In this document: positions 1-45,534 of the stretch, piece by piece
Position numbering within the stretch: the first letter of the stretch is position 1
Layout: every line of letters begins with the position of its first letter
Origin: a virus
Taxonomy: Duplodnaviria > Caudoviricetes
Direction: 5' to 3' (one strand)
DNA: 45,534 nt
IMG/VR virus record: IMGVR_UViG_3300031965_000055
Coordinates: 1-45,534 of that record
Made by a program: the position numbers and the translations under genes
Notes under the pieces: generated by a model
Seen by the model: the letters and a program-made list of their open reading frames with translations, nothing else
The model's database searches: none
What the model was told of the DNA's origin: nothing

Positions 1-179
1 TCTTCGAACTTGTGCACCAGGTAGCCGACCGAGAGGCTCGTGATGATCTTGTCGAGAACGTCTCTCCAGATCGGTTCGACGGCCTCGCGGCGCGAGAAGC
101 GCACCGTTGCGCGCCCCTCCTTCTTCGTCAACGTCACGGACTCCGGCACCACGGCGCCAAGGATGTCGCCCACGGAATA
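1..179. repeat. Terminal direct repeat (left copy); circular assembly overlap
   Basis: Identical to 45356-45534 except positions 128 (T vs C) and 131 (A vs G). Confidence 0.95.
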
Positions 180-446
180 GCTGCTGTGGCTGTCGAGCAG
201 GGGCGCGCCGGAGTTGAGGCGCTCGAGCCGAACGTGGGCGGGATCGAGAGACAGAACCTCGAGGTAACGCTGACCCGAATACCAGTCGTACCGCTGAATG
301 GCGGCGCCGGTCGTCCAGACCACCTCGACGGTGCGCTCCTCCTCGTTGACCGTCTGCGGGGCCACGGCCGCCCGGAAGGCGAGGCCAGGCATCTCGACAA
401 CGCGAGGGGTACCGGGGGGCGGCGTCACGGCGGGGCGCGGCTTCAC
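1..446 (-). CDS. 5' part of prohead protease-major capsid fusion (continues across the origin into 45355-43711)
   Basis: Manual translation from GTG 446 gives MKPRPAV...TVNEEERTVEVVWTTGAAIQRYDW...RLNSGAPLLDSH..SVGDILG, in frame with ORF 43711..45528. These motifs are typical of HK97-type prohead proteases. Start codon uncertain. Confidence 0.85.
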   Translation of the reverse strand, partial: MKPRPAVTPPPGTPRVVEMPGLAFRAAVAPQTVNEEERTVEVVWTTGAAIQRYDWYSGQRYLEVLSLDPAHVRLERLNSGAPLLDSHSSYSVGDILGAVVPESVTLTKKEGRATVRFSRREAVEPIWRDVLDKIITSLSVGYLVHKFE

Positions 447-506
447 GGGACGAGGGTGCACGACCGGGCAGTCGTCGGTGAAGATGTCGATTTGACAGGA
501 TCCCGT

Positions 507-728
507 TCAACCCGCTGGAGAGATGAACCCGGCCGGGCTGGGACTCGAGAGGTGGCCCTTTCGGTGGAGGGCTGACAGGTAGCCTTGCACCGTCGGAAGC
601 GTCACGCCAAGTCGACGGGCAATGGCGCGCATCGACGGCGCCTCTCCCATGACCGTGAGCGACGCACTGATGAGGTTCAGCGCTTCCTGCTGTCGAGGCG
701 TCAGTCCCGCTCGATCGCCTCCAGGCAC
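507..728 (-). CDS. LexA N-terminal-like winged-helix DNA-binding protein
   Basis: LTPRQQEALNLI...GEAPSMRAIARRLGVTLPTVQGYLSALHRKGHL matches the LexA DNA-binding pattern (LTxRQ...PSxREIA..LG..S...V..HL..L..KG). Start uncertain. Confidence 0.7.
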   Translation of the reverse strand: MPGGDRAGLTPRQQEALNLISASLTVMGEAPSMRAIARRLGVTLPTVQGYLSALHRKGHLSSPSPAGFISPAG

Positions 729-955
729 GCCGCCCACCCCGCCTTCCACCCCTTGTCGTGCCAGTCTCGGCTGTAGGCGTCCACCTTCGGCGATGGCGGC
801 GCCGGGGCGGCGCGCATGGCGGCGAGTCGCTCCCGCAGCGCGCGCAGCTCGCCCGCGGCCCCCTTCCCGCTCGTCTCGGCCGCGGGCGCGGCCTCCCTGT
901 TCTCCAGGCTCATCCCGCGCTCCGGTGTGCTGAGGTCTGTCGGTCGCACTGCCAT
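701..955 (-). CDS. Hypothetical protein
   Basis: 84-aa ORF with GGAGG RBS upstream of the ATG, co-oriented with the head genes. Confidence 0.6.
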   Translation of the reverse strand: MAVRPTDLSTPERGMSLENREAAPAAETSGKGAAGELRALRERLAAMRAAPAPPSPKVDAYSRDWHDKGWKAGWAACLEAIERD

Positions 956-1026
956 TTGGTTCCTCCAATACCTCGATGTCGTCGAGACGGACGATTTGCT
1001 CGTCTTCGGCTTCCCGTGGCCACGCG

Positions 1027-3759
1027 CTACCGGGCACGGTTTCCCTTTTTCTTGATCACGCGCGCAGCCGGCTCGGAGACGAGCGCGGTGATCCTTCCCT
1101 CCGAATCGCGCTCCACCACGCGCCGCCTGGCGGGAACGTGCACCGTGTCCGCGATGGTCAGTGGGAGCTGCACTTCGGTCCGCACGGCTCCATCCGCGAT
1201 CGTCGTGCGAGCGTCCACGCGAACCGCGTCCTTCGCGATCGTCACGCTCGGAGGAGTGATATGGAGTGCGCCCTCTTCGATCGTCGTTCGTGCATCTACC
1301 TGAAGCGCCCCCTTTTCGACGCGCAGGACCACGGGTGCAGCCGCGCGGGCGTGAGCCGCGGCAACGAGCGCCATGCGCTCCTCGTGCGCTCTCTCCGCGG
1401 CCTCCTCCTCCCTGTCGTCTTCGTCCCCATCATCGCCGGCCGTGGGCTTCGCTAGAGGTGGCTCGGACGGTTCTGGCGGCTCCGTGAATGTGTCGCCGCC
1501 CGTGCCCTGCGTGGGGTGCCGAGGGTTGCCCTGCTGCGTCGTGTTGCGGGGATCGCTGTCGAGGATGATCTTCATTTCGTCCAGCCTCTTGTTGTCCGTG
1601 GCGATTTCGGCGAACACCTCCTCGGGGTCGTAGCCGCGTGCGCGTAGCGATCCCGAGAGCGTATCGATCCCCATGCGGATGTTGCGCCCGATCGCCAGGC
1701 CCTCTTTGTCGGGCTCGATCATCGGCATTGGCGGCGCTGTCCACAGTGCGCCAGGAGCGTCTCCGAGCCCCATGACACCGGCCGCCTCCATCGCCCACGC
1801 CCAGGCGGGATCGCAGAACTGGGGGATCAGCATTTGCCATCGCCAGTCCTCCACGCGGTCCCAATGAGCGATGCGGGACATCCGAGCGGCCGAGAACGGC
1901 AGTCCGGTGTTGTGCGAACAGAGCCCCTCTGTAATCACGGTCTGCGTGGTCGTGGAGAGGGTGACCACTAAACCGACGCCCTCCGCGATCGCAGACTCAA
2001 CTACCGCGTGCGTCTGCATGCCCTGCTTGCCCTTCCCGCCGGACATGGCCTTCCCGTCGTAGATGGCGGGCGCCTTCGGGAGCAGCCGCGTCGGACGCAC
2101 CTCGCCCAGGAATCGCAGGCATTCCGCCGTGCCGAATACCTCCCACGACTGGCAATCACCACGGCCGTTCGCTCGGCACAGCCTTGGAGAAAAGCCGAGA
2201 GCCCGGAGAGCGGTACCGATTTCATCGAGTACGGCCCCGGGGTTCTGTGCGATGCCGATATGGGCAGAGTCGCTGTCGACCCACCCCTCACCGTCGGCGA
2301 TGCCTTTCAGATATCCGTGAAGGTGTGTTTGTCCCTCCTCCCAGGGCTTGGACAGGAAAGCGATTCGATCACCGGCCTTCAATTCGTCCGCGCGCACCCA
2401 GACGTGCCCGTATCCAGCCTTGGGAGACCAGCGCACGCCCTGCTTCCCGGTACAGAGAAACTTGTGTTCGCTGCTGACTGTGACCGTCGCTTTGTCCGTG
2501 ACCACACGCACCCTCGGCAGATCGCGTCGTCCGGCGCGCACTACCGAGGCTTGCCGCCACTTGCGACGCTGCCCCCTGCCCTCGGGCCGCTCCTCGTCAA
2601 ACGCGACGATAGGGTCGCCTCCTCTCAGCTCGTCCGCGCGCACCCATCGCAGGTCGGCACGGAGCACGCGCGTTTCAGGTGCAATGCAGTAGTCGCCGGT
2701 CAGGTCTTCGTACGTCACGCCGAGGCCAGCGGCGATCGTGCGCAGCGAGGCCTTCGTGTAGTCGGCGTAATCCCGCACGCTCGGCGGCGCAATCGTCTCG
2801 ACCGTCGTACCTTGCGGGACGTGGCCGATCCAGCCGGGCTCGAGACTGTCGATCTGCGGGCTCTGCGAGGTGTCTGCGGTACCCAGCGGCGTGGCCGCTC
2901 CGTCCAGGTCGCTCACGATCACGGCCAGGCATGCCGCGATCTTCTGCTTCATCAGCGTCGCGTCTTCAAACTCGTCGTGATCTTTGAATCTAAGCACGAC
3001 CGGCGCGAACCAAGACGGGCCGCGCACCTGGCCTGGACGCTCCTTGTAGTAGACGTGCTGAATGCCATCGCTCGGGATACGTACGGAAGCATCTGCGGTA
3101 GACGTGTCCGAGCCTGGATGCTCGCGGAAGAGCCAGTAGGCGACACGCCGGCCCAGCGCGTTGAACTCGACGCCGTGGATGATCCTGCCGTAGCTCGTGC
3201 CGTCCCTGTTTCGGAGGATCTCGTGCTTCAGGGTGTCGATGTAGTCGGGGTCGAGCACCTGGAGCTGAAGCGGGATCGGCAACCCGTCCTCGGGTCGGCG
3301 AAAGCGCCGACGCACCAGAACCTCGCCCGACTCGATGACAGTGCGCATGACGAGCTTCTGCAGGCCGCTGAAGTCGTGCTGACCGTCCGAGTCGCACGCG
3401 GTTGTGCCGGCCCACGCGTTCCAGAGGTCCGCGGCCCGCTGGTTTTTCGGTTTGGGCTTCGCCACGATCCCCCACCCCACGACGTGATTCGTGATAGTCC
3501 TGCTCGCGCTCTTTGCGTTGCCGTTGTTCCGCACCAGGTCGCGCGCTCCCGCGCGCAACTGCGAGAGCGCGGGAGCGACTACCGCATTGGCATCGCCACC
3601 ACCGCGGTACCAGCCCTGTGTGCGCCGGCCCGTGGCTGCACCCTCGTAGTGCCTCTGGAGCAGCTCCAGCGCGATCCGGGCACGCTCACGCCGTAGCGCC
3701 ACTCGGGGCGCCAAAAAGCTGATCATCCGGTTCAGCCACGTGGGGCCGTCCAAGGTCAC
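1027..3759 (-). CDS. Lambda-family portal protein containing an intein
   Basis: Motifs YEGA...RR, LRAGARDLVRNN, SGEVLVR, LQLQVLDPD, GVEFNALGRRVAY, RPGQVRG, IAAGLGVTYEDLTGDY and LDSDPR. Located downstream of terminase and gpW-like genes. Confidence 0.95.
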   Translation of the reverse strand: MTLDGPTWLNRMISFLAPRVALRRERARIALELLQRHYEGAATGRRTQGWYRGGGDANAVVAPALSQLRAGARDLVRNNGNAKSASRTITNHVVGWGIVAKPKPKNQRAADLWNAWAGTTACDSDGQHDFSGLQKLVMRTVIESGEVLVRRRFRRPEDGLPIPLQLQVLDPDYIDTLKHEILRNRDGTSYGRIIHGVEFNALGRRVAYWLFREHPGSDTSTADASVRIPSDGIQHVYYKERPGQVRGPSWFAPVVLRFKDHDEFEDATLMKQKIAACLAVIVSDLDGAATPLGTADTSQSPQIDSLEPGWIGHVPQGTTVETIAPPSVRDYADYTKASLRTIAAGLGVTYEDLTGDYCIAPETRVLRADLRWVRADELRGGDPIVAFDEERPEGRGQRRKWRQASVVRAGRRDLPRVRVVTDKATVTVSSEHKFLCTGKQGVRWSPKAGYGHVWVRADELKAGDRIAFLSKPWEEGQTHLHGYLKGIADGEGWVDSDSAHIGIAQNPGAVLDEIGTALRALGFSPRLCRANGRGDCQSWEVFGTAECLRFLGEVRPTRLLPKAPAIYDGKAMSGGKGKQGMQTHAVVESAIAEGVGLVVTLSTTTQTVITEGLCSHNTGLPFSAARMSRIAHWDRVEDWRWQMLIPQFCDPAWAWAMEAAGVMGLGDAPGALWTAPPMPMIEPDKEGLAIGRNIRMGIDTLSGSLRARGYDPEEVFAEIATDNKRLDEMKIILDSDPRNTTQQGNPRHPTQGTGGDTFTEPPEPSEPPLAKPTAGDDGDEDDREEEAAERAHEERMALVAAAHARAAAPVVLRVEKGALQVDARTTIEEGALHITPPSVTIAKDAVRVDARTTIADGAVRTEVQLPLTIADTVHVPARRRVVERDSEGRITALVSEPAARVIKKKGNRAR
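1909..2688 (-). mobile_element. Intein (260 aa) with one LAGLIDADG-like motif, inserted in the portal
   Basis: Starts CIAPETRVL after LTGDY. Block B is VSSEHKFL, followed by YLKGIADGEG and LDEIGTALRALGF. Ends GLCSHN followed by Thr(+1). Removal restores LTGDY-TGLPFSAARMS. Confidence 0.93.
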
Positions 3760-3965
3760 ACCCCCTTACTGGTTGCCGCGAGCCGATAGTTTTTGGGATC
3801 GCTGCTGCTGACGGAGAGTGACTGCGCCATCAGCGCTCGAAGCTTCAGCATGTCGTCGATCGAGCGGAATTCGAACTCTTGATCCCGAAATTTCAGGCGC
3901 TGGATGGCGCCCCCGGCCGCGAGTGCGGCGTCGAGCTTGTCGAGGTCGGCCTGTTCCCACGCCAT
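3756..3965 (-). CDS. gpW-like head-tail joining protein
   Basis: 69 aa between terminase and portal, with the pattern L..L.AA.A.G...(V/L).F.D...E(Y/F)RS...L. Confidence 0.8.
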   Translation of the reverse strand: MAWEQADLDKLDAALAAGGAIQRLKFRDQEFEFRSIDDMLKLRALMAQSLSVSSSDPKNYRLAATSKGV

Positions 3966-3984
3966 CTATTTTTCCTCCTCAGCC

Positions 3985-4212
3985 CTACGTACCCGAAACC
4001 GGATCAGGATCCTGAACCGGTGCGGCGGGTTCGGGAGCGGCGGTGAAACGCGCGAGCCCGGGGCCGCGCGCCTGCGCGATGTAGTGCGCGATCTCCTCGT
4101 CGTCCTTCACAACGTGGACGTGGAGCGTCTGCTCTGGGGTGATGTTCACGTGTACGTGCTCCGCCGCCACGGGTACCGCAGCACGCGCTGTGGTCGGTTC
4201 CTTTTTTGCCAT
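3985..4212 (-). CDS. Hypothetical protein
   Basis: MAKKEPTTARAA... with AAGGA RBS, lying in the packaging operon. Confidence 0.5.
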   Translation of the reverse strand: MAKKEPTTARAAVPVAAEHVHVNITPEQTLHVHVVKDDEEIAHYIAQARGPGLARFTAAPEPAAPVQDPDPVSGT

Positions 4213-4244
4213 CAGTCCTTCTCCTTCTCGTTTTGGTCGAGACG

Positions 4245-4421
4245 TCATCGGAGCCACTTCCGCCGGCGTGGGCCGAGCCAGCGATCGCGCCCATCGAGGG
4301 CAACGCTGCGCGCGTCCTCGTAGTTCCAGCGATCGCGCGTGGGCGCCGGCCGCGTGACGGCCTTCACGACCGCGGAGGCCGCCTTCTTCAGTGCCTTTCC
4401 CGTCGTGTCGAGGATCTTCAC
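4245..4421 (-). CDS. Small basic hypothetical protein
   Basis: GTG start overlapping the terminase stop (GTGA coupling). Confidence 0.4.
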   Translation of the reverse strand: MKILDTTGKALKKAASAVVKAVTRPAPTRDRWNYEDARSVALDGRDRWLGPRRRKWLR

Positions 4422-6307
4422 GAGCGCCTCCGGCGCAACCACGGCTCGCGCGCGGGTGGCTGCGGTGCCGACGGCGGTGTCTCCGGAGAGAGCGCGCGCT
4501 CGAGCGCGACCCAGTCGGTTTCCTTCCAGCGGTCCAGCCCGACCAGGGCCGCCGCAGCCCTGGCATACGCGCGGCAGTCCAGGACGTGGTTCTCTCGGCC
4601 TGGGATCAGCTCCCACTCGAGGTTGACGAAGCCCCGCCGGTTCTTGTGCGAGACCAGGTGCTCGGCGGTCAGTTGCTTGAAATAGTCGTCGTCGTATTCT
4701 GGGAAATGGCAGTAGCCTGGAGGAAAAGGCTCCTCATCGGTGGGCGTGGCCAGCCTCAGCCACCCGTAGAGCTCGCTTTTCGCGACGCTGCCGCAGACCG
4801 GCCAGACCTTGTAGCCGAACACCGGACGCTTGCCGCGCGCGGTCACCTCGACCGACGACGGCGTCCCGATCAGCACGCCCCCGCTCGCCTGTCCCTTGAT
4901 CGCGATGACGCGGTTTAGCGGGTATTTCTTGCACCAGGTGTAGACCGTCTGCGTGTTGTAGCCGCTGTCGACGGCCAGCATGCGGACGGGCATCTCGGCC
5001 CCGTCCTCGTGCGGGTAGACACGCGCGAGCAGCTCGTCGAGCTGCTGCCATGGCCCGCCCTCGAGGTCGGCCGTGTCGCCGGGCAGGACCCCGTAGTCGA
5101 TCGACCACGAGGACTTGCCGCGGCCCCAGGCCACGATCTCGACGATGATCCGGTCCTTCTGCACGTCGGCTCCCGCGGTGAGGACCAGGCCGCCGCGCGG
5201 TACCGTCCCCATCTCGTAACCCGCGCGCCGCTCATACAGCCGCTCCCACTCCGGGGCCTCGCCGCGCTCGCGCCACGTCTCCCCGAGCACGGTGTTCGTG
5301 AACACGCGCAGCTTCGTCGGGTTCTTGTGGACCTTCACAAACTGCTCGGCGATCTCACCCCAGGACATCCAGCCCACGGGCGAGTAGAGCGCCGAGATGT
5401 GATAGCCGCGGTAGCGCTGGTCGGCGTCGGGATCCTGCGCGCGCCACTCGCCGCGCTCGAGCATCTCCGTCTTGGCCCCTTCCTCGATCGGCTCCTCGCA
5501 CGCGCGGCACACGTAGACGGCCTGGGCCGCCGGCCGCCCGAGCTTCGTCCACGTCAGGCGCCCGAACTCGAGCGGTTGCATCGCCCCGCAGTGCGGGCAC
5601 GGCACGTAGTAGAGCCGCTGGTCGGTCGCCTCGTAGGCGCGCTCGATCGCCGAGGAGTCCGCGATCGTGGGCGTGCTCACCTTCAGGCGCTTGCGCCGCG
5701 GGAACGTGCGCTGCCGGGCCTCGGCCAGCTCGATCGGCGAGCCCTCCTCGTCGACGTCCATCGGATAGCCGTCGATCTCGTCGAGCAGCAGCCAGCGCGC
5801 CGGCATCGAGCGCAGGCCGACGGCGCTGTTCGCGCCGGTGATCACGAGCAGCCCGCCCATGAACTCCTTCGACAACATGCTGCTGTGGGCGTCGCGGCTC
5901 CTCGTGTCGCGGCTGCGCGCGTCGGCGACCTTCCCGGTGAGCCGCGGCGTGGCGTCGACGAGCGGCTCGATGCGCTGCCGGCTGAACCGCTTCGCGAGGT
6001 CGACCGTCGGCTGCACCAATAGCGCCGGCCCCGGAGCGTGGTCGATGACGTAGCCGAGCACGTTCAGCAGGACCTCGGACCCGCCGAGCTGCGCGCCCTT
6101 CATCAGCACGACCTCTTCGATCTCCGAGGTCGAGGAAAGGGCGTCCATGATCTCGCGCAGGTAGGGCGTCCGCATGGTGCGCCACTGGCCGGGCTCGGCC
6201 GAGGACTTCTGCGGCAGCACGCGGTGCGCGTCGGCCCACGCGCTGACCGAGATGTCGGGCTCCGGTCGCAGTCCGGATGCCATGCCAGACCACACCTGGT
6301 TACTCAT
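4418..6307 (-). CDS. Terminase large subunit, lambda GpA family
   Basis: RTPYLREIMD, Walker A-like MKGAQLGGSE, Walker B LLLDEIDGYP, VSTPT, YYVPCPHCG, GADVQ, VDSG and NHVLDCRAYA. The ATG at 6307 overlaps the upstream gene's 3' end. Confidence 0.96.
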   Translation of the reverse strand: MSNQVWSGMASGLRPEPDISVSAWADAHRVLPQKSSAEPGQWRTMRTPYLREIMDALSSTSEIEEVVLMKGAQLGGSEVLLNVLGYVIDHAPGPALLVQPTVDLAKRFSRQRIEPLVDATPRLTGKVADARSRDTRSRDAHSSMLSKEFMGGLLVITGANSAVGLRSMPARWLLLDEIDGYPMDVDEEGSPIELAEARQRTFPRRKRLKVSTPTIADSSAIERAYEATDQRLYYVPCPHCGAMQPLEFGRLTWTKLGRPAAQAVYVCRACEEPIEEGAKTEMLERGEWRAQDPDADQRYRGYHISALYSPVGWMSWGEIAEQFVKVHKNPTKLRVFTNTVLGETWRERGEAPEWERLYERRAGYEMGTVPRGGLVLTAGADVQKDRIIVEIVAWGRGKSSWSIDYGVLPGDTADLEGGPWQQLDELLARVYPHEDGAEMPVRMLAVDSGYNTQTVYTWCKKYPLNRVIAIKGQASGGVLIGTPSSVEVTARGKRPVFGYKVWPVCGSVAKSELYGWLRLATPTDEEPFPPGYCHFPEYDDDYFKQLTAEHLVSHKNRRGFVNLEWELIPGRENHVLDCRAYARAAAALVGLDRWKETDWVALERALSPETPPSAPQPPAREPWLRRRRS

Positions 6308-6845
6308 GCTCGAGCTCGTCAGCGATCTCGCCGAGGGCCTGCCGGAGCTCGGCGCGGATTCGGTTGCGCAGCGCAGGGTCCAGCTCGGCGAGGCGGTCGG
6401 GGACGTTGAGGATCCGCTCGCGAATGATTCGGGCGGCCTCGAAGTAGTGGCGCTTGACGGTCTCGCGGTCGAGGAGCTCGCCGCTCCGCTGACGGTTGGC
6501 CAGCTCGAGAGCAACAGCGCGAGCGACAGCGACGCGATACTGCGCCTGGACCAGGGTGCCGCCGGGCTGGGTCGCTTCTCGACGGGGCGTGACGACCGCG
6601 CGGGCCTGGCGGCCACCCCGGCGGCCATCGTTTGCCGGCTGGCCGGCCCCGGCGGCCCACTCGCGCCGTGCGAGGGCCAAGTCGGTGACGTGCGGACCAC
6701 GGGCGTCACGAGCGATGCTCCCGCTCAACCGGCCGGAGCGGACACCCTTGATGACCGCGGGATGCGAGACCTTGAGCTTCTTCGCCAGGGCGCGGAGGGA
6801 CAGCCGAGCCGGCGCACCGCCGTGCTTCGCCTTGGACACAGGCAT
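6300..6845 (-). CDS. Probable terminase small subunit (Nu1-like)
   Basis: N-terminal HTH (LSLRALAKKLKVSHPAVIKGVRSGRL) and C-terminal GELLD...IRERILNVPDRLA, directly upstream of TerL. Confidence 0.8.
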   Translation of the reverse strand: MPVSKAKHGGAPARLSLRALAKKLKVSHPAVIKGVRSGRLSGSIARDARGPHVTDLALARREWAAGAGQPANDGRRGGRQARAVVTPRREATQPGGTLVQAQYRVAVARAVALELANRQRSGELLDRETVKRHYFEAARIIRERILNVPDRLAELDPALRNRIRAELRQALGEIADELEHE

Positions 6846-7110
6846 TCAAGCGGCCCGCCTCGGGCGTCTGGTCTCGCCCGGCAGCTTGTCGTTCTTCTTG
6901 AGGTTGCAGCTCAGGTGCGCAAGTTGGACGTTGTCGGAACCGTCCTTTCCGCCACGGCTGACCGGGACCTTGCCGCAAAGCGTGCACGTTGCCGGTCGTT
7001 GACCGACCTTGCTTCGCGATGGTCGGCACTCCGGCGAACAGAACTGCCTGCCAGGCTTGCGCTCGTACGAACGGCCGCAGGTGGAACAGTTGCGCAAGCG
7101 TGGTAACCCG
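6846..7110 (-). pseudogene. Degenerate HNH endonuclease (internal deletion)
   Basis: CxxC..FCS..C zinc motif, then CTLCGK joined directly to VPVSRGG...NVQLAHLSCNLKK. The usual DH catalytic segment before VP is missing. Start uncertain. Confidence 0.6.
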
Positions 7111-7336
7111 ACTCGGAAGGTCGGGCTCCGTGAAAATTCGCGCGGGGGGGACCCCGAACCTCTTGTCTCAAACGGAGAACCTATGTCGGCGGGGAGCCCC
7201 CCGTCTGGTGGTGTCGAGCGATAAAGACGAGACTTGGCTGTCGCCCTGCGCGCCGCCAGTGAATCTCCGATCGTGTGCGCAGTGGGAACGCGCATGCTCA
7301 TGAGTCCTTGCTTTCGCTCTGCACTCGACACGTGCA

Positions 7337-7711
7337 TCAGCCCTGCCCCAGATCGGCCAGCACGCGCAAGATGTCGTAGGCGTTGTTCGGGAAGGTGAGC
7401 CTCGATGTGCCGCTGATCACCTCGTACTCCATGCGGTGCTCGAGGGTACCCTTGGGCGGCGGTAGGCTGGGTGACGCGACCAATGCCGGCGATCCGCTCC
7501 AGTCCGCGGCCACCCACGAATAGCCGACCTCCCCCAGGAGGGGGGACCCCTCGATCGTCATCTCCCGGGAGAACAGGACGCCCGACGTGAGCAGGACGTG
7601 CAGGTGTACTGCGTCCACGCCGGTCAGGTCGTGCGGCGTCCCGTCGGGGTTGAGGAGGTTCACGCGCAGGACGGGCCGCGTGTCCCGGAGTTTCAAATGG
7701 AAGACGGCCAT
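7337..7711 (-). CDS. BppU N-terminal-like virion protein
   Basis: F.LK..DTRP.L.V.L...DG.P.DLTG...G.V.Y.W...D...EYEV......TFPN..Y pattern. Confidence 0.6.
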   Translation of the reverse strand: MAVFHLKLRDTRPVLRVNLLNPDGTPHDLTGVDAVHLHVLLTSGVLFSREMTIEGSPLLGEVGYSWVAADWSGSPALVASPSLPPPKGTLEHRMEYEVISGTSRLTFPNNAYDILRVLADLGQG

Positions 7712-7729
7712 TTGCTTAGACCTCGAGGA

Positions 7730-8131
7730 TCATGCGTTGCCGTCCGTGAGCTCGAATGCCGTGATCGTGACCACCTGATCGACGGCGATCACCACGTTGT
7801 CGAGCGAGAGGTCGCCGCTTCCCTGGCCCACTGAGCCCTGCAGGAAGCACGTCACGCCATCCGACTTGTAGAGTCGAAAGTGGGCTGCGGTGCCGGCGGC
7901 ATCTGCGGCAGTCTCCTGCCACGTGCCGCTCTTGGCCTTCGCGCCCGCGGCGGCGGCGGCCATGTAGTCGGCCGGGAGATTCATCGTGGCGAGGACCGTT
8001 CCGGTGTCGGCCGCCGCGCAGTCTGCGGGCTGCGCGCCTGTACGGATCTTCAAGATCGCGGAGGCTCCACCCTCCGTCTCGATCGCGTCCAAGCGGCCGT
8101 TGCGGGCGGCAACGCTGAGCTGTAGGGCCAT
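7730..8131 (-). CDS. Conserved virion structural protein (133 aa)
   Basis: RN..LDAI......A.LKI.TGAQP...GT.LA...GTA.HFR...QG.V pattern, common in phage structural clusters. Confidence 0.6.
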   Translation of the reverse strand: MALQLSVAARNGRLDAIETEGGASAILKIRTGAQPADCAAADTGTVLATMNLPADYMAAAAAGAKAKSGTWQETAADAAGTAAHFRLYKSDGVTCFLQGSVGQGSGDLSLDNVVIAVDQVVTITAFELTDGNA

Positions 8132-8136
8132 GACCT

Positions 8137-10044
8137 TTAAACCTCTCTGAGGACCGTCGTGAAACTGGAGCCGACGAGGACTGTCGTATGACCGGAGCTG
8201 ACGAGCAGCGTGCTGAAGACGTCTCCCGGGCGCGCGGTGGGCTGATAGGACGATTCAGTGATCGTCGAGAGCGTGTCGAGGGTCTGGGCCAGGGCGCCAC
8301 GCACCTCCACGGCCCCCAGGGCGCCAGAGGTCACGAGTGGAGCCAGGAGGCCGGCTGAGCTGCCGGCGACCGCGACCGTACCGGCGCCCGAGACTGAGAC
8401 GGTGCCTAGGGTGGCGGATGTGGTGCCGCGGACCTCGGCGGTGGCAGACCCGGACCCGGTCAATGCCGCGAGCATCGCACTGGCCTGGCCGCGGACCTCG
8501 GCGGTGGCTGTCGCTCCGACGGTGACGGCCCCAAGCGTCTGCGCGAGAGATCCTTCGATCGGCGCTTCGCCTACAACGCCCTGCGCGTCGATCGTGATGG
8601 AGCCGAGGGTCGCGGTGGTAGACCCGTCGATCGGGATGCTCCCCGCTGCGGATGAGGTGAGGACACCGAGCGTGGGCGTAGCCGTGCCGGAGATCGCGAC
8701 AGTCCCGGCAGCTCCGGGGGCCGTCAGTGCTCCCAGGGTCGGGGCGGCAACACCCGCGATGTCCACCACCCCGGCCGCAGTGGGGGCCAGGGCCGCGAGC
8801 GTGACGGCGGTCGTGCCCTGGACATGGGCCGTGCCCACAGCAGAGATCGTGACGGCGTCGAGCGTCTGGTCGAGGGTACCCTCGATCGGGGCATCGCCCA
8901 CGATCCCGGCCGCTGAGAGAGCGAGGGCCGCGAGCGTGGGAGCAGAGGATCCCTGGACTTCGACCGTCGCTGTGGCCGAGGACGTGAGCGCGCCGAGGGT
9001 GGGCGTCGCGCTGCCAGCGATGGCCACGGTGGCGGTCGCGGCGAGCACGAGGGCGGCGAGGGTCTGCGCGAGCGTGCCCGTCACCTCGCCGCCGCCTACA
9101 TCCTCGTCGGCTCCGATGTCCCACGTTCCGCTGCGCGTGTCGTAGTCGATATCATCGGTGAACTCGCCGCTGAGATCAGCGCCCGCGTCCTTCGCGTTCG
9201 TGTCTCCGCCGTCGAGGTGGAAGTCCTTTCCGGTCTCGTCCACGAACGTGACGGCCTTGTTCCGATACGCGGTGTCCGGAGACGTGGCGTCCTCGGAGAT
9301 GTTGTTGGACGAGATCAGCTCTTCAGCGTTGACGTTGTAGTCGGTCGTGTTCCCGTTGCAGAGGTTGTTCTTGAGGTTGCACTGCTCATTCGCGTGGAAG
9401 TTTCCGACGTAGATTCCGGTCGTGTTCCCGTGCACCGTGTTGTTGTAGACGTGGCTGAGGACCGGCCCGTAGTCGTCGAAGTACGCGTGGGCATCGGCCC
9501 CGTTAAACCCGTAGATGATGTTGTTGTAGATGCGAGCGACTGCCGTAGTCGCCGAGGAGTCCGAGACGTCGACGCCCTTCTTGTCCGTTCCAGCACCGAC
9601 GTTTCGAATGATATTTTTCTCGACGTAGAGATCACCGGCCCCGGACCACGACACACCCTCACTGAAGCTGTCGGTTGAAGTGTTCTCGATCTGGAGACCT
9701 TGCACACGCACGTGATCTTCGGTGAGGATCAGTGCCGCGGTGAAGCCTGCGGACGGTGTCAGCCGGTACGCGGACGTGTTCCACTTGCCATCATGACGGC
9801 CAGCGGGATCGGTCCTGATCAGGATGTAGTTGGCCGCGCTCGTGGTCGTCCCGGACACCGTGACCATGGTGGTGTCCGCCGCGCTGCCCTCGCAGATTAC
9901 CTCCTCGACGTCCGCGAGCGTGCCGACGATGCGCGCGGCCTCCCACTCGTTCAGACTCGCGTACGCGCGGTTCGCCCCCGTGGTGGCGTTCGTCGTGCCA
10001 TTGCCACCTGCGGACGAAGCCGTGTTCACGTACCGCGTGATCAT
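8137..10044 (-). CDS. Putative receptor-binding/virion protein: beta-helix N-terminal domain plus Ala/Thr-rich repeat stalk
   Basis: Asn ladders (IYNNIIYG, VYNNTVHG, LKNNL) and DFHL...DAG.DLS...DID...WDIGADE, followed by about 20-aa TL.AL..SA.G.V repeats. Confidence 0.65.
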   Translation of the reverse strand: MITRYVNTASSAGGNGTTNATTGANRAYASLNEWEAARIVGTLADVEEVICEGSAADTTMVTVSGTTTSAANYILIRTDPAGRHDGKWNTSAYRLTPSAGFTAALILTEDHVRVQGLQIENTSTDSFSEGVSWSGAGDLYVEKNIIRNVGAGTDKKGVDVSDSSATTAVARIYNNIIYGFNGADAHAYFDDYGPVLSHVYNNTVHGNTTGIYVGNFHANEQCNLKNNLCNGNTTDYNVNAEELISSNNISEDATSPDTAYRNKAVTFVDETGKDFHLDGGDTNAKDAGADLSGEFTDDIDYDTRSGTWDIGADEDVGGGEVTGTLAQTLAALVLAATATVAIAGSATPTLGALTSSATATVEVQGSSAPTLAALALSAAGIVGDAPIEGTLDQTLDAVTISAVGTAHVQGTTAVTLAALAPTAAGVVDIAGVAAPTLGALTAPGAAGTVAISGTATPTLGVLTSSAAGSIPIDGSTTATLGSITIDAQGVVGEAPIEGSLAQTLGAVTVGATATAEVRGQASAMLAALTGSGSATAEVRGTTSATLGTVSVSGAGTVAVAGSSAGLLAPLVTSGALGAVEVRGALAQTLDTLSTITESSYQPTARPGDVFSTLLVSSGHTTVLVGSSFTTVLREV

Positions 10045-10048
10045 CGTC

Positions 10049-10432
10049 TCAGCTCATTCCGTTCGTCAGTGTGACCTTGTCGTAGCAGTAGTCGCTGATC
10101 TGCGCGCGCGTCATCTCCACGTAGCGGTTGTCGGTCAGGGCCTTTTTGAATCGCTGCGGCAGATCGTCGATGCGGATGGAGTATCTGCGCCTGCGCTCGA
10201 CGAAGCGCCGACCGTTGGCCAGCAGCCAGACCGGGGACATGTACTTGTCCGCTGCGGCCTTCGTCACGTCGGCGACTCTGATCAAAACGAACGGACTTGC
10301 AATCGGATTCGTGACGAAGTCGTGAGCTGCGCCACCGTCTTCGCGGACCTCAACTACGTCCCCACGCTTGTACGCGCGCGCGGCGTCGTCCCCCGCGAGT
10401 GTCCGCGTATCCGTCATGATGAGTAGGAGCAT
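10049..10432 (-). CDS. Hypothetical protein
   Basis: 127-aa ORF tightly packed in the operon. Confidence 0.55.
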   Translation of the reverse strand: MLLLIMTDTRTLAGDDAARAYKRGDVVEVREDGGAAHDFVTNPIASPFVLIRVADVTKAAADKYMSPVWLLANGRRFVERRRRYSIRIDDLPQRFKKALTDNRYVEMTRAQISDYCYDKVTLTNGMS

Positions 10433-10435
10433 TGC

Positions 10436-11983
10436 TCAGCGCTCGGAAAAGACCTCGACTCTGCATCGCCCGGCGGTTGTGAGGGTTTCCACCACGCGCT
10501 TGACCCTTCCGTCCGGCAGGACGCTAGTCGAGATGACTTGACTGCTCCGCTTGCCTCCTGTGCATGCGGGAAACGAGAAACTCGGCGCGAGGGGCTCCGA
10601 CGTAGCGCACTCCGGGCAGGCTGCGCACTCCGGGCATGGCGTCGGGCTCGGGCTCAGCTCGGGACTCGGCGATGGACTAGGCGACGGACTCGGCGATGCA
10701 GGCGGACTCGGCGATGGACTCGGCGAGGGTACCGCGCCGATCGCGCCAGCAGGCAGCACCGCGTGGTACACGTCCACGTCCGTGTTGCCCGCGTCCCAAT
10801 TCGAATTCCACGCCAAGCGCGTGAAGTCGCGGTTCGCCGTCGCGTGGGGCTCGTCCCAATAGTTGCCTGAGTACTGACTCACGTGATGATGAGCGAGGTT
10901 TAGAATGCGCGGGTTCGCGGTCAGTTCCACCGCGAATACCTTGCGATGCAGCCACTGCACCGCACCACCGTAGTCGGCGTACGTCGAGATCAGCACCCAG
11001 CCGGGACTGTCATACGCCTTGCCTGAGAAATGTAGCGCGGTAGCGGTGCCGGCGATGTAGGACTCGAACAGCTTGGTCTTCGCGAGCGTTCGAAGGTTCG
11101 TGAAGTACACGTCACCCTTGTCCGCGGTGTAGTCCACTGACACGTAGGCGTCGTCCCCATTCGGCAGCAACGCAATGTCCGAGTGCTCGCTCCGCGTGCT
11201 GATCTGACGCCGGTTGCCTAGGGTACGATCGAACACGGACACGTCGTCGTCCCACGACACCACGACGTAGTTCCCCGACGGGCTCATGCTCAAATGGTCC
11301 GGGCGCTCAGAGCCGGAAAGCGTCGATACGATGGTGTCTGAGACGAGGTCCCAGACGAAGATCCCGCGCGTCTCGAAGCTCCCGGTCTCGGCCATGAACG
11401 CCCAGTAGCGACCGTCGCGCGACGGTGAGCCCTCGGACCTCGTCCAGCAGTGCTCGATGGCCAACCACGGAAGCCTGCCGGTGAAATTGCCCACCACGCG
11501 GTTGACACGCGTGGCGACGTTCAGCTCGTTGACCACCAGGCCCCCGTTGATCGGAAGCCAATAGAGCAGGTCCGGATTCGTCGGGTGCCACTGTGGCTCC
11601 GCATCCCCGCCGAGCCCGGGCAGCTCCGACTGCGTGAGCGCGGCCGTGCTGTGCACCCACCACGCGCCGTTGAGCGAGTAGCTCAAGAAGCGCGTGCTGT
11701 CGGCGTTGAACGCCTGACGCCGCGAGTAGTCGTTGCGCTGAAATCCGCTGATCCCGCTCGCGGTGTGATCGGTGACGCGCACCACGCTCGTCCCGTAGAC
11801 GGGATCAGCGTACGTGACTCCCTTCGCGGGCTTCGCCGTGCCTGCCGGAGGCTGGGTGTTGTCCTTGCCCTCGATCAGGGCATAGCCGGCGACGGCCGAG
11901 AGCACGACAGCAGCGACAATCGCCGGACGGAGTGGGCGCTGCATCACGCCGCGCACGAGGGGCGGGAACCACACGTGACTCAC
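10436..11983 (-). CDS. Secreted/anchored beta-propeller-like protein with Pro-Ser linker
   Basis: Hydrophobic N-terminus (AIVAAVVLSAVAGYALI), DPVYGT.V.RVTD, YSRRQAFNAD, EPQWHP, SPSRDGRY, MSPSGNY and EPHAT.NRD, then a (PS)n tract. Confidence 0.6.
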   Translation of the reverse strand: MSHVWFPPLVRGVMQRPLRPAIVAAVVLSAVAGYALIEGKDNTQPPAGTAKPAKGVTYADPVYGTSVVRVTDHTASGISGFQRNDYSRRQAFNADSTRFLSYSLNGAWWVHSTAALTQSELPGLGGDAEPQWHPTNPDLLYWLPINGGLVVNELNVATRVNRVVGNFTGRLPWLAIEHCWTRSEGSPSRDGRYWAFMAETGSFETRGIFVWDLVSDTIVSTLSGSERPDHLSMSPSGNYVVVSWDDDVSVFDRTLGNRRQISTRSEHSDIALLPNGDDAYVSVDYTADKGDVYFTNLRTLAKTKLFESYIAGTATALHFSGKAYDSPGWVLISTYADYGGAVQWLHRKVFAVELTANPRILNLAHHHVSQYSGNYWDEPHATANRDFTRLAWNSNWDAGNTDVDVYHAVLPAGAIGAVPSPSPSPSPPASPSPSPSPSPSPELSPSPTPCPECAACPECATSEPLAPSFSFPACTGGKRSSQVISTSVLPDGRVKRVVETLTTAGRCRVEVFSER

Positions 11984-12333
11984 ATCAGCCCTCTTTCCTT
12001 GAGCAGGAGGTTCTTGATCTGCTCGTACTCGTCGCTCTTGACGCCTGCGCTCCCCCCGGCCAGCAACGCGCCCGAAATCGCGGCACAGACCGCGGCCGCG
12101 GCGTTGATCCACTGCACGGGATAAAACGCTGCGAGCGTGATGAGCACTCCGGCGAGCCCGCCGAAGAATCCGCCAATCGGTTTCTTCTGCGCCGCGAGAC
12201 GGCGGACGAAGCGCTCGATCCGTGTCAACTCTTCGTCCGCCTGCACCCGCCCCCGCACGTCTGCATCGTTGAGGGGGTCGATGCGCCGCCGCTGAAGGAC
12301 AACCGGGGGCGGCACGATCTCGATCTCTTCCAT
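11980..12333 (-). CDS. Two-TM membrane protein, holin candidate
   Basis: Two hydrophobic helices and a charged C-terminus, near the endolysin. Confidence 0.45.
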   Translation of the reverse strand: MEEIEIVPPPVVLQRRRIDPLNDADVRGRVQADEELTRIERFVRRLAAQKKPIGGFFGGLAGVLITLAAFYPVQWINAAAAVCAAISGALLAGGSAGVKSDEYEQIKNLLLKERGLM

Positions 12334-12713
12334 CAGCGGCCTCCGATCAGCGAGTGCGCGCGTAGCGGCGGGGCCTGGCATGTCGGCAGGCGCGACGTTG
12401 CCCATGTCGTCGCATCGAGGGCGACGACCGATTCTCCCGGCGGGTACGGCTTGCCCTGATCAACCAGGACCGCGGAGCACCGCGCACAACGCTGCCGCGG
12501 GCGGTGCTGGCCCACGTGCCCCGCAAGGTGGACGACCTCTTGACTCACCGCCTCTTGGGCGTGCGGTGTCATCTCGACTGCCACGGACGCCCGCGACGGC
12601 GAAGCTCGACAAGCGCGCGCTCCGCAACGTGATCGAGCGCAGGCACGCGATACAGCCAATCAGACAAAAGCCGCAGGGCCCACAGGGGAAGAAGTCTCAT
12701 GTCATCACCACCG

Positions 12714-13253
12714 TCATCTGACAAACTTCGAGGCGCGATTGACCCACCCGCGCAGGAACTTCAGTTGCGTGTTCGGGTGCGCCTGGCGGAATTCCCGCAC
12801 ATCTGAGTCGTTCAGTACGACCGAAACGAAGTGGTCGAAGTACTGACGTAGCACGCTCGCATAGACCGTGTCGACGTTGCTGCCGGCCAGTCGCTCGTGT
12901 GTCTCTGGTCCCATGATTCCGTCCGCTACCGCACCTACGGCGAGCTGCAGCGCCCGGGTCGCCCTTCGCGGTCCAGAGGTCACACCGAAGTCCACCACGA
13001 GCGTCCGGAGCGGCTCATAGATGCGAGCGAACCCAGGCTCGGCAACGAAGCGCTGGATGTAGATCGTCCGCGCCTCCTCCTCAGTCAGGTTGCGGACGTC
13101 GTCCGCTGTCGCGCCAGGGCGGACTTCGCGCAGGGTCGCCAGCGTGACCCCGTATTTCGTTGGTCCGCCGCGGTCTGCCGCGTCGTCGGTGTAGGTCGAG
13201 CCCTCGCTCTGGATGACGCTACTGATCACGTCGTAGAGGGTAGGGTCGCTCAC
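12714..13253 (-). CDS. Endolysin, glycoside hydrolase family 108
   Basis: VIQSEG.TY.DD.ADRGGPTKYGVT, LTEEEA..IY, DFGV.SG..RA...LQ, DGIMGP.T and FLRGWVNR. Confidence 0.9.
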   Translation of the reverse strand: MSDPTLYDVISSVIQSEGSTYTDDAADRGGPTKYGVTLATLREVRPGATADDVRNLTEEEARTIYIQRFVAEPGFARIYEPLRTLVVDFGVTSGPRRATRALQLAVGAVADGIMGPETHERLAGSNVDTVYASVLRQYFDHFVSVVLNDSDVREFRQAHPNTQLKFLRGWVNRASKFVR

Positions 13254-13537
13254 CGACGCCGCTCCAGAAGTTTGACCGCGCGCGTCAGCTCGCGGACCTC
13301 GGAGCGTTGTTCCGCGAGCTGCGAGGCGAGAGCGTCGATCTTGAGATTGGTTAAGGCCCCCTGGCCAACCACCTCGGCCTGAAACCTGCTGAGGTCGGAC
13401 GCCGTCTGCTGAGCGCGCTCCCGCGTCGAGTCGATGGTGGTCAAGTAGGTGCCGGCGCCGCCGACGACGAGCGCGGCGAACACAACCCCGATCAGACCGG
13501 TCCGGCCTGTACCGTCCTCGCGTTCGCTGTCGTTCAT
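13250..13537 (-). CDS. Single-TM coiled-coil protein (lysis-associated?)
   Basis: TM segment LIGVVFAALVVGGAG plus a heptad region, coupled to the endolysin start. Confidence 0.5.
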   Translation of the reverse strand: MNDSEREDGTGRTGLIGVVFAALVVGGAGTYLTTIDSTRERAQQTASDLSRFQAEVVGQGALTNLKIDALASQLAEQRSEVRELTRAVKLLERRR

Positions 13538-13881
13538 TCGCGTCCTCCGGGCTTCCATTCCTTGATCTCGTCCTTGATGCGGAGGCGGCCAACGTCGTCT
13601 TCGACAGTTCCGAGGCGCTCGTGGTCCTTGCCCTGCCTGACAATTTGCTCGTCCTGACGCTCGTTCAGCCGCGCCACCGCGGACCGAAGCGAGGACACAG
13701 AACGCTTGAGTCGCTCCAGCCGCCTAGTCACGATCCCGTACCAGCGCTTGGACGGAAGGTTCTCTGTGGCCTCCAACCTCTGAACGAACCAGCGCTTGAA
13801 GAGCATGCCTCCGAATCCGACGACGGCAAGAACCAGAGCCCAGGCAAGCGCCAAGCGCGCGTCCGGGGCGAGGTCGGTCAC
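13534..13881 (-). CDS. Single-TM coiled-coil protein (lysis-associated?)
   Basis: TM segment LALAWALVLAVVGFGGMLF plus a coiled coil. Confidence 0.5.
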   Translation of the reverse strand: MTDLAPDARLALAWALVLAVVGFGGMLFKRWFVQRLEATENLPSKRWYGIVTRRLERLKRSVSSLRSAVARLNERQDEQIVRQGKDHERLGTVEDDVGRLRIKDEIKEWKPGGRE

Positions 13882-14226
13882 GGAAACACCTCGCCCTGGG
13901 TCCTGCCACATCGGTCGCAGCAGCGATAGGTAGCGTGACCGCCGCACCACAAATGGCCGGCGATCAGGCACAGCACAAGCTTCCAGTTCCCGCGGCTGTC
14001 CACACCACGACGGTAGCGGTAGCTGATGTAGCTGTACGTCTCCGTCGCGCGGCCCTGATGCCGCTTCACCGGACGGTGATCCGATCTTGTCGCTCCGAGC
14101 AGCGCGGAGACGTAACGGGATCGTCGTCGCGCAAGCGAGCCATCCGTGCCCTCTGGCGTGCGGCATGGGCGGCCTTGGCCATCAGCCGTACGACCTGCTC
14201 ATCCCTCGGCTTTTGCCACATCGCTT

Positions 14227-15456
14227 TCACGGTACGTACCACTCGATGATCGTGCAGGTGTCGCCGACGACCCTCACCGGTTGCCCGAGGCCGTCCTGCA
14301 CGTCTGGCCGTGGGCACACCCGATAGGCGTGATGCCCGGACCCTAGGAGTCCCACGCGCAGGAGGTAGCCGCCATCGCCCTGCGGCTTTGCCGGCTTCGT
14401 GCTGCGCCCCTGGACGTGCGTCCACTCGGGACCTCGGGGGTCTTCGCACTCGCGCCAGAGGGGGCCGTGGTCGTCCCCGTTGGTCTCGCAGACAGCGTGA
14501 TGGTCGGAGTTGCAGGGTAGACCGCGACCAGAGCCGAATCGCGGCGTGCTGTCAAGCGTGACGTACCCGCCGGCGCGGATATCTGTCTTGGCGAGCGGTT
14601 GGAATGAACCCGTCATAGACGAGTGGACACCGCCCCCCCAACGCACGAGAGGTGGGCACGTCCCGGGTATAGAGCCGGGCCGCGGGCTAGACTGCGGCGG
14701 AGCCGGAGGCGGAGACGATGGGCTCCCCGGCGTCTCCTCCGGACACGTACTCGCGACCACCTCTGCGAGAGCGATCGGGCACGTTGGCCCCGTGTACCCG
14801 TCGAGGTCCGCCGGGTTGAGGATCGTCCCATCGGCGCTCACTCGATTCGCGCGCGCATCCAGGCACCAGGGATGATCATCGTTGCCCTGGCAGTAGGCGC
14901 CACAGGCTCCCCAGTGGGGAAAATCTTGCCCCCCCGCATACCGCGGCTGCACTGGGCAACTCCAGTTTCTCGTCCGCCGCGCCCATTCGATTTTTTCGGA
15001 GGGCGTGTCGCACTCGTGTTTTTCACCGAGGACCACTCGATACATGCGCTCGTATGTCGCACCTCCTGCCATGCGGTCTTTGACCGTGCGTGCAGGCGAG
15101 TAGCTGTGCCACGGGCCGTTTCGACGCTCGATAACGCCATGGCCAGGTTGCGTCGTCGTGGTAACGCACACGGGAGGAAACGGCGGTGGAGGCGCAGTCG
15201 GGGTCGCTGGAGGCGCGGTTGGTGCGGGAGACGGCACGGGGGATGGCGTAGTCGGCGATGGTGTCGGAATCGGCACGCTCGGAGGCGGACTCGCCGAAGG
15301 CAATGGAGAAGTGGGCGGCGATGGCACCGCTGGCACAACGCACAGCGGCCACGTCCCCGTGCTGCCAGGGGGACAGGATGGCAGCTCGATTGAGCCGCCG
15401 CACGATACGCCAAGCAGAACCCCGCCAAGCGCGAGTACGCCGATTCTCGATCTCAT
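14227..15456 (-). CDS. Pro/Cys-rich putative lipoprotein
   Basis: MRSRIGVLALGGVLLGVS-C resembles a lipoprotein signal peptide. Pro-rich linkers separate Cys-rich domains. Confidence 0.55.
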   Translation of the reverse strand: MRSRIGVLALGGVLLGVSCGGSIELPSCPPGSTGTWPLCVVPAVPSPPTSPLPSASPPPSVPIPTPSPTTPSPVPSPAPTAPPATPTAPPPPFPPVCVTTTTQPGHGVIERRNGPWHSYSPARTVKDRMAGGATYERMYRVVLGEKHECDTPSEKIEWARRTRNWSCPVQPRYAGGQDFPHWGACGAYCQGNDDHPWCLDARANRVSADGTILNPADLDGYTGPTCPIALAEVVASTCPEETPGSPSSPPPAPPQSSPRPGSIPGTCPPLVRWGGGVHSSMTGSFQPLAKTDIRAGGYVTLDSTPRFGSGRGLPCNSDHHAVCETNGDDHGPLWRECEDPRGPEWTHVQGRSTKPAKPQGDGGYLLRVGLLGSGHHAYRVCPRPDVQDGLGQPVRVVGDTCTIIEWYVP

Positions 15457-15758
15457 CGCGACCACCCCGCCTTGACACCTGCGACTGCTCCGCGGCGGTT
15501 GCCGGCCTCGAGGAAACCGCCGAAGCTCCAGCCGGCCGGAAGCCGAACCATCACCGACGTGCGTCCGACGATCTCTCCGTCCTCCAGTGTTCCGGTGAGG
15601 AGGAAGCACACGCGGTCTCCTGCGGGCACCTGCGCCAGCTCGGCATCGATCCTCGCGAGGATCGACGCATCGCTGAACGGGTGCGGTCGGACTTCGTCGG
15701 TGGTGTCCGGAGGTAGGTTCGTAGGCAAGGAGCGGCTCCCTTTTCGGAAACCGCTCAC
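15453..15758 (-). CDS. Hypothetical protein
   Basis: ORF coupled to the downstream gene, with a beta-rich C-terminus. Confidence 0.45.
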   Translation of the reverse strand: MSGFRKGSRSLPTNLPPDTTDEVRPHPFSDASILARIDAELAQVPAGDRVCFLLTGTLEDGEIVGRTSVMVRLPAGWSFGGFLEAGNRRGAVAGVKAGWSR

Positions 15759-15864
15759 CGTGGGGGGCCCGGCTCAGGACTGCCCACGCCTACAGCCCCA
15801 AGCATTCGTTGCCATCCCGGGGCGGGAGCGAACTAGGCTAAGTGTGCGCGTTTCATGACCGAAG

Positions 15865-16098
15865 TCAAACTGATTCGCGCGTACGGTGACGCCCGACAGG
15901 ACGGAAGAAGCCCTCCCACTGCCGCATGGTCCGCGTCTCCTTCCGGCCCGTCACCTGGGCCTTCACTTCCAGTGTCCCCTCGTCCTCGTCGTCCATCGCC
16001 TGATCGAGCACGCGGACCAGGCGCAACCGGAACGCGCGTGGAACTCGGGCCAGGGCCTTGCGGATCTGCTCGAGCTCGGCGTCAGTGATGGGCTCCAT
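15865..16098 (-). CDS. Hypothetical protein
   Basis: MEPITDAELEQIRKAL..., last gene before an intergenic gap. Confidence 0.5.
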   Translation of the reverse strand: MEPITDAELEQIRKALARVPRAFRLRLVRVLDQAMDDEDEGTLEVKAQVTGRKETRTMRQWEGFFRPVGRHRTRESV

Positions 16099-16246
16099 CA
16101 GGCCGCGGCAGCTGGCGGCTTCCTCGAGCCCGTGCAGTCGGCGATCAGGCCGCCGCGCGGCCGGGGCCGGTGGATCCGCATGAGACCGTCGGCGCGGAGC
16201 ACGAGCCGTCGCCCGCACTCCGCGCACGTACCGATGCCGTGGTACT

Positions 16247-16804
16247 TCATGGCGCCGGGTCACCCTTGTGGACGCGCGCCGGGTCACCCTTGTGGACGCG
16301 CTGCCCGTAGGCAGCGAGCAGAAGCGCCTCGGCCATGCCGTCGTGGTGCACCCGGCACCGTGGGCTCGCGAGTAGAGACACGAGCGGGAAAAATCGCTGG
16401 GCGGCCATGATGCTCCGTTGCTTGGTGTCGCTCTCGGGAGTACCGGCGTGCATCGCCTTCTGCCATGTGCGCGGCGCGACGAGGTAATACGGGACCCCGA
16501 GGGCCACCAGCATCCATTCCCAGCCGCGACCCACGCCGCGCGCGAAGTTGGCCGAGCCGCCGGGGAACGATGGCGGCATCGGCTGGGTTTTCTCGACCGT
16601 GACGAAGAGGCGGTGCGGACCACCGGCGAGCGCAGCCGCGTGGAGAAACACGTCGCGGATCGCGGGAAGATCGAACTCCTCCCGCGATCCGCTGGCCGGA
16701 ATCATCGGCGTGACTTGCGCGACCGCCACTCCCGTCTCGTTGTCGAGGAACGCGATGGCGCCGGATTTCCCAGGGTCGACCCCGACATAGACCGCGGCGG
16801 CCAT
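16247..16804 (-). CDS. RuvC-like Holliday junction resolvase
   Basis: VGVDPGKSGAIA, VEK, V.P..WQK, K..S and HDGMAEALLLA.YG. Confidence 0.85.
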   Translation of the reverse strand: MAAAVYVGVDPGKSGAIAFLDNETGVAVAQVTPMIPASGSREEFDLPAIRDVFLHAAALAGGPHRLFVTVEKTQPMPPSFPGGSANFARGVGRGWEWMLVALGVPYYLVAPRTWQKAMHAGTPESDTKQRSIMAAQRFFPLVSLLASPRCRVHHDGMAEALLLAAYGQRVHKGDPARVHKGDPAP

Positions 16805-16807
16805 GGC

Positions 16808-17419
16808 TCAGTGCGTCGCCGGGCTGGTCGGCTTGGTGGGTGGCGCCGGCGCCTTCGGAGGCTGGTCGAGGAGGCTGAATTGCCTCGAGCGCTTCAGTCG
16901 CTTCGCGAACTCGATCAGGTCTTTCTTCCAGATCCCGTGCCGGCTGATGATCTCAGAGAACTCCTCGACGTCGTGCTTGCGAGTGCGGAAGACGTTGCGG
17001 CCGCGCTCGTCGACCATCGGCTCGTCATTCTTGTCGAGCCTGATGGTCGCGTGCGTGAGCTCGTGATCGATGAGCGCGGCACGCTGCTCGTCGCTGACTT
17101 CGGCGTCCTCGTAGAACGCCTGGCTGAGCAGGATCACGAAGTCGTAGGGCATCAGCTCGCGGTCGAGGTCAGATGCCTTCTTGCACTGTCCGAGCTTCTT
17201 GACGCCGTCGACGTCGGGCTTCCACGAGCGCGCCCAGGCGAGCGCGATGCGCGCCTTCGCGTTGTCGAGTTCCTCGTGGTGTTTCTCGACCAGGTGGTCG
17301 AGCACCTCGTACATTTTCTCTCCGACCTTCGAGTCGCGCTTGATGAGCTGGTACGCGATGCGCTTCTCGAGACTCTTCGGCTTTCGTGCTCGTCCCACTT
17401 CAAACCTCCCTACCGGCAT
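16808..17419 (-). CDS. Putative phage metallopeptidase
   Basis: ALIDHELTH (HExxH) and KHDVEEF...RHG. Confidence 0.8.
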   Translation of the reverse strand: MPVGRFEVGRARKPKSLEKRIAYQLIKRDSKVGEKMYEVLDHLVEKHHEELDNAKARIALAWARSWKPDVDGVKKLGQCKKASDLDRELMPYDFVILLSQAFYEDAEVSDEQRAALIDHELTHATIRLDKNDEPMVDERGRNVFRTRKHDVEEFSEIISRHGIWKKDLIEFAKRLKRSRQFSLLDQPPKAPAPPTKPTSPATH

Positions 17420-18113
17420 CAGCCGGCTCTTGCGTCGTGATCTGCTGGGCCTGGCGCCGGAGCTCGGTTAGGCGTTCGTCGGTCGCTACGATCTCGGCTG
17501 GCTTCCGCGCCACGGGCTCGACGCCCAGCCGCTCGCGGATCTCGCGCATCGCCTGCGCGGCGGCGCCGGCATCGACGGGCGGCTCCGTCTCGACATCGCC
17601 CGTGATAGCCTTGACCGGGCCGGCCGGGAGAAGGCGCGTCCTCGGGTCCTGGCTGGCGGCCACCTGATAGGCGGCGAGAAAGCGCTCGCGCCGTTTCGGC
17701 TCGTCCCATGTCGTCGCGAAGGCGCTGTGCCCGCCCGCCGCGAGGAACGCCTCAGCCGCCGCGATGCCGCACGTCGCGAGCACGCCGCGGAATGTCCACA
17801 CGCGCCCCGCCCCTGGGGTGTACTCACCGGCGGCGAGCACCTGGTCATATGCGCGCGAGGACTCGGGCGCGAGCGACGGGAAGCCGCGGAACTCTCGCAG
17901 CGCGTCGAAGAGCGCCGGAACGGTAGGCACGAAGCCCTGCCACCCCTTGCCCCAGCGAACCGCGGCGCCCGCGGTGAAAGCCTCCCACTCGGCCTGCGTG
18001 GTCTCGTTGCGGAATGCGAGCCAGTACGCGCGCAGGGTCTCGCCGGTCACGGGCTTGTTGAGCTGCAGCGCGATCACGCCGAGGCCTGCGCCGAACGGCT
18101 TGAGCTCGATCAC
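17400..18113 (-). CDS. Hypothetical protein, possible helicase loader/replication accessory
   Basis: Position downstream of the Rep-like gene; F.PT...L and A.GG motifs. Function inferred. Confidence 0.4.
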   Translation of the reverse strand: MIELKPFGAGLGVIALQLNKPVTGETLRAYWLAFRNETTQAEWEAFTAGAAVRWGKGWQGFVPTVPALFDALREFRGFPSLAPESSRAYDQVLAAGEYTPGAGRVWTFRGVLATCGIAAAEAFLAAGGHSAFATTWDEPKRRERFLAAYQVAASQDPRTRLLPAGPVKAITGDVETEPPVDAGAAAQAMREIRERLGVEPVARKPAEIVATDERLTELRRQAQQITTQEPADAGREV

Positions 18114-19024
18114 GATTCCTCCGCGTCGGGAAGGGAGCGCACGGCGGCGAGGGTAGTCTCGGCGGCCGTCGGTCGGCGGCCCGACGAGGGCGCGCCTCGG
18201 CTCGCGGCGTCGGCGTCACCCATGGCGAGCAGCCGCGCGCCGCGGAGCTTGCTTGTCGCAGTGTCTAGCCAAGGCACGCTGGAGCAGCCGGAGATGTTCG
18301 TGATGACCTGCCCGCCGGGCGTGCGGCTGTGGCGGGCGAGGAGGACATCTCGCGCCATGCCGGTCGCCTGGGCTGCCTCCTCGAGCTCACGCTGACACTC
18401 GACCTGGGCCGCCTTCAGGTTCGCTCGGTCAGCACCCTTCTCCGGAGGCTTCTCGGTCGCGAGCTCGCTCTCGCGCGCGCGCGCTACCTCCCTACCTACC
18501 TCTACCTCCCTACCTACTTCCGCTGGCGGCCGTGCGGGCGGCGGCGCGGTAGCTGTTGGAACAGCCCGCCCGCGATCCGCCTGCGTCTGGATGGGACTAT
18601 CGCCTGACGCCTTAACGCCTTGACGCCTGACGCCTGACGCCTCAGACGGAGAGATACGGTTTTGTGACGGCTCCGTTACCGCAGGCGTTACGGTCAGCGT
18701 TACGGCACCGTTACGCTTGCGCTCACGCAATAGGCGCATCCGCTCGCCTACGTTGATGTCGCCCTCCTGCCACAGTGACCAGTGCTGGACAGCCCACGAA
18801 CCATCTTGCTGCTCAACGAGATGGCCGCCCTTTCGCGCCGCTGCGGCCACACCGCGACCGAGCGCTGTGACAACGTGAGCCCAGGCACGGAACCTCCCCC
18901 GAGGGTCCTGGCGGTTCGCCGCGCAGAACAACTTAATAAGGATGGGCATGTCGGGGTGCTGGTCGATGTTGGGGTCGACCCGGAGGTAGGCCTTCGGAAG
19001 CTGGCCTCGGACACGGGCTGTCAT
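18110..19024 (-). CDS. Putative replication initiator (lambda O-like architecture)
   Basis: N-terminal domain ending W..WQ...ERMR..RERK, then a low-complexity linker encoded by DNA repeats and a C-terminal domain. Confidence 0.55.
   Translation of the reverse strand: MTARVRGQLPKAYLRVDPNIDQHPDMPILIKLFCAANRQDPRGRFRAWAHVVTALGRGVAAAARKGGHLVEQQDGSWAVQHWSLWQEGDINVGERMRLLRERKRNGAVTLTVTPAVTEPSQNRISPSEASGVRRQGVKASGDSPIQTQADRGRAVPTATAPPPARPPAEVGREVEVGREVARARESELATEKPPEKGADRANLKAAQVECQRELEEAAQATGMARDVLLARHSRTPGGQVITNISGCSSVPWLDTATSKLRGARLLAMGDADAASRGAPSSGRRPTAAETTLAAVRSLPDAEES
18484..18714. repeat. Iteron-like repeats, candidate replication origin
   Basis: CGTTAC at 18674, 18686, 18698 and 18709; about 6 TGACGCC-like heptamers at 18600-18643; CTACCTCCCTACCTAC duplicated at 18484-18517. 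Confidence 0.55.
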
Positions 19025-19179
19025 CGGATGGAGGCCTCCTGGGTCAGGGTCTGGGGGGTGGCGAGGGCGGCCTTGACGGCGCGCTGGTCGGGCCCGCGCA
19101 CCACCGTGAAGCCCTCCTCCTCAAAGGCGCGGTCGAGCAGGCCGATTCCCGGAAACAGGGAGAGCACCAGTCCGCTCAC
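19021..19179 (-). pseudogene. C5-cytosine DNA methyltransferase remnant (52 aa)
   Basis: Manual translation gives [39 protein letters not shown]..., i.e. motif I (FxGxG) without the PC/ENV motifs. Confidence 0.7.
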
Positions 19180-20243
19180 GCGCCCGCCTCAGCGAACAAG
19201 GGGCCCACAATCCGCCGGCGGGCCATCCGCGCATAGTCCGGATTCAGCTCGAGCCCCAGGAACCGGCGGCCGTGGCGCAGGGCCACCACGCCCACGGTGC
19301 CGGAGCCGGCGAACGGGTCGAGCACCAGGTCGCCCGGGCGCGAGCCCGCCAGGATGCAGGGTTCCACGAGCGCCTCGGGGAACGTGGCGAAGTGGGCCTC
19401 GGGGAAAGGTTGCGTGCCGATCGTCCACACCGATCGCTTTGTGCGCGTCTCACGCGGGCCGATCTCGTGCAGCCGCCCGCGCGTGTTGCCGTCCGGTCCA
19501 TCGTTCTGCTCTGGAGGCCTCCGCACCGGACGCACGTTCCCGGGGCCATCGGGCCAACCCGCGGGCTCCGCAATCGCCTTCGTGTCGTAGAAGTACCGCT
19601 CGCTCTTAGCGAGCAGGAACAGGTATTCGTGCGCCTTCGTCGGCCGGTCGGAGACGCTCTCTGGCATCGGGTTCGGCTTCGCCCACACGATGTCAGAGCG
19701 GAGCCACCAGCCCGATTCCTGCAGCGCGAACGCCGCGCGCCACGGGATACCGATGAGGTCTTTGTGCTTCAGCACGGGGTCGGCCGGTCGGTTCTTTCGG
19801 AGCGCGTTTGTCTGGCGGTACGCCGCCGCGGTGGCGCTCGACCCGTCGATGGTGGTGGCTCCGACTGACCCGTTGGGCCTACTCCAGTAGCAGTCCCCGA
19901 GGTTCAGCCACAGCGTGCCGTCCGGCCGTAGGACCCGGCGGACCTCTGCGAGGATCTCAACCAGGCGAGCGACGTAGACACCGGGCGCCTCCTCGAGGCC
20001 TAGCTGCAGATCTACGCGCAGAGCGCCGCAGCGACAGACCGCCCGCACGGGGACGCCGGATATATCCCGCTGCGGCTTCGGGCGCCCCTTGTGCTCACAT
20101 TCGGGGTCGCCTCCTTCCCACGTGGCCGTGCCGTAGTCCCGCAGGCCCCAGTAGGGCGGAGAGGTGACGCACGTCTGCACGGTCGAGGCCTCGAGGTGGC
20201 GCAGAAGCGATAGCGCGTCGCCCTGGCGGACCTCCCAGGTCAT
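19176..20243 (-). CDS. Beta-class N4-cytosine/N6-adenine DNA methyltransferase
   Basis: [47 protein letters not shown] and [10 protein letters not shown]. Confidence 0.93.
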
Positions 20244-20463
20244 GCGGCCACCGCGCGCCGGCGCGCCCGGGACGCCAGCGCACGACGCACCTGCGCGGCG
20301 CGGTAGGCGCGATTCGCCGCTCGCTTCTTCCAGCCACGACGCTGCCGGAAGCGCTCGCACATGGGGCATGGGCCAGAGATGCCGCGGGGGCCTCGACGGT
20401 AGGCCTCGATGGGCAGCTCGCGGCCACAGGGTCCGGTGCACCACTTCATGCCCTGGGCGGCCT

Positions 20464-20711
20464 TCATGAGCGGGCTCCCGATGCCCTCTTACGGCGTCGC
20501 CAAGCGTTGCGCCTCTCAACGCAGAGGCAGCACGGTCCTTCGTGCGGGCGGGGCCGGGTGTTGTTGGCCTGTTCTATCCGAGTGGCCCAACGCACATTCC
20601 CCGGCTCGTAGCCACCATCGTTGTCGGGGTATCGATCGATCGAGTGCTCACGCGACGGCGCAGGTCCAACATCCAGGTAGAACTGCTCGAAACTCTCGCG
20701 CCACGCCTCGC
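20464..20711 (-). pseudogene. HNH endonuclease, 3' half
   Basis: [47 protein letters not shown]. Confidence 0.85.
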
Positions 20712-20778
20712 CTGGTCGAATCGGCTCATGGGTCATCAGGTCTCCGAAAATAAATAGCCGGACGCATGTCGATTCTTA

Positions 20779-20807
20779 TTGACAACGCTCCGGCGATTGC
20801 CTATATT
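20779..20807 (+). promoter_or_regulatory. Sigma70-type promoter
   Basis: TTGACA-17 nt-TATATT in a locally AT-rich stretch, upstream of plus-strand ORFs. Confidence 0.85.
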
Positions 20808-20849
20808 GGGTGCATGGTCGGCGATGGGGCCGGCGAGGAGGGTAGAGAG

Positions 20850-21188
20850 ATGAGGATGACGGAGCAGGAGGCGTATGCGGCACAGCGCGCGCTGCGCGCG
20901 GCCGGTGCGAGCGACGTGACCGTGCGGACGCACGATCGCGCCGTGGACGACTCCGGCAGGCCGTGGACATCCGAGAGCGTGGGCAGGGGCTCGGTCGTCA
21001 CCGACTACAGCGTCCGCGTGGTACGCCAGGACGCGCGGCACGGCAATATGGTCTTGCGTACCGTCGAGGCCGTGCCCACCCCGGCCGAGGCGCAGGCTAT
21101 CGTCCGATCCATGGTCGCAGAGGCGCGCGCGAAGGCGAAGTTGGTTCGGGCGCGCTATCGGGTCGAAGCCGATCTGGACCGGAGCTAG
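20850..21188 (+). CDS. Hypothetical protein of the inserted cassette
   Basis: GAGGAGG RBS precedes ATG 20850. An in-frame ATG at 20814 is also possible. Confidence 0.65.
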   Translation: MRMTEQEAYAAQRALRAAGASDVTVRTHDRAVDDSGRPWTSESVGRGSVVTDYSVRVVRQDARHGNMVLRTVEAVPTPAEAQAIVRSMVAEARAKAKLVRARYRVEADLDRS

Positions 21189-21191
21189 GCC

Positions 21192-21365
21192 ATGCGCGAT
21201 CACATCGACGTGTGCGACCGATGCGGGGAGACTACGACCGACATCGACGCTGGCTTTTGCCCGGCGCTCCAGAACATGGGCCACGGGCAAACGATGAGCG
21301 GTGTCCCCTGCGGCGGCACCTGGTGCAAGCGAGAGGCTACCGACCGCGCTGAGGGCGACGAGTGA
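21192..21365 (+). CDS. Small Cys-rich protein
   Basis: Manual translation MRDHIDVCDRCGE...FCP...CGGTWCKRE with a GGAG RBS. Confidence 0.55.
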   Translation: MRDHIDVCDRCGETTTDIDAGFCPALQNMGHGQTMSGVPCGGTWCKREATDRAEGDE

Positions 21366-21649
21366 CTCGCTCCGCTCCTCGCACAACACCCCTTGCTCCC
21401 GGCGAGTGCCGCCCCATGACCATGCACTGCCTCGGCTGTCGCTGCGCTCGGTGCGGCCACGAGTGGATGGTGACCGTGAGGGAGATCGGGGCGCATCCGA
21501 TCCCGCCGCGTCAGTGCCCAAGCTGCGACTCGCGCACGTGGGCCCAGACGATCCCGCGCAAGGCTGGGCGGCCGAGGAAAATCCAGGCCCCCGTGGCTCT
21601 TCGGCGTGGCCGTCCCAAGATTGGAGATGGCGAAGCGAAAGGGCGTTAG
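21362..21649 (+). CDS. Zinc-ribbon protein with AT-hook-like motifs
   Basis: CARCGHEW...QCPSCDSRTW followed by GRPRK and RGRPK. Confidence 0.7.
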   Translation: MTRSAPRTTPLAPGECRPMTMHCLGCRCARCGHEWMVTVREIGAHPIPPRQCPSCDSRTWAQTIPRKAGRPRKIQAPVALRRGRPKIGDGEAKGR

Positions 21650-21652
21650 CGC

Positions 21653-22034
21653 AAACGAAGATCCCGCGGCCGCCGTACCACTTGTAGGCAGGGTCGCTGG
21701 GATCGTGGCAGCGGCGCAGCATGCCACGCCAAGTACCGCGCTCCTTCGTCACATCAGGCAGCGCATGAGCAGGGCGCGGCACCTCGGGCGGAGCGACTTC
21801 GGCCCGGCAACCCGTCGCCGCGAGATGAGCCTCGGCGGCGGCCGCCAAGACGTCCGCCACGTGCACGCTCGGAGCCACCTCGAGATCAGCTACCGCGAGG
21901 CATTGCGGGCACTTCCATGAAATTGTCAGAAAAGTGCTTACCTGCACCGAAGGCGAATAACTGTTAAATGTCAATCCGCTAGAAACACCGAAGCCCGCCG
22001 ACGACGCACCAGGAGCGCCGCGATCTTCTGCCAC
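21653..22034 (-). pseudogene. HNH endonuclease, 5' half
   Basis: TWRGMLRRCHDP...YKWYGGRGIFVC, the conserved N-terminal part of this HNH family. Start uncertain. Confidence 0.8.
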
Positions 22035-22890
22035 TGGTCCTCCATGAAACGAGAGACGGGGTGGTTGGGGTTGCCGGGCTTCATGCGCGCCCTCCTGGGT
22101 CGTCGATAGGAAGGGATGGACTCTCTGCCTGCCGCTCAGGCTCCTCCGGGAGAGTCATCCGACGTTCGGCCTCGGCCACCGGTACGGCCGCCACATCCTC
22201 GCGACGCCTGTGGAGCCAGAGGGGGCCACCACTGAGCGACGATCCAACGTCCAGGCGGGAGCTCCGGGAGAACGCCCATCGCTTCCTGCGACCGAGCTTC
22301 AACGGCCTGAGCGCCGTACCGGTGCGCGAGGTACCAGACGTGTAGCCTCGCTTGTGCCGGTTTCTAGCCTCTCGCTCGCGTTTTCCTGTTCGGTTCGACA
22401 TGGCTTTTAGCGGGTTACCTCGTAGGCCTACTAGCTTCGGCATCCCTTCCTGTCGACGACCCGTCACGTAACAGCAGCACCGCCGCCAGCTCACCCTCGA
22501 CCATCCGCACCACCGAGAGCGCGAGGTCTGGCTTCCTCCAGTCCAGGAGCATCGCGGCCAGGCGGAGGCGGTCCGGTGGAGAGAGGGAGCGCACCTGCCG
22601 GGCCAGGGCTTCAGGGGTCACGCCTGCGCCCCGTAGCCGCGCGGGGTCACGCGCGCGTTGCTGCGGCCGTTGCAGAGCCTCATCGTGCAGGTCGGGCACG
22701 CCACCTTGAACTGCAGCGTGCAGTTGGGCCCGCTCGCGCACTCGACGAGCTCGCCGTGTTCGCGTAGAGCGCAAAGGTGCCAGTGAACGGTCCCATAGAG
22801 AACGGTGAAGGGCCTCAATTCACCCTCCCGCCCGGCCGCGCGTGCAGACGATGCCGGTGAAGCCGTCTCGGTTGAAGGGCTCACAGGGCA

Positions 22891-25359
22891 TCAGGCCGCC
22901 TCCGCCGCGGCCGTGCCGCCTTCGGTGGTGATCCGGCCCCCGGCCACCACGAGCCGGGCGTCCGCGCGTTCCCAGACGTGCTCGCTGTGGCTCACGAAGA
23001 GGACCTGGTCGAACCCGCCGAGCGCGCGCGCTCGCCGCAGGAGGTCGACGTAGGCGCTCGCGTTCTGGGCATCGAGCGCGCCCGCCGTCTCGTCCCGGAA
23101 CAGCGTCGACCACCGAACGTTGTTCTTGCGGGCGTTGTAGATCGCGATCGCGAGGCTCACGGCCTCTCCGACGATGACCCGCTCGCCCCCGGAGAGTGCC
23201 TCGACCGCGCGCTCCTGGCCGGTGTCGTAGACCTTCACGTCGAAGGCCTCGGCGTACTCCCCCCGCGCGCTCTTCTTCTCGCGCAGCGTCTCGAAGCTGA
23301 TCGAGAACCGGGCGCCGTAGCAGGATTCGAGCAGCTCGTTCGTGAGTCTGGCCACCTCGGGCCCCGCCGCGTCGATCTCGAGAGCCTGGATCCCGTCGCG
23401 TCCCAGGGCCTGCTCGAGCAGCTTCCAGTCCCCCACCTCCTTCTCGGCGGCCGCCAGCGCGTGCTGCAAGGCGGGCACCTCGTTCAGGCGGGCCTCCAGG
23501 CGGGCGAGGCCCTCGCTCTCGCGGTTGAACTGGGCGTCGGTGTTGCGCAGGGCCGTCTCGGCGCGCTCGCGTGAGCCCTTGGCCTGGTCGAGGTTGAGGC
23601 GAGCTGTCGCCTCGTCCTGGGCCAGCGCGCGGGCAGCGTTATCGGCGGCCTCGGCTTGGGCCAGGGTGTGCTGCGCCACTTCGGAGCGGTCCTTCAGGGT
23701 GTCGAGGCGCTCCTTCCTGTCGAGGACGGCGCTGATTGCCCAGGCGTCGACCTGGTCGCGTTCGCCCTGCAGCCGCACGCGCGTCTCATCAATCGCGCGC
23801 TGCTCGTTGCCCAGCGCCTCCGTGGCCTGCGCGAGCTCCGCCGCGAGGCCCTGCAGGTCCGTGGCGGCCTGCTCGAGTTGAAGCAGCCGGTCCGCCTTGC
23901 GCTGGAAGTCCGGGATCAGGCGCACGAGCTCGGCCAAGCGCAGGGCGTCGCAGCGGAGGGCGGCCTCCTGTACCTGGGTGGTCAGGTCGCCCACGTGCGC
24001 CGCGGCATCCTTCACGGCCTGCTCGTGGGATGGGTCGATAGCGACCTTGCCCACGGCCAGATTCGCCTTCATGGCCACGGCCAGGAGCGGGCACGTGCCG
24101 GCCAGGTCGACGTCTTCGGTGGCGTGCGGCCCAGCGGAGGCCGCGGTCCATAGGTCGGCGTCGGTGCACGGCACCCGCTCCAGCAGGCTTGCCTGCTCGG
24201 CCAGGCGCTTGCGCTCCCGTTCGCACTCGGCCTCGGCCTGGCTCAGGAGGTTCTTCGCGAGGACGTGATCCGACTCGGCATCCTGCAGCCGGCGCTGCAG
24301 CGCGACGAGGCTCTTCTCGAAGCCGTCGAGCGTCTGCCGCTCCTCCTGCATGTCCGGCAGCGCGGCGGCCGCCTGCTCCAGCGTCTCGCGCTCGGCCAGG
24401 AGGGTTTCTAGCTGCACCCGCCGTCCGTCCAGCCGGGCCGTGACCCGGGCGTAGGTTTCCCGTGCGCGCGTCTCCGCGGCCGTGGGGTCTTGCGCCTTGA
24501 TAGCCGCGAGCCGCCGCTTGGCCTCAGGGTTCACCTCGTCGAGCGCCTTATGCGCGTCCCGCACGGCCTGCTGCGCCGTCTCCATCTCGCGCCGTGCCGC
24601 GGCGGCGGCCTGCGCCAGGGCGGCCAGGCGCGCGGCGGTACCGCGGGCGCGCTCGAGCAGGGACGTGGCCGAGGCCTCCTCCTCGCGGGCGTTGGCCAGG
24701 TTGTGCGCGGCCAGCTCTACGCTGCCCTCCAGGGCGTGCACGTGGGCGCGCGCCGTCTCGATCCCTGCCGTCTCGTAGGTGGCCTGGCCCACGGCGTTGC
24801 GCGCCAGAGCGAGCGCCGTCTCGGCCTGGACGCGCTGCAGCTTCGCGTCCTCGTGGAGGGCTTCCAGCCGGGACAACCCCAGGAGCTCCGCGAAGAGCGC
24901 CTTTCGATCGCCCTTCGTCATCCGCAGGAAGTCGCCGCTCTTCGACTGACTCGCGTACACCGAAGAGAGGAACAGGTCGATCGTCCCGAAGCGCTGGTTG
25001 ATGAGCCCGGCGGCCTCGGACGCCCGCCCAGTGGTCAGGCTTGCCCCGTTCTCGAAGACGTACTGCTCGGCCTTCCGACCCTCGGCGTCGAGCTGCAGCC
25101 GCACGGTGATCTCGCGCCCGTCGTCGTCGAAGACCGTCTCGACGAAGGCGTCACGGCCAGTGGCGTAGTCGTACATGCTGCCCGGTCGGTCGGGCATGCT
25201 CCGGTAGAGGGAGCCAGGGACGGCACTCAGGAACGATGTCTTTCCCGCTCCGTTTCGACCTACGAGAGCCACGAGGCCAGGCCCGATCGCGTCGAGGTCG
25301 ATGGTCGACGGATGCAGGAAGGTAGTGATACCGCGCAGTGAAATCCGTTTGAGCCTCAT
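22891..25359 (-). CDS. SbcC/Rad50-like SMC ATPase
   Basis: Walker A GRNGAGKT, Q-loop YASQ, long coiled coil, LSGGE signature, LFRDE Walker B and SH switch. Confidence 0.93.
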   Translation of the reverse strand: MRLKRISLRGITTFLHPSTIDLDAIGPGLVALVGRNGAGKTSFLSAVPGSLYRSMPDRPGSMYDYATGRDAFVETVFDDDGREITVRLQLDAEGRKAEQYVFENGASLTTGRASEAAGLINQRFGTIDLFLSSVYASQSKSGDFLRMTKGDRKALFAELLGLSRLEALHEDAKLQRVQAETALALARNAVGQATYETAGIETARAHVHALEGSVELAAHNLANAREEEASATSLLERARGTAARLAALAQAAAAARREMETAQQAVRDAHKALDEVNPEAKRRLAAIKAQDPTAAETRARETYARVTARLDGRRVQLETLLAERETLEQAAAALPDMQEERQTLDGFEKSLVALQRRLQDAESDHVLAKNLLSQAEAECERERKRLAEQASLLERVPCTDADLWTAASAGPHATEDVDLAGTCPLLAVAMKANLAVGKVAIDPSHEQAVKDAAAHVGDLTTQVQEAALRCDALRLAELVRLIPDFQRKADRLLQLEQAATDLQGLAAELAQATEALGNEQRAIDETRVRLQGERDQVDAWAISAVLDRKERLDTLKDRSEVAQHTLAQAEAADNAARALAQDEATARLNLDQAKGSRERAETALRNTDAQFNRESEGLARLEARLNEVPALQHALAAAEKEVGDWKLLEQALGRDGIQALEIDAAGPEVARLTNELLESCYGARFSISFETLREKKSARGEYAEAFDVKVYDTGQERAVEALSGGERVIVGEAVSLAIAIYNARKNNVRWSTLFRDETAGALDAQNASAYVDLLRRARALGGFDQVLFVSHSEHVWERADARLVVAGGRITTEGGTAAAEAA

Positions 25360-25610
25360 GCGTACCTCCCCTCAGTGACCACGCCGTAGATGGCGTTCAG
25401 GCTAATGTTGTGTTTCTTGGCCAGGGCAGGGGCGCCGTGCTCCTTCGAGTAGCGGCGATATTCCTGGCGGATCTCGATCGCCTTCGCCTGGGTCAGCACC
25501 GCCCGCAGGGCGTCTCGGTTGAGCAACTCGACGCGAAGCGCGCGGATGTCGGGCGGCTGGTTCTCGTGCCCGCATTGCGAGCACACCCAAAGGCGGCCAG
25601 CGACAGTCAC
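25356..25610 (-). CDS. Small Zn-ribbon/HTH protein
   Basis: WVCSQCGHEN and ALAKKHNISLNAIYGVV. Confidence 0.5.
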   Translation of the reverse strand: MTVAGRLWVCSQCGHENQPPDIRALRVELLNRDALRAVLTQAKAIEIRQEYRRYSKEHGAPALAKKHNISLNAIYGVVTEGRYA

Positions 25611-26842
25611 GAGCGCACCTCCTCGGCCACGGGCTCGAAGGCGCCCGTCTCCAGGCCACCCAGCTTCTCCACGAGCCGATCGAACTGAACCGGCTCCACG
25701 GGGATGTTCTTGGCCTGCAGGTAGGCCTGCACCTTCTCTGTCACGCTGGTGGCGGTCGCGATCTCCTCGGAGCGGACGCGGGTGTCCGACACCACGACGG
25801 CTTCCACCTTCACCTCGTGCGCGCCGTCCGCGAGCAGGATCTTCTCGATGACGTCTCGGTCCACCAGGTGCAGGTGCTGGGCGCGCACCCGGTAGCGGAA
25901 GCGCACGAGCGCGCCGGCCACCTCCCGCTTGTGGTCGAGGAGGAAGCAATTCGGGTCGATGCCGCCGGAGAGGGCAACCGCGCCCTCTCCGCTAGCCCAG
26001 TCGCACTCGATGAGGACCATCGAGCGCGTGGGCAGCTCGATGAATTCGCTGCTGACGAACTCGCCTTCGTCGGTTAGCGTGACGATCCGGTAGCCTTTGG
26101 GCTCATTGGCCTCGCCGTAATCGTGTCGGGTCGGGTTGCCGCTGTAGGCGACGCGGCCACCGAAGAATTCCTGCGAAACATGGATGTGGCCGCAGGCTAC
26201 GTATACGGCGCCAACGTCGAGTAGATCGCTGGGCGACAGGTCAATGCCTTGACCGATGAGGATTTGTCCGCTGGAGACGACCGAGCCACCCAACATGACG
26301 TGCGTCACCAGGATGGGCACAGCCCCCTGATTGCGGGCGCGCGTCGCTTCGGCGCGGAGCGTGGCCAATAGGTCGCGTACGGCGGTGACGGCGAGATCCC
26401 GCGACGCCTCCGCGTCTACCGTGGGGTCCAGGCCGGCGGCCAGGTGAGCCTTGTCGATCCATGCCATGCCGAGGCATGCGATCTGACGCCCCCCGGATAC
26501 ATGGACCATCCAGGAGGAGCCAGGCTCGGCCGTCACGCGATCCTCGATATGGATCGGGTTGACCGTCTCCAGCCGGTTGAAGACTTCCAGATCGCCGGGC
26601 TGATCGTGGTTCCCCCGCACGCCGTACACCGGCGCGATAGCAGCCGCGGCCTGGAGCCAGCTCGCCAGGTAGGTTCGTTCGGTAGGGCACGAACGGCGCT
26701 CGAAGAAATCGCCAGCGTGAACGATGAGGTCCACCGCGTGCTCTCTGGCGCCCTGTAGCATGAGGCGCATCATCTCGGCCGAGTCTCCGATTCGGCTGCG
26801 CTCATTCCAGTGGGTGTCGGAGGTGTGAAGGATTTTCAGCAT
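25607..26842 (-). CDS. SbcD/Mre11-like metallophosphoesterase nuclease
   Basis: ILHTSDTH, AGDFF, GNHD, GHIH and YSG motifs. Confidence 0.92.
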   Translation of the reverse strand: MLKILHTSDTHWNERSRIGDSAEMMRLMLQGAREHAVDLIVHAGDFFERRSCPTERTYLASWLQAAAAIAPVYGVRGNHDQPGDLEVFNRLETVNPIHIEDRVTAEPGSSWMVHVSGGRQIACLGMAWIDKAHLAAGLDPTVDAEASRDLAVTAVRDLLATLRAEATRARNQGAVPILVTHVMLGGSVVSSGQILIGQGIDLSPSDLLDVGAVYVACGHIHVSQEFFGGRVAYSGNPTRHDYGEANEPKGYRIVTLTDEGEFVSSEFIELPTRSMVLIECDWASGEGAVALSGGIDPNCFLLDHKREVAGALVRFRYRVRAQHLHLVDRDVIEKILLADGAHEVKVEAVVVSDTRVRSEEIATATSVTEKVQAYLQAKNIPVEPVQFDRLVEKLGGLETGAFEPVAEEVRS

Positions 26843-26897
26843 GGCTACTTCACCCCCTGCCACGTGCGGCCGTTCACGAGGTTGCAGACCGTCGGCA

Positions 26898-27203
26898 TCA
26901 GAGCACCCCCACCTTGAGGGCGTCCAGGGCGGCCGGGTCGAGCTTGTGCTCGTCGCACATGAGGTTGGGCAGCATCTCCCAGAGGTTCCGCGCCGTGCGC
27001 TCCCACATCTCGGCGCGCGCCTGCAGCTCTTCGTAGCCGACCGCCTTGAGGACGTCCTCCCCATCCTCGCGCACCTCGGCCTTCAGCTTCGGCGGGAGCA
27101 CATCCAGCACGTTCGTGATGGTGGGCATCCCGCGCCGCATGCCGCGGGCGTTGGCGATCGCGGCTGCGGCCTTGTCGACCGTCTCCCGCGTGAGGCCCTT
27201 CAC
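26898..27203 (-). CDS. Hypothetical protein
   Basis: GTG start coupled to the upstream gene, with a GGAG RBS. Confidence 0.5.
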   Translation of the reverse strand: MKGLTRETVDKAAAAIANARGMRRGMPTITNVLDVLPPKLKAEVREDGEDVLKAVGYEELQARAEMWERTARNLWEMLPNLMCDEHKLDPAALDALKVGVL

Positions 27204-28291
27204 TTCTTTTCTCCCAGCTTGGCCAGGGCCGCACGAACGTCGTCCGCCGACTTCAGGTTGGGGAACGCCGGCCACGACAGGACCCGGACGTCCTTGTGCA
27301 GCGCGTAGTCGAAGCGCGCGTTTGGCAGGCACTTCCCGCAGCGCTGGCTGCCGCACCGCTCCACGGTGATGCGAGCCGTGTCGGCGTCGAGAGCCTGCTG
27401 ATGGCCGCAGGCGCACTCGCAAACGACGATGGGCGCCTCGTCCTCGACGCCGCCGGGGATATCGAGGTCATCCTCGTCTTCGTCCGCCACAACGGTGGCC
27501 TCGACGCTGGTGGCCGCCCTTTCCGGCAGCGGAGGCGCCGGCGTGCCGGCCGGCTGCTCACGTACGGCCTCGAGCATCTTGGTGTCGGCCTGCGGAGGCG
27601 CCCCGAAGAGCGCGCGCGAGCCAGTGGTGGCCATCTGGATGAGGGCCGCCTTCTGGTCCGGGTCCGAAGGGTCGAGCGCCGGCACCAGCTTCGGGATCAC
27701 AAAGGGCTTCTCGAGATCCGTCAGCCTGTACTTGTTCTTCAGGCTCAGGAGCGAGCGCAGCGCGCGAAGGCGCGCCTTCGTCTCCGCGAGCATCTGCCCG
27801 TTGGCGCGCGCTGCCGCGAGCTGGCCTTCCTTCATGGCCGCGGCCTCGGCCGAGCCATGGCGCAGGTCGATCGCGCGCGTGGCCGTAGCCTGCCGCCAGG
27901 TACCGTCGAGGTCCTGGATACCGAGGGTGACCCGGTACTCCCAGAACAGCGGGGCTTGCCGGTCGTCGGTGCGTATGCTCTCGATGACCTGGACGCCCGC
28001 CGCGGCCTGGATCTTGTCGAGGCCAACCTTTCCCAGGGCGCGCTCGTCCTTCTCGCAGAACTTGCCCTTGTAGACCTCGGCCCCGCCACCGTAGCTGTCC
28101 ACGGTGTGGTCGATCGTCACCATGCGGAGCGACACCTTGTGCATGGCCATGATCGAATCCACGGACGCGACGGGGGACACGATATTGGCGACGTCCCGTA
28201 GCTGGTCCCACCTGTTGCGCAGGTCGATTATCCGAGCAACGGGCTCCGCCGCGATCTTCTCGATGCGTGCGATAGCCGTAGTTGATGCCAT
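27200..28291 (-). CDS. Putative recombination/single-strand annealing protein
   Basis: Upstream of SbcCD. It has an AETKARLRALR helix reminiscent of annealase motifs, an acidic linker and a C-terminal Cys cluster. Function inferred. Confidence 0.45.
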   Translation of the reverse strand: MASTTAIARIEKIAAEPVARIIDLRNRWDQLRDVANIVSPVASVDSIMAMHKVSLRMVTIDHTVDSYGGGAEVYKGKFCEKDERALGKVGLDKIQAAAGVQVIESIRTDDRQAPLFWEYRVTLGIQDLDGTWRQATATRAIDLRHGSAEAAAMKEGQLAAARANGQMLAETKARLRALRSLLSLKNKYRLTDLEKPFVIPKLVPALDPSDPDQKAALIQMATTGSRALFGAPPQADTKMLEAVREQPAGTPAPPLPERAATSVEATVVADEDEDDLDIPGGVEDEAPIVVCECACGHQQALDADTARITVERCGSQRCGKCLPNARFDYALHKDVRVLSWPAFPNLKSADDVRAALAKLGEKK

Positions 28292-28558
28292 TCCGCTTCG
28301 CTCCTCTTCTATCGGCCGCGAGGCCGTGTTGAACGACAAACACTGCAGACCCGGGTGGTGCGCCAGGCGCGACACCGCAGGCACTTCCAGCGTGCGCTCA
28401 CGCCACTTCCCACGCCGTACGGATCCACGGCGAACCCGCCTTCTTCCAGCAGCTCGCGCAGACCAAGCCGCGGTCCAGACGGACGAAAAGCATCCGGACG
28501 GAATCGCAGCCGTCGCAGCGGAACAACGCGCCGACCGGACCGTCCGCCGGGGCTCGCA

Positions 28559-28837
28559 TCAGTGCGGCCCACGTGACGTCCGATCCCAGTGCGACGAGAC
28601 CGTGAGCGTCCCGCCGTTCGCTCGGTCGTAGAGCCGTCGCTGAGGGCTCACCCATCCCGACCCCGGGACCATCTCCCCCAAGTGCGCAGCGGCAATCCCG
28701 CAGTCATCGCAGCGCCAGGCACCGGGCACGTACTGCGCCCGCACGGGCTCATGCCGGCCGCGGATCAGGCAGCGCCCGGCGCGCACCGCACCGATGAGTA
28801 GGCCGACGCCAGTGATGGTGAGCAGGAAACGCTTCAC
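28559..28837 (-). CDS. Small hypothetical protein with N-terminal hydrophobic helix
   Basis: MKRFLLTITGVGLLIG and a CxxC motif. Confidence 0.45.
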   Translation of the reverse strand: MKRFLLTITGVGLLIGAVRAGRCLIRGRHEPVRAQYVPGAWRCDDCGIAAAHLGEMVPGSGWVSPQRRLYDRANGGTLTVSSHWDRTSRGPH

Positions 28838-29523
28838 GGTCCCGCCTTGGTCGCCGCGTCCGGAACCCCCACGTCACCGGCAGCCCGGGCCGCAACCCCT
28901 GAGCACGCCTGCGCTGCGCGCCCAGCACCGGGCGCCGGTGACGTCGAGGTTCCCGAGTTCTCATCCGCGAGATAGACGATGCCGGTGGCAAGGACCGACG
29001 CGCAGGCCGCCAGAGCGAGGAGGATGGTCGCCATCAGCAGGCCCCAGCGGTCCGAGAGGGCGTCGAGGAGGACCCCGAGCAGCACGATGGTGGATAGCCC
29101 GGCCGTGATGCGGGCGCGGGTCGTCACTGGGCACGCTCCGGCGCCGGGTGCGTTGGCAGTGGTGCGCGGCCTTCTGTCTTCGCGATCGCGTCGCGCAGTA
29201 AGCGTGCGCTCAACATGACAGAGGGCGCCTCTGACCACGGCCGCCCGTTGGGAGCTATCCACGCGGCCAGGGCAACTAGAGTCGCGAGCGCGTCACCTGC
29301 CGCGGCCTGCAGATCCGGCAGAGCGACGAACGCGAGGGCGTCCTCTCGCGTCGCGAAGGACGCCAGCAACCGGCCGCCGCGGAAGTCGCCTTCATCTTCG
29401 GCCTCGAAGACGCTCCACAGGATGTCTCCGCGCGTGCCCTGTTCGCTGCGGCCGAAGCGTTTCACCGCCGCCTCCGGTTCGCCCGGCGGCCGGCCTTCTG
29501 CATCCGGACGAACCACAGCGGGA

Positions 29524-30033
29524 TCACCGGTCGCCCCCCGTCTTCTTCCCGTTCTTCGCGAGCGCGGCCGTAGGCTTCGCCGCCTCGCGCAGAAGCTGGG
29601 GCAGGTAGCGCTCAATGAGCAGCACGACCACATCCGAGAGCGACTGCTTCTGTCGCGTGTAGAACGCGAGGTCGATGCCCGCGTCGATCAGGGCCTGGTT
29701 CTCCTCGTCTGTCATATAGACGGTGCGAGGCGCCCGGCCCTTCGTCCCGGTCATCGGTCGCGTTGCCGCTTGGGTTGCCACGCCCGCTACTCTGGCGGCG
29801 TTTCCGCGCCGTTGTCCATTGGATTCAAACGAGTTAGAAGAATCGTTTCCGCCGGAAACAGTTACTGCTGTTTCCGCGTGTGGAAGCATGTTTCCTCCGG
29901 CGTTGCGGGCGGAAATATGGTGCCGCCGCATCCACTTGTAGAGGGTGGGGTGCGTGACCCCGAGGCGGCGCGCGGCTTCCCGGACGTTGTTGCCCGTAGC
30001 CTGAAGCGCTTGGCGGATGCTCTCGGGGTTCAT
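29524..30033 (-). CDS. Regulator: Fis-type HTH plus C-terminal RHH-like segment
   Basis: IRQALQATGNNVREAARRLGVTHPTLYKWMRR and RTVYMTDEE...SLSDVVVLLIERYL. Confidence 0.75.
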   Translation of the reverse strand: MNPESIRQALQATGNNVREAARRLGVTHPTLYKWMRRHHISARNAGGNMLPHAETAVTVSGGNDSSNSFESNGQRRGNAARVAGVATQAATRPMTGTKGRAPRTVYMTDEENQALIDAGIDLAFYTRQKQSLSDVVVLLIERYLPQLLREAAKPTAALAKNGKKTGGDR

Positions 30034-30040
30034 GCTGCAC

Positions 30041-30115
30041 ACGTTACACGCGCAGCATGCGCAACGTCAAGCACAAAGATATCTCTTGCATCGCGCGTGG
30101 CGTCTGTGGCACAGT
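30041..30115. promoter_or_regulatory. Back-to-back divergent promoters
   Basis: Minus strand: TTGACG(30070-65)-18-TAACGT(30046-41). Plus strand: TTGCAT(30086-91)-18-CACAGT(30110-15). Confidence 0.55.
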
Positions 30116-30122
30116 TGGCGAC

Positions 30123-30296
30123 GTGGGCGAAAAGAGCGGGAGCGCCAAACCGAAAGCGAAGGAAGAGGGCGTGATGGTGCGGGTCTCCCCCGCGCTCCGA
30201 GACCGCGCGTGGATCGTCGCGAAGCGGAAGAAGGTCGACCTGCGCGACGTCATCGACGCGGCGGTCGAGGACTACGTGAAGAGAAATGGCGAGTAG
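30123..30296 (+). CDS. Ribbon-helix-helix (Arc/CopG-like) repressor
   Basis: VMVRVSPALRDRAWIVAKRKKVDLRDVIDAAVEDYV, divergent from the early operon. Confidence 0.75.
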   Translation: MGEKSGSAKPKAKEEGVMVRVSPALRDRAWIVAKRKKVDLRDVIDAAVEDYVKRNGE

Positions 30297-30432
30297 CAGT
30301 CCGACGGGTCCGGGACGGGCAGGAGCCAGCCGGCGGCGGACGGAGCGGACGCAACCCCTGTATATCCACGTTCACGCGCGCGCGCGAACGCCGATAACAC
30401 GGAGTCCCGTCCGCTGCGTCCGCCTACCGGAG

Positions 30433-30966
30433 TCACTGCTCCCCTCGTAGGCCGATACCGACCCACGTCCGGGTCCGAGCCTTGCCGGTCCGGGCCTCAT
30501 CGACGCCGGGTGGGCGCTCCAGGCGCTCGGCCAGACGACGCTCAGTCCCGACGTGCTCCCCGCCCGCCTCCGCCCACGACTTCCAGTGGGCGAACGCGGC
30601 CCCCTTGGCCATCGTGGCGTCGGGGCGGATCTCGCACCGCTCCTCGATCCAGCGGCCGATGGAGTCCGACGCCGTGAAGTAGTCCTCGGTGGCGGCCAGG
30701 ACTCGGGCAGGTGGCCGGAGCCCTCCGGTCTGCCACGCCAGGCAGCCCTCAATCATCCAGCGGAGGATCTGCGGATACTTCCGCTCCTGCGCCCACCGCG
30801 TGCTGTCCCACCGCAGCCACCGGCCCCACTCATGCACATACCGGAGGTCGTCTCGATGCCTGCGGGTGAACTCCAGGGCGAGAGCATCGTCCGTGAGGTC
30901 GACGGGCAGCACGTCTCCCACGACATCGTGGACGTACTCCGCGACGTGCACGGGTCGCGTGGTCAC
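30433..30966 (-). pseudogene. P4/D5-type primase-helicase remnant lacking the ATPase core
   Basis: D5_N-like TDDALA..F...LRY..EWG.W..WD..RW is joined directly to the C-terminal YPQILRW.IEGC..WQ..GL..P..V..AT..Y....D....W..E. No Walker A or B. Confidence 0.75.
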
Positions 30967-31196
30967 CGCGCGCCCCCCGCCGATCGCGACGTGGCGCCCC
31001 ATACCCGATGGCGGACCACGGCCACCGCGAGCGCACGGGCCTCGGCCGCCGGCAGGCGCAGGTCCTCGACGGGCCTGGCGCCAGTCGTCGCGCCAGGCCA
31101 GCTCGCGGGCCAGGTCCTGCGCGGTACACTGGGGTGTCCCGCCTGCAGTGCCTCTGCGCCCCTGGCAGGGCCGGAGGTCTGTCCCGCGGGGCGCAC

Positions 31197-31448
31197 CTAG
31201 GCGCTCCGGTCGGCGTCGCTGCGCTGGGCCGCGCGCGCGCGGGTGGCGGCGGCGGTCCGCTCCGTGAGCGGTAGCACGGGCCGGCTCCGCAGGTACTCCG
31301 TCACCTCGGACTCGAGGTGCCCCATGTGGCCCGGGGTCACCCGACGCGGGGGCGGCAGGGACCCCGCGTCGACCAGCCGTCGCACCGTCTGGACACTCAC
31401 GCCCAGGCGCTCCGCGACCGCCGCCCGAGTCAGCGCGCGCTCGATCAT
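31197..31448 (-). CDS. AlpA/excisionase-like HTH protein
   Basis: LTRAAVAERLGVSVQTVRRLVDAGSLPPP...LESEVTEYL. Confidence 0.75.
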   Translation of the reverse strand: MIERALTRAAVAERLGVSVQTVRRLVDAGSLPPPRRVTPGHMGHLESEVTEYLRSRPVLPLTERTAAATRARAAQRSDADRSA

Positions 31449-31710
31449 CTGTCCTCCTCGGCCGCGTCACGTCACGGCGTCTCGATCCGGGAGGATGGGT
31501 CGCGCGCCCGCGCCAAAAAAGAGCGAATCGTGCCCTTTTCCGGCGCGGGGTCTATCTACTTGAAGGACGAGACGATGATGCGAGCGTCGCGGTCGCTGGC
31601 GCGGCCGTCTTTTATGAGGAGGGCAACCAGATCCTTGCGGCCACGGCCGACGCGCGGGCGTCCCCGTGTTCCCACGGCGGCCTTGTGCTGGTCCAGGACG
31701 CGGGCCACGA

Positions 31711-31947
31711 TCAGGCCGCAGGGTCCGTCGTAGAGTGCGGCGCGTACGTCACGGGGCGCAGCGCCTTCTCCCACGCCTCGATATCGTCGGAGCGCCACGC
31801 TCGCGAGTGTGGACCGACGACGAGTGGCGCGGGGAAGCGACCAGCCCGGACTTCGCGCCAGAGGTAGAGACGGTAGGCCTTCTCGCTCCTGCCGGCGCCG
31901 TGACGCTGGTAGAGCTGTTTGAATCCGAGGAAGGTGTGTTGAGACAT
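31711..31947 (-). CDS. AlpA-like regulator
   Basis: LWREVRAGRFPAPLVVGPHSRAWRSDDIEAW. Confidence 0.75.
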   Translation of the reverse strand: MSQHTFLGFKQLYQRHGAGRSEKAYRLYLWREVRAGRFPAPLVVGPHSRAWRSDDIEAWEKALRPVTYAPHSTTDPAA

Positions 31948-31990
31948 GCCGAACACTAGGCTCGGAACGGCGCCTCCGTCACGCGTATTG

Positions 31991-32608
31991 TTAGGTCTCG
32001 GCCAGCCGGAACTCTACGCTCTCGGTCGAGACCTGCTGTTCTTGCGGAGCCTTTTTACGACGGGGAGTAGCCGCGGCCGAGGGTCGGACGGGAGCTTGTT
32101 GTGGGTCGCCGCCGCGGTCGCCTTGCCGACAGTCGGTCCTGATGAGCCCGTAGCTCGGATGCCGGAAGTGCGCGTGAAGCCCGCGTCGCGTCCAGGTCCA
32201 TCGCGTCGCGGGCAGGTTGGCCCGCACCCAGGTCGCACTCGTCGCATCGTCCGCGTCCACGACCACGAGCCCGTGCGACCGGCCGCAGAGAAGAGCCACG
32301 CCCGCTACGCCACGGCACGAGAACAGCTCGTGCACCTGCTCCGCGGTCGGTCGCGCTAAGCGGAACGGGTACCACTTCACGAGCGGCTTTTTCTTCGCGG
32401 TCACGGGGAGCACGCCGTACCCGAGCGCGTGCAGCGAGAGCGCCAGGTCGAGCAGCGACTCGCCGAGAGCGCGCCCGGGCACGCAGCCTTCGCACGAGTC
32501 GCGGCCACAGCCCGGGCAATCGCAAACGGGGTCGGCCACCGCGAGCGCCCACGCGGGCGGCTGTTGTCCGTCACCAGGCAGCCCGTGGTGAGTCGTCCCG
32601 GCCCTCAT
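31991..32608 (-). CDS. Bifunctional primase/polymerase (PrimPol) N-terminal domain, probably truncated
   Basis: G..VLPV...KKPLVKW, GVALLCG..HGLVVVDAD and T.RGLHAHF. Confidence 0.75.
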   Translation of the reverse strand: MRAGTTHHGLPGDGQQPPAWALAVADPVCDCPGCGRDSCEGCVPGRALGESLLDLALSLHALGYGVLPVTAKKKPLVKWYPFRLARPTAEQVHELFSCRGVAGVALLCGRSHGLVVVDADDATSATWVRANLPATRWTWTRRGLHAHFRHPSYGLIRTDCRQGDRGGDPQQAPVRPSAAATPRRKKAPQEQQVSTESVEFRLAET

Positions 32609-32663
32609 GCCTCGCCTCGCTGCCTGGTCCGTCTGCCGGCGGGGCGGTGAGTCGACTCGTCCC

Positions 32664-33311
32664 CTATGGGGGGGGACAGAAGTAGCGGCGCCGCGGATCC
32701 GCGCAGAGATCTCGCCAGGCTCTCTCCATCTCGTGTGATAGGAGCCGGGTCCGCGATCGCCGCCAGAGCTCGGCCGACACCCGGACCATCTCGTGCAGAC
32801 CGAGCGCGGTCATCGGGCCGAGCACCTGGACGATGAAAGCGGTGAAGCCCGAGACGGGGAACCACTCGACATCGAAGTCAAGCTCGGTGATACGCCCTTC
32901 GCCGCCGCCATCGGCTACGTACTGGAGACCAACATTCCAGGCGAGACTGTTCACCGTCGCCACGCCACCGAGGGCGAGCTGCGACGTGGCGTAGGTCGTC
33001 GGCACGTCGTTCAAGTTCTGCCCCCCGAATCGGTTGCTGGAGTTTTCCCCGGCGATGAGCTCCAACCCATCCGGATTGTCCGCGATGTAGGCGCGGCAAT
33101 GGATGGTGACCCCCCTGACCACGCCTGACGACGTCGGGAGTTGAGTGAGCGACGGTCCGGCCGCGGTCTTAGTCGGCTCGAACACTGACACCTGAGCCCA
33201 CGAATAAGTCCCGTCGCTGGAGTCGCTGAGCCCTGCATGATGCGTCGAGGCATTCGTCGCGAGGATGGCCGGCAGCGTCGTCGCGTTCGGGTAGAGGCGC
33301 GTGACCGGCAT
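32664..33311 (-). CDS. Putative distal tail protein
   Basis: Last gene of the tail operon, beta-rich. Confidence 0.45.
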   Translation of the reverse strand: MPVTRLYPNATTLPAILATNASTHHAGLSDSSDGTYSWAQVSVFEPTKTAAGPSLTQLPTSSGVVRGVTIHCRAYIADNPDGLELIAGENSSNRFGGQNLNDVPTTYATSQLALGGVATVNSLAWNVGLQYVADGGGEGRITELDFDVEWFPVSGFTAFIVQVLGPMTALGLHEMVRVSAELWRRSRTRLLSHEMERAWRDLCADPRRRYFCPPP

Positions 33312-33763
33312 CAGGTCAGGTCCACCCGCAGATTCAGGACGACCTGCTTGATCGTCGCGACCGAGTCGACATTCAGCCCCAGGATGTCGCCCTGCGCAAT
33401 CGCCGGTGACCATGTCGTGAGCGCGAGGTCTTGGTTCTTCTGTGCGCTCGCGAGCGTCGGCTTCTCGCTGCCTGTGATTGTATCCGCCACCGTCGGCGGA
33501 AAATTCGCATACGAATCACGCCACACGTCGATGACGACGGACCCGGAGACATTCGCCATGACCGTCCATCCGATGACGTTGCAGTCGAACGGCACCTCGA
33601 TGTACGCCTTGACGCCCGTCGTGAGCACGTCGCCTGCCGCGTCGCCGAACCCCACGACGATAGACCGTGATCGCAACTGCGTGATCGGGTCGCGCACGTA
33701 GGCGTTCATGATCGTGGCTGAGATCAGCTCGGCCGCTACCCATGTTCGCGCTGGCCAAGTCAT
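33311..33763 (-). CDS. Minor tail/tail-tip protein
   Basis: W..RTWV..E......MN..VRD N-terminus, then SGS.V.DVW...Y..FPPT.ADTIT. Confidence 0.6.
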   Translation of the reverse strand: MTWPARTWVAAELISATIMNAYVRDPITQLRSRSIVVGFGDAAGDVLTTGVKAYIEVPFDCNVIGWTVMANVSGSVVIDVWRDSYANFPPTVADTITGSEKPTLASAQKNQDLALTTWSPAIAQGDILGLNVDSVATIKQVVLNLRVDLT

Positions 33764-34140
33764 TCTTGCGCTCCTTCCGTCCACCGCCTGGGGGCTACTT
33801 CCATCAGCCGCCAGAGCACGCCCAGCGCCTCCGCGAGGTCGCGGTAGGCGCTGATGTCGGCCTGGTCCAGTCTCTCGACGCGCGGCTTCAGAGGACCGAC
33901 TCCGGCCTGTTTTACGAACGTGTTCGGCGTGCGCGTGACCTCGAGCACGGACATGAAGAGGAATGTCACATCCTGCGGCCATTCCTCGACCGCGATTTCC
34001 AGGCTTGCCTGGGCGAGGTCCTGCCGGGCACTGTAGAGCGTGGTGTCGTAGCCCTGCGCCGTGACCTTCGCCACGCGGGCTCGGTCCCACGCCAGCAGTC
34101 TCGTAGCGAGCCCCTTTAGCCTGGCGTCGAGTTTCGGCAT
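33760..34140 (-). CDS. Hypothetical protein
   Basis: Coupled ORF in the tail operon. Confidence 0.5.
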   Translation of the reverse strand: MPKLDARLKGLATRLLAWDRARVAKVTAQGYDTTLYSARQDLAQASLEIAVEEWPQDVTFLFMSVLEVTRTPNTFVKQAGVGPLKPRVERLDQADISAYRDLAEALGVLWRLMEVAPRRWTEGAQE

Positions 34141-34147
34141 CAGTACC

Positions 34148-36103
34148 TCACAGCGGGGCCAACACCGTCGTGACTCCCAACTCGCTCAGCCCGGCCACGC
34201 CGAGGGTCCAGTACTCCTCAACGAACGCGCGCTGAAGATCGTGCGAAAAGACCGCCAGGCGCGCCTCGAGTAGGGTCATCTCTACGCTCTGGATGTAGTA
34301 GACGCCATTGATACCGGTCATCTCCTCTATGACCGTGATCGGGTCTCCTGGCTCCAGTGAGAGTGCCAGCTCCATCTCGTCGTCGTCGCGTGGTGTCCAC
34401 CGCATGCGCGCGGCCGCGAATCCAGGCGTAGACCACGTGGTCACGATGAACTCGGCGACTGCGTCAGCCACTCCGAATTCGTTCTGGTATGGCATGTCCA
34501 GCGAGACCATGGCCTCGCCCAGGGTGAGGCTGTCCGTGTTTTCTCGCCTGGCGTCGACCTGTGTGTAGTCGTAGATTCCGCGCCCGCGTGCCTGGAGCAG
34601 CGTCACGTACCCGAGCGTGCCGCCGTTGTTCGTGATTTGGAATTCGACCTCATTCGCCGAGAACACGGCCGTGACCGTGAAGTCCGCGGTGAGGTCTGCA
34701 CCAGACCCGTTCGCGTTGGCGTTCATCAAAAAGTCTGTGGTGGCGACCGGCGCGACCATGTCTGTCCCGCCGACCTTCGTGGTGCGGTCAGAGCTCGAGC
34801 TGTAGCGCCCGGTGATCTTGACCGTTTGACCAGCAACGACTTCGGGCGTGATCTTGGCAGGCTTTGAGTACAGCACGGTGTCTGCCGCCGCGTCTACGAT
34901 TCGCGGGTGTGCTGACACCTTGGCCACGTTCCTGATATCGAACGTGGGGTCTAGGTCCTGCATCGCTTCGTCAAACACAGCCAGTGGCAACGGCGTCAGA
35001 CGCGCGCTGCGCTTCTCGAATCGCAGAACCATTCCACCCGTGGTGCTTCCGCGCAGGTAGCAGCGCCCGAACTCGCTCTGCGCAATCCTCTGAATCTCGG
35101 TTAGGGCGGACACCGGCCGATCAGCGCGGGAATCCAGCGAGTAGGGAAAGGTCGAATCGGCGGCGTCGAATGTGAGCGTGGCGGGCTGCGCAGGCACGGC
35201 CTGGACCACAGCCGTCAGCGCCTCGTCCGCGCGCTTGTCGATCTGGACCGGCACTCGCAACAGATGGTTGGCCGCCTCGCTCATCCAGTCCACAGCATCG
35301 CAGACGGTGCGACGCTCCAGGTATCGGCCAGACGTGGGATTCGCGTTCTGGATGCGGCCGACGAACTTGGTGTAGGTGGCCGCCCCCAGACGATACCCGT
35401 AACGGACATTGATACCTCGACCGAATCCAGCGCGGGCCCTTGGTCCTCCGGGCGTGTACCAGCCGAGCGTCTCACCCTCGTTGCTCTCGCTGTTGTCGAG
35501 AGCGAAGCTGAGGGTTCCGATTTGTCCGACCAGGTCGGTCGGACCAGAGCTGGCGATTCCGTATTGGACCTTCCCCGCTGGAGACACGAGAAAATCGACC
35601 TCCACCCAATTCGGCGAGAACGGGTAGAGAATGACGTCGCTCAGTGTGGCGCCCAGCGTGTAGACGTGGCACCGCACGCGCAGAGGATAGGTGGGCGCGG
35701 TCAAGCTCGTGTAGTACAACACGCCGTTCCTGAAGTACTTGACCACGCCGGCGTCGACCTCCACGCGCAGCATGTCTCCGGTCATGTACGACTCCCCCGT
35801 TTCCTTGAGCACGCCGGCCTCATAGACGTGCAGCCCGGTGAGCGCATCAAGGCGGAAAGCGAAGTCGGGGTCACCGTAGGTCGAATCGTCGCCGAGGCCG
35901 ATAGCGCGATCCGTGTTCATCTCGCTGGCGATGAACTCCATGTAGCAGTCGCCAGAGGCGATCGTGCGAGACGACACTGCGCCGCCGTTCCACGCGTCGC
36001 CGCCGCTCGTCTTCTGAAGATCGTTACCCGTCACCGTCACGTTGACGGGGCTCTCCCACGCAACATCCGGCAGGTCCATCTCCAGGACGTGACCGTCGCT
36101 CAC
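34148..36103 (-). CDS. Minor tail (hub/tip) protein
   Basis: Follows the tape measure gene. G.LSF.LDN, F.G.I, IAQSE.G, L.LEPGD.I.V and C-terminal W.LG..G.SELG.TT.L. Confidence 0.7.
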   Translation of the reverse strand: MSDGHVLEMDLPDVAWESPVNVTVTGNDLQKTSGGDAWNGGAVSSRTIASGDCYMEFIASEMNTDRAIGLGDDSTYGDPDFAFRLDALTGLHVYEAGVLKETGESYMTGDMLRVEVDAGVVKYFRNGVLYYTSLTAPTYPLRVRCHVYTLGATLSDVILYPFSPNWVEVDFLVSPAGKVQYGIASSGPTDLVGQIGTLSFALDNSESNEGETLGWYTPGGPRARAGFGRGINVRYGYRLGAATYTKFVGRIQNANPTSGRYLERRTVCDAVDWMSEAANHLLRVPVQIDKRADEALTAVVQAVPAQPATLTFDAADSTFPYSLDSRADRPVSALTEIQRIAQSEFGRCYLRGSTTGGMVLRFEKRSARLTPLPLAVFDEAMQDLDPTFDIRNVAKVSAHPRIVDAAADTVLYSKPAKITPEVVAGQTVKITGRYSSSSDRTTKVGGTDMVAPVATTDFLMNANANGSGADLTADFTVTAVFSANEVEFQITNNGGTLGYVTLLQARGRGIYDYTQVDARRENTDSLTLGEAMVSLDMPYQNEFGVADAVAEFIVTTWSTPGFAAARMRWTPRDDDEMELALSLEPGDPITVIEEMTGINGVYYIQSVEMTLLEARLAVFSHDLQRAFVEEYWTLGVAGLSELGVTTVLAPL

Positions 36104-38310
36104 GCTCTGGCCTGCTGGAGCACGCCCCTCAACATGATCGGCAGGAGGCGCCGCTCGCGTGCAGTCTCATCGCGCATCGCGCGGAGGTACGACGTGTTCT
36201 CCTTCACAGCATCGACCATCCCTGCATCCCGCGTCATGAGCGCGGCCTCGACCCTGCCAGCCACGGAGTCGGCCTGGGTCTCTGTCACCACGGCCTCGCG
36301 TCCGTGGAGCATGGTCGCTGTCCCGGATCCGAAGTTTTCGAAGCGCGTCCCCTCGGTGCCCTCGGCGAACCCCTGGCCCCGGATCTGATTGACCTTCGCG
36401 TAGCCCGCGGCCAGCGTGGCCGCGGCGGCCAGCGCGCCCAGAGGCCAGCCCCCGCCGTGCTTGAAGGCCGCCACAGCGGCCGCGATCGTGTCTATGATCG
36501 CAGTCCCGATTGCAATGGTCTTGTTTTTGTAGAAGAGGCTGACCAGGATCGTAGACACCTGACTTGCGATCGTCTGGAAGAGAGCCACGGTGAGCTGTGC
36601 GCTCGTCCCGTTCAGCTCGGCTTCCTTTTTCTTGTACTCCTCGTGGGCTCTTTGCAACTCGCTGTAGGTGAACTCCCCGCTCACCTTCATGTCGTCGTAG
36701 AGCTGCTTCGCCCTGTCTGCCGTCTCCTCCATTGCCGCACGCGTCTGGAACCCGGCCTGTTTCGCGGCCTCGGCGATCGTCAGTTGCGCCCCGACCGCCG
36801 CATCCCTCATCAGGGTGTACTTCTCGTTGACCATGGCCACGAGCTTTTCGTACTCTGCGATGTTGGCGAAGGCGAACTCCTGCAGTCCGCCAATTTCTTT
36901 TTCCCGGTTGATCTCGATTTCTGCAAGCCGCTGCTCGAGGCCGCTCAGGTTCGCGAGCGTTAGCTGGTCCTGTAGCTCCACAAACTTCGCGAGGATCTGG
37001 GTGTTCATGTCCCAAATGAACATCCCGGACTTGCTCGACGCGTCCGCCATAGCGGCAATCTGTTCGGCTGCCATGGCCGCCGCAGTGGCCATCTGCGTAG
37101 TCGCGCCCTGCGCCGCGACCATCGCGTCACGCGTCTTGCCCAGCACCGCCTGCACGGAATCAAAGACGGCGTTCTGCCTCCCGGCAGCGTCGACAGCCTC
37201 CGTTGCTTGGTCCCGGAAACCTTGACCGAGGTTGGTCAGGTCTGTCCCGATTCCCTTGATGCTGGTCTCCAGACCCTTGAACTTCTCGCCAACGCCGGGG
37301 ATGAGGGTCGCAGCCTCGACGAGGCTGCCGAACGACGTGACGAGATCGCCGAGGAGGTTGATCTGGAATCCCACCACCTCGTTGAACAGGACCTTGAGAC
37401 CGTTCCAGATGTTAGAGATCTGCCTCCCGGCCCCGACAGCGACACTCGCCGCGTCGACGAGGAAGATCGCGAATTGATTCACGTAACCCATCAGTGCGTT
37501 GACGGTGTCCTGAGAGTTTGAACCGAAGGCGCCCTGGATCGCCTCCATGATCGAGTCCATGCCCGCAGCCACGACGGGCGACGTTGCGATCGCCTTGCCC
37601 AAACTGTCGACGAAGTTGGTCACCATCACCCGGCCCTGCTGCACCCGATCGGCGAACGTCAGGTGGATTCCGCCGAGCTCGGCCACCTTCTTCTGTGCCG
37701 CGTCCATCGCAGCGTTGTAGAACGCGGTCTTCTTCTCTGCCTCCGTGAGTTGCGATGCCGACTTGCCGATCTGGGCTGCGTACGCCTCATTCGCCTGGCC
37801 GACCTTCACCGTGAGGCCGAGGTTGTCCAGGATCAGAGGCGAGCTGCGACCCAGCGCCGTCGTCAGATCGTCGAGAGACTTTTTCGCGTCTTGACCCATC
37901 GCCCGGCCGAGCACGACAGCCGACTGCGCGAGTCCACCCATCGACTGTGCTGTGACCGGCAGGCCGAGCAGGATGGCCTTGTTGGCCGCGGCCATCAAGT
38001 CGAAGTCGCTGATCAATCCCCTGGTCGCCCCCTGGGACGCGGCCAGCATCGCAGCCCCCGTCTCCCCGACCGATCCAGAGAGCTTGTCGAAAGCGGCCTC
38101 CATCGAGGCGACCTTCCCGCCATGCACGCCGAGCAGTGTGATCGCCCCCGCGGCCGATGCGATCGCCCCGGCCGCAAGCCCGGCAAACTGCGCGACGGCG
38201 GTGAACGATTTACTCGACACGCCCAATGCCTTCGCGACCTTATCGATGGGCCCGCTGAACTGGTCGTTTAAGGAAATGACGCCGTGAAGTTCGCCAATAG
38301 AAATACTCAC
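36100..38310 (-). CDS. Tail tape measure protein
   Basis: 736 aa, Ala-rich and helical, with ALGRSSPLILDNLG and a C-terminal LHGREAV. Downstream of the tail chaperones; AGGAGG RBS. Confidence 0.9.
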   Translation of the reverse strand: MSISIGELHGVISLNDQFSGPIDKVAKALGVSSKSFTAVAQFAGLAAGAIASAAGAITLLGVHGGKVASMEAAFDKLSGSVGETGAAMLAASQGATRGLISDFDLMAAANKAILLGLPVTAQSMGGLAQSAVVLGRAMGQDAKKSLDDLTTALGRSSPLILDNLGLTVKVGQANEAYAAQIGKSASQLTEAEKKTAFYNAAMDAAQKKVAELGGIHLTFADRVQQGRVMVTNFVDSLGKAIATSPVVAAGMDSIMEAIQGAFGSNSQDTVNALMGYVNQFAIFLVDAASVAVGAGRQISNIWNGLKVLFNEVVGFQINLLGDLVTSFGSLVEAATLIPGVGEKFKGLETSIKGIGTDLTNLGQGFRDQATEAVDAAGRQNAVFDSVQAVLGKTRDAMVAAQGATTQMATAAAMAAEQIAAMADASSKSGMFIWDMNTQILAKFVELQDQLTLANLSGLEQRLAEIEINREKEIGGLQEFAFANIAEYEKLVAMVNEKYTLMRDAAVGAQLTIAEAAKQAGFQTRAAMEETADRAKQLYDDMKVSGEFTYSELQRAHEEYKKKEAELNGTSAQLTVALFQTIASQVSTILVSLFYKNKTIAIGTAIIDTIAAAVAAFKHGGGWPLGALAAAATLAAGYAKVNQIRGQGFAEGTEGTRFENFGSGTATMLHGREAVVTETQADSVAGRVEAALMTRDAGMVDAVKENTSYLRAMRDETARERRLLPIMLRGVLQQARA

Positions 38311-38312
38311 GC

Positions 38313-38342
38313 TTGACCTCCTATGACCATTGGTCGTAGGAT
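38313..38342 (+). promoter_or_regulatory. Promoter with palindromic operator for the RAMP cassette
   Basis: TTGACC-18-TAGGAT, with the inverted repeat TCCTATGACCA-T-TGGTCGTAGGA (10/11) at 38319-38341. Confidence 0.7.
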
Positions 38343-38393
38343 CATTTCTGCGTGCCGGGCGCGCTCCGCGCCTGGCGAGAGAGGAGGCCAGGC

Positions 38394-39158
38394 ATGGTCA
38401 CGACAAAGGCGAATGAAGAGATCAGCATTCTGGAGGTCAGCCAGGGGCGATTCGAATGCTGCATTCTGGGCAGGACGCCGCTCATCATGAACCGGATGAG
38501 CGAGAAGGCGGGGCGCGAACTGCTGTTGCCCCGCAGGAAGACCGCAGCCGACAAAGCGGGATCCCTGAAACACAATCCCCCGGAGGAGTTCCGTGCCAGC
38601 GCGTACCGGGCTGTGGGTGAAGATGTGCCCACGCGACTGCTGTTGCTGGCGACGGCCTTCAAGGGGGCCATGCGATCCGTGGCCGTCGATATCCCGGGCG
38701 CGGCCAAGGCTCAGATCGGCCGCCTCACTTACGTCGACGGTGACCACGTGTCCATCTACGGGATCCCGAAACTTCTGATGAGCATCACTCGCAGCGCGGA
38801 CATGAACCGTACCCCCGACGTTCGGACCCGCGCAATCGTCCCGCACTGGGCCTGCCGGCTGGGAGTGACCTACGTCAAGCCCATCCTGCGCGAGCAAGCG
38901 GTCGCCAACCTCCTGGCCGCCGCCGGAATCATGCGCGGCGTTGGTGACTGGCGGCCCGAGAAGGGCGCCGGAAACTATGGGCAGTTCGAACTTGTCAGCC
39001 AAGACGACGCGAAGTTCAAGGCGATCCTCAGCGGGGGCGGAATGGCCGCACAAGATGCGGCCCTGGCCAAGCCGGAGTGCTACGACGCCGAGTCTCACGA
39101 TCTCCTCGCATGGTTCACGACCACCGCATCGGAGCGAGGCTTCAAGGTGGTTGCGTGA
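38394..39158 (+). CDS. Cas7/RAMP-like RNA-binding protein (putative guide-binding effector)
   Basis: N-terminal strand I.G.TPLIMN, AFKGAM helix, central R....PDVR.R and a C-terminal Gly-rich loop AG...GVGDWRPEKGAGNYGQF, which is the RAMP layout. GAGGAGG RBS. Confidence 0.75.
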   Translation: MVTTKANEEISILEVSQGRFECCILGRTPLIMNRMSEKAGRELLLPRRKTAADKAGSLKHNPPEEFRASAYRAVGEDVPTRLLLLATAFKGAMRSVAVDIPGAAKAQIGRLTYVDGDHVSIYGIPKLLMSITRSADMNRTPDVRTRAIVPHWACRLGVTYVKPILREQAVANLLAAAGIMRGVGDWRPEKGAGNYGQFELVSQDDAKFKAILSGGGMAAQDAALAKPECYDAESHDLLAWFTTTASERGFKVVA

Positions 39159-39640
39159 TGCAAGAGGAAAGCATGTTGGCTGTCCGGCGGGCCATCCAGG
39201 CGGTCGAGGATGCCGAGGGACGGATCACCCCGGATGCTGTCGTACGACAGGCGACGGACCCAGAGAGCCCGCTCCACAGGTATTTCGAGTGGGACGACCA
39301 GAAGGCGGGCCACTCCTACCGCATCGACCAGGCGCGACGGCTCATCAGGCTTATCGAAGTCGTGGTCACCACGGATACGCGGATCATCACCGTCCCGCTC
39401 TACGTACGCGACGCCAAGGCAGAAGGGGATGAGCAGGGATACGTTTCCCTGCCCCGCCTCCGGACGGAGCCAGACACGGCCCGCGAGATGTTGCGAACGG
39501 AGTTCTCGCGAGCTTCCGCATGCCTGACGCGCGCCGAAGACTTGGCCGACGCGCTCGGGTTGCGGAAAGAGGTCGCGGCCGCGGCGCGCAGTGTGGAGAG
39601 GGTCCGAAGAAAGATCGAACGTCAGCCGCGGGCGAACTGA
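39158..39640 (+). CDS. Conserved partner protein of the RAMP-like gene
   Basis: TGATG coupling; GRITPDAVV..A.DPESPLHRYFEWDD..A...YR..QAR.LI. Confidence 0.75.
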   Translation: MQEESMLAVRRAIQAVEDAEGRITPDAVVRQATDPESPLHRYFEWDDQKAGHSYRIDQARRLIRLIEVVVTTDTRIITVPLYVRDAKAEGDEQGYVSLPRLRTEPDTAREMLRTEFSRASACLTRAEDLADALGLRKEVAAAARSVERVRRKIERQPRAN

Positions 39641-39883
39641 GGCAGGCGCGGCTTGGCGGGGCACGACGGGGCGAGGTCGAGCGAGGCTGGGCTTGGCGAG
39701 GCAGGTAGAGCGAGGCCGGGCAACGCGAGGCCGGGTGTGGCATGACACGGCGGGGCGAGGCGGGCGACGTTCGGCACGGTCTGGCGCGGGCTGGTAAGGC
39801 ATGGCTTGGCCCGGCGCGGCAGGCAAGGCGGGGCCTGGCATGGTTCGGAGAGGCTTGGTGAGGTCTGGCGTGGTTCGGCGGGT
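39641..39883 (+). ncRNA. Array of four 59-nt units, each GGCR + 11x(GGY-NN); putative guide RNAs
   Basis: Units start at 39641, 39700, 39759 and 39818, with a closing GGCG at 39877. Of 44 pentamers, 36 begin with exact GGY and 8 differ by one base. The NN positions are variable. Confidence 0.85.
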
Positions 39884-40072
39884 ATGGACCGAGAAACACT
39901 GAAGGCGCATCGAAAACGACTTGGGCTGTCGCTCGCAGAAGCGGCGGCCCAGGTCCACGTTGCCGCACGCACCTGGGCGCGCTGGGAGAGCAGCGAGCGA
40001 CATATGCCTGAGTCTGTGGCTCATCTCTTCTGCATGCTCAACAAAATCAAATACCATCGCCCCCAGCGCTAG
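39884..40072 (+). CDS. Xre-family HTH regulator
   Basis: LKAHRKRLGLSLAEAAAQVHVAARTWARWESSER.MP. Confidence 0.85.
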   Translation: MDRETLKAHRKRLGLSLAEAAAQVHVAARTWARWESSERHMPESVAHLFCMLNKIKYHRPQR

Positions 40073-40452
40073 GGGCGCCTCACGCGCTCGCCCCTCTCGG
40101 GTTTGTTGTGGGTCGCCATGAGATCGCGCATCACGGCCTTGATCTGCTCGACAGCTTGGGCGGGTGTGCGCTGCGCCTGGCCTGGCTGAGGAGCCTCGCC
40201 AAATCGCAGGACACAATCCTTGAGCGGGATCTGGGGCGAGTTCTTACGGCGATGCACGTTGTAGATGGCCTGCACGATGCTCGCGGCTCTGAGGTCGTCG
40301 CGCTCTTCGTCGAATGGTTCGAGGTCCGCATAGGCGCGCCACTCCTGGAGTTGCCTGATCGTCATGCCACGGAGCATGCGGTCGACGTTCAAATGACCGA
40401 GCCTCAAGGCCAGGCGGTGAGCGAAGCGGCGGGCGCCGCTCCGCTCTAGACG
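40069..40452 (-). CDS. Tail assembly chaperone, frameshift extension (gpT-like)
   Basis: The -1 frame reads RLERSGARRFAHRLALRLG..NVD.ML..M...QL.EW.AY...EPF...R.DLRAA. Confidence 0.8.
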   Translation of the reverse strand, partial: RLERSGARRFAHRLALRLGHLNVDRMLRGMTIRQLQEWRAYADLEPFDEERDDLRAASIVQAIYNVHRRKNSPQIPLKDCVLRFGEAPQPGQAQRTPAQAVEQIKAVMRDLMATHNKPERGERVRRP

Positions 40453-40817
40453 TTTTTTACGGGCTCCTCCTCCGACCAGCCCTGTAGAGTCAGCGCGATC
40501 TTCTGTAGACGGATCAAGACCTTTTGACTGCGACTTCGCAGCCGGGCAATTTGATCCGGCGCCGTGAAAAGGCGCTCCCCGGCAGATGTCACCAGACTCG
40601 ATGCGAGCAGGAGGAAAATGGCCTCGTGCCCCTTCTCCTTCGACAACGCGAGCATCTTTTCGTTGAGCTCGAGCCCCTCATCAGCGGGTAGCACCCGCAT
40701 GTACACCGAGCCGTTCCACTCGGGGACATGCACCTCACGGATCTCAAGATCGGACGCGGCCAGGATGTCATCGGCCGTGAGCTGCTTCGTCGCTTCGGTC
40801 ATTTCGAGCGGCTCCAT
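40446..40817 (-). CDS. Tail assembly chaperone (gpG-like)
   Basis: LTADDILAASDL...V.VPEWNG.V..R, ending at the slippery site A AAA AAC. Confidence 0.85.
   Translation of the reverse strand: MEPLEMTEATKQLTADDILAASDLEIREVHVPEWNGSVYMRVLPADEGLELNEKMLALSKEKGHEAIFLLLASSLVTSAGERLFTAPDQIARLRSRSQKVLIRLQKIALTLQGWSEEEPVKNV
40452..40458 (-). other. Programmed -1 ribosomal frameshift site
   Basis: GTA AAA AAC GTC TAG contains an XXXYYYZ heptamer just before the stop, and the -1 frame is open. Confidence 0.8.
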
Positions 40818-41407
40818 CAGCTCGAAGTACCCACGACGACGATGTCGTAGGTGACCGACACGCCGGCCCCGTTTGCGACCTGGATGATATCGCCCGTGGC
40901 GGCAGTGACGGCCACCCCAGCCGTCGCCGGCGCTGTGAACAGGTACACGCCCCCTGGCTGTAGGGTGACCGTGGTCGCCGCCGTACCTAGCAGCGGAATC
41001 GAGTTGACATCCCCGAAGAGCGTGATGTCCTGCACGTTCGCGGCCGCCGACGAGATGAAGACGGCGCGCAGTTTCGCCGGAGCGATCGCGGATCCGAACG
41101 CATCGACCAAGCCGCCGCCGGCGAAGTCGAGATCTTCCGTGGTAGCTGCCGCGAGCGTTCTGCGATCGCTCCAGATGACGTTTGCCTGGCTCGCCCCGAC
41201 TCCGTTTGCGAAGTCCTGGAGCCTCGCCACGGCCATCGGTGACGATGCGGTCGTCAGGTCCAGCACATTGGTCAACGTGCCCGTGACCTTGATCTCCACA
41301 CGCGAGGTGAGACTTGCTGCGCGGACGTCGCCCTGCTGCCCGAGCAGTCCGACCACGAGGAAGGCGAGAGCCGCGAGGCTCGTGAGAAGTCGGGTGCGGT
41401 TTTTCAT
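40817..41407 (-). CDS. Tail-region structural protein with a signal-peptide-like N-terminus
   Basis: G.GA.QA...WSD.RTL.A...EDLD core, preceded by MKNRTR-hydrophobic-VRA/A. Confidence 0.6.
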   Translation of the reverse strand: MKNRTRLLTSLAALAFLVVGLLGQQGDVRAASLTSRVEIKVTGTLTNVLDLTTASSPMAVARLQDFANGVGASQANVIWSDRRTLAAATTEDLDFAGGGLVDAFGSAIAPAKLRAVFISSAAANVQDITLFGDVNSIPLLGTAATTVTLQPGGVYLFTAPATAGVAVTAATGDIIQVANGAGVSVTYDIVVVGTSS

Positions 41408-41447
41408 CAGAGCATCTCCTTCAATTCGTGGTCGTGGTCGTCTACGG

Positions 41448-41870
41448 CTACGGCGCTTCAGTGATGTTGCCGTCCAGTGTGAGGGCGATGTTCCCCAACA
41501 GCGCGGCATCGGTGGTGACCTCCGGGATCTCGAACTTCTGCACGCGCGCGGCGAACGTGTGCATCACGACATGGTCGGGTGGGTAGGTGATCCGCCAGTT
41601 GCGCTTGACGTTGTTCTTCAGGTCGGCGCGCATCTGGACATGGGTCGCGTCGGTCGGGACCCAGTTGACCACACCCGCGACCTGGCCCTGACGCAGCATA
41701 CCGAGGATCTTCGCCTCCACGCCCTCGTTGTGCGTGCTGACGTCGATCTCGTTCCGCGACTGCGCGGGCGGCGTCAGTGAGACCAGCTCCGCGACAGAGA
41801 CGAAGACCTCCGGAGAAGCGCCGTCGCCTGCCTGGAGGCGGATTCCGGTTCCGATGATGGCGTCGCTCAT
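41448..41870 (-). CDS. Major tail tube protein
   Basis: G..LQ.GDG.SPEVF..VAE..S..P...R.EIDVS...G. Confidence 0.85.
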   Translation of the reverse strand: MSDAIIGTGIRLQAGDGASPEVFVSVAELVSLTPPAQSRNEIDVSTHNEGVEAKILGMLRQGQVAGVVNWVPTDATHVQMRADLKNNVKRNWRITYPPDHVVMHTFAARVQKFEIPEVTTDAALLGNIALTLDGNITEAP

Positions 41871-41879
41871 TCTGGTCTC

Positions 41880-42110
41880 CTATGCGTCGTCTGCTACTTG
41901 GAGTGCCTCGCCACCCGGACCGACGATCACGGATGGGCGCGACGCCGGCTGATGGCCTGCCTCGTGCTCGAGTACCGCATCGAGGTTCTCGACCCGTTCG
42001 TAGAGGCACTGCCGGCATCGGAATACCGGCCGGCCGCCCCACAAGAAGTCGGGCTGTCGCTCGCCCGTCAGTGGCGCTGCCAGCGGAACCGCAGCGGGCT
42101 TCTTCCTCAC
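41880..42110 (-). CDS. Small CxxC..H..H protein
   Basis: FRCRQC...HEAGH, coupled ORF. Confidence 0.5.
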   Translation of the reverse strand: MRKKPAAVPLAAPLTGERQPDFLWGGRPVFRCRQCLYERVENLDAVLEHEAGHQPASRPSVIVGPGGEALQVADDA

Positions 42111-42517
42111 GCCGACACCGCCTGATTTCTGATCGCGATCAGCGCGTCGTAGGCGGCCCGGGCCATTGCCTCAGCGGCAGCCCACGTCGCGGCCCTGACG
42201 ACGATCTGTGCTCCCGGCCGCCGATAGGCCCCGGGGCCGTCGTTGTGCGTGCCGACCGGCCCGGTCCCACCTGTGGACCGGATCAAAAGGATCGGACCAT
42301 CGGAAGAGGGGAGCATCACCTTGGGGCCCGCGAAGATGGTCTCGTTTTCCAGTCCGACCCCGACGCTTTCGAGATAGGCGACGATCTCGCGCAAGAAGTC
42401 GGGGCCGGGGCGTTTCATCGCCAACACGTTGAACGAGCACTGTGCGCGCCGCGCCTCGTCCAAGCCCAGCGCGTCGTTCGGCTCCTGTAGCGCCTCGATG
42501 GAGAGGTAGTGCGTCAC
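42107..42517 (-). CDS. Tail terminator-like protein
   Basis: I..YL...G.G....IF.G, TGG and P..QI.VRA..W..A...A...Y..L. Confidence 0.6.
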   Translation of the reverse strand: MTHYLSIEALQEPNDALGLDEARRAQCSFNVLAMKRPGPDFLREIVAYLESVGVGLENETIFAGPKVMLPSSDGPILLIRSTGGTGPVGTHNDGPGAYRRPGAQIVVRAATWAAAEAMARAAYDALIAIRNQAVSA

Positions 42518-42930
42518 TTCGCTTCCATCGCGACCCTCTTGAGGTCGATCGCGCGGGCGAGGTCCGCGCCGATGCTCGACACGGACTCCATGAGGACGCT
42601 CTCTACGTACTTCGCCCTGCCGCCGCCCTTGTGCCTCGCGGTGAGATTCTCGTGCACCCTGCGGGCGTAGAGGACACCGGAGCCTCCATAGACGATCGTG
42701 GCCGAGATGTTTTCGTCGCCCAGCACCTTGCGGAGGCTGATGCGGACTTTCCCTGTCGACTTGAGCTTGCCCGTCTTGACGGGCACCCTGTCCTGAGTAA
42801 TCGCGAGCTTCTGCTCCGCGACGATGCGCGTGCCGCGCCGCACCGCCACGGGGAACTTGCGGACCATGGACTCGAGCTTTCGCTTCATCGCGCGATCGCC
42901 ATCGAGCGTCATCCGAAGCGCCGCCGCCAT
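42514..42930 (-). CDS. HK97 gp10-like tail completion protein
   Basis: VPVKTGKLKSTG, YARRVHE and AKYVE. Confidence 0.75.
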   Translation of the reverse strand: MAAALRMTLDGDRAMKRKLESMVRKFPVAVRRGTRIVAEQKLAITQDRVPVKTGKLKSTGKVRISLRKVLGDENISATIVYGGSGVLYARRVHENLTARHKGGGRAKYVESVLMESVSSIGADLARAIDLKRVAMEAK

Positions 42931-42932
42931 TA

Positions 42933-43331
42933 CTAGACCACCTTTCCGATCTGGATCTGATGTGCGACCGGCAGGCCCGTCTCCTCGCTCACCATCCCGT
43001 CGAACACGCGCACGATCGGGCCCGTGCGTCCGTCGGGGAGCACGAGCCTGTCCCTGGTGTCGATCGGACCTTGTCGGATGAACCCCGTGTTGCTCGGCAC
43101 CGTCGGCGGAACTGGCTCGAGAAACGTGACGATGGCCAAGAGCTCGAGCTCTTGACCACCAATCGACGGATCCGCTTGCAGGAGGGCCTTCAGTCCTACG
43201 GGATTCGCGAACGTCTCCCTCCCGTAGGCGTCCTGGCCGACGATCGCCTCAAAGGAGATGTCGACCTGGACGCCCAGCGTGGCCGCGTGAGCGGCCGCGA
43301 ACGCCGAGGAGATGACCGCCGCGAGCCCCAT
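42933..43331 (-). CDS. Head closure/neck protein (putative)
   Basis: Position after the capsid genes; D.YG...FA.P and I...D...LPDG motifs. Confidence 0.55.
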   Translation of the reverse strand: MGLAAVISSAFAAAHAATLGVQVDISFEAIVGQDAYGRETFANPVGLKALLQADPSIGGQELELLAIVTFLEPVPPTVPSNTGFIRQGPIDTRDRLVLPDGRTGPIVRVFDGMVSEETGLPVAHQIQIGKVV

Positions 43332-43349
43332 CCATCGTCACCAGCCGCT

Positions 43350-43700
43350 CTATGCGAGCGCGGCCCCGAGGTTCCCCCCGTGGAGGACCACCTTGCCCGT
43401 GGCGGTCGGGTTGGCAGCGACCCGCGCGGCGACGCCGACCCGGAAGTTTCCGGTCGTGACCGTGGTCATGAGCTTGGCCGTGTCGTCCCAGTTGATTTGC
43501 TGGCCCTCGGTCCACTCCTGAGCGGAGACCTTCGCGTGCTCGACCACGCCCAACCGGACGCCGTTGAATCGCACGGTCGCAGCCGCGGTCACGGTGGGGA
43601 CCACGAAGAGATCCCCGATCTTGACGCCCGTCCCGCTGACCACGCCGCCCGCGGGCGCGGCGAACTCGATCACCTCGCCCGGCTGTTCGTAGGTTTTCAT
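43350..43700 (-). CDS. DUF2190-type capsid decoration/cement protein
   Basis: MKTYEQPG..I...AP.GGV.SG...G.V...K...W..G..I.WD. Confidence 0.85.
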   Translation of the reverse strand: MKTYEQPGEVIEFAAPAGGVVSGTGVKIGDLFVVPTVTAAATVRFNGVRLGVVEHAKVSAQEWTEGQQINWDDTAKLMTTVTTGNFRVGVAARVAANPTATGKVVLHGGNLGAALA

Positions 43701-43710
43701 GTCGTCTCCC

Positions 43711-45534
43711 TTACACTCCGGCGTTCTTGAACAGGCCCCGCCAGTCCTCGACCTTGGCAGCGACGTCGTGGCGGACCTTGATCTCCAGTCCATCCACGTC
43801 CCAGCCCACGCGGGACTCGACCAGCGGTCCGGACTCCCCCGCCAGGGTACCCAGCACGATCACTCCGACCGCCGCCGGGGACGCGGCGAGGTACCAGGCC
43901 GTGAGGCTGTCCGCGTCGAGCCGGGGCTCGGCGATCACAGTCAACTTCCCGGCGAACGGGTTCACGGCCGAGAACGTGGCCGGCGTGAGATTGGTGGCCA
44001 CGAATTGCTCGGCCACCGTTTCCAGCGCTGAGGGCACGATCAGGAACATGGGCGGGATGTTCAACGGCGACGCTCCGTCGATGCCCTTCTGCTGGCGCAT
44101 AGAAGAGCGGCCGATACCGACCGGTCCGATCGCGATGGCCGCGGCCACAGCGGCCAGGTTGGCGTGCGTCGCGTGGAACAAGACCACGCCGTCGCCCATC
44201 GCGGCGTTGGCCGTGATCTGAGCCCACACCAGGTCGGACTCGAGGTTGCGGGCCTGGCGGCCGAACGCCATCGGCACCCGCGAGAAGGCGTCGGTGTCGT
44301 CGTTGATGAGCGCCTCGCGGGTGATGGCGAACTTCCGCCCGTACGTCTTGAGCTGGTACTGCTCCTTGGCCTCGCCGATCGTGCCGCTCTGGTACTCCCC
44401 GTGCTCGAGCTTTTCGAGCAGCGCCGGCGCCTCGCCGAGCTGCAGCAGGCGCGCCGGTTTGAAGTCGTTCAGCGTGCCGCGGCGCACGATCGGGCCGAAG
44501 GTCTGCGGCGCTTCCTCGTACGCCTTCTGGAGCACCTTGCCCGGGAGGTCGGACAGGAGGTTCGCGAAGTCGGAGGTGGTGTGCATCCCGCCGCGCTCCG
44601 AGAGGCCGAGCGCGGCCGATGCGATCTGCATCGGGGTCAGGTGCGTCGTCCGCACGCCGCGGGCCGACATGAAGACCTCGGCCACGCGCAGCATGTTCAT
44701 GCCGCGGTATTTCCGGCCCTTCTCGGTGAGCTTGAACCCGAGATCGCGCGTGACCTTCCTCGGACCCTCGTCGGTGGACATCGTCTCGGTGCGCTGCTCG
44801 TAGGGATAGAGTCGGTGCAGCAGGGCCTCCTCGATGCCGGCGCGCTCGTGGACGAGCGGGTCGTCGCCCGTGATCTCGACGACTCGGCCGCCGTACGGGA
44901 TCGGTCCCGGCCCATCGCCCTGGACGTCGCGCTTCGCCAGCTCCTCGAAGATGAGCGACTGCGCGCGTACGAGGGGCGTCCCGTCCTTGATGAGCGCATC
45001 GGCGAAGGACTGCGGCAAGCGGGCCGCCCGGCAAGCGGTCAGGATCCCCTGCACGCGCTCGCGCTCCTGGGTAGCGCCGAGGTCCCGCTCGTTGGGCTCG
45101 GGGGCTGGCGCGGGAGCGGGAGCGGGCACGATCGCCGGCTGCTCCGCGATGAACTCGGACCGGTTGGGGTCGGGCACTGGAATCTCCTTTTCGCTGCGCG
45201 TGACCGCGCTCACGATCTCGCATGGATGCGTCTCGACGTTCTCGCTGCGGACCTTGGCGCCGGCATCGGCCGGCATGCCGACCAGGGAGACTTCGAAAGG
45301 TTCCCAGTCGATCGCCTTCCGGATCGGCAGCGCGTTCTCTTCGCTGGGTTTCGTCTCTTCGAACTTGTGCACCAGGTAGCCGACCGAGAGGCTCGTGATG
45401 ATCTTGTCGAGAACGTCTCTCCAGATCGGTTCGACGGCCTCGCGGCGCGAGAAGCGCACCGTTGCGCGCCCCTCCTTCTTCGCCAGCGTCACGGACTCCG
45501 GCACCACGGCGCCAAGGATGTCGCCCACGGAATA
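43711..45534 (-). CDS. Prohead protease-major capsid fusion, 3' part (Mu gpT-like capsid)
   Basis: LSVGY and WEPFEVSLV..PAD (protease); HTTSDF..LL, DFK, EHGEY, TYGR.F.ITREALINDD and VRHD...DWRG (capsid). Confidence 0.93.
   Translation of the reverse strand, partial: YSVGDILGAVVPESVTLAKKEGRATVRFSRREAVEPIWRDVLDKIITSLSVGYLVHKFEETKPSEENALPIRKAIDWEPFEVSLVGMPADAGAKVRSENVETHPCEIVSAVTRSEKEIPVPDPNRSEFIAEQPAIVPAPAPAPAPEPNERDLGATQERERVQGILTACRAARLPQSFADALIKDGTPLVRAQSLIFEELAKRDVQGDGPGPIPYGGRVVEITGDDPLVHERAGIEEALLHRLYPYEQRTETMSTDEGPRKVTRDLGFKLTEKGRKYRGMNMLRVAEVFMSARGVRTTHLTPMQIASAALGLSERGGMHTTSDFANLLSDLPGKVLQKAYEEAPQTFGPIVRRGTLNDFKPARLLQLGEAPALLEKLEHGEYQSGTIGEAKEQYQLKTYGRKFAITREALINDDTDAFSRVPMAFGRQARNLESDLVWAQITANAAMGDGVVLFHATHANLAAVAAAIAIGPVGIGRSSMRQQKGIDGASPLNIPPMFLIVPSALETVAEQFVATNLTPATFSAVNPFAGKLTVIAEPRLDADSLTAWYLAASPAAVGVIVLGTLAGESGPLVESRVGWDVDGLEIKVRHDVAAKVEDWRGLFKNAGV
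45356..45534. repeat. Terminal direct repeat (right copy)
   Basis: Matches 1-179 with two mismatches. Confidence 0.95.

Follow-up and report, generated by a model that had tools for sequence, protein, structure and literature searches.

The window analysed here is the whole stretch of 45,534 bases of a phage record with an estimated completeness of 93%. A 1.75-kb insert occupies the tail chaperone/TMP junction, on the opposite strand to both flanks, and carries a gene for a predicted guide-binding protein, an accessory gene, an array of four guide units and a small HTH gene. The features are listed below.

36100..38310, minus strand: tape measure protein (TMP) gene, 736 aa, matching PHROGs tape measure families (E 5e-9 and 1e-6)
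37990..38022, minus strand: codons 97-107 of the phage's own TMP, corresponding to the footprint of guide 4 (codon reading)
38313..38342, plus strand: predicted sigma-70-type promoter of the cassette, TTGACC-18-TAGGAT (one found against 0.3 expected)
38394..39158, plus strand: vipr gene, predicted RAMP-fold guide-binding protein, 254 aa (family profile against PDB 36pp; structure model)
39158..39640, plus strand: vap-like accessory gene, 160 aa (phrog_15946, unknown function)
39641..39699, plus strand: vrRNA unit 1, 11 NN (array parsing)
39700..39758, plus strand: vrRNA unit 2, 11 NN (array parsing)
39759..39817, plus strand: vrRNA unit 3, predicted target the lambda GpA-type terminase large subunit of other phages (L369, 21/22)
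39818..39876, plus strand: vrRNA unit 4, predicted target the TMP gene of related phages (L099/G010, 20/22; L257, 19/22)
39884..40072, plus strand: small HTH gene, 62 aa (Pfam HTH_31, E 8e-8; Aca2_YdiL, E 1e-5)
40069..40817, minus strand: tail assembly chaperone genes, bordering the insert at its other end (Pfam and PHROGs searches)
5855..5887, minus strand: homolog of the unit 3 target in the phage's own terminase, HSSMLSKEFMG, 8/22 (alignment)

The TMP gene lies 3' of the tail chaperone genes, an order that is syntenic with phage record G010, where the same junction holds no insert and the chaperone stop is 4 nt from the TMP start. The predicted cassette promoter is overlapped by a 10-pair palindrome (38319-38341) and, at its -35 box, by the TMP ribosome-binding site of the other strand. 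The palindrome is a possible HTH operator, and the 62-aa HTH protein a possible autoregulator of the cassette; a promoter palindrome together with a terminal Aca2/YdiL-like HTH gene resembles the acr-aca layout for autoregulation. The cassette (38311-40068) is antisense within the late tail operon, so that tail transcription reading through it would yield RNA complementary to the guides. The 160-aa accessory protein had no Pfam match, and the viral clusters into which it falls are without a family. Elsewhere in the window, a cluster of short tandem repeats (18484-18715; CTAC, CGCCTGA and CGTTACGGCAG types) is perhaps an origin or a low-complexity coding stretch.

A profile built from 59 homologs of the 254-aa protein matched the solved SUSP1 Vipr (PDB 36pp) at E 7.6e-6. 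The match covers residues 138-185, from the thumb Arg (R138) to the G-loop GVGDWR, and includes the equivalents of D177-W178-R179. The structure model of the protein (pLDDT 86.9) resembles the Csm3 and Cmr RAMP folds, aligning with Csm3 over 150 residues (Z 8.9, rmsd 3.6; Foldseek E 1e-6); SUSP1 Vipr was not among the matches of the structure search, whose library extends to April 2026. The published VIPR system reads its targets with a 1-nt skip aligned to the wobble position, silences competing phages and has no self hits at 80% (10.64898/2026.04.26.720920). All of the corresponding features that we looked for are present here: a stand-alone RAMP homolog with thumb and G-loop, an adjacent non-coding GGY/NN tract of 9-16 steps (four units of 11 steps), a minimal phage-borne locus of vipr and an accessory gene, and targets of at least 80% under a 1-nt skip that falls on the wobble base (unit 3, 21/22; unit 4, 20/22, both in codon register). 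Self targets of at least 80% were absent, the best own-window scores of the four units being 15, 15, 16 and 15 of 22 in a record estimated to be 93% complete. The structured 3' tail per guide that marks the SUSP1-like type II was not found, since each unit follows directly on the previous one, with a 4-nt slip and without a tail, and the region 3' of unit 4 folds no better than shuffles (z -0.12); staggered VIPR arrays are described in the legend of fig. S18 of the same preprint (10.64898/2026.04.26.720920). No cas genes were seen in the cassette, and a repeat-spacer array is absent. Judged from sequence and model, the cassette belongs to the VIPR type. The first-pass annotation had concluded that the guide reads DNA two bases at a time and skips the wobble base. 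That conclusion agrees with the published VIPR rule (10.64898/2026.04.26.720920), and the wobble-skip code itself is thus already known and not new.

The array (39641-39876) consists of four 59-nt units, each with a 4-nt leader followed by 11 GGY/NN steps. Unit 4 starts at 39818 with the leader GGCA, and its dinucleotides are AA GG CT AT TC GA TT GA CT GT TC. Units 1 to 3 had no peptide match within the window above chance. Unit 1 was found in none of 351 sampled genomes at two or fewer mismatches, its best score in the collected loci (18/22) lying at the null level, and it may be structural or inactive; it folds as a long hairpin, better than shuffles (z -3.2). Two 18/22 matches were rejected as targets of unit 2 and treated as chance, with 0/4 outer bases in agreement. 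The 18-base pattern of unit 3 had one match, which extends to 21/22 in the GpA-type terminase gene of L369. At the homologous site the window's own terminase scores 8/22, and the alignment indicates that it avoids guide 3 through ordinary protein divergence.

Guide 4 has a counterpart inside the window. TMP codons 97-107 (38022-37990) read AGG GGA TTG ATC AGC GAC TTC GAC TTG ATG GCC, encoding RGLISDFDLMA, and agree with guide 4 at 15/22 bases. Residues 98-105 are all compatible with the guide. The four base mismatches within these eight residues are silent family switches only (TTG twice, AGC), and the TMP Leu codons 89, 114, 115 and 117 are CTG or CTC. All of these readings, from the letters of unit 4 to the run of eight residues, the synonymous core mismatches and the nearby Leu codons, had been given in the first-pass annotation and held when read again. 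The shuffled-guide test that it had proposed gave a divided answer. A base score of at least 15 was reached by 256 of 400 shuffled guides, and two further window sites score 15 with unit 4, so the base-level self match was dropped as evidence. At the peptide level, in contrast, a run of eight compatible residues was obtained with 0 of 400 shuffles and eight compatible residues in total with only one, while the frequency-weighted peptide score gave p=0.009 genome-wide and p=0.001 when limited to 2.5 kb around the array. Skip lengths of 0 and 2 for unit 4, compared within the window only, were rejected, their match being no better than that of skip 1.

The next subject is the target in other phages, which the same annotation had placed in the TMP gene of a relative. 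The 22-base pattern of unit 4 had no exact match in the IMG/VR viral contigs, the metagenome contigs or the GTDB genome contigs, but a match of 20/22 was obtained in a homologous TMP gene. The 16-base core had 15 matches in viral contigs, four of them at the corresponding position of TMP genes, where they represent three distinct sites. The best, L099 of record G010, scores 20/22, including all of the first 18 read bases, and sits at the homologous TMP codons. A non-TMP site (L096) also reaches 20/22 among these 15 preselected core matches, and the score alone is therefore not unique. Seven core matches (L089, L091, L093, L094, L095, L100 and L101) belong to another protein family with a GLISDFEL-like motif and score 17/22. 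The 164 TMP-homolog loci that we collected include 158 that cover the site, corresponding to 135 distinct sites; at least 18/22 was reached at six of the 135 (L099/G010 at 20/22, L257 at 19/22 and four more at 18/22), which supports the proposed aim of guide 4. One TMP homolog (L081:1560-2102) has an in-frame stop within the aligned region. Record G010 is complete and shares the gene order of the window across the head and tail genes, and a search with the window's Vipr found no match in it; two sets of TMP-homolog records, of 10 and 21, likewise gave none with this query, most of these records being incomplete. At TMP position 97 the guide reads Lys, the residue most frequent there among close homologs (22/49). 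The last two dinucleotides of unit 4 (Val-Ser) have one base mismatch each in G010 and fit no homolog well, Met occupying TMP position 106 at 105 of the 135 homologous sites. The true target of guide 4 may be unsampled, or the last steps may stay unpaired; according to the accessible part of the structural preprint, the SUSP1 complex engages from the 3' end (10.64898/2026.04.26.720927).

At the own TMP site, Arg97 (AGG), Leu99 (TTG), Ser101 (AGC) and Leu105 (TTG) all use the minor family. Among the 38 Leu, Ser and Arg codons of TMP residues 55-235, the minor family accounts for 4/4 inside the footprint and 1/34 outside it (Fisher p 7e-5); against the rest of the whole gene, where it accounts for 28/134, the p value is 0.002. 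Among 2128 comparable windows of 11 codons, taken from 17 long ORFs, six are entirely of the minor family, and they fall at three sites, of which the own TMP footprint is one. Compared with G010, the shared Leu and Ser codons are switched at 3/3 positions inside the footprint and 0/28 outside; the other homologs show 1 to 8 switches against the own TMP outside the footprint, among 24-27. If the own TMP carried CTN/TCN/CTN, it would score 19/22, above the published 80% line, rather than its actual 15/22. Thus, the earlier claim that self is recoded has gained statistical support, as a codon pattern linked to the guide that also recurs in other phages. The annotation had named the use of TTG and AGC by cassette-free TMP homologs as a ground against it, and this ground holds in part. 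Among 49 homologs of at least 50% identity, the minor family occurs at the four positions in 1/9, 2/34, 5/26 and 5/35 cases, so that these Leu and Ser codons are found singly (2/34, 5/26, 5/35); in contrast, none of the 19 homolog sites with Leu-Ser-Leu has all three switched, and one has two switched. A less common codon is also present with its difference at a skipped position, Gly98 being GGA (9/72). The closest TMP homolog is 74% identical, and no relative above this identity was found that could polarise the codon change (L190, the window's own contig, was left out of the search). The GenBank phage searches returned distant homologs only, and one DNA sequencing run, possibly the source, showed no variants at the TMP site. 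Among the sequencing runs listed, no RNA run contained the sequence.

The distribution of this pattern was then investigated in other Vipr-bearing phages. Of 154 loci from the Vipr search, 80 were kept, and 49 of their contigs were taken, some cut at 20 or 40 kb. Guides of 8-14 steps were parsed in 44 of these 49 other contigs, making 238 with the window's four; read in both orientations, they gave 476 readings, each scored against the long frames of its own genome. Genome-wide, 10 of the 476 readings reached p 0.005 against 2.4 expected, and for five of these 10 top matches the array was no more than 2.5 kb away, where 1.2 would be expected. In the local scan, limited to 2.5 kb around the own array, six of 476 reached p<=0.001 against 0.5 expected, all in sense orientation, while the same guides scored against foreign neighbourhoods gave 1 of 1428 against 1.4 expected. 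Besides the window, the cases concern two prohead proteases (G043, G036), an AAA ATPase (G062), vipr itself (G057) and a long ORF without a Pfam match that we take to be a terminase (G068). In these five phages, a small set chosen from the top of the scan, the own codon was switched in five of the six cases in which a CT, TC or CG of the guide faces an unchanged residue, against an expectation of 0.97 by genome usage (P 4e-4) and 0.62 by gene usage (P 2e-5). Their self scores are 75-85% (15/20, 17/22, 21/26, 16/20 and 17/20), and at such scores there is real doubt as to the degree of protection from these changes.

One comparison with relatives comes from G057 (L325:11324-12289), whose guide matches the vipr 3' end of relatives L052 and L055 at 18/20, with the first 18/18, and its own vipr at 16/20; the own copy departs by an Ala-to-Ser change and a CGN-to-AGG switch. 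For G043, G062, G036 and G068, no collected homolog exceeded the self score in a comparison that left out one locus, G194. At several positions the guides of these four phages follow the family consensus and self does not. No viral contig matched the 18-base pattern taken from the guide of G043. The guide of G043 (L290:5868-7811) spells a prohead protease motif, the gene lying 345 nt past the array, and its own protease has TTG, AGT and two amino-acid changes. The guide of G062 (L337:15416-16450) agrees at 10 of 13 residues with the AAA ATPase encoded directly 3' of the array, where the own Leu is TTA. A switch of the same type, here against the window's guide, occurs in G033 (L271:6-2573), a phage with a 78%-identical Vipr: its terminase agrees at 9 of 11 unit 3 residues (18/22) and has AGC at the Ser that unit 3 reads as TC. 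The arrays of L015, L017 and L021 have very low-complexity variable positions and internal duplications, which suggests array growth by slippage in some Vipr-linked arrays.

Based on these results, we consider it probable that guide 4 of this VIPR cassette is directed against the TMP gene of relatives, the own copy being spared by Leu, Ser and Arg family switches. Vipr would coat the unit 4 RNA, assuming that it is expressed and processed, and the complex would bind the TMP gene of a co-infecting or resident relative, two bases per codon. Binding would block TMP transcription, by homology with SUSP1. The guide skips codon position 3, and the two codon families of the six-codon amino acids Leu, Ser and Arg differ at positions 1-2; silent escape is therefore limited to these three amino acids. 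The own TMP would keep nearly the same peptide while using the second family at every such codon of the footprint, so that the carrier appears to have used all four possible positions, one of them as a Lys-to-Arg change. The switches likely lower self-binding enough to spare the own TMP, on the premise that binding is lost at 15/22, and selection by the guide would have fixed them. That the codon switches have a guide-linked cause is very probable, and the balance tips, less firmly, toward a TMP gene that changed after the guide arrived.

The position of the cassette brings in a tentative reading that adds to this explanation and does not exclude it, in which a weapon and a resistant allele are linked: when the cassette passes from one phage to a related one, it takes along the recoded end of the essential gene beside it. 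On this premise, recombinants without the recoded end would silence themselves, and cassette and allele would for that reason spread together. A distance of 290 nt separates the self site from the edge of the cassette, the G010 junction has no insert, and self-homologous matches concentrate beside arrays. T4 free-standing endonucleases likewise mostly target the gene adjoining their insertion and cause marker exclusion, as the accessible part of an article states (PMC2988022). By this analogy one may speculate that cassette and resistant allele move together, as those endonucleases act next door. Nevertheless, the family searches found no nuclease domain in the 160-aa accessory protein, co-transfer and a recombination breakpoint are only putative, two of 50 Vipr records carry this TMP family with no second TMP-adjacent cassette seen, and no array was present in the flanks of any TMP-homolog locus examined. 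That VIPR cassettes would be weapon-plus-antidote modules, with the double families of Leu, Ser and Arg as the self/non-self mark of an RNA-guided allele-specific drive, is an equally tentative suggestion.

A less probable account, to which we give perhaps a minor share, is that the codons existed beforehand and that, among guides made against relatives, only those mismatching the own copy survived. A surviving guide at a peptide-identical site must face switches, and such filtering thus predicts the conditional excess as well. Minor codons do occur singly in TMP homologs, two other all-minor sites exist in the own genome without a guide, and unit 3 escapes through plain divergence (8/22). However, at 6/2128 all-minor windows, less than one such guide would be expected among 238, and about five excess cases were seen; filtering alone also leaves the adjacency unexplained (5/10 top matches within 2.5 kb against 1.2 expected). 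We favour recoding, with somewhat better than even confidence, over filtering, which we hold unlikely, because windows that are already all-minor are rare and adjacency would not follow from filtering.

Two further accounts are very improbable. Weak binding of guide 4 to the own TMP, tuning tail gene expression, would suit the eight consecutive matching residues, the site adjoining the cassette and the 75-85% self matches of other phages, but relatives match better (20/22 against 15/22), 15/22 is the level of shuffled guides, and the mismatches fall at the codons that permit silent escape. Just as remote is a chance match or a different origin of the pattern, for instance a short tract recombined from a donor of lower GC or a constraint on the local sequence, with a guide aimed elsewhere (e.g., at the GLISDFEL family): the chance-level base match, the GGA of Gly98 and that family's 17/22 score and 7 of the 15 core matches would fit, but the peptide run was reached by 0/400 shuffles, TMP homologs score better, and other phages show the same pattern in unrelated genes, the foreign control being clean.

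Returning to the recoded TMP site, we note that VIPR has no PAM and that its wobble skip has been described as closing silent escape, which makes the aiming of a guide at a gene shared with rivals a puzzle. We suggest that Leu, Ser and Arg, with their six codons each, leave a silent loophole, and the own and G010 sites are a natural matched pair that makes it directly testable. Such a test would define the mismatch tolerance and escape routes of VIPR for tool users; the accessible parts of the VIPR preprints gave no figure for this tolerance. Targets could also be found from one genome, by translating a guide and searching the neighbouring proteins. If the linkage holds, it would be an RNA-guided counterpart to marker exclusion by homing endonucleases.

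Compared with known systems, the cassette is like VIPR (10.64898/2026.04.26.720920, 10.64898/2026.04.26.720927) in its RAMP-fold protein with the G-loop GVGDWR, its one accessory gene, its GGY/NN repeats of 9-16 steps in a staggered array, the 1-nt wobble skip, targets in other phages and self matches below 80%. Unlike the SUSP1-type system it has no structured 3' tail per unit and adds an Aca2-like HTH gene, and unlike published VIPR it is predicted to target structural genes, those of related tailed phages. In the window the homologous site carries silent switches, whereas the VIPR paper gives only the lack of a self hit of at least 80% (10.64898/2026.04.26.720920). According to the accessible part of a later preprint (10.64898/2026.10.15.759431), SUSP1-family vrRNAs are aimed at genes of competitors, vipr among them, those directed at other vrRNAs have lower scores at their own locus, and escape is stated to need changes at amino-acid-determining positions, self-avoidance being non-coding; in the window, by comparison, the proposed escape is silent, uses the Leu, Ser and Arg families and lies in an essential coding gene beside the cassette. 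The accessible VIPR literature, its supplementary tables with possible TMP targets or self comparisons apart, held no account of six-codon switching or cassette-adjacent targets. Thus, the system is known, and the proposed silent six-codon escape in a linked gene is new. The RAMP fold is shared with class 1 CRISPR-Cas (Csm3/Cmr4/Cas7), which pairs contiguously, whereas the window's VIPR pairs with gaps and has no repeat-spacer array. Like the free-standing homing endonucleases of T4 (seg/mob), as the accessible part of the article describes them (PMC2988022), this is a small cassette between conserved phage genes that would attack the neighbouring gene of relatives, and in those relatives the target gene does adjoin the insertion site. 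The seg/mob enzymes act through protein-guided cutting and gene conversion, whereas the window's cassette is predicted to act by RNA-guided binding, no nuclease was detected, and homing is only conjectural.
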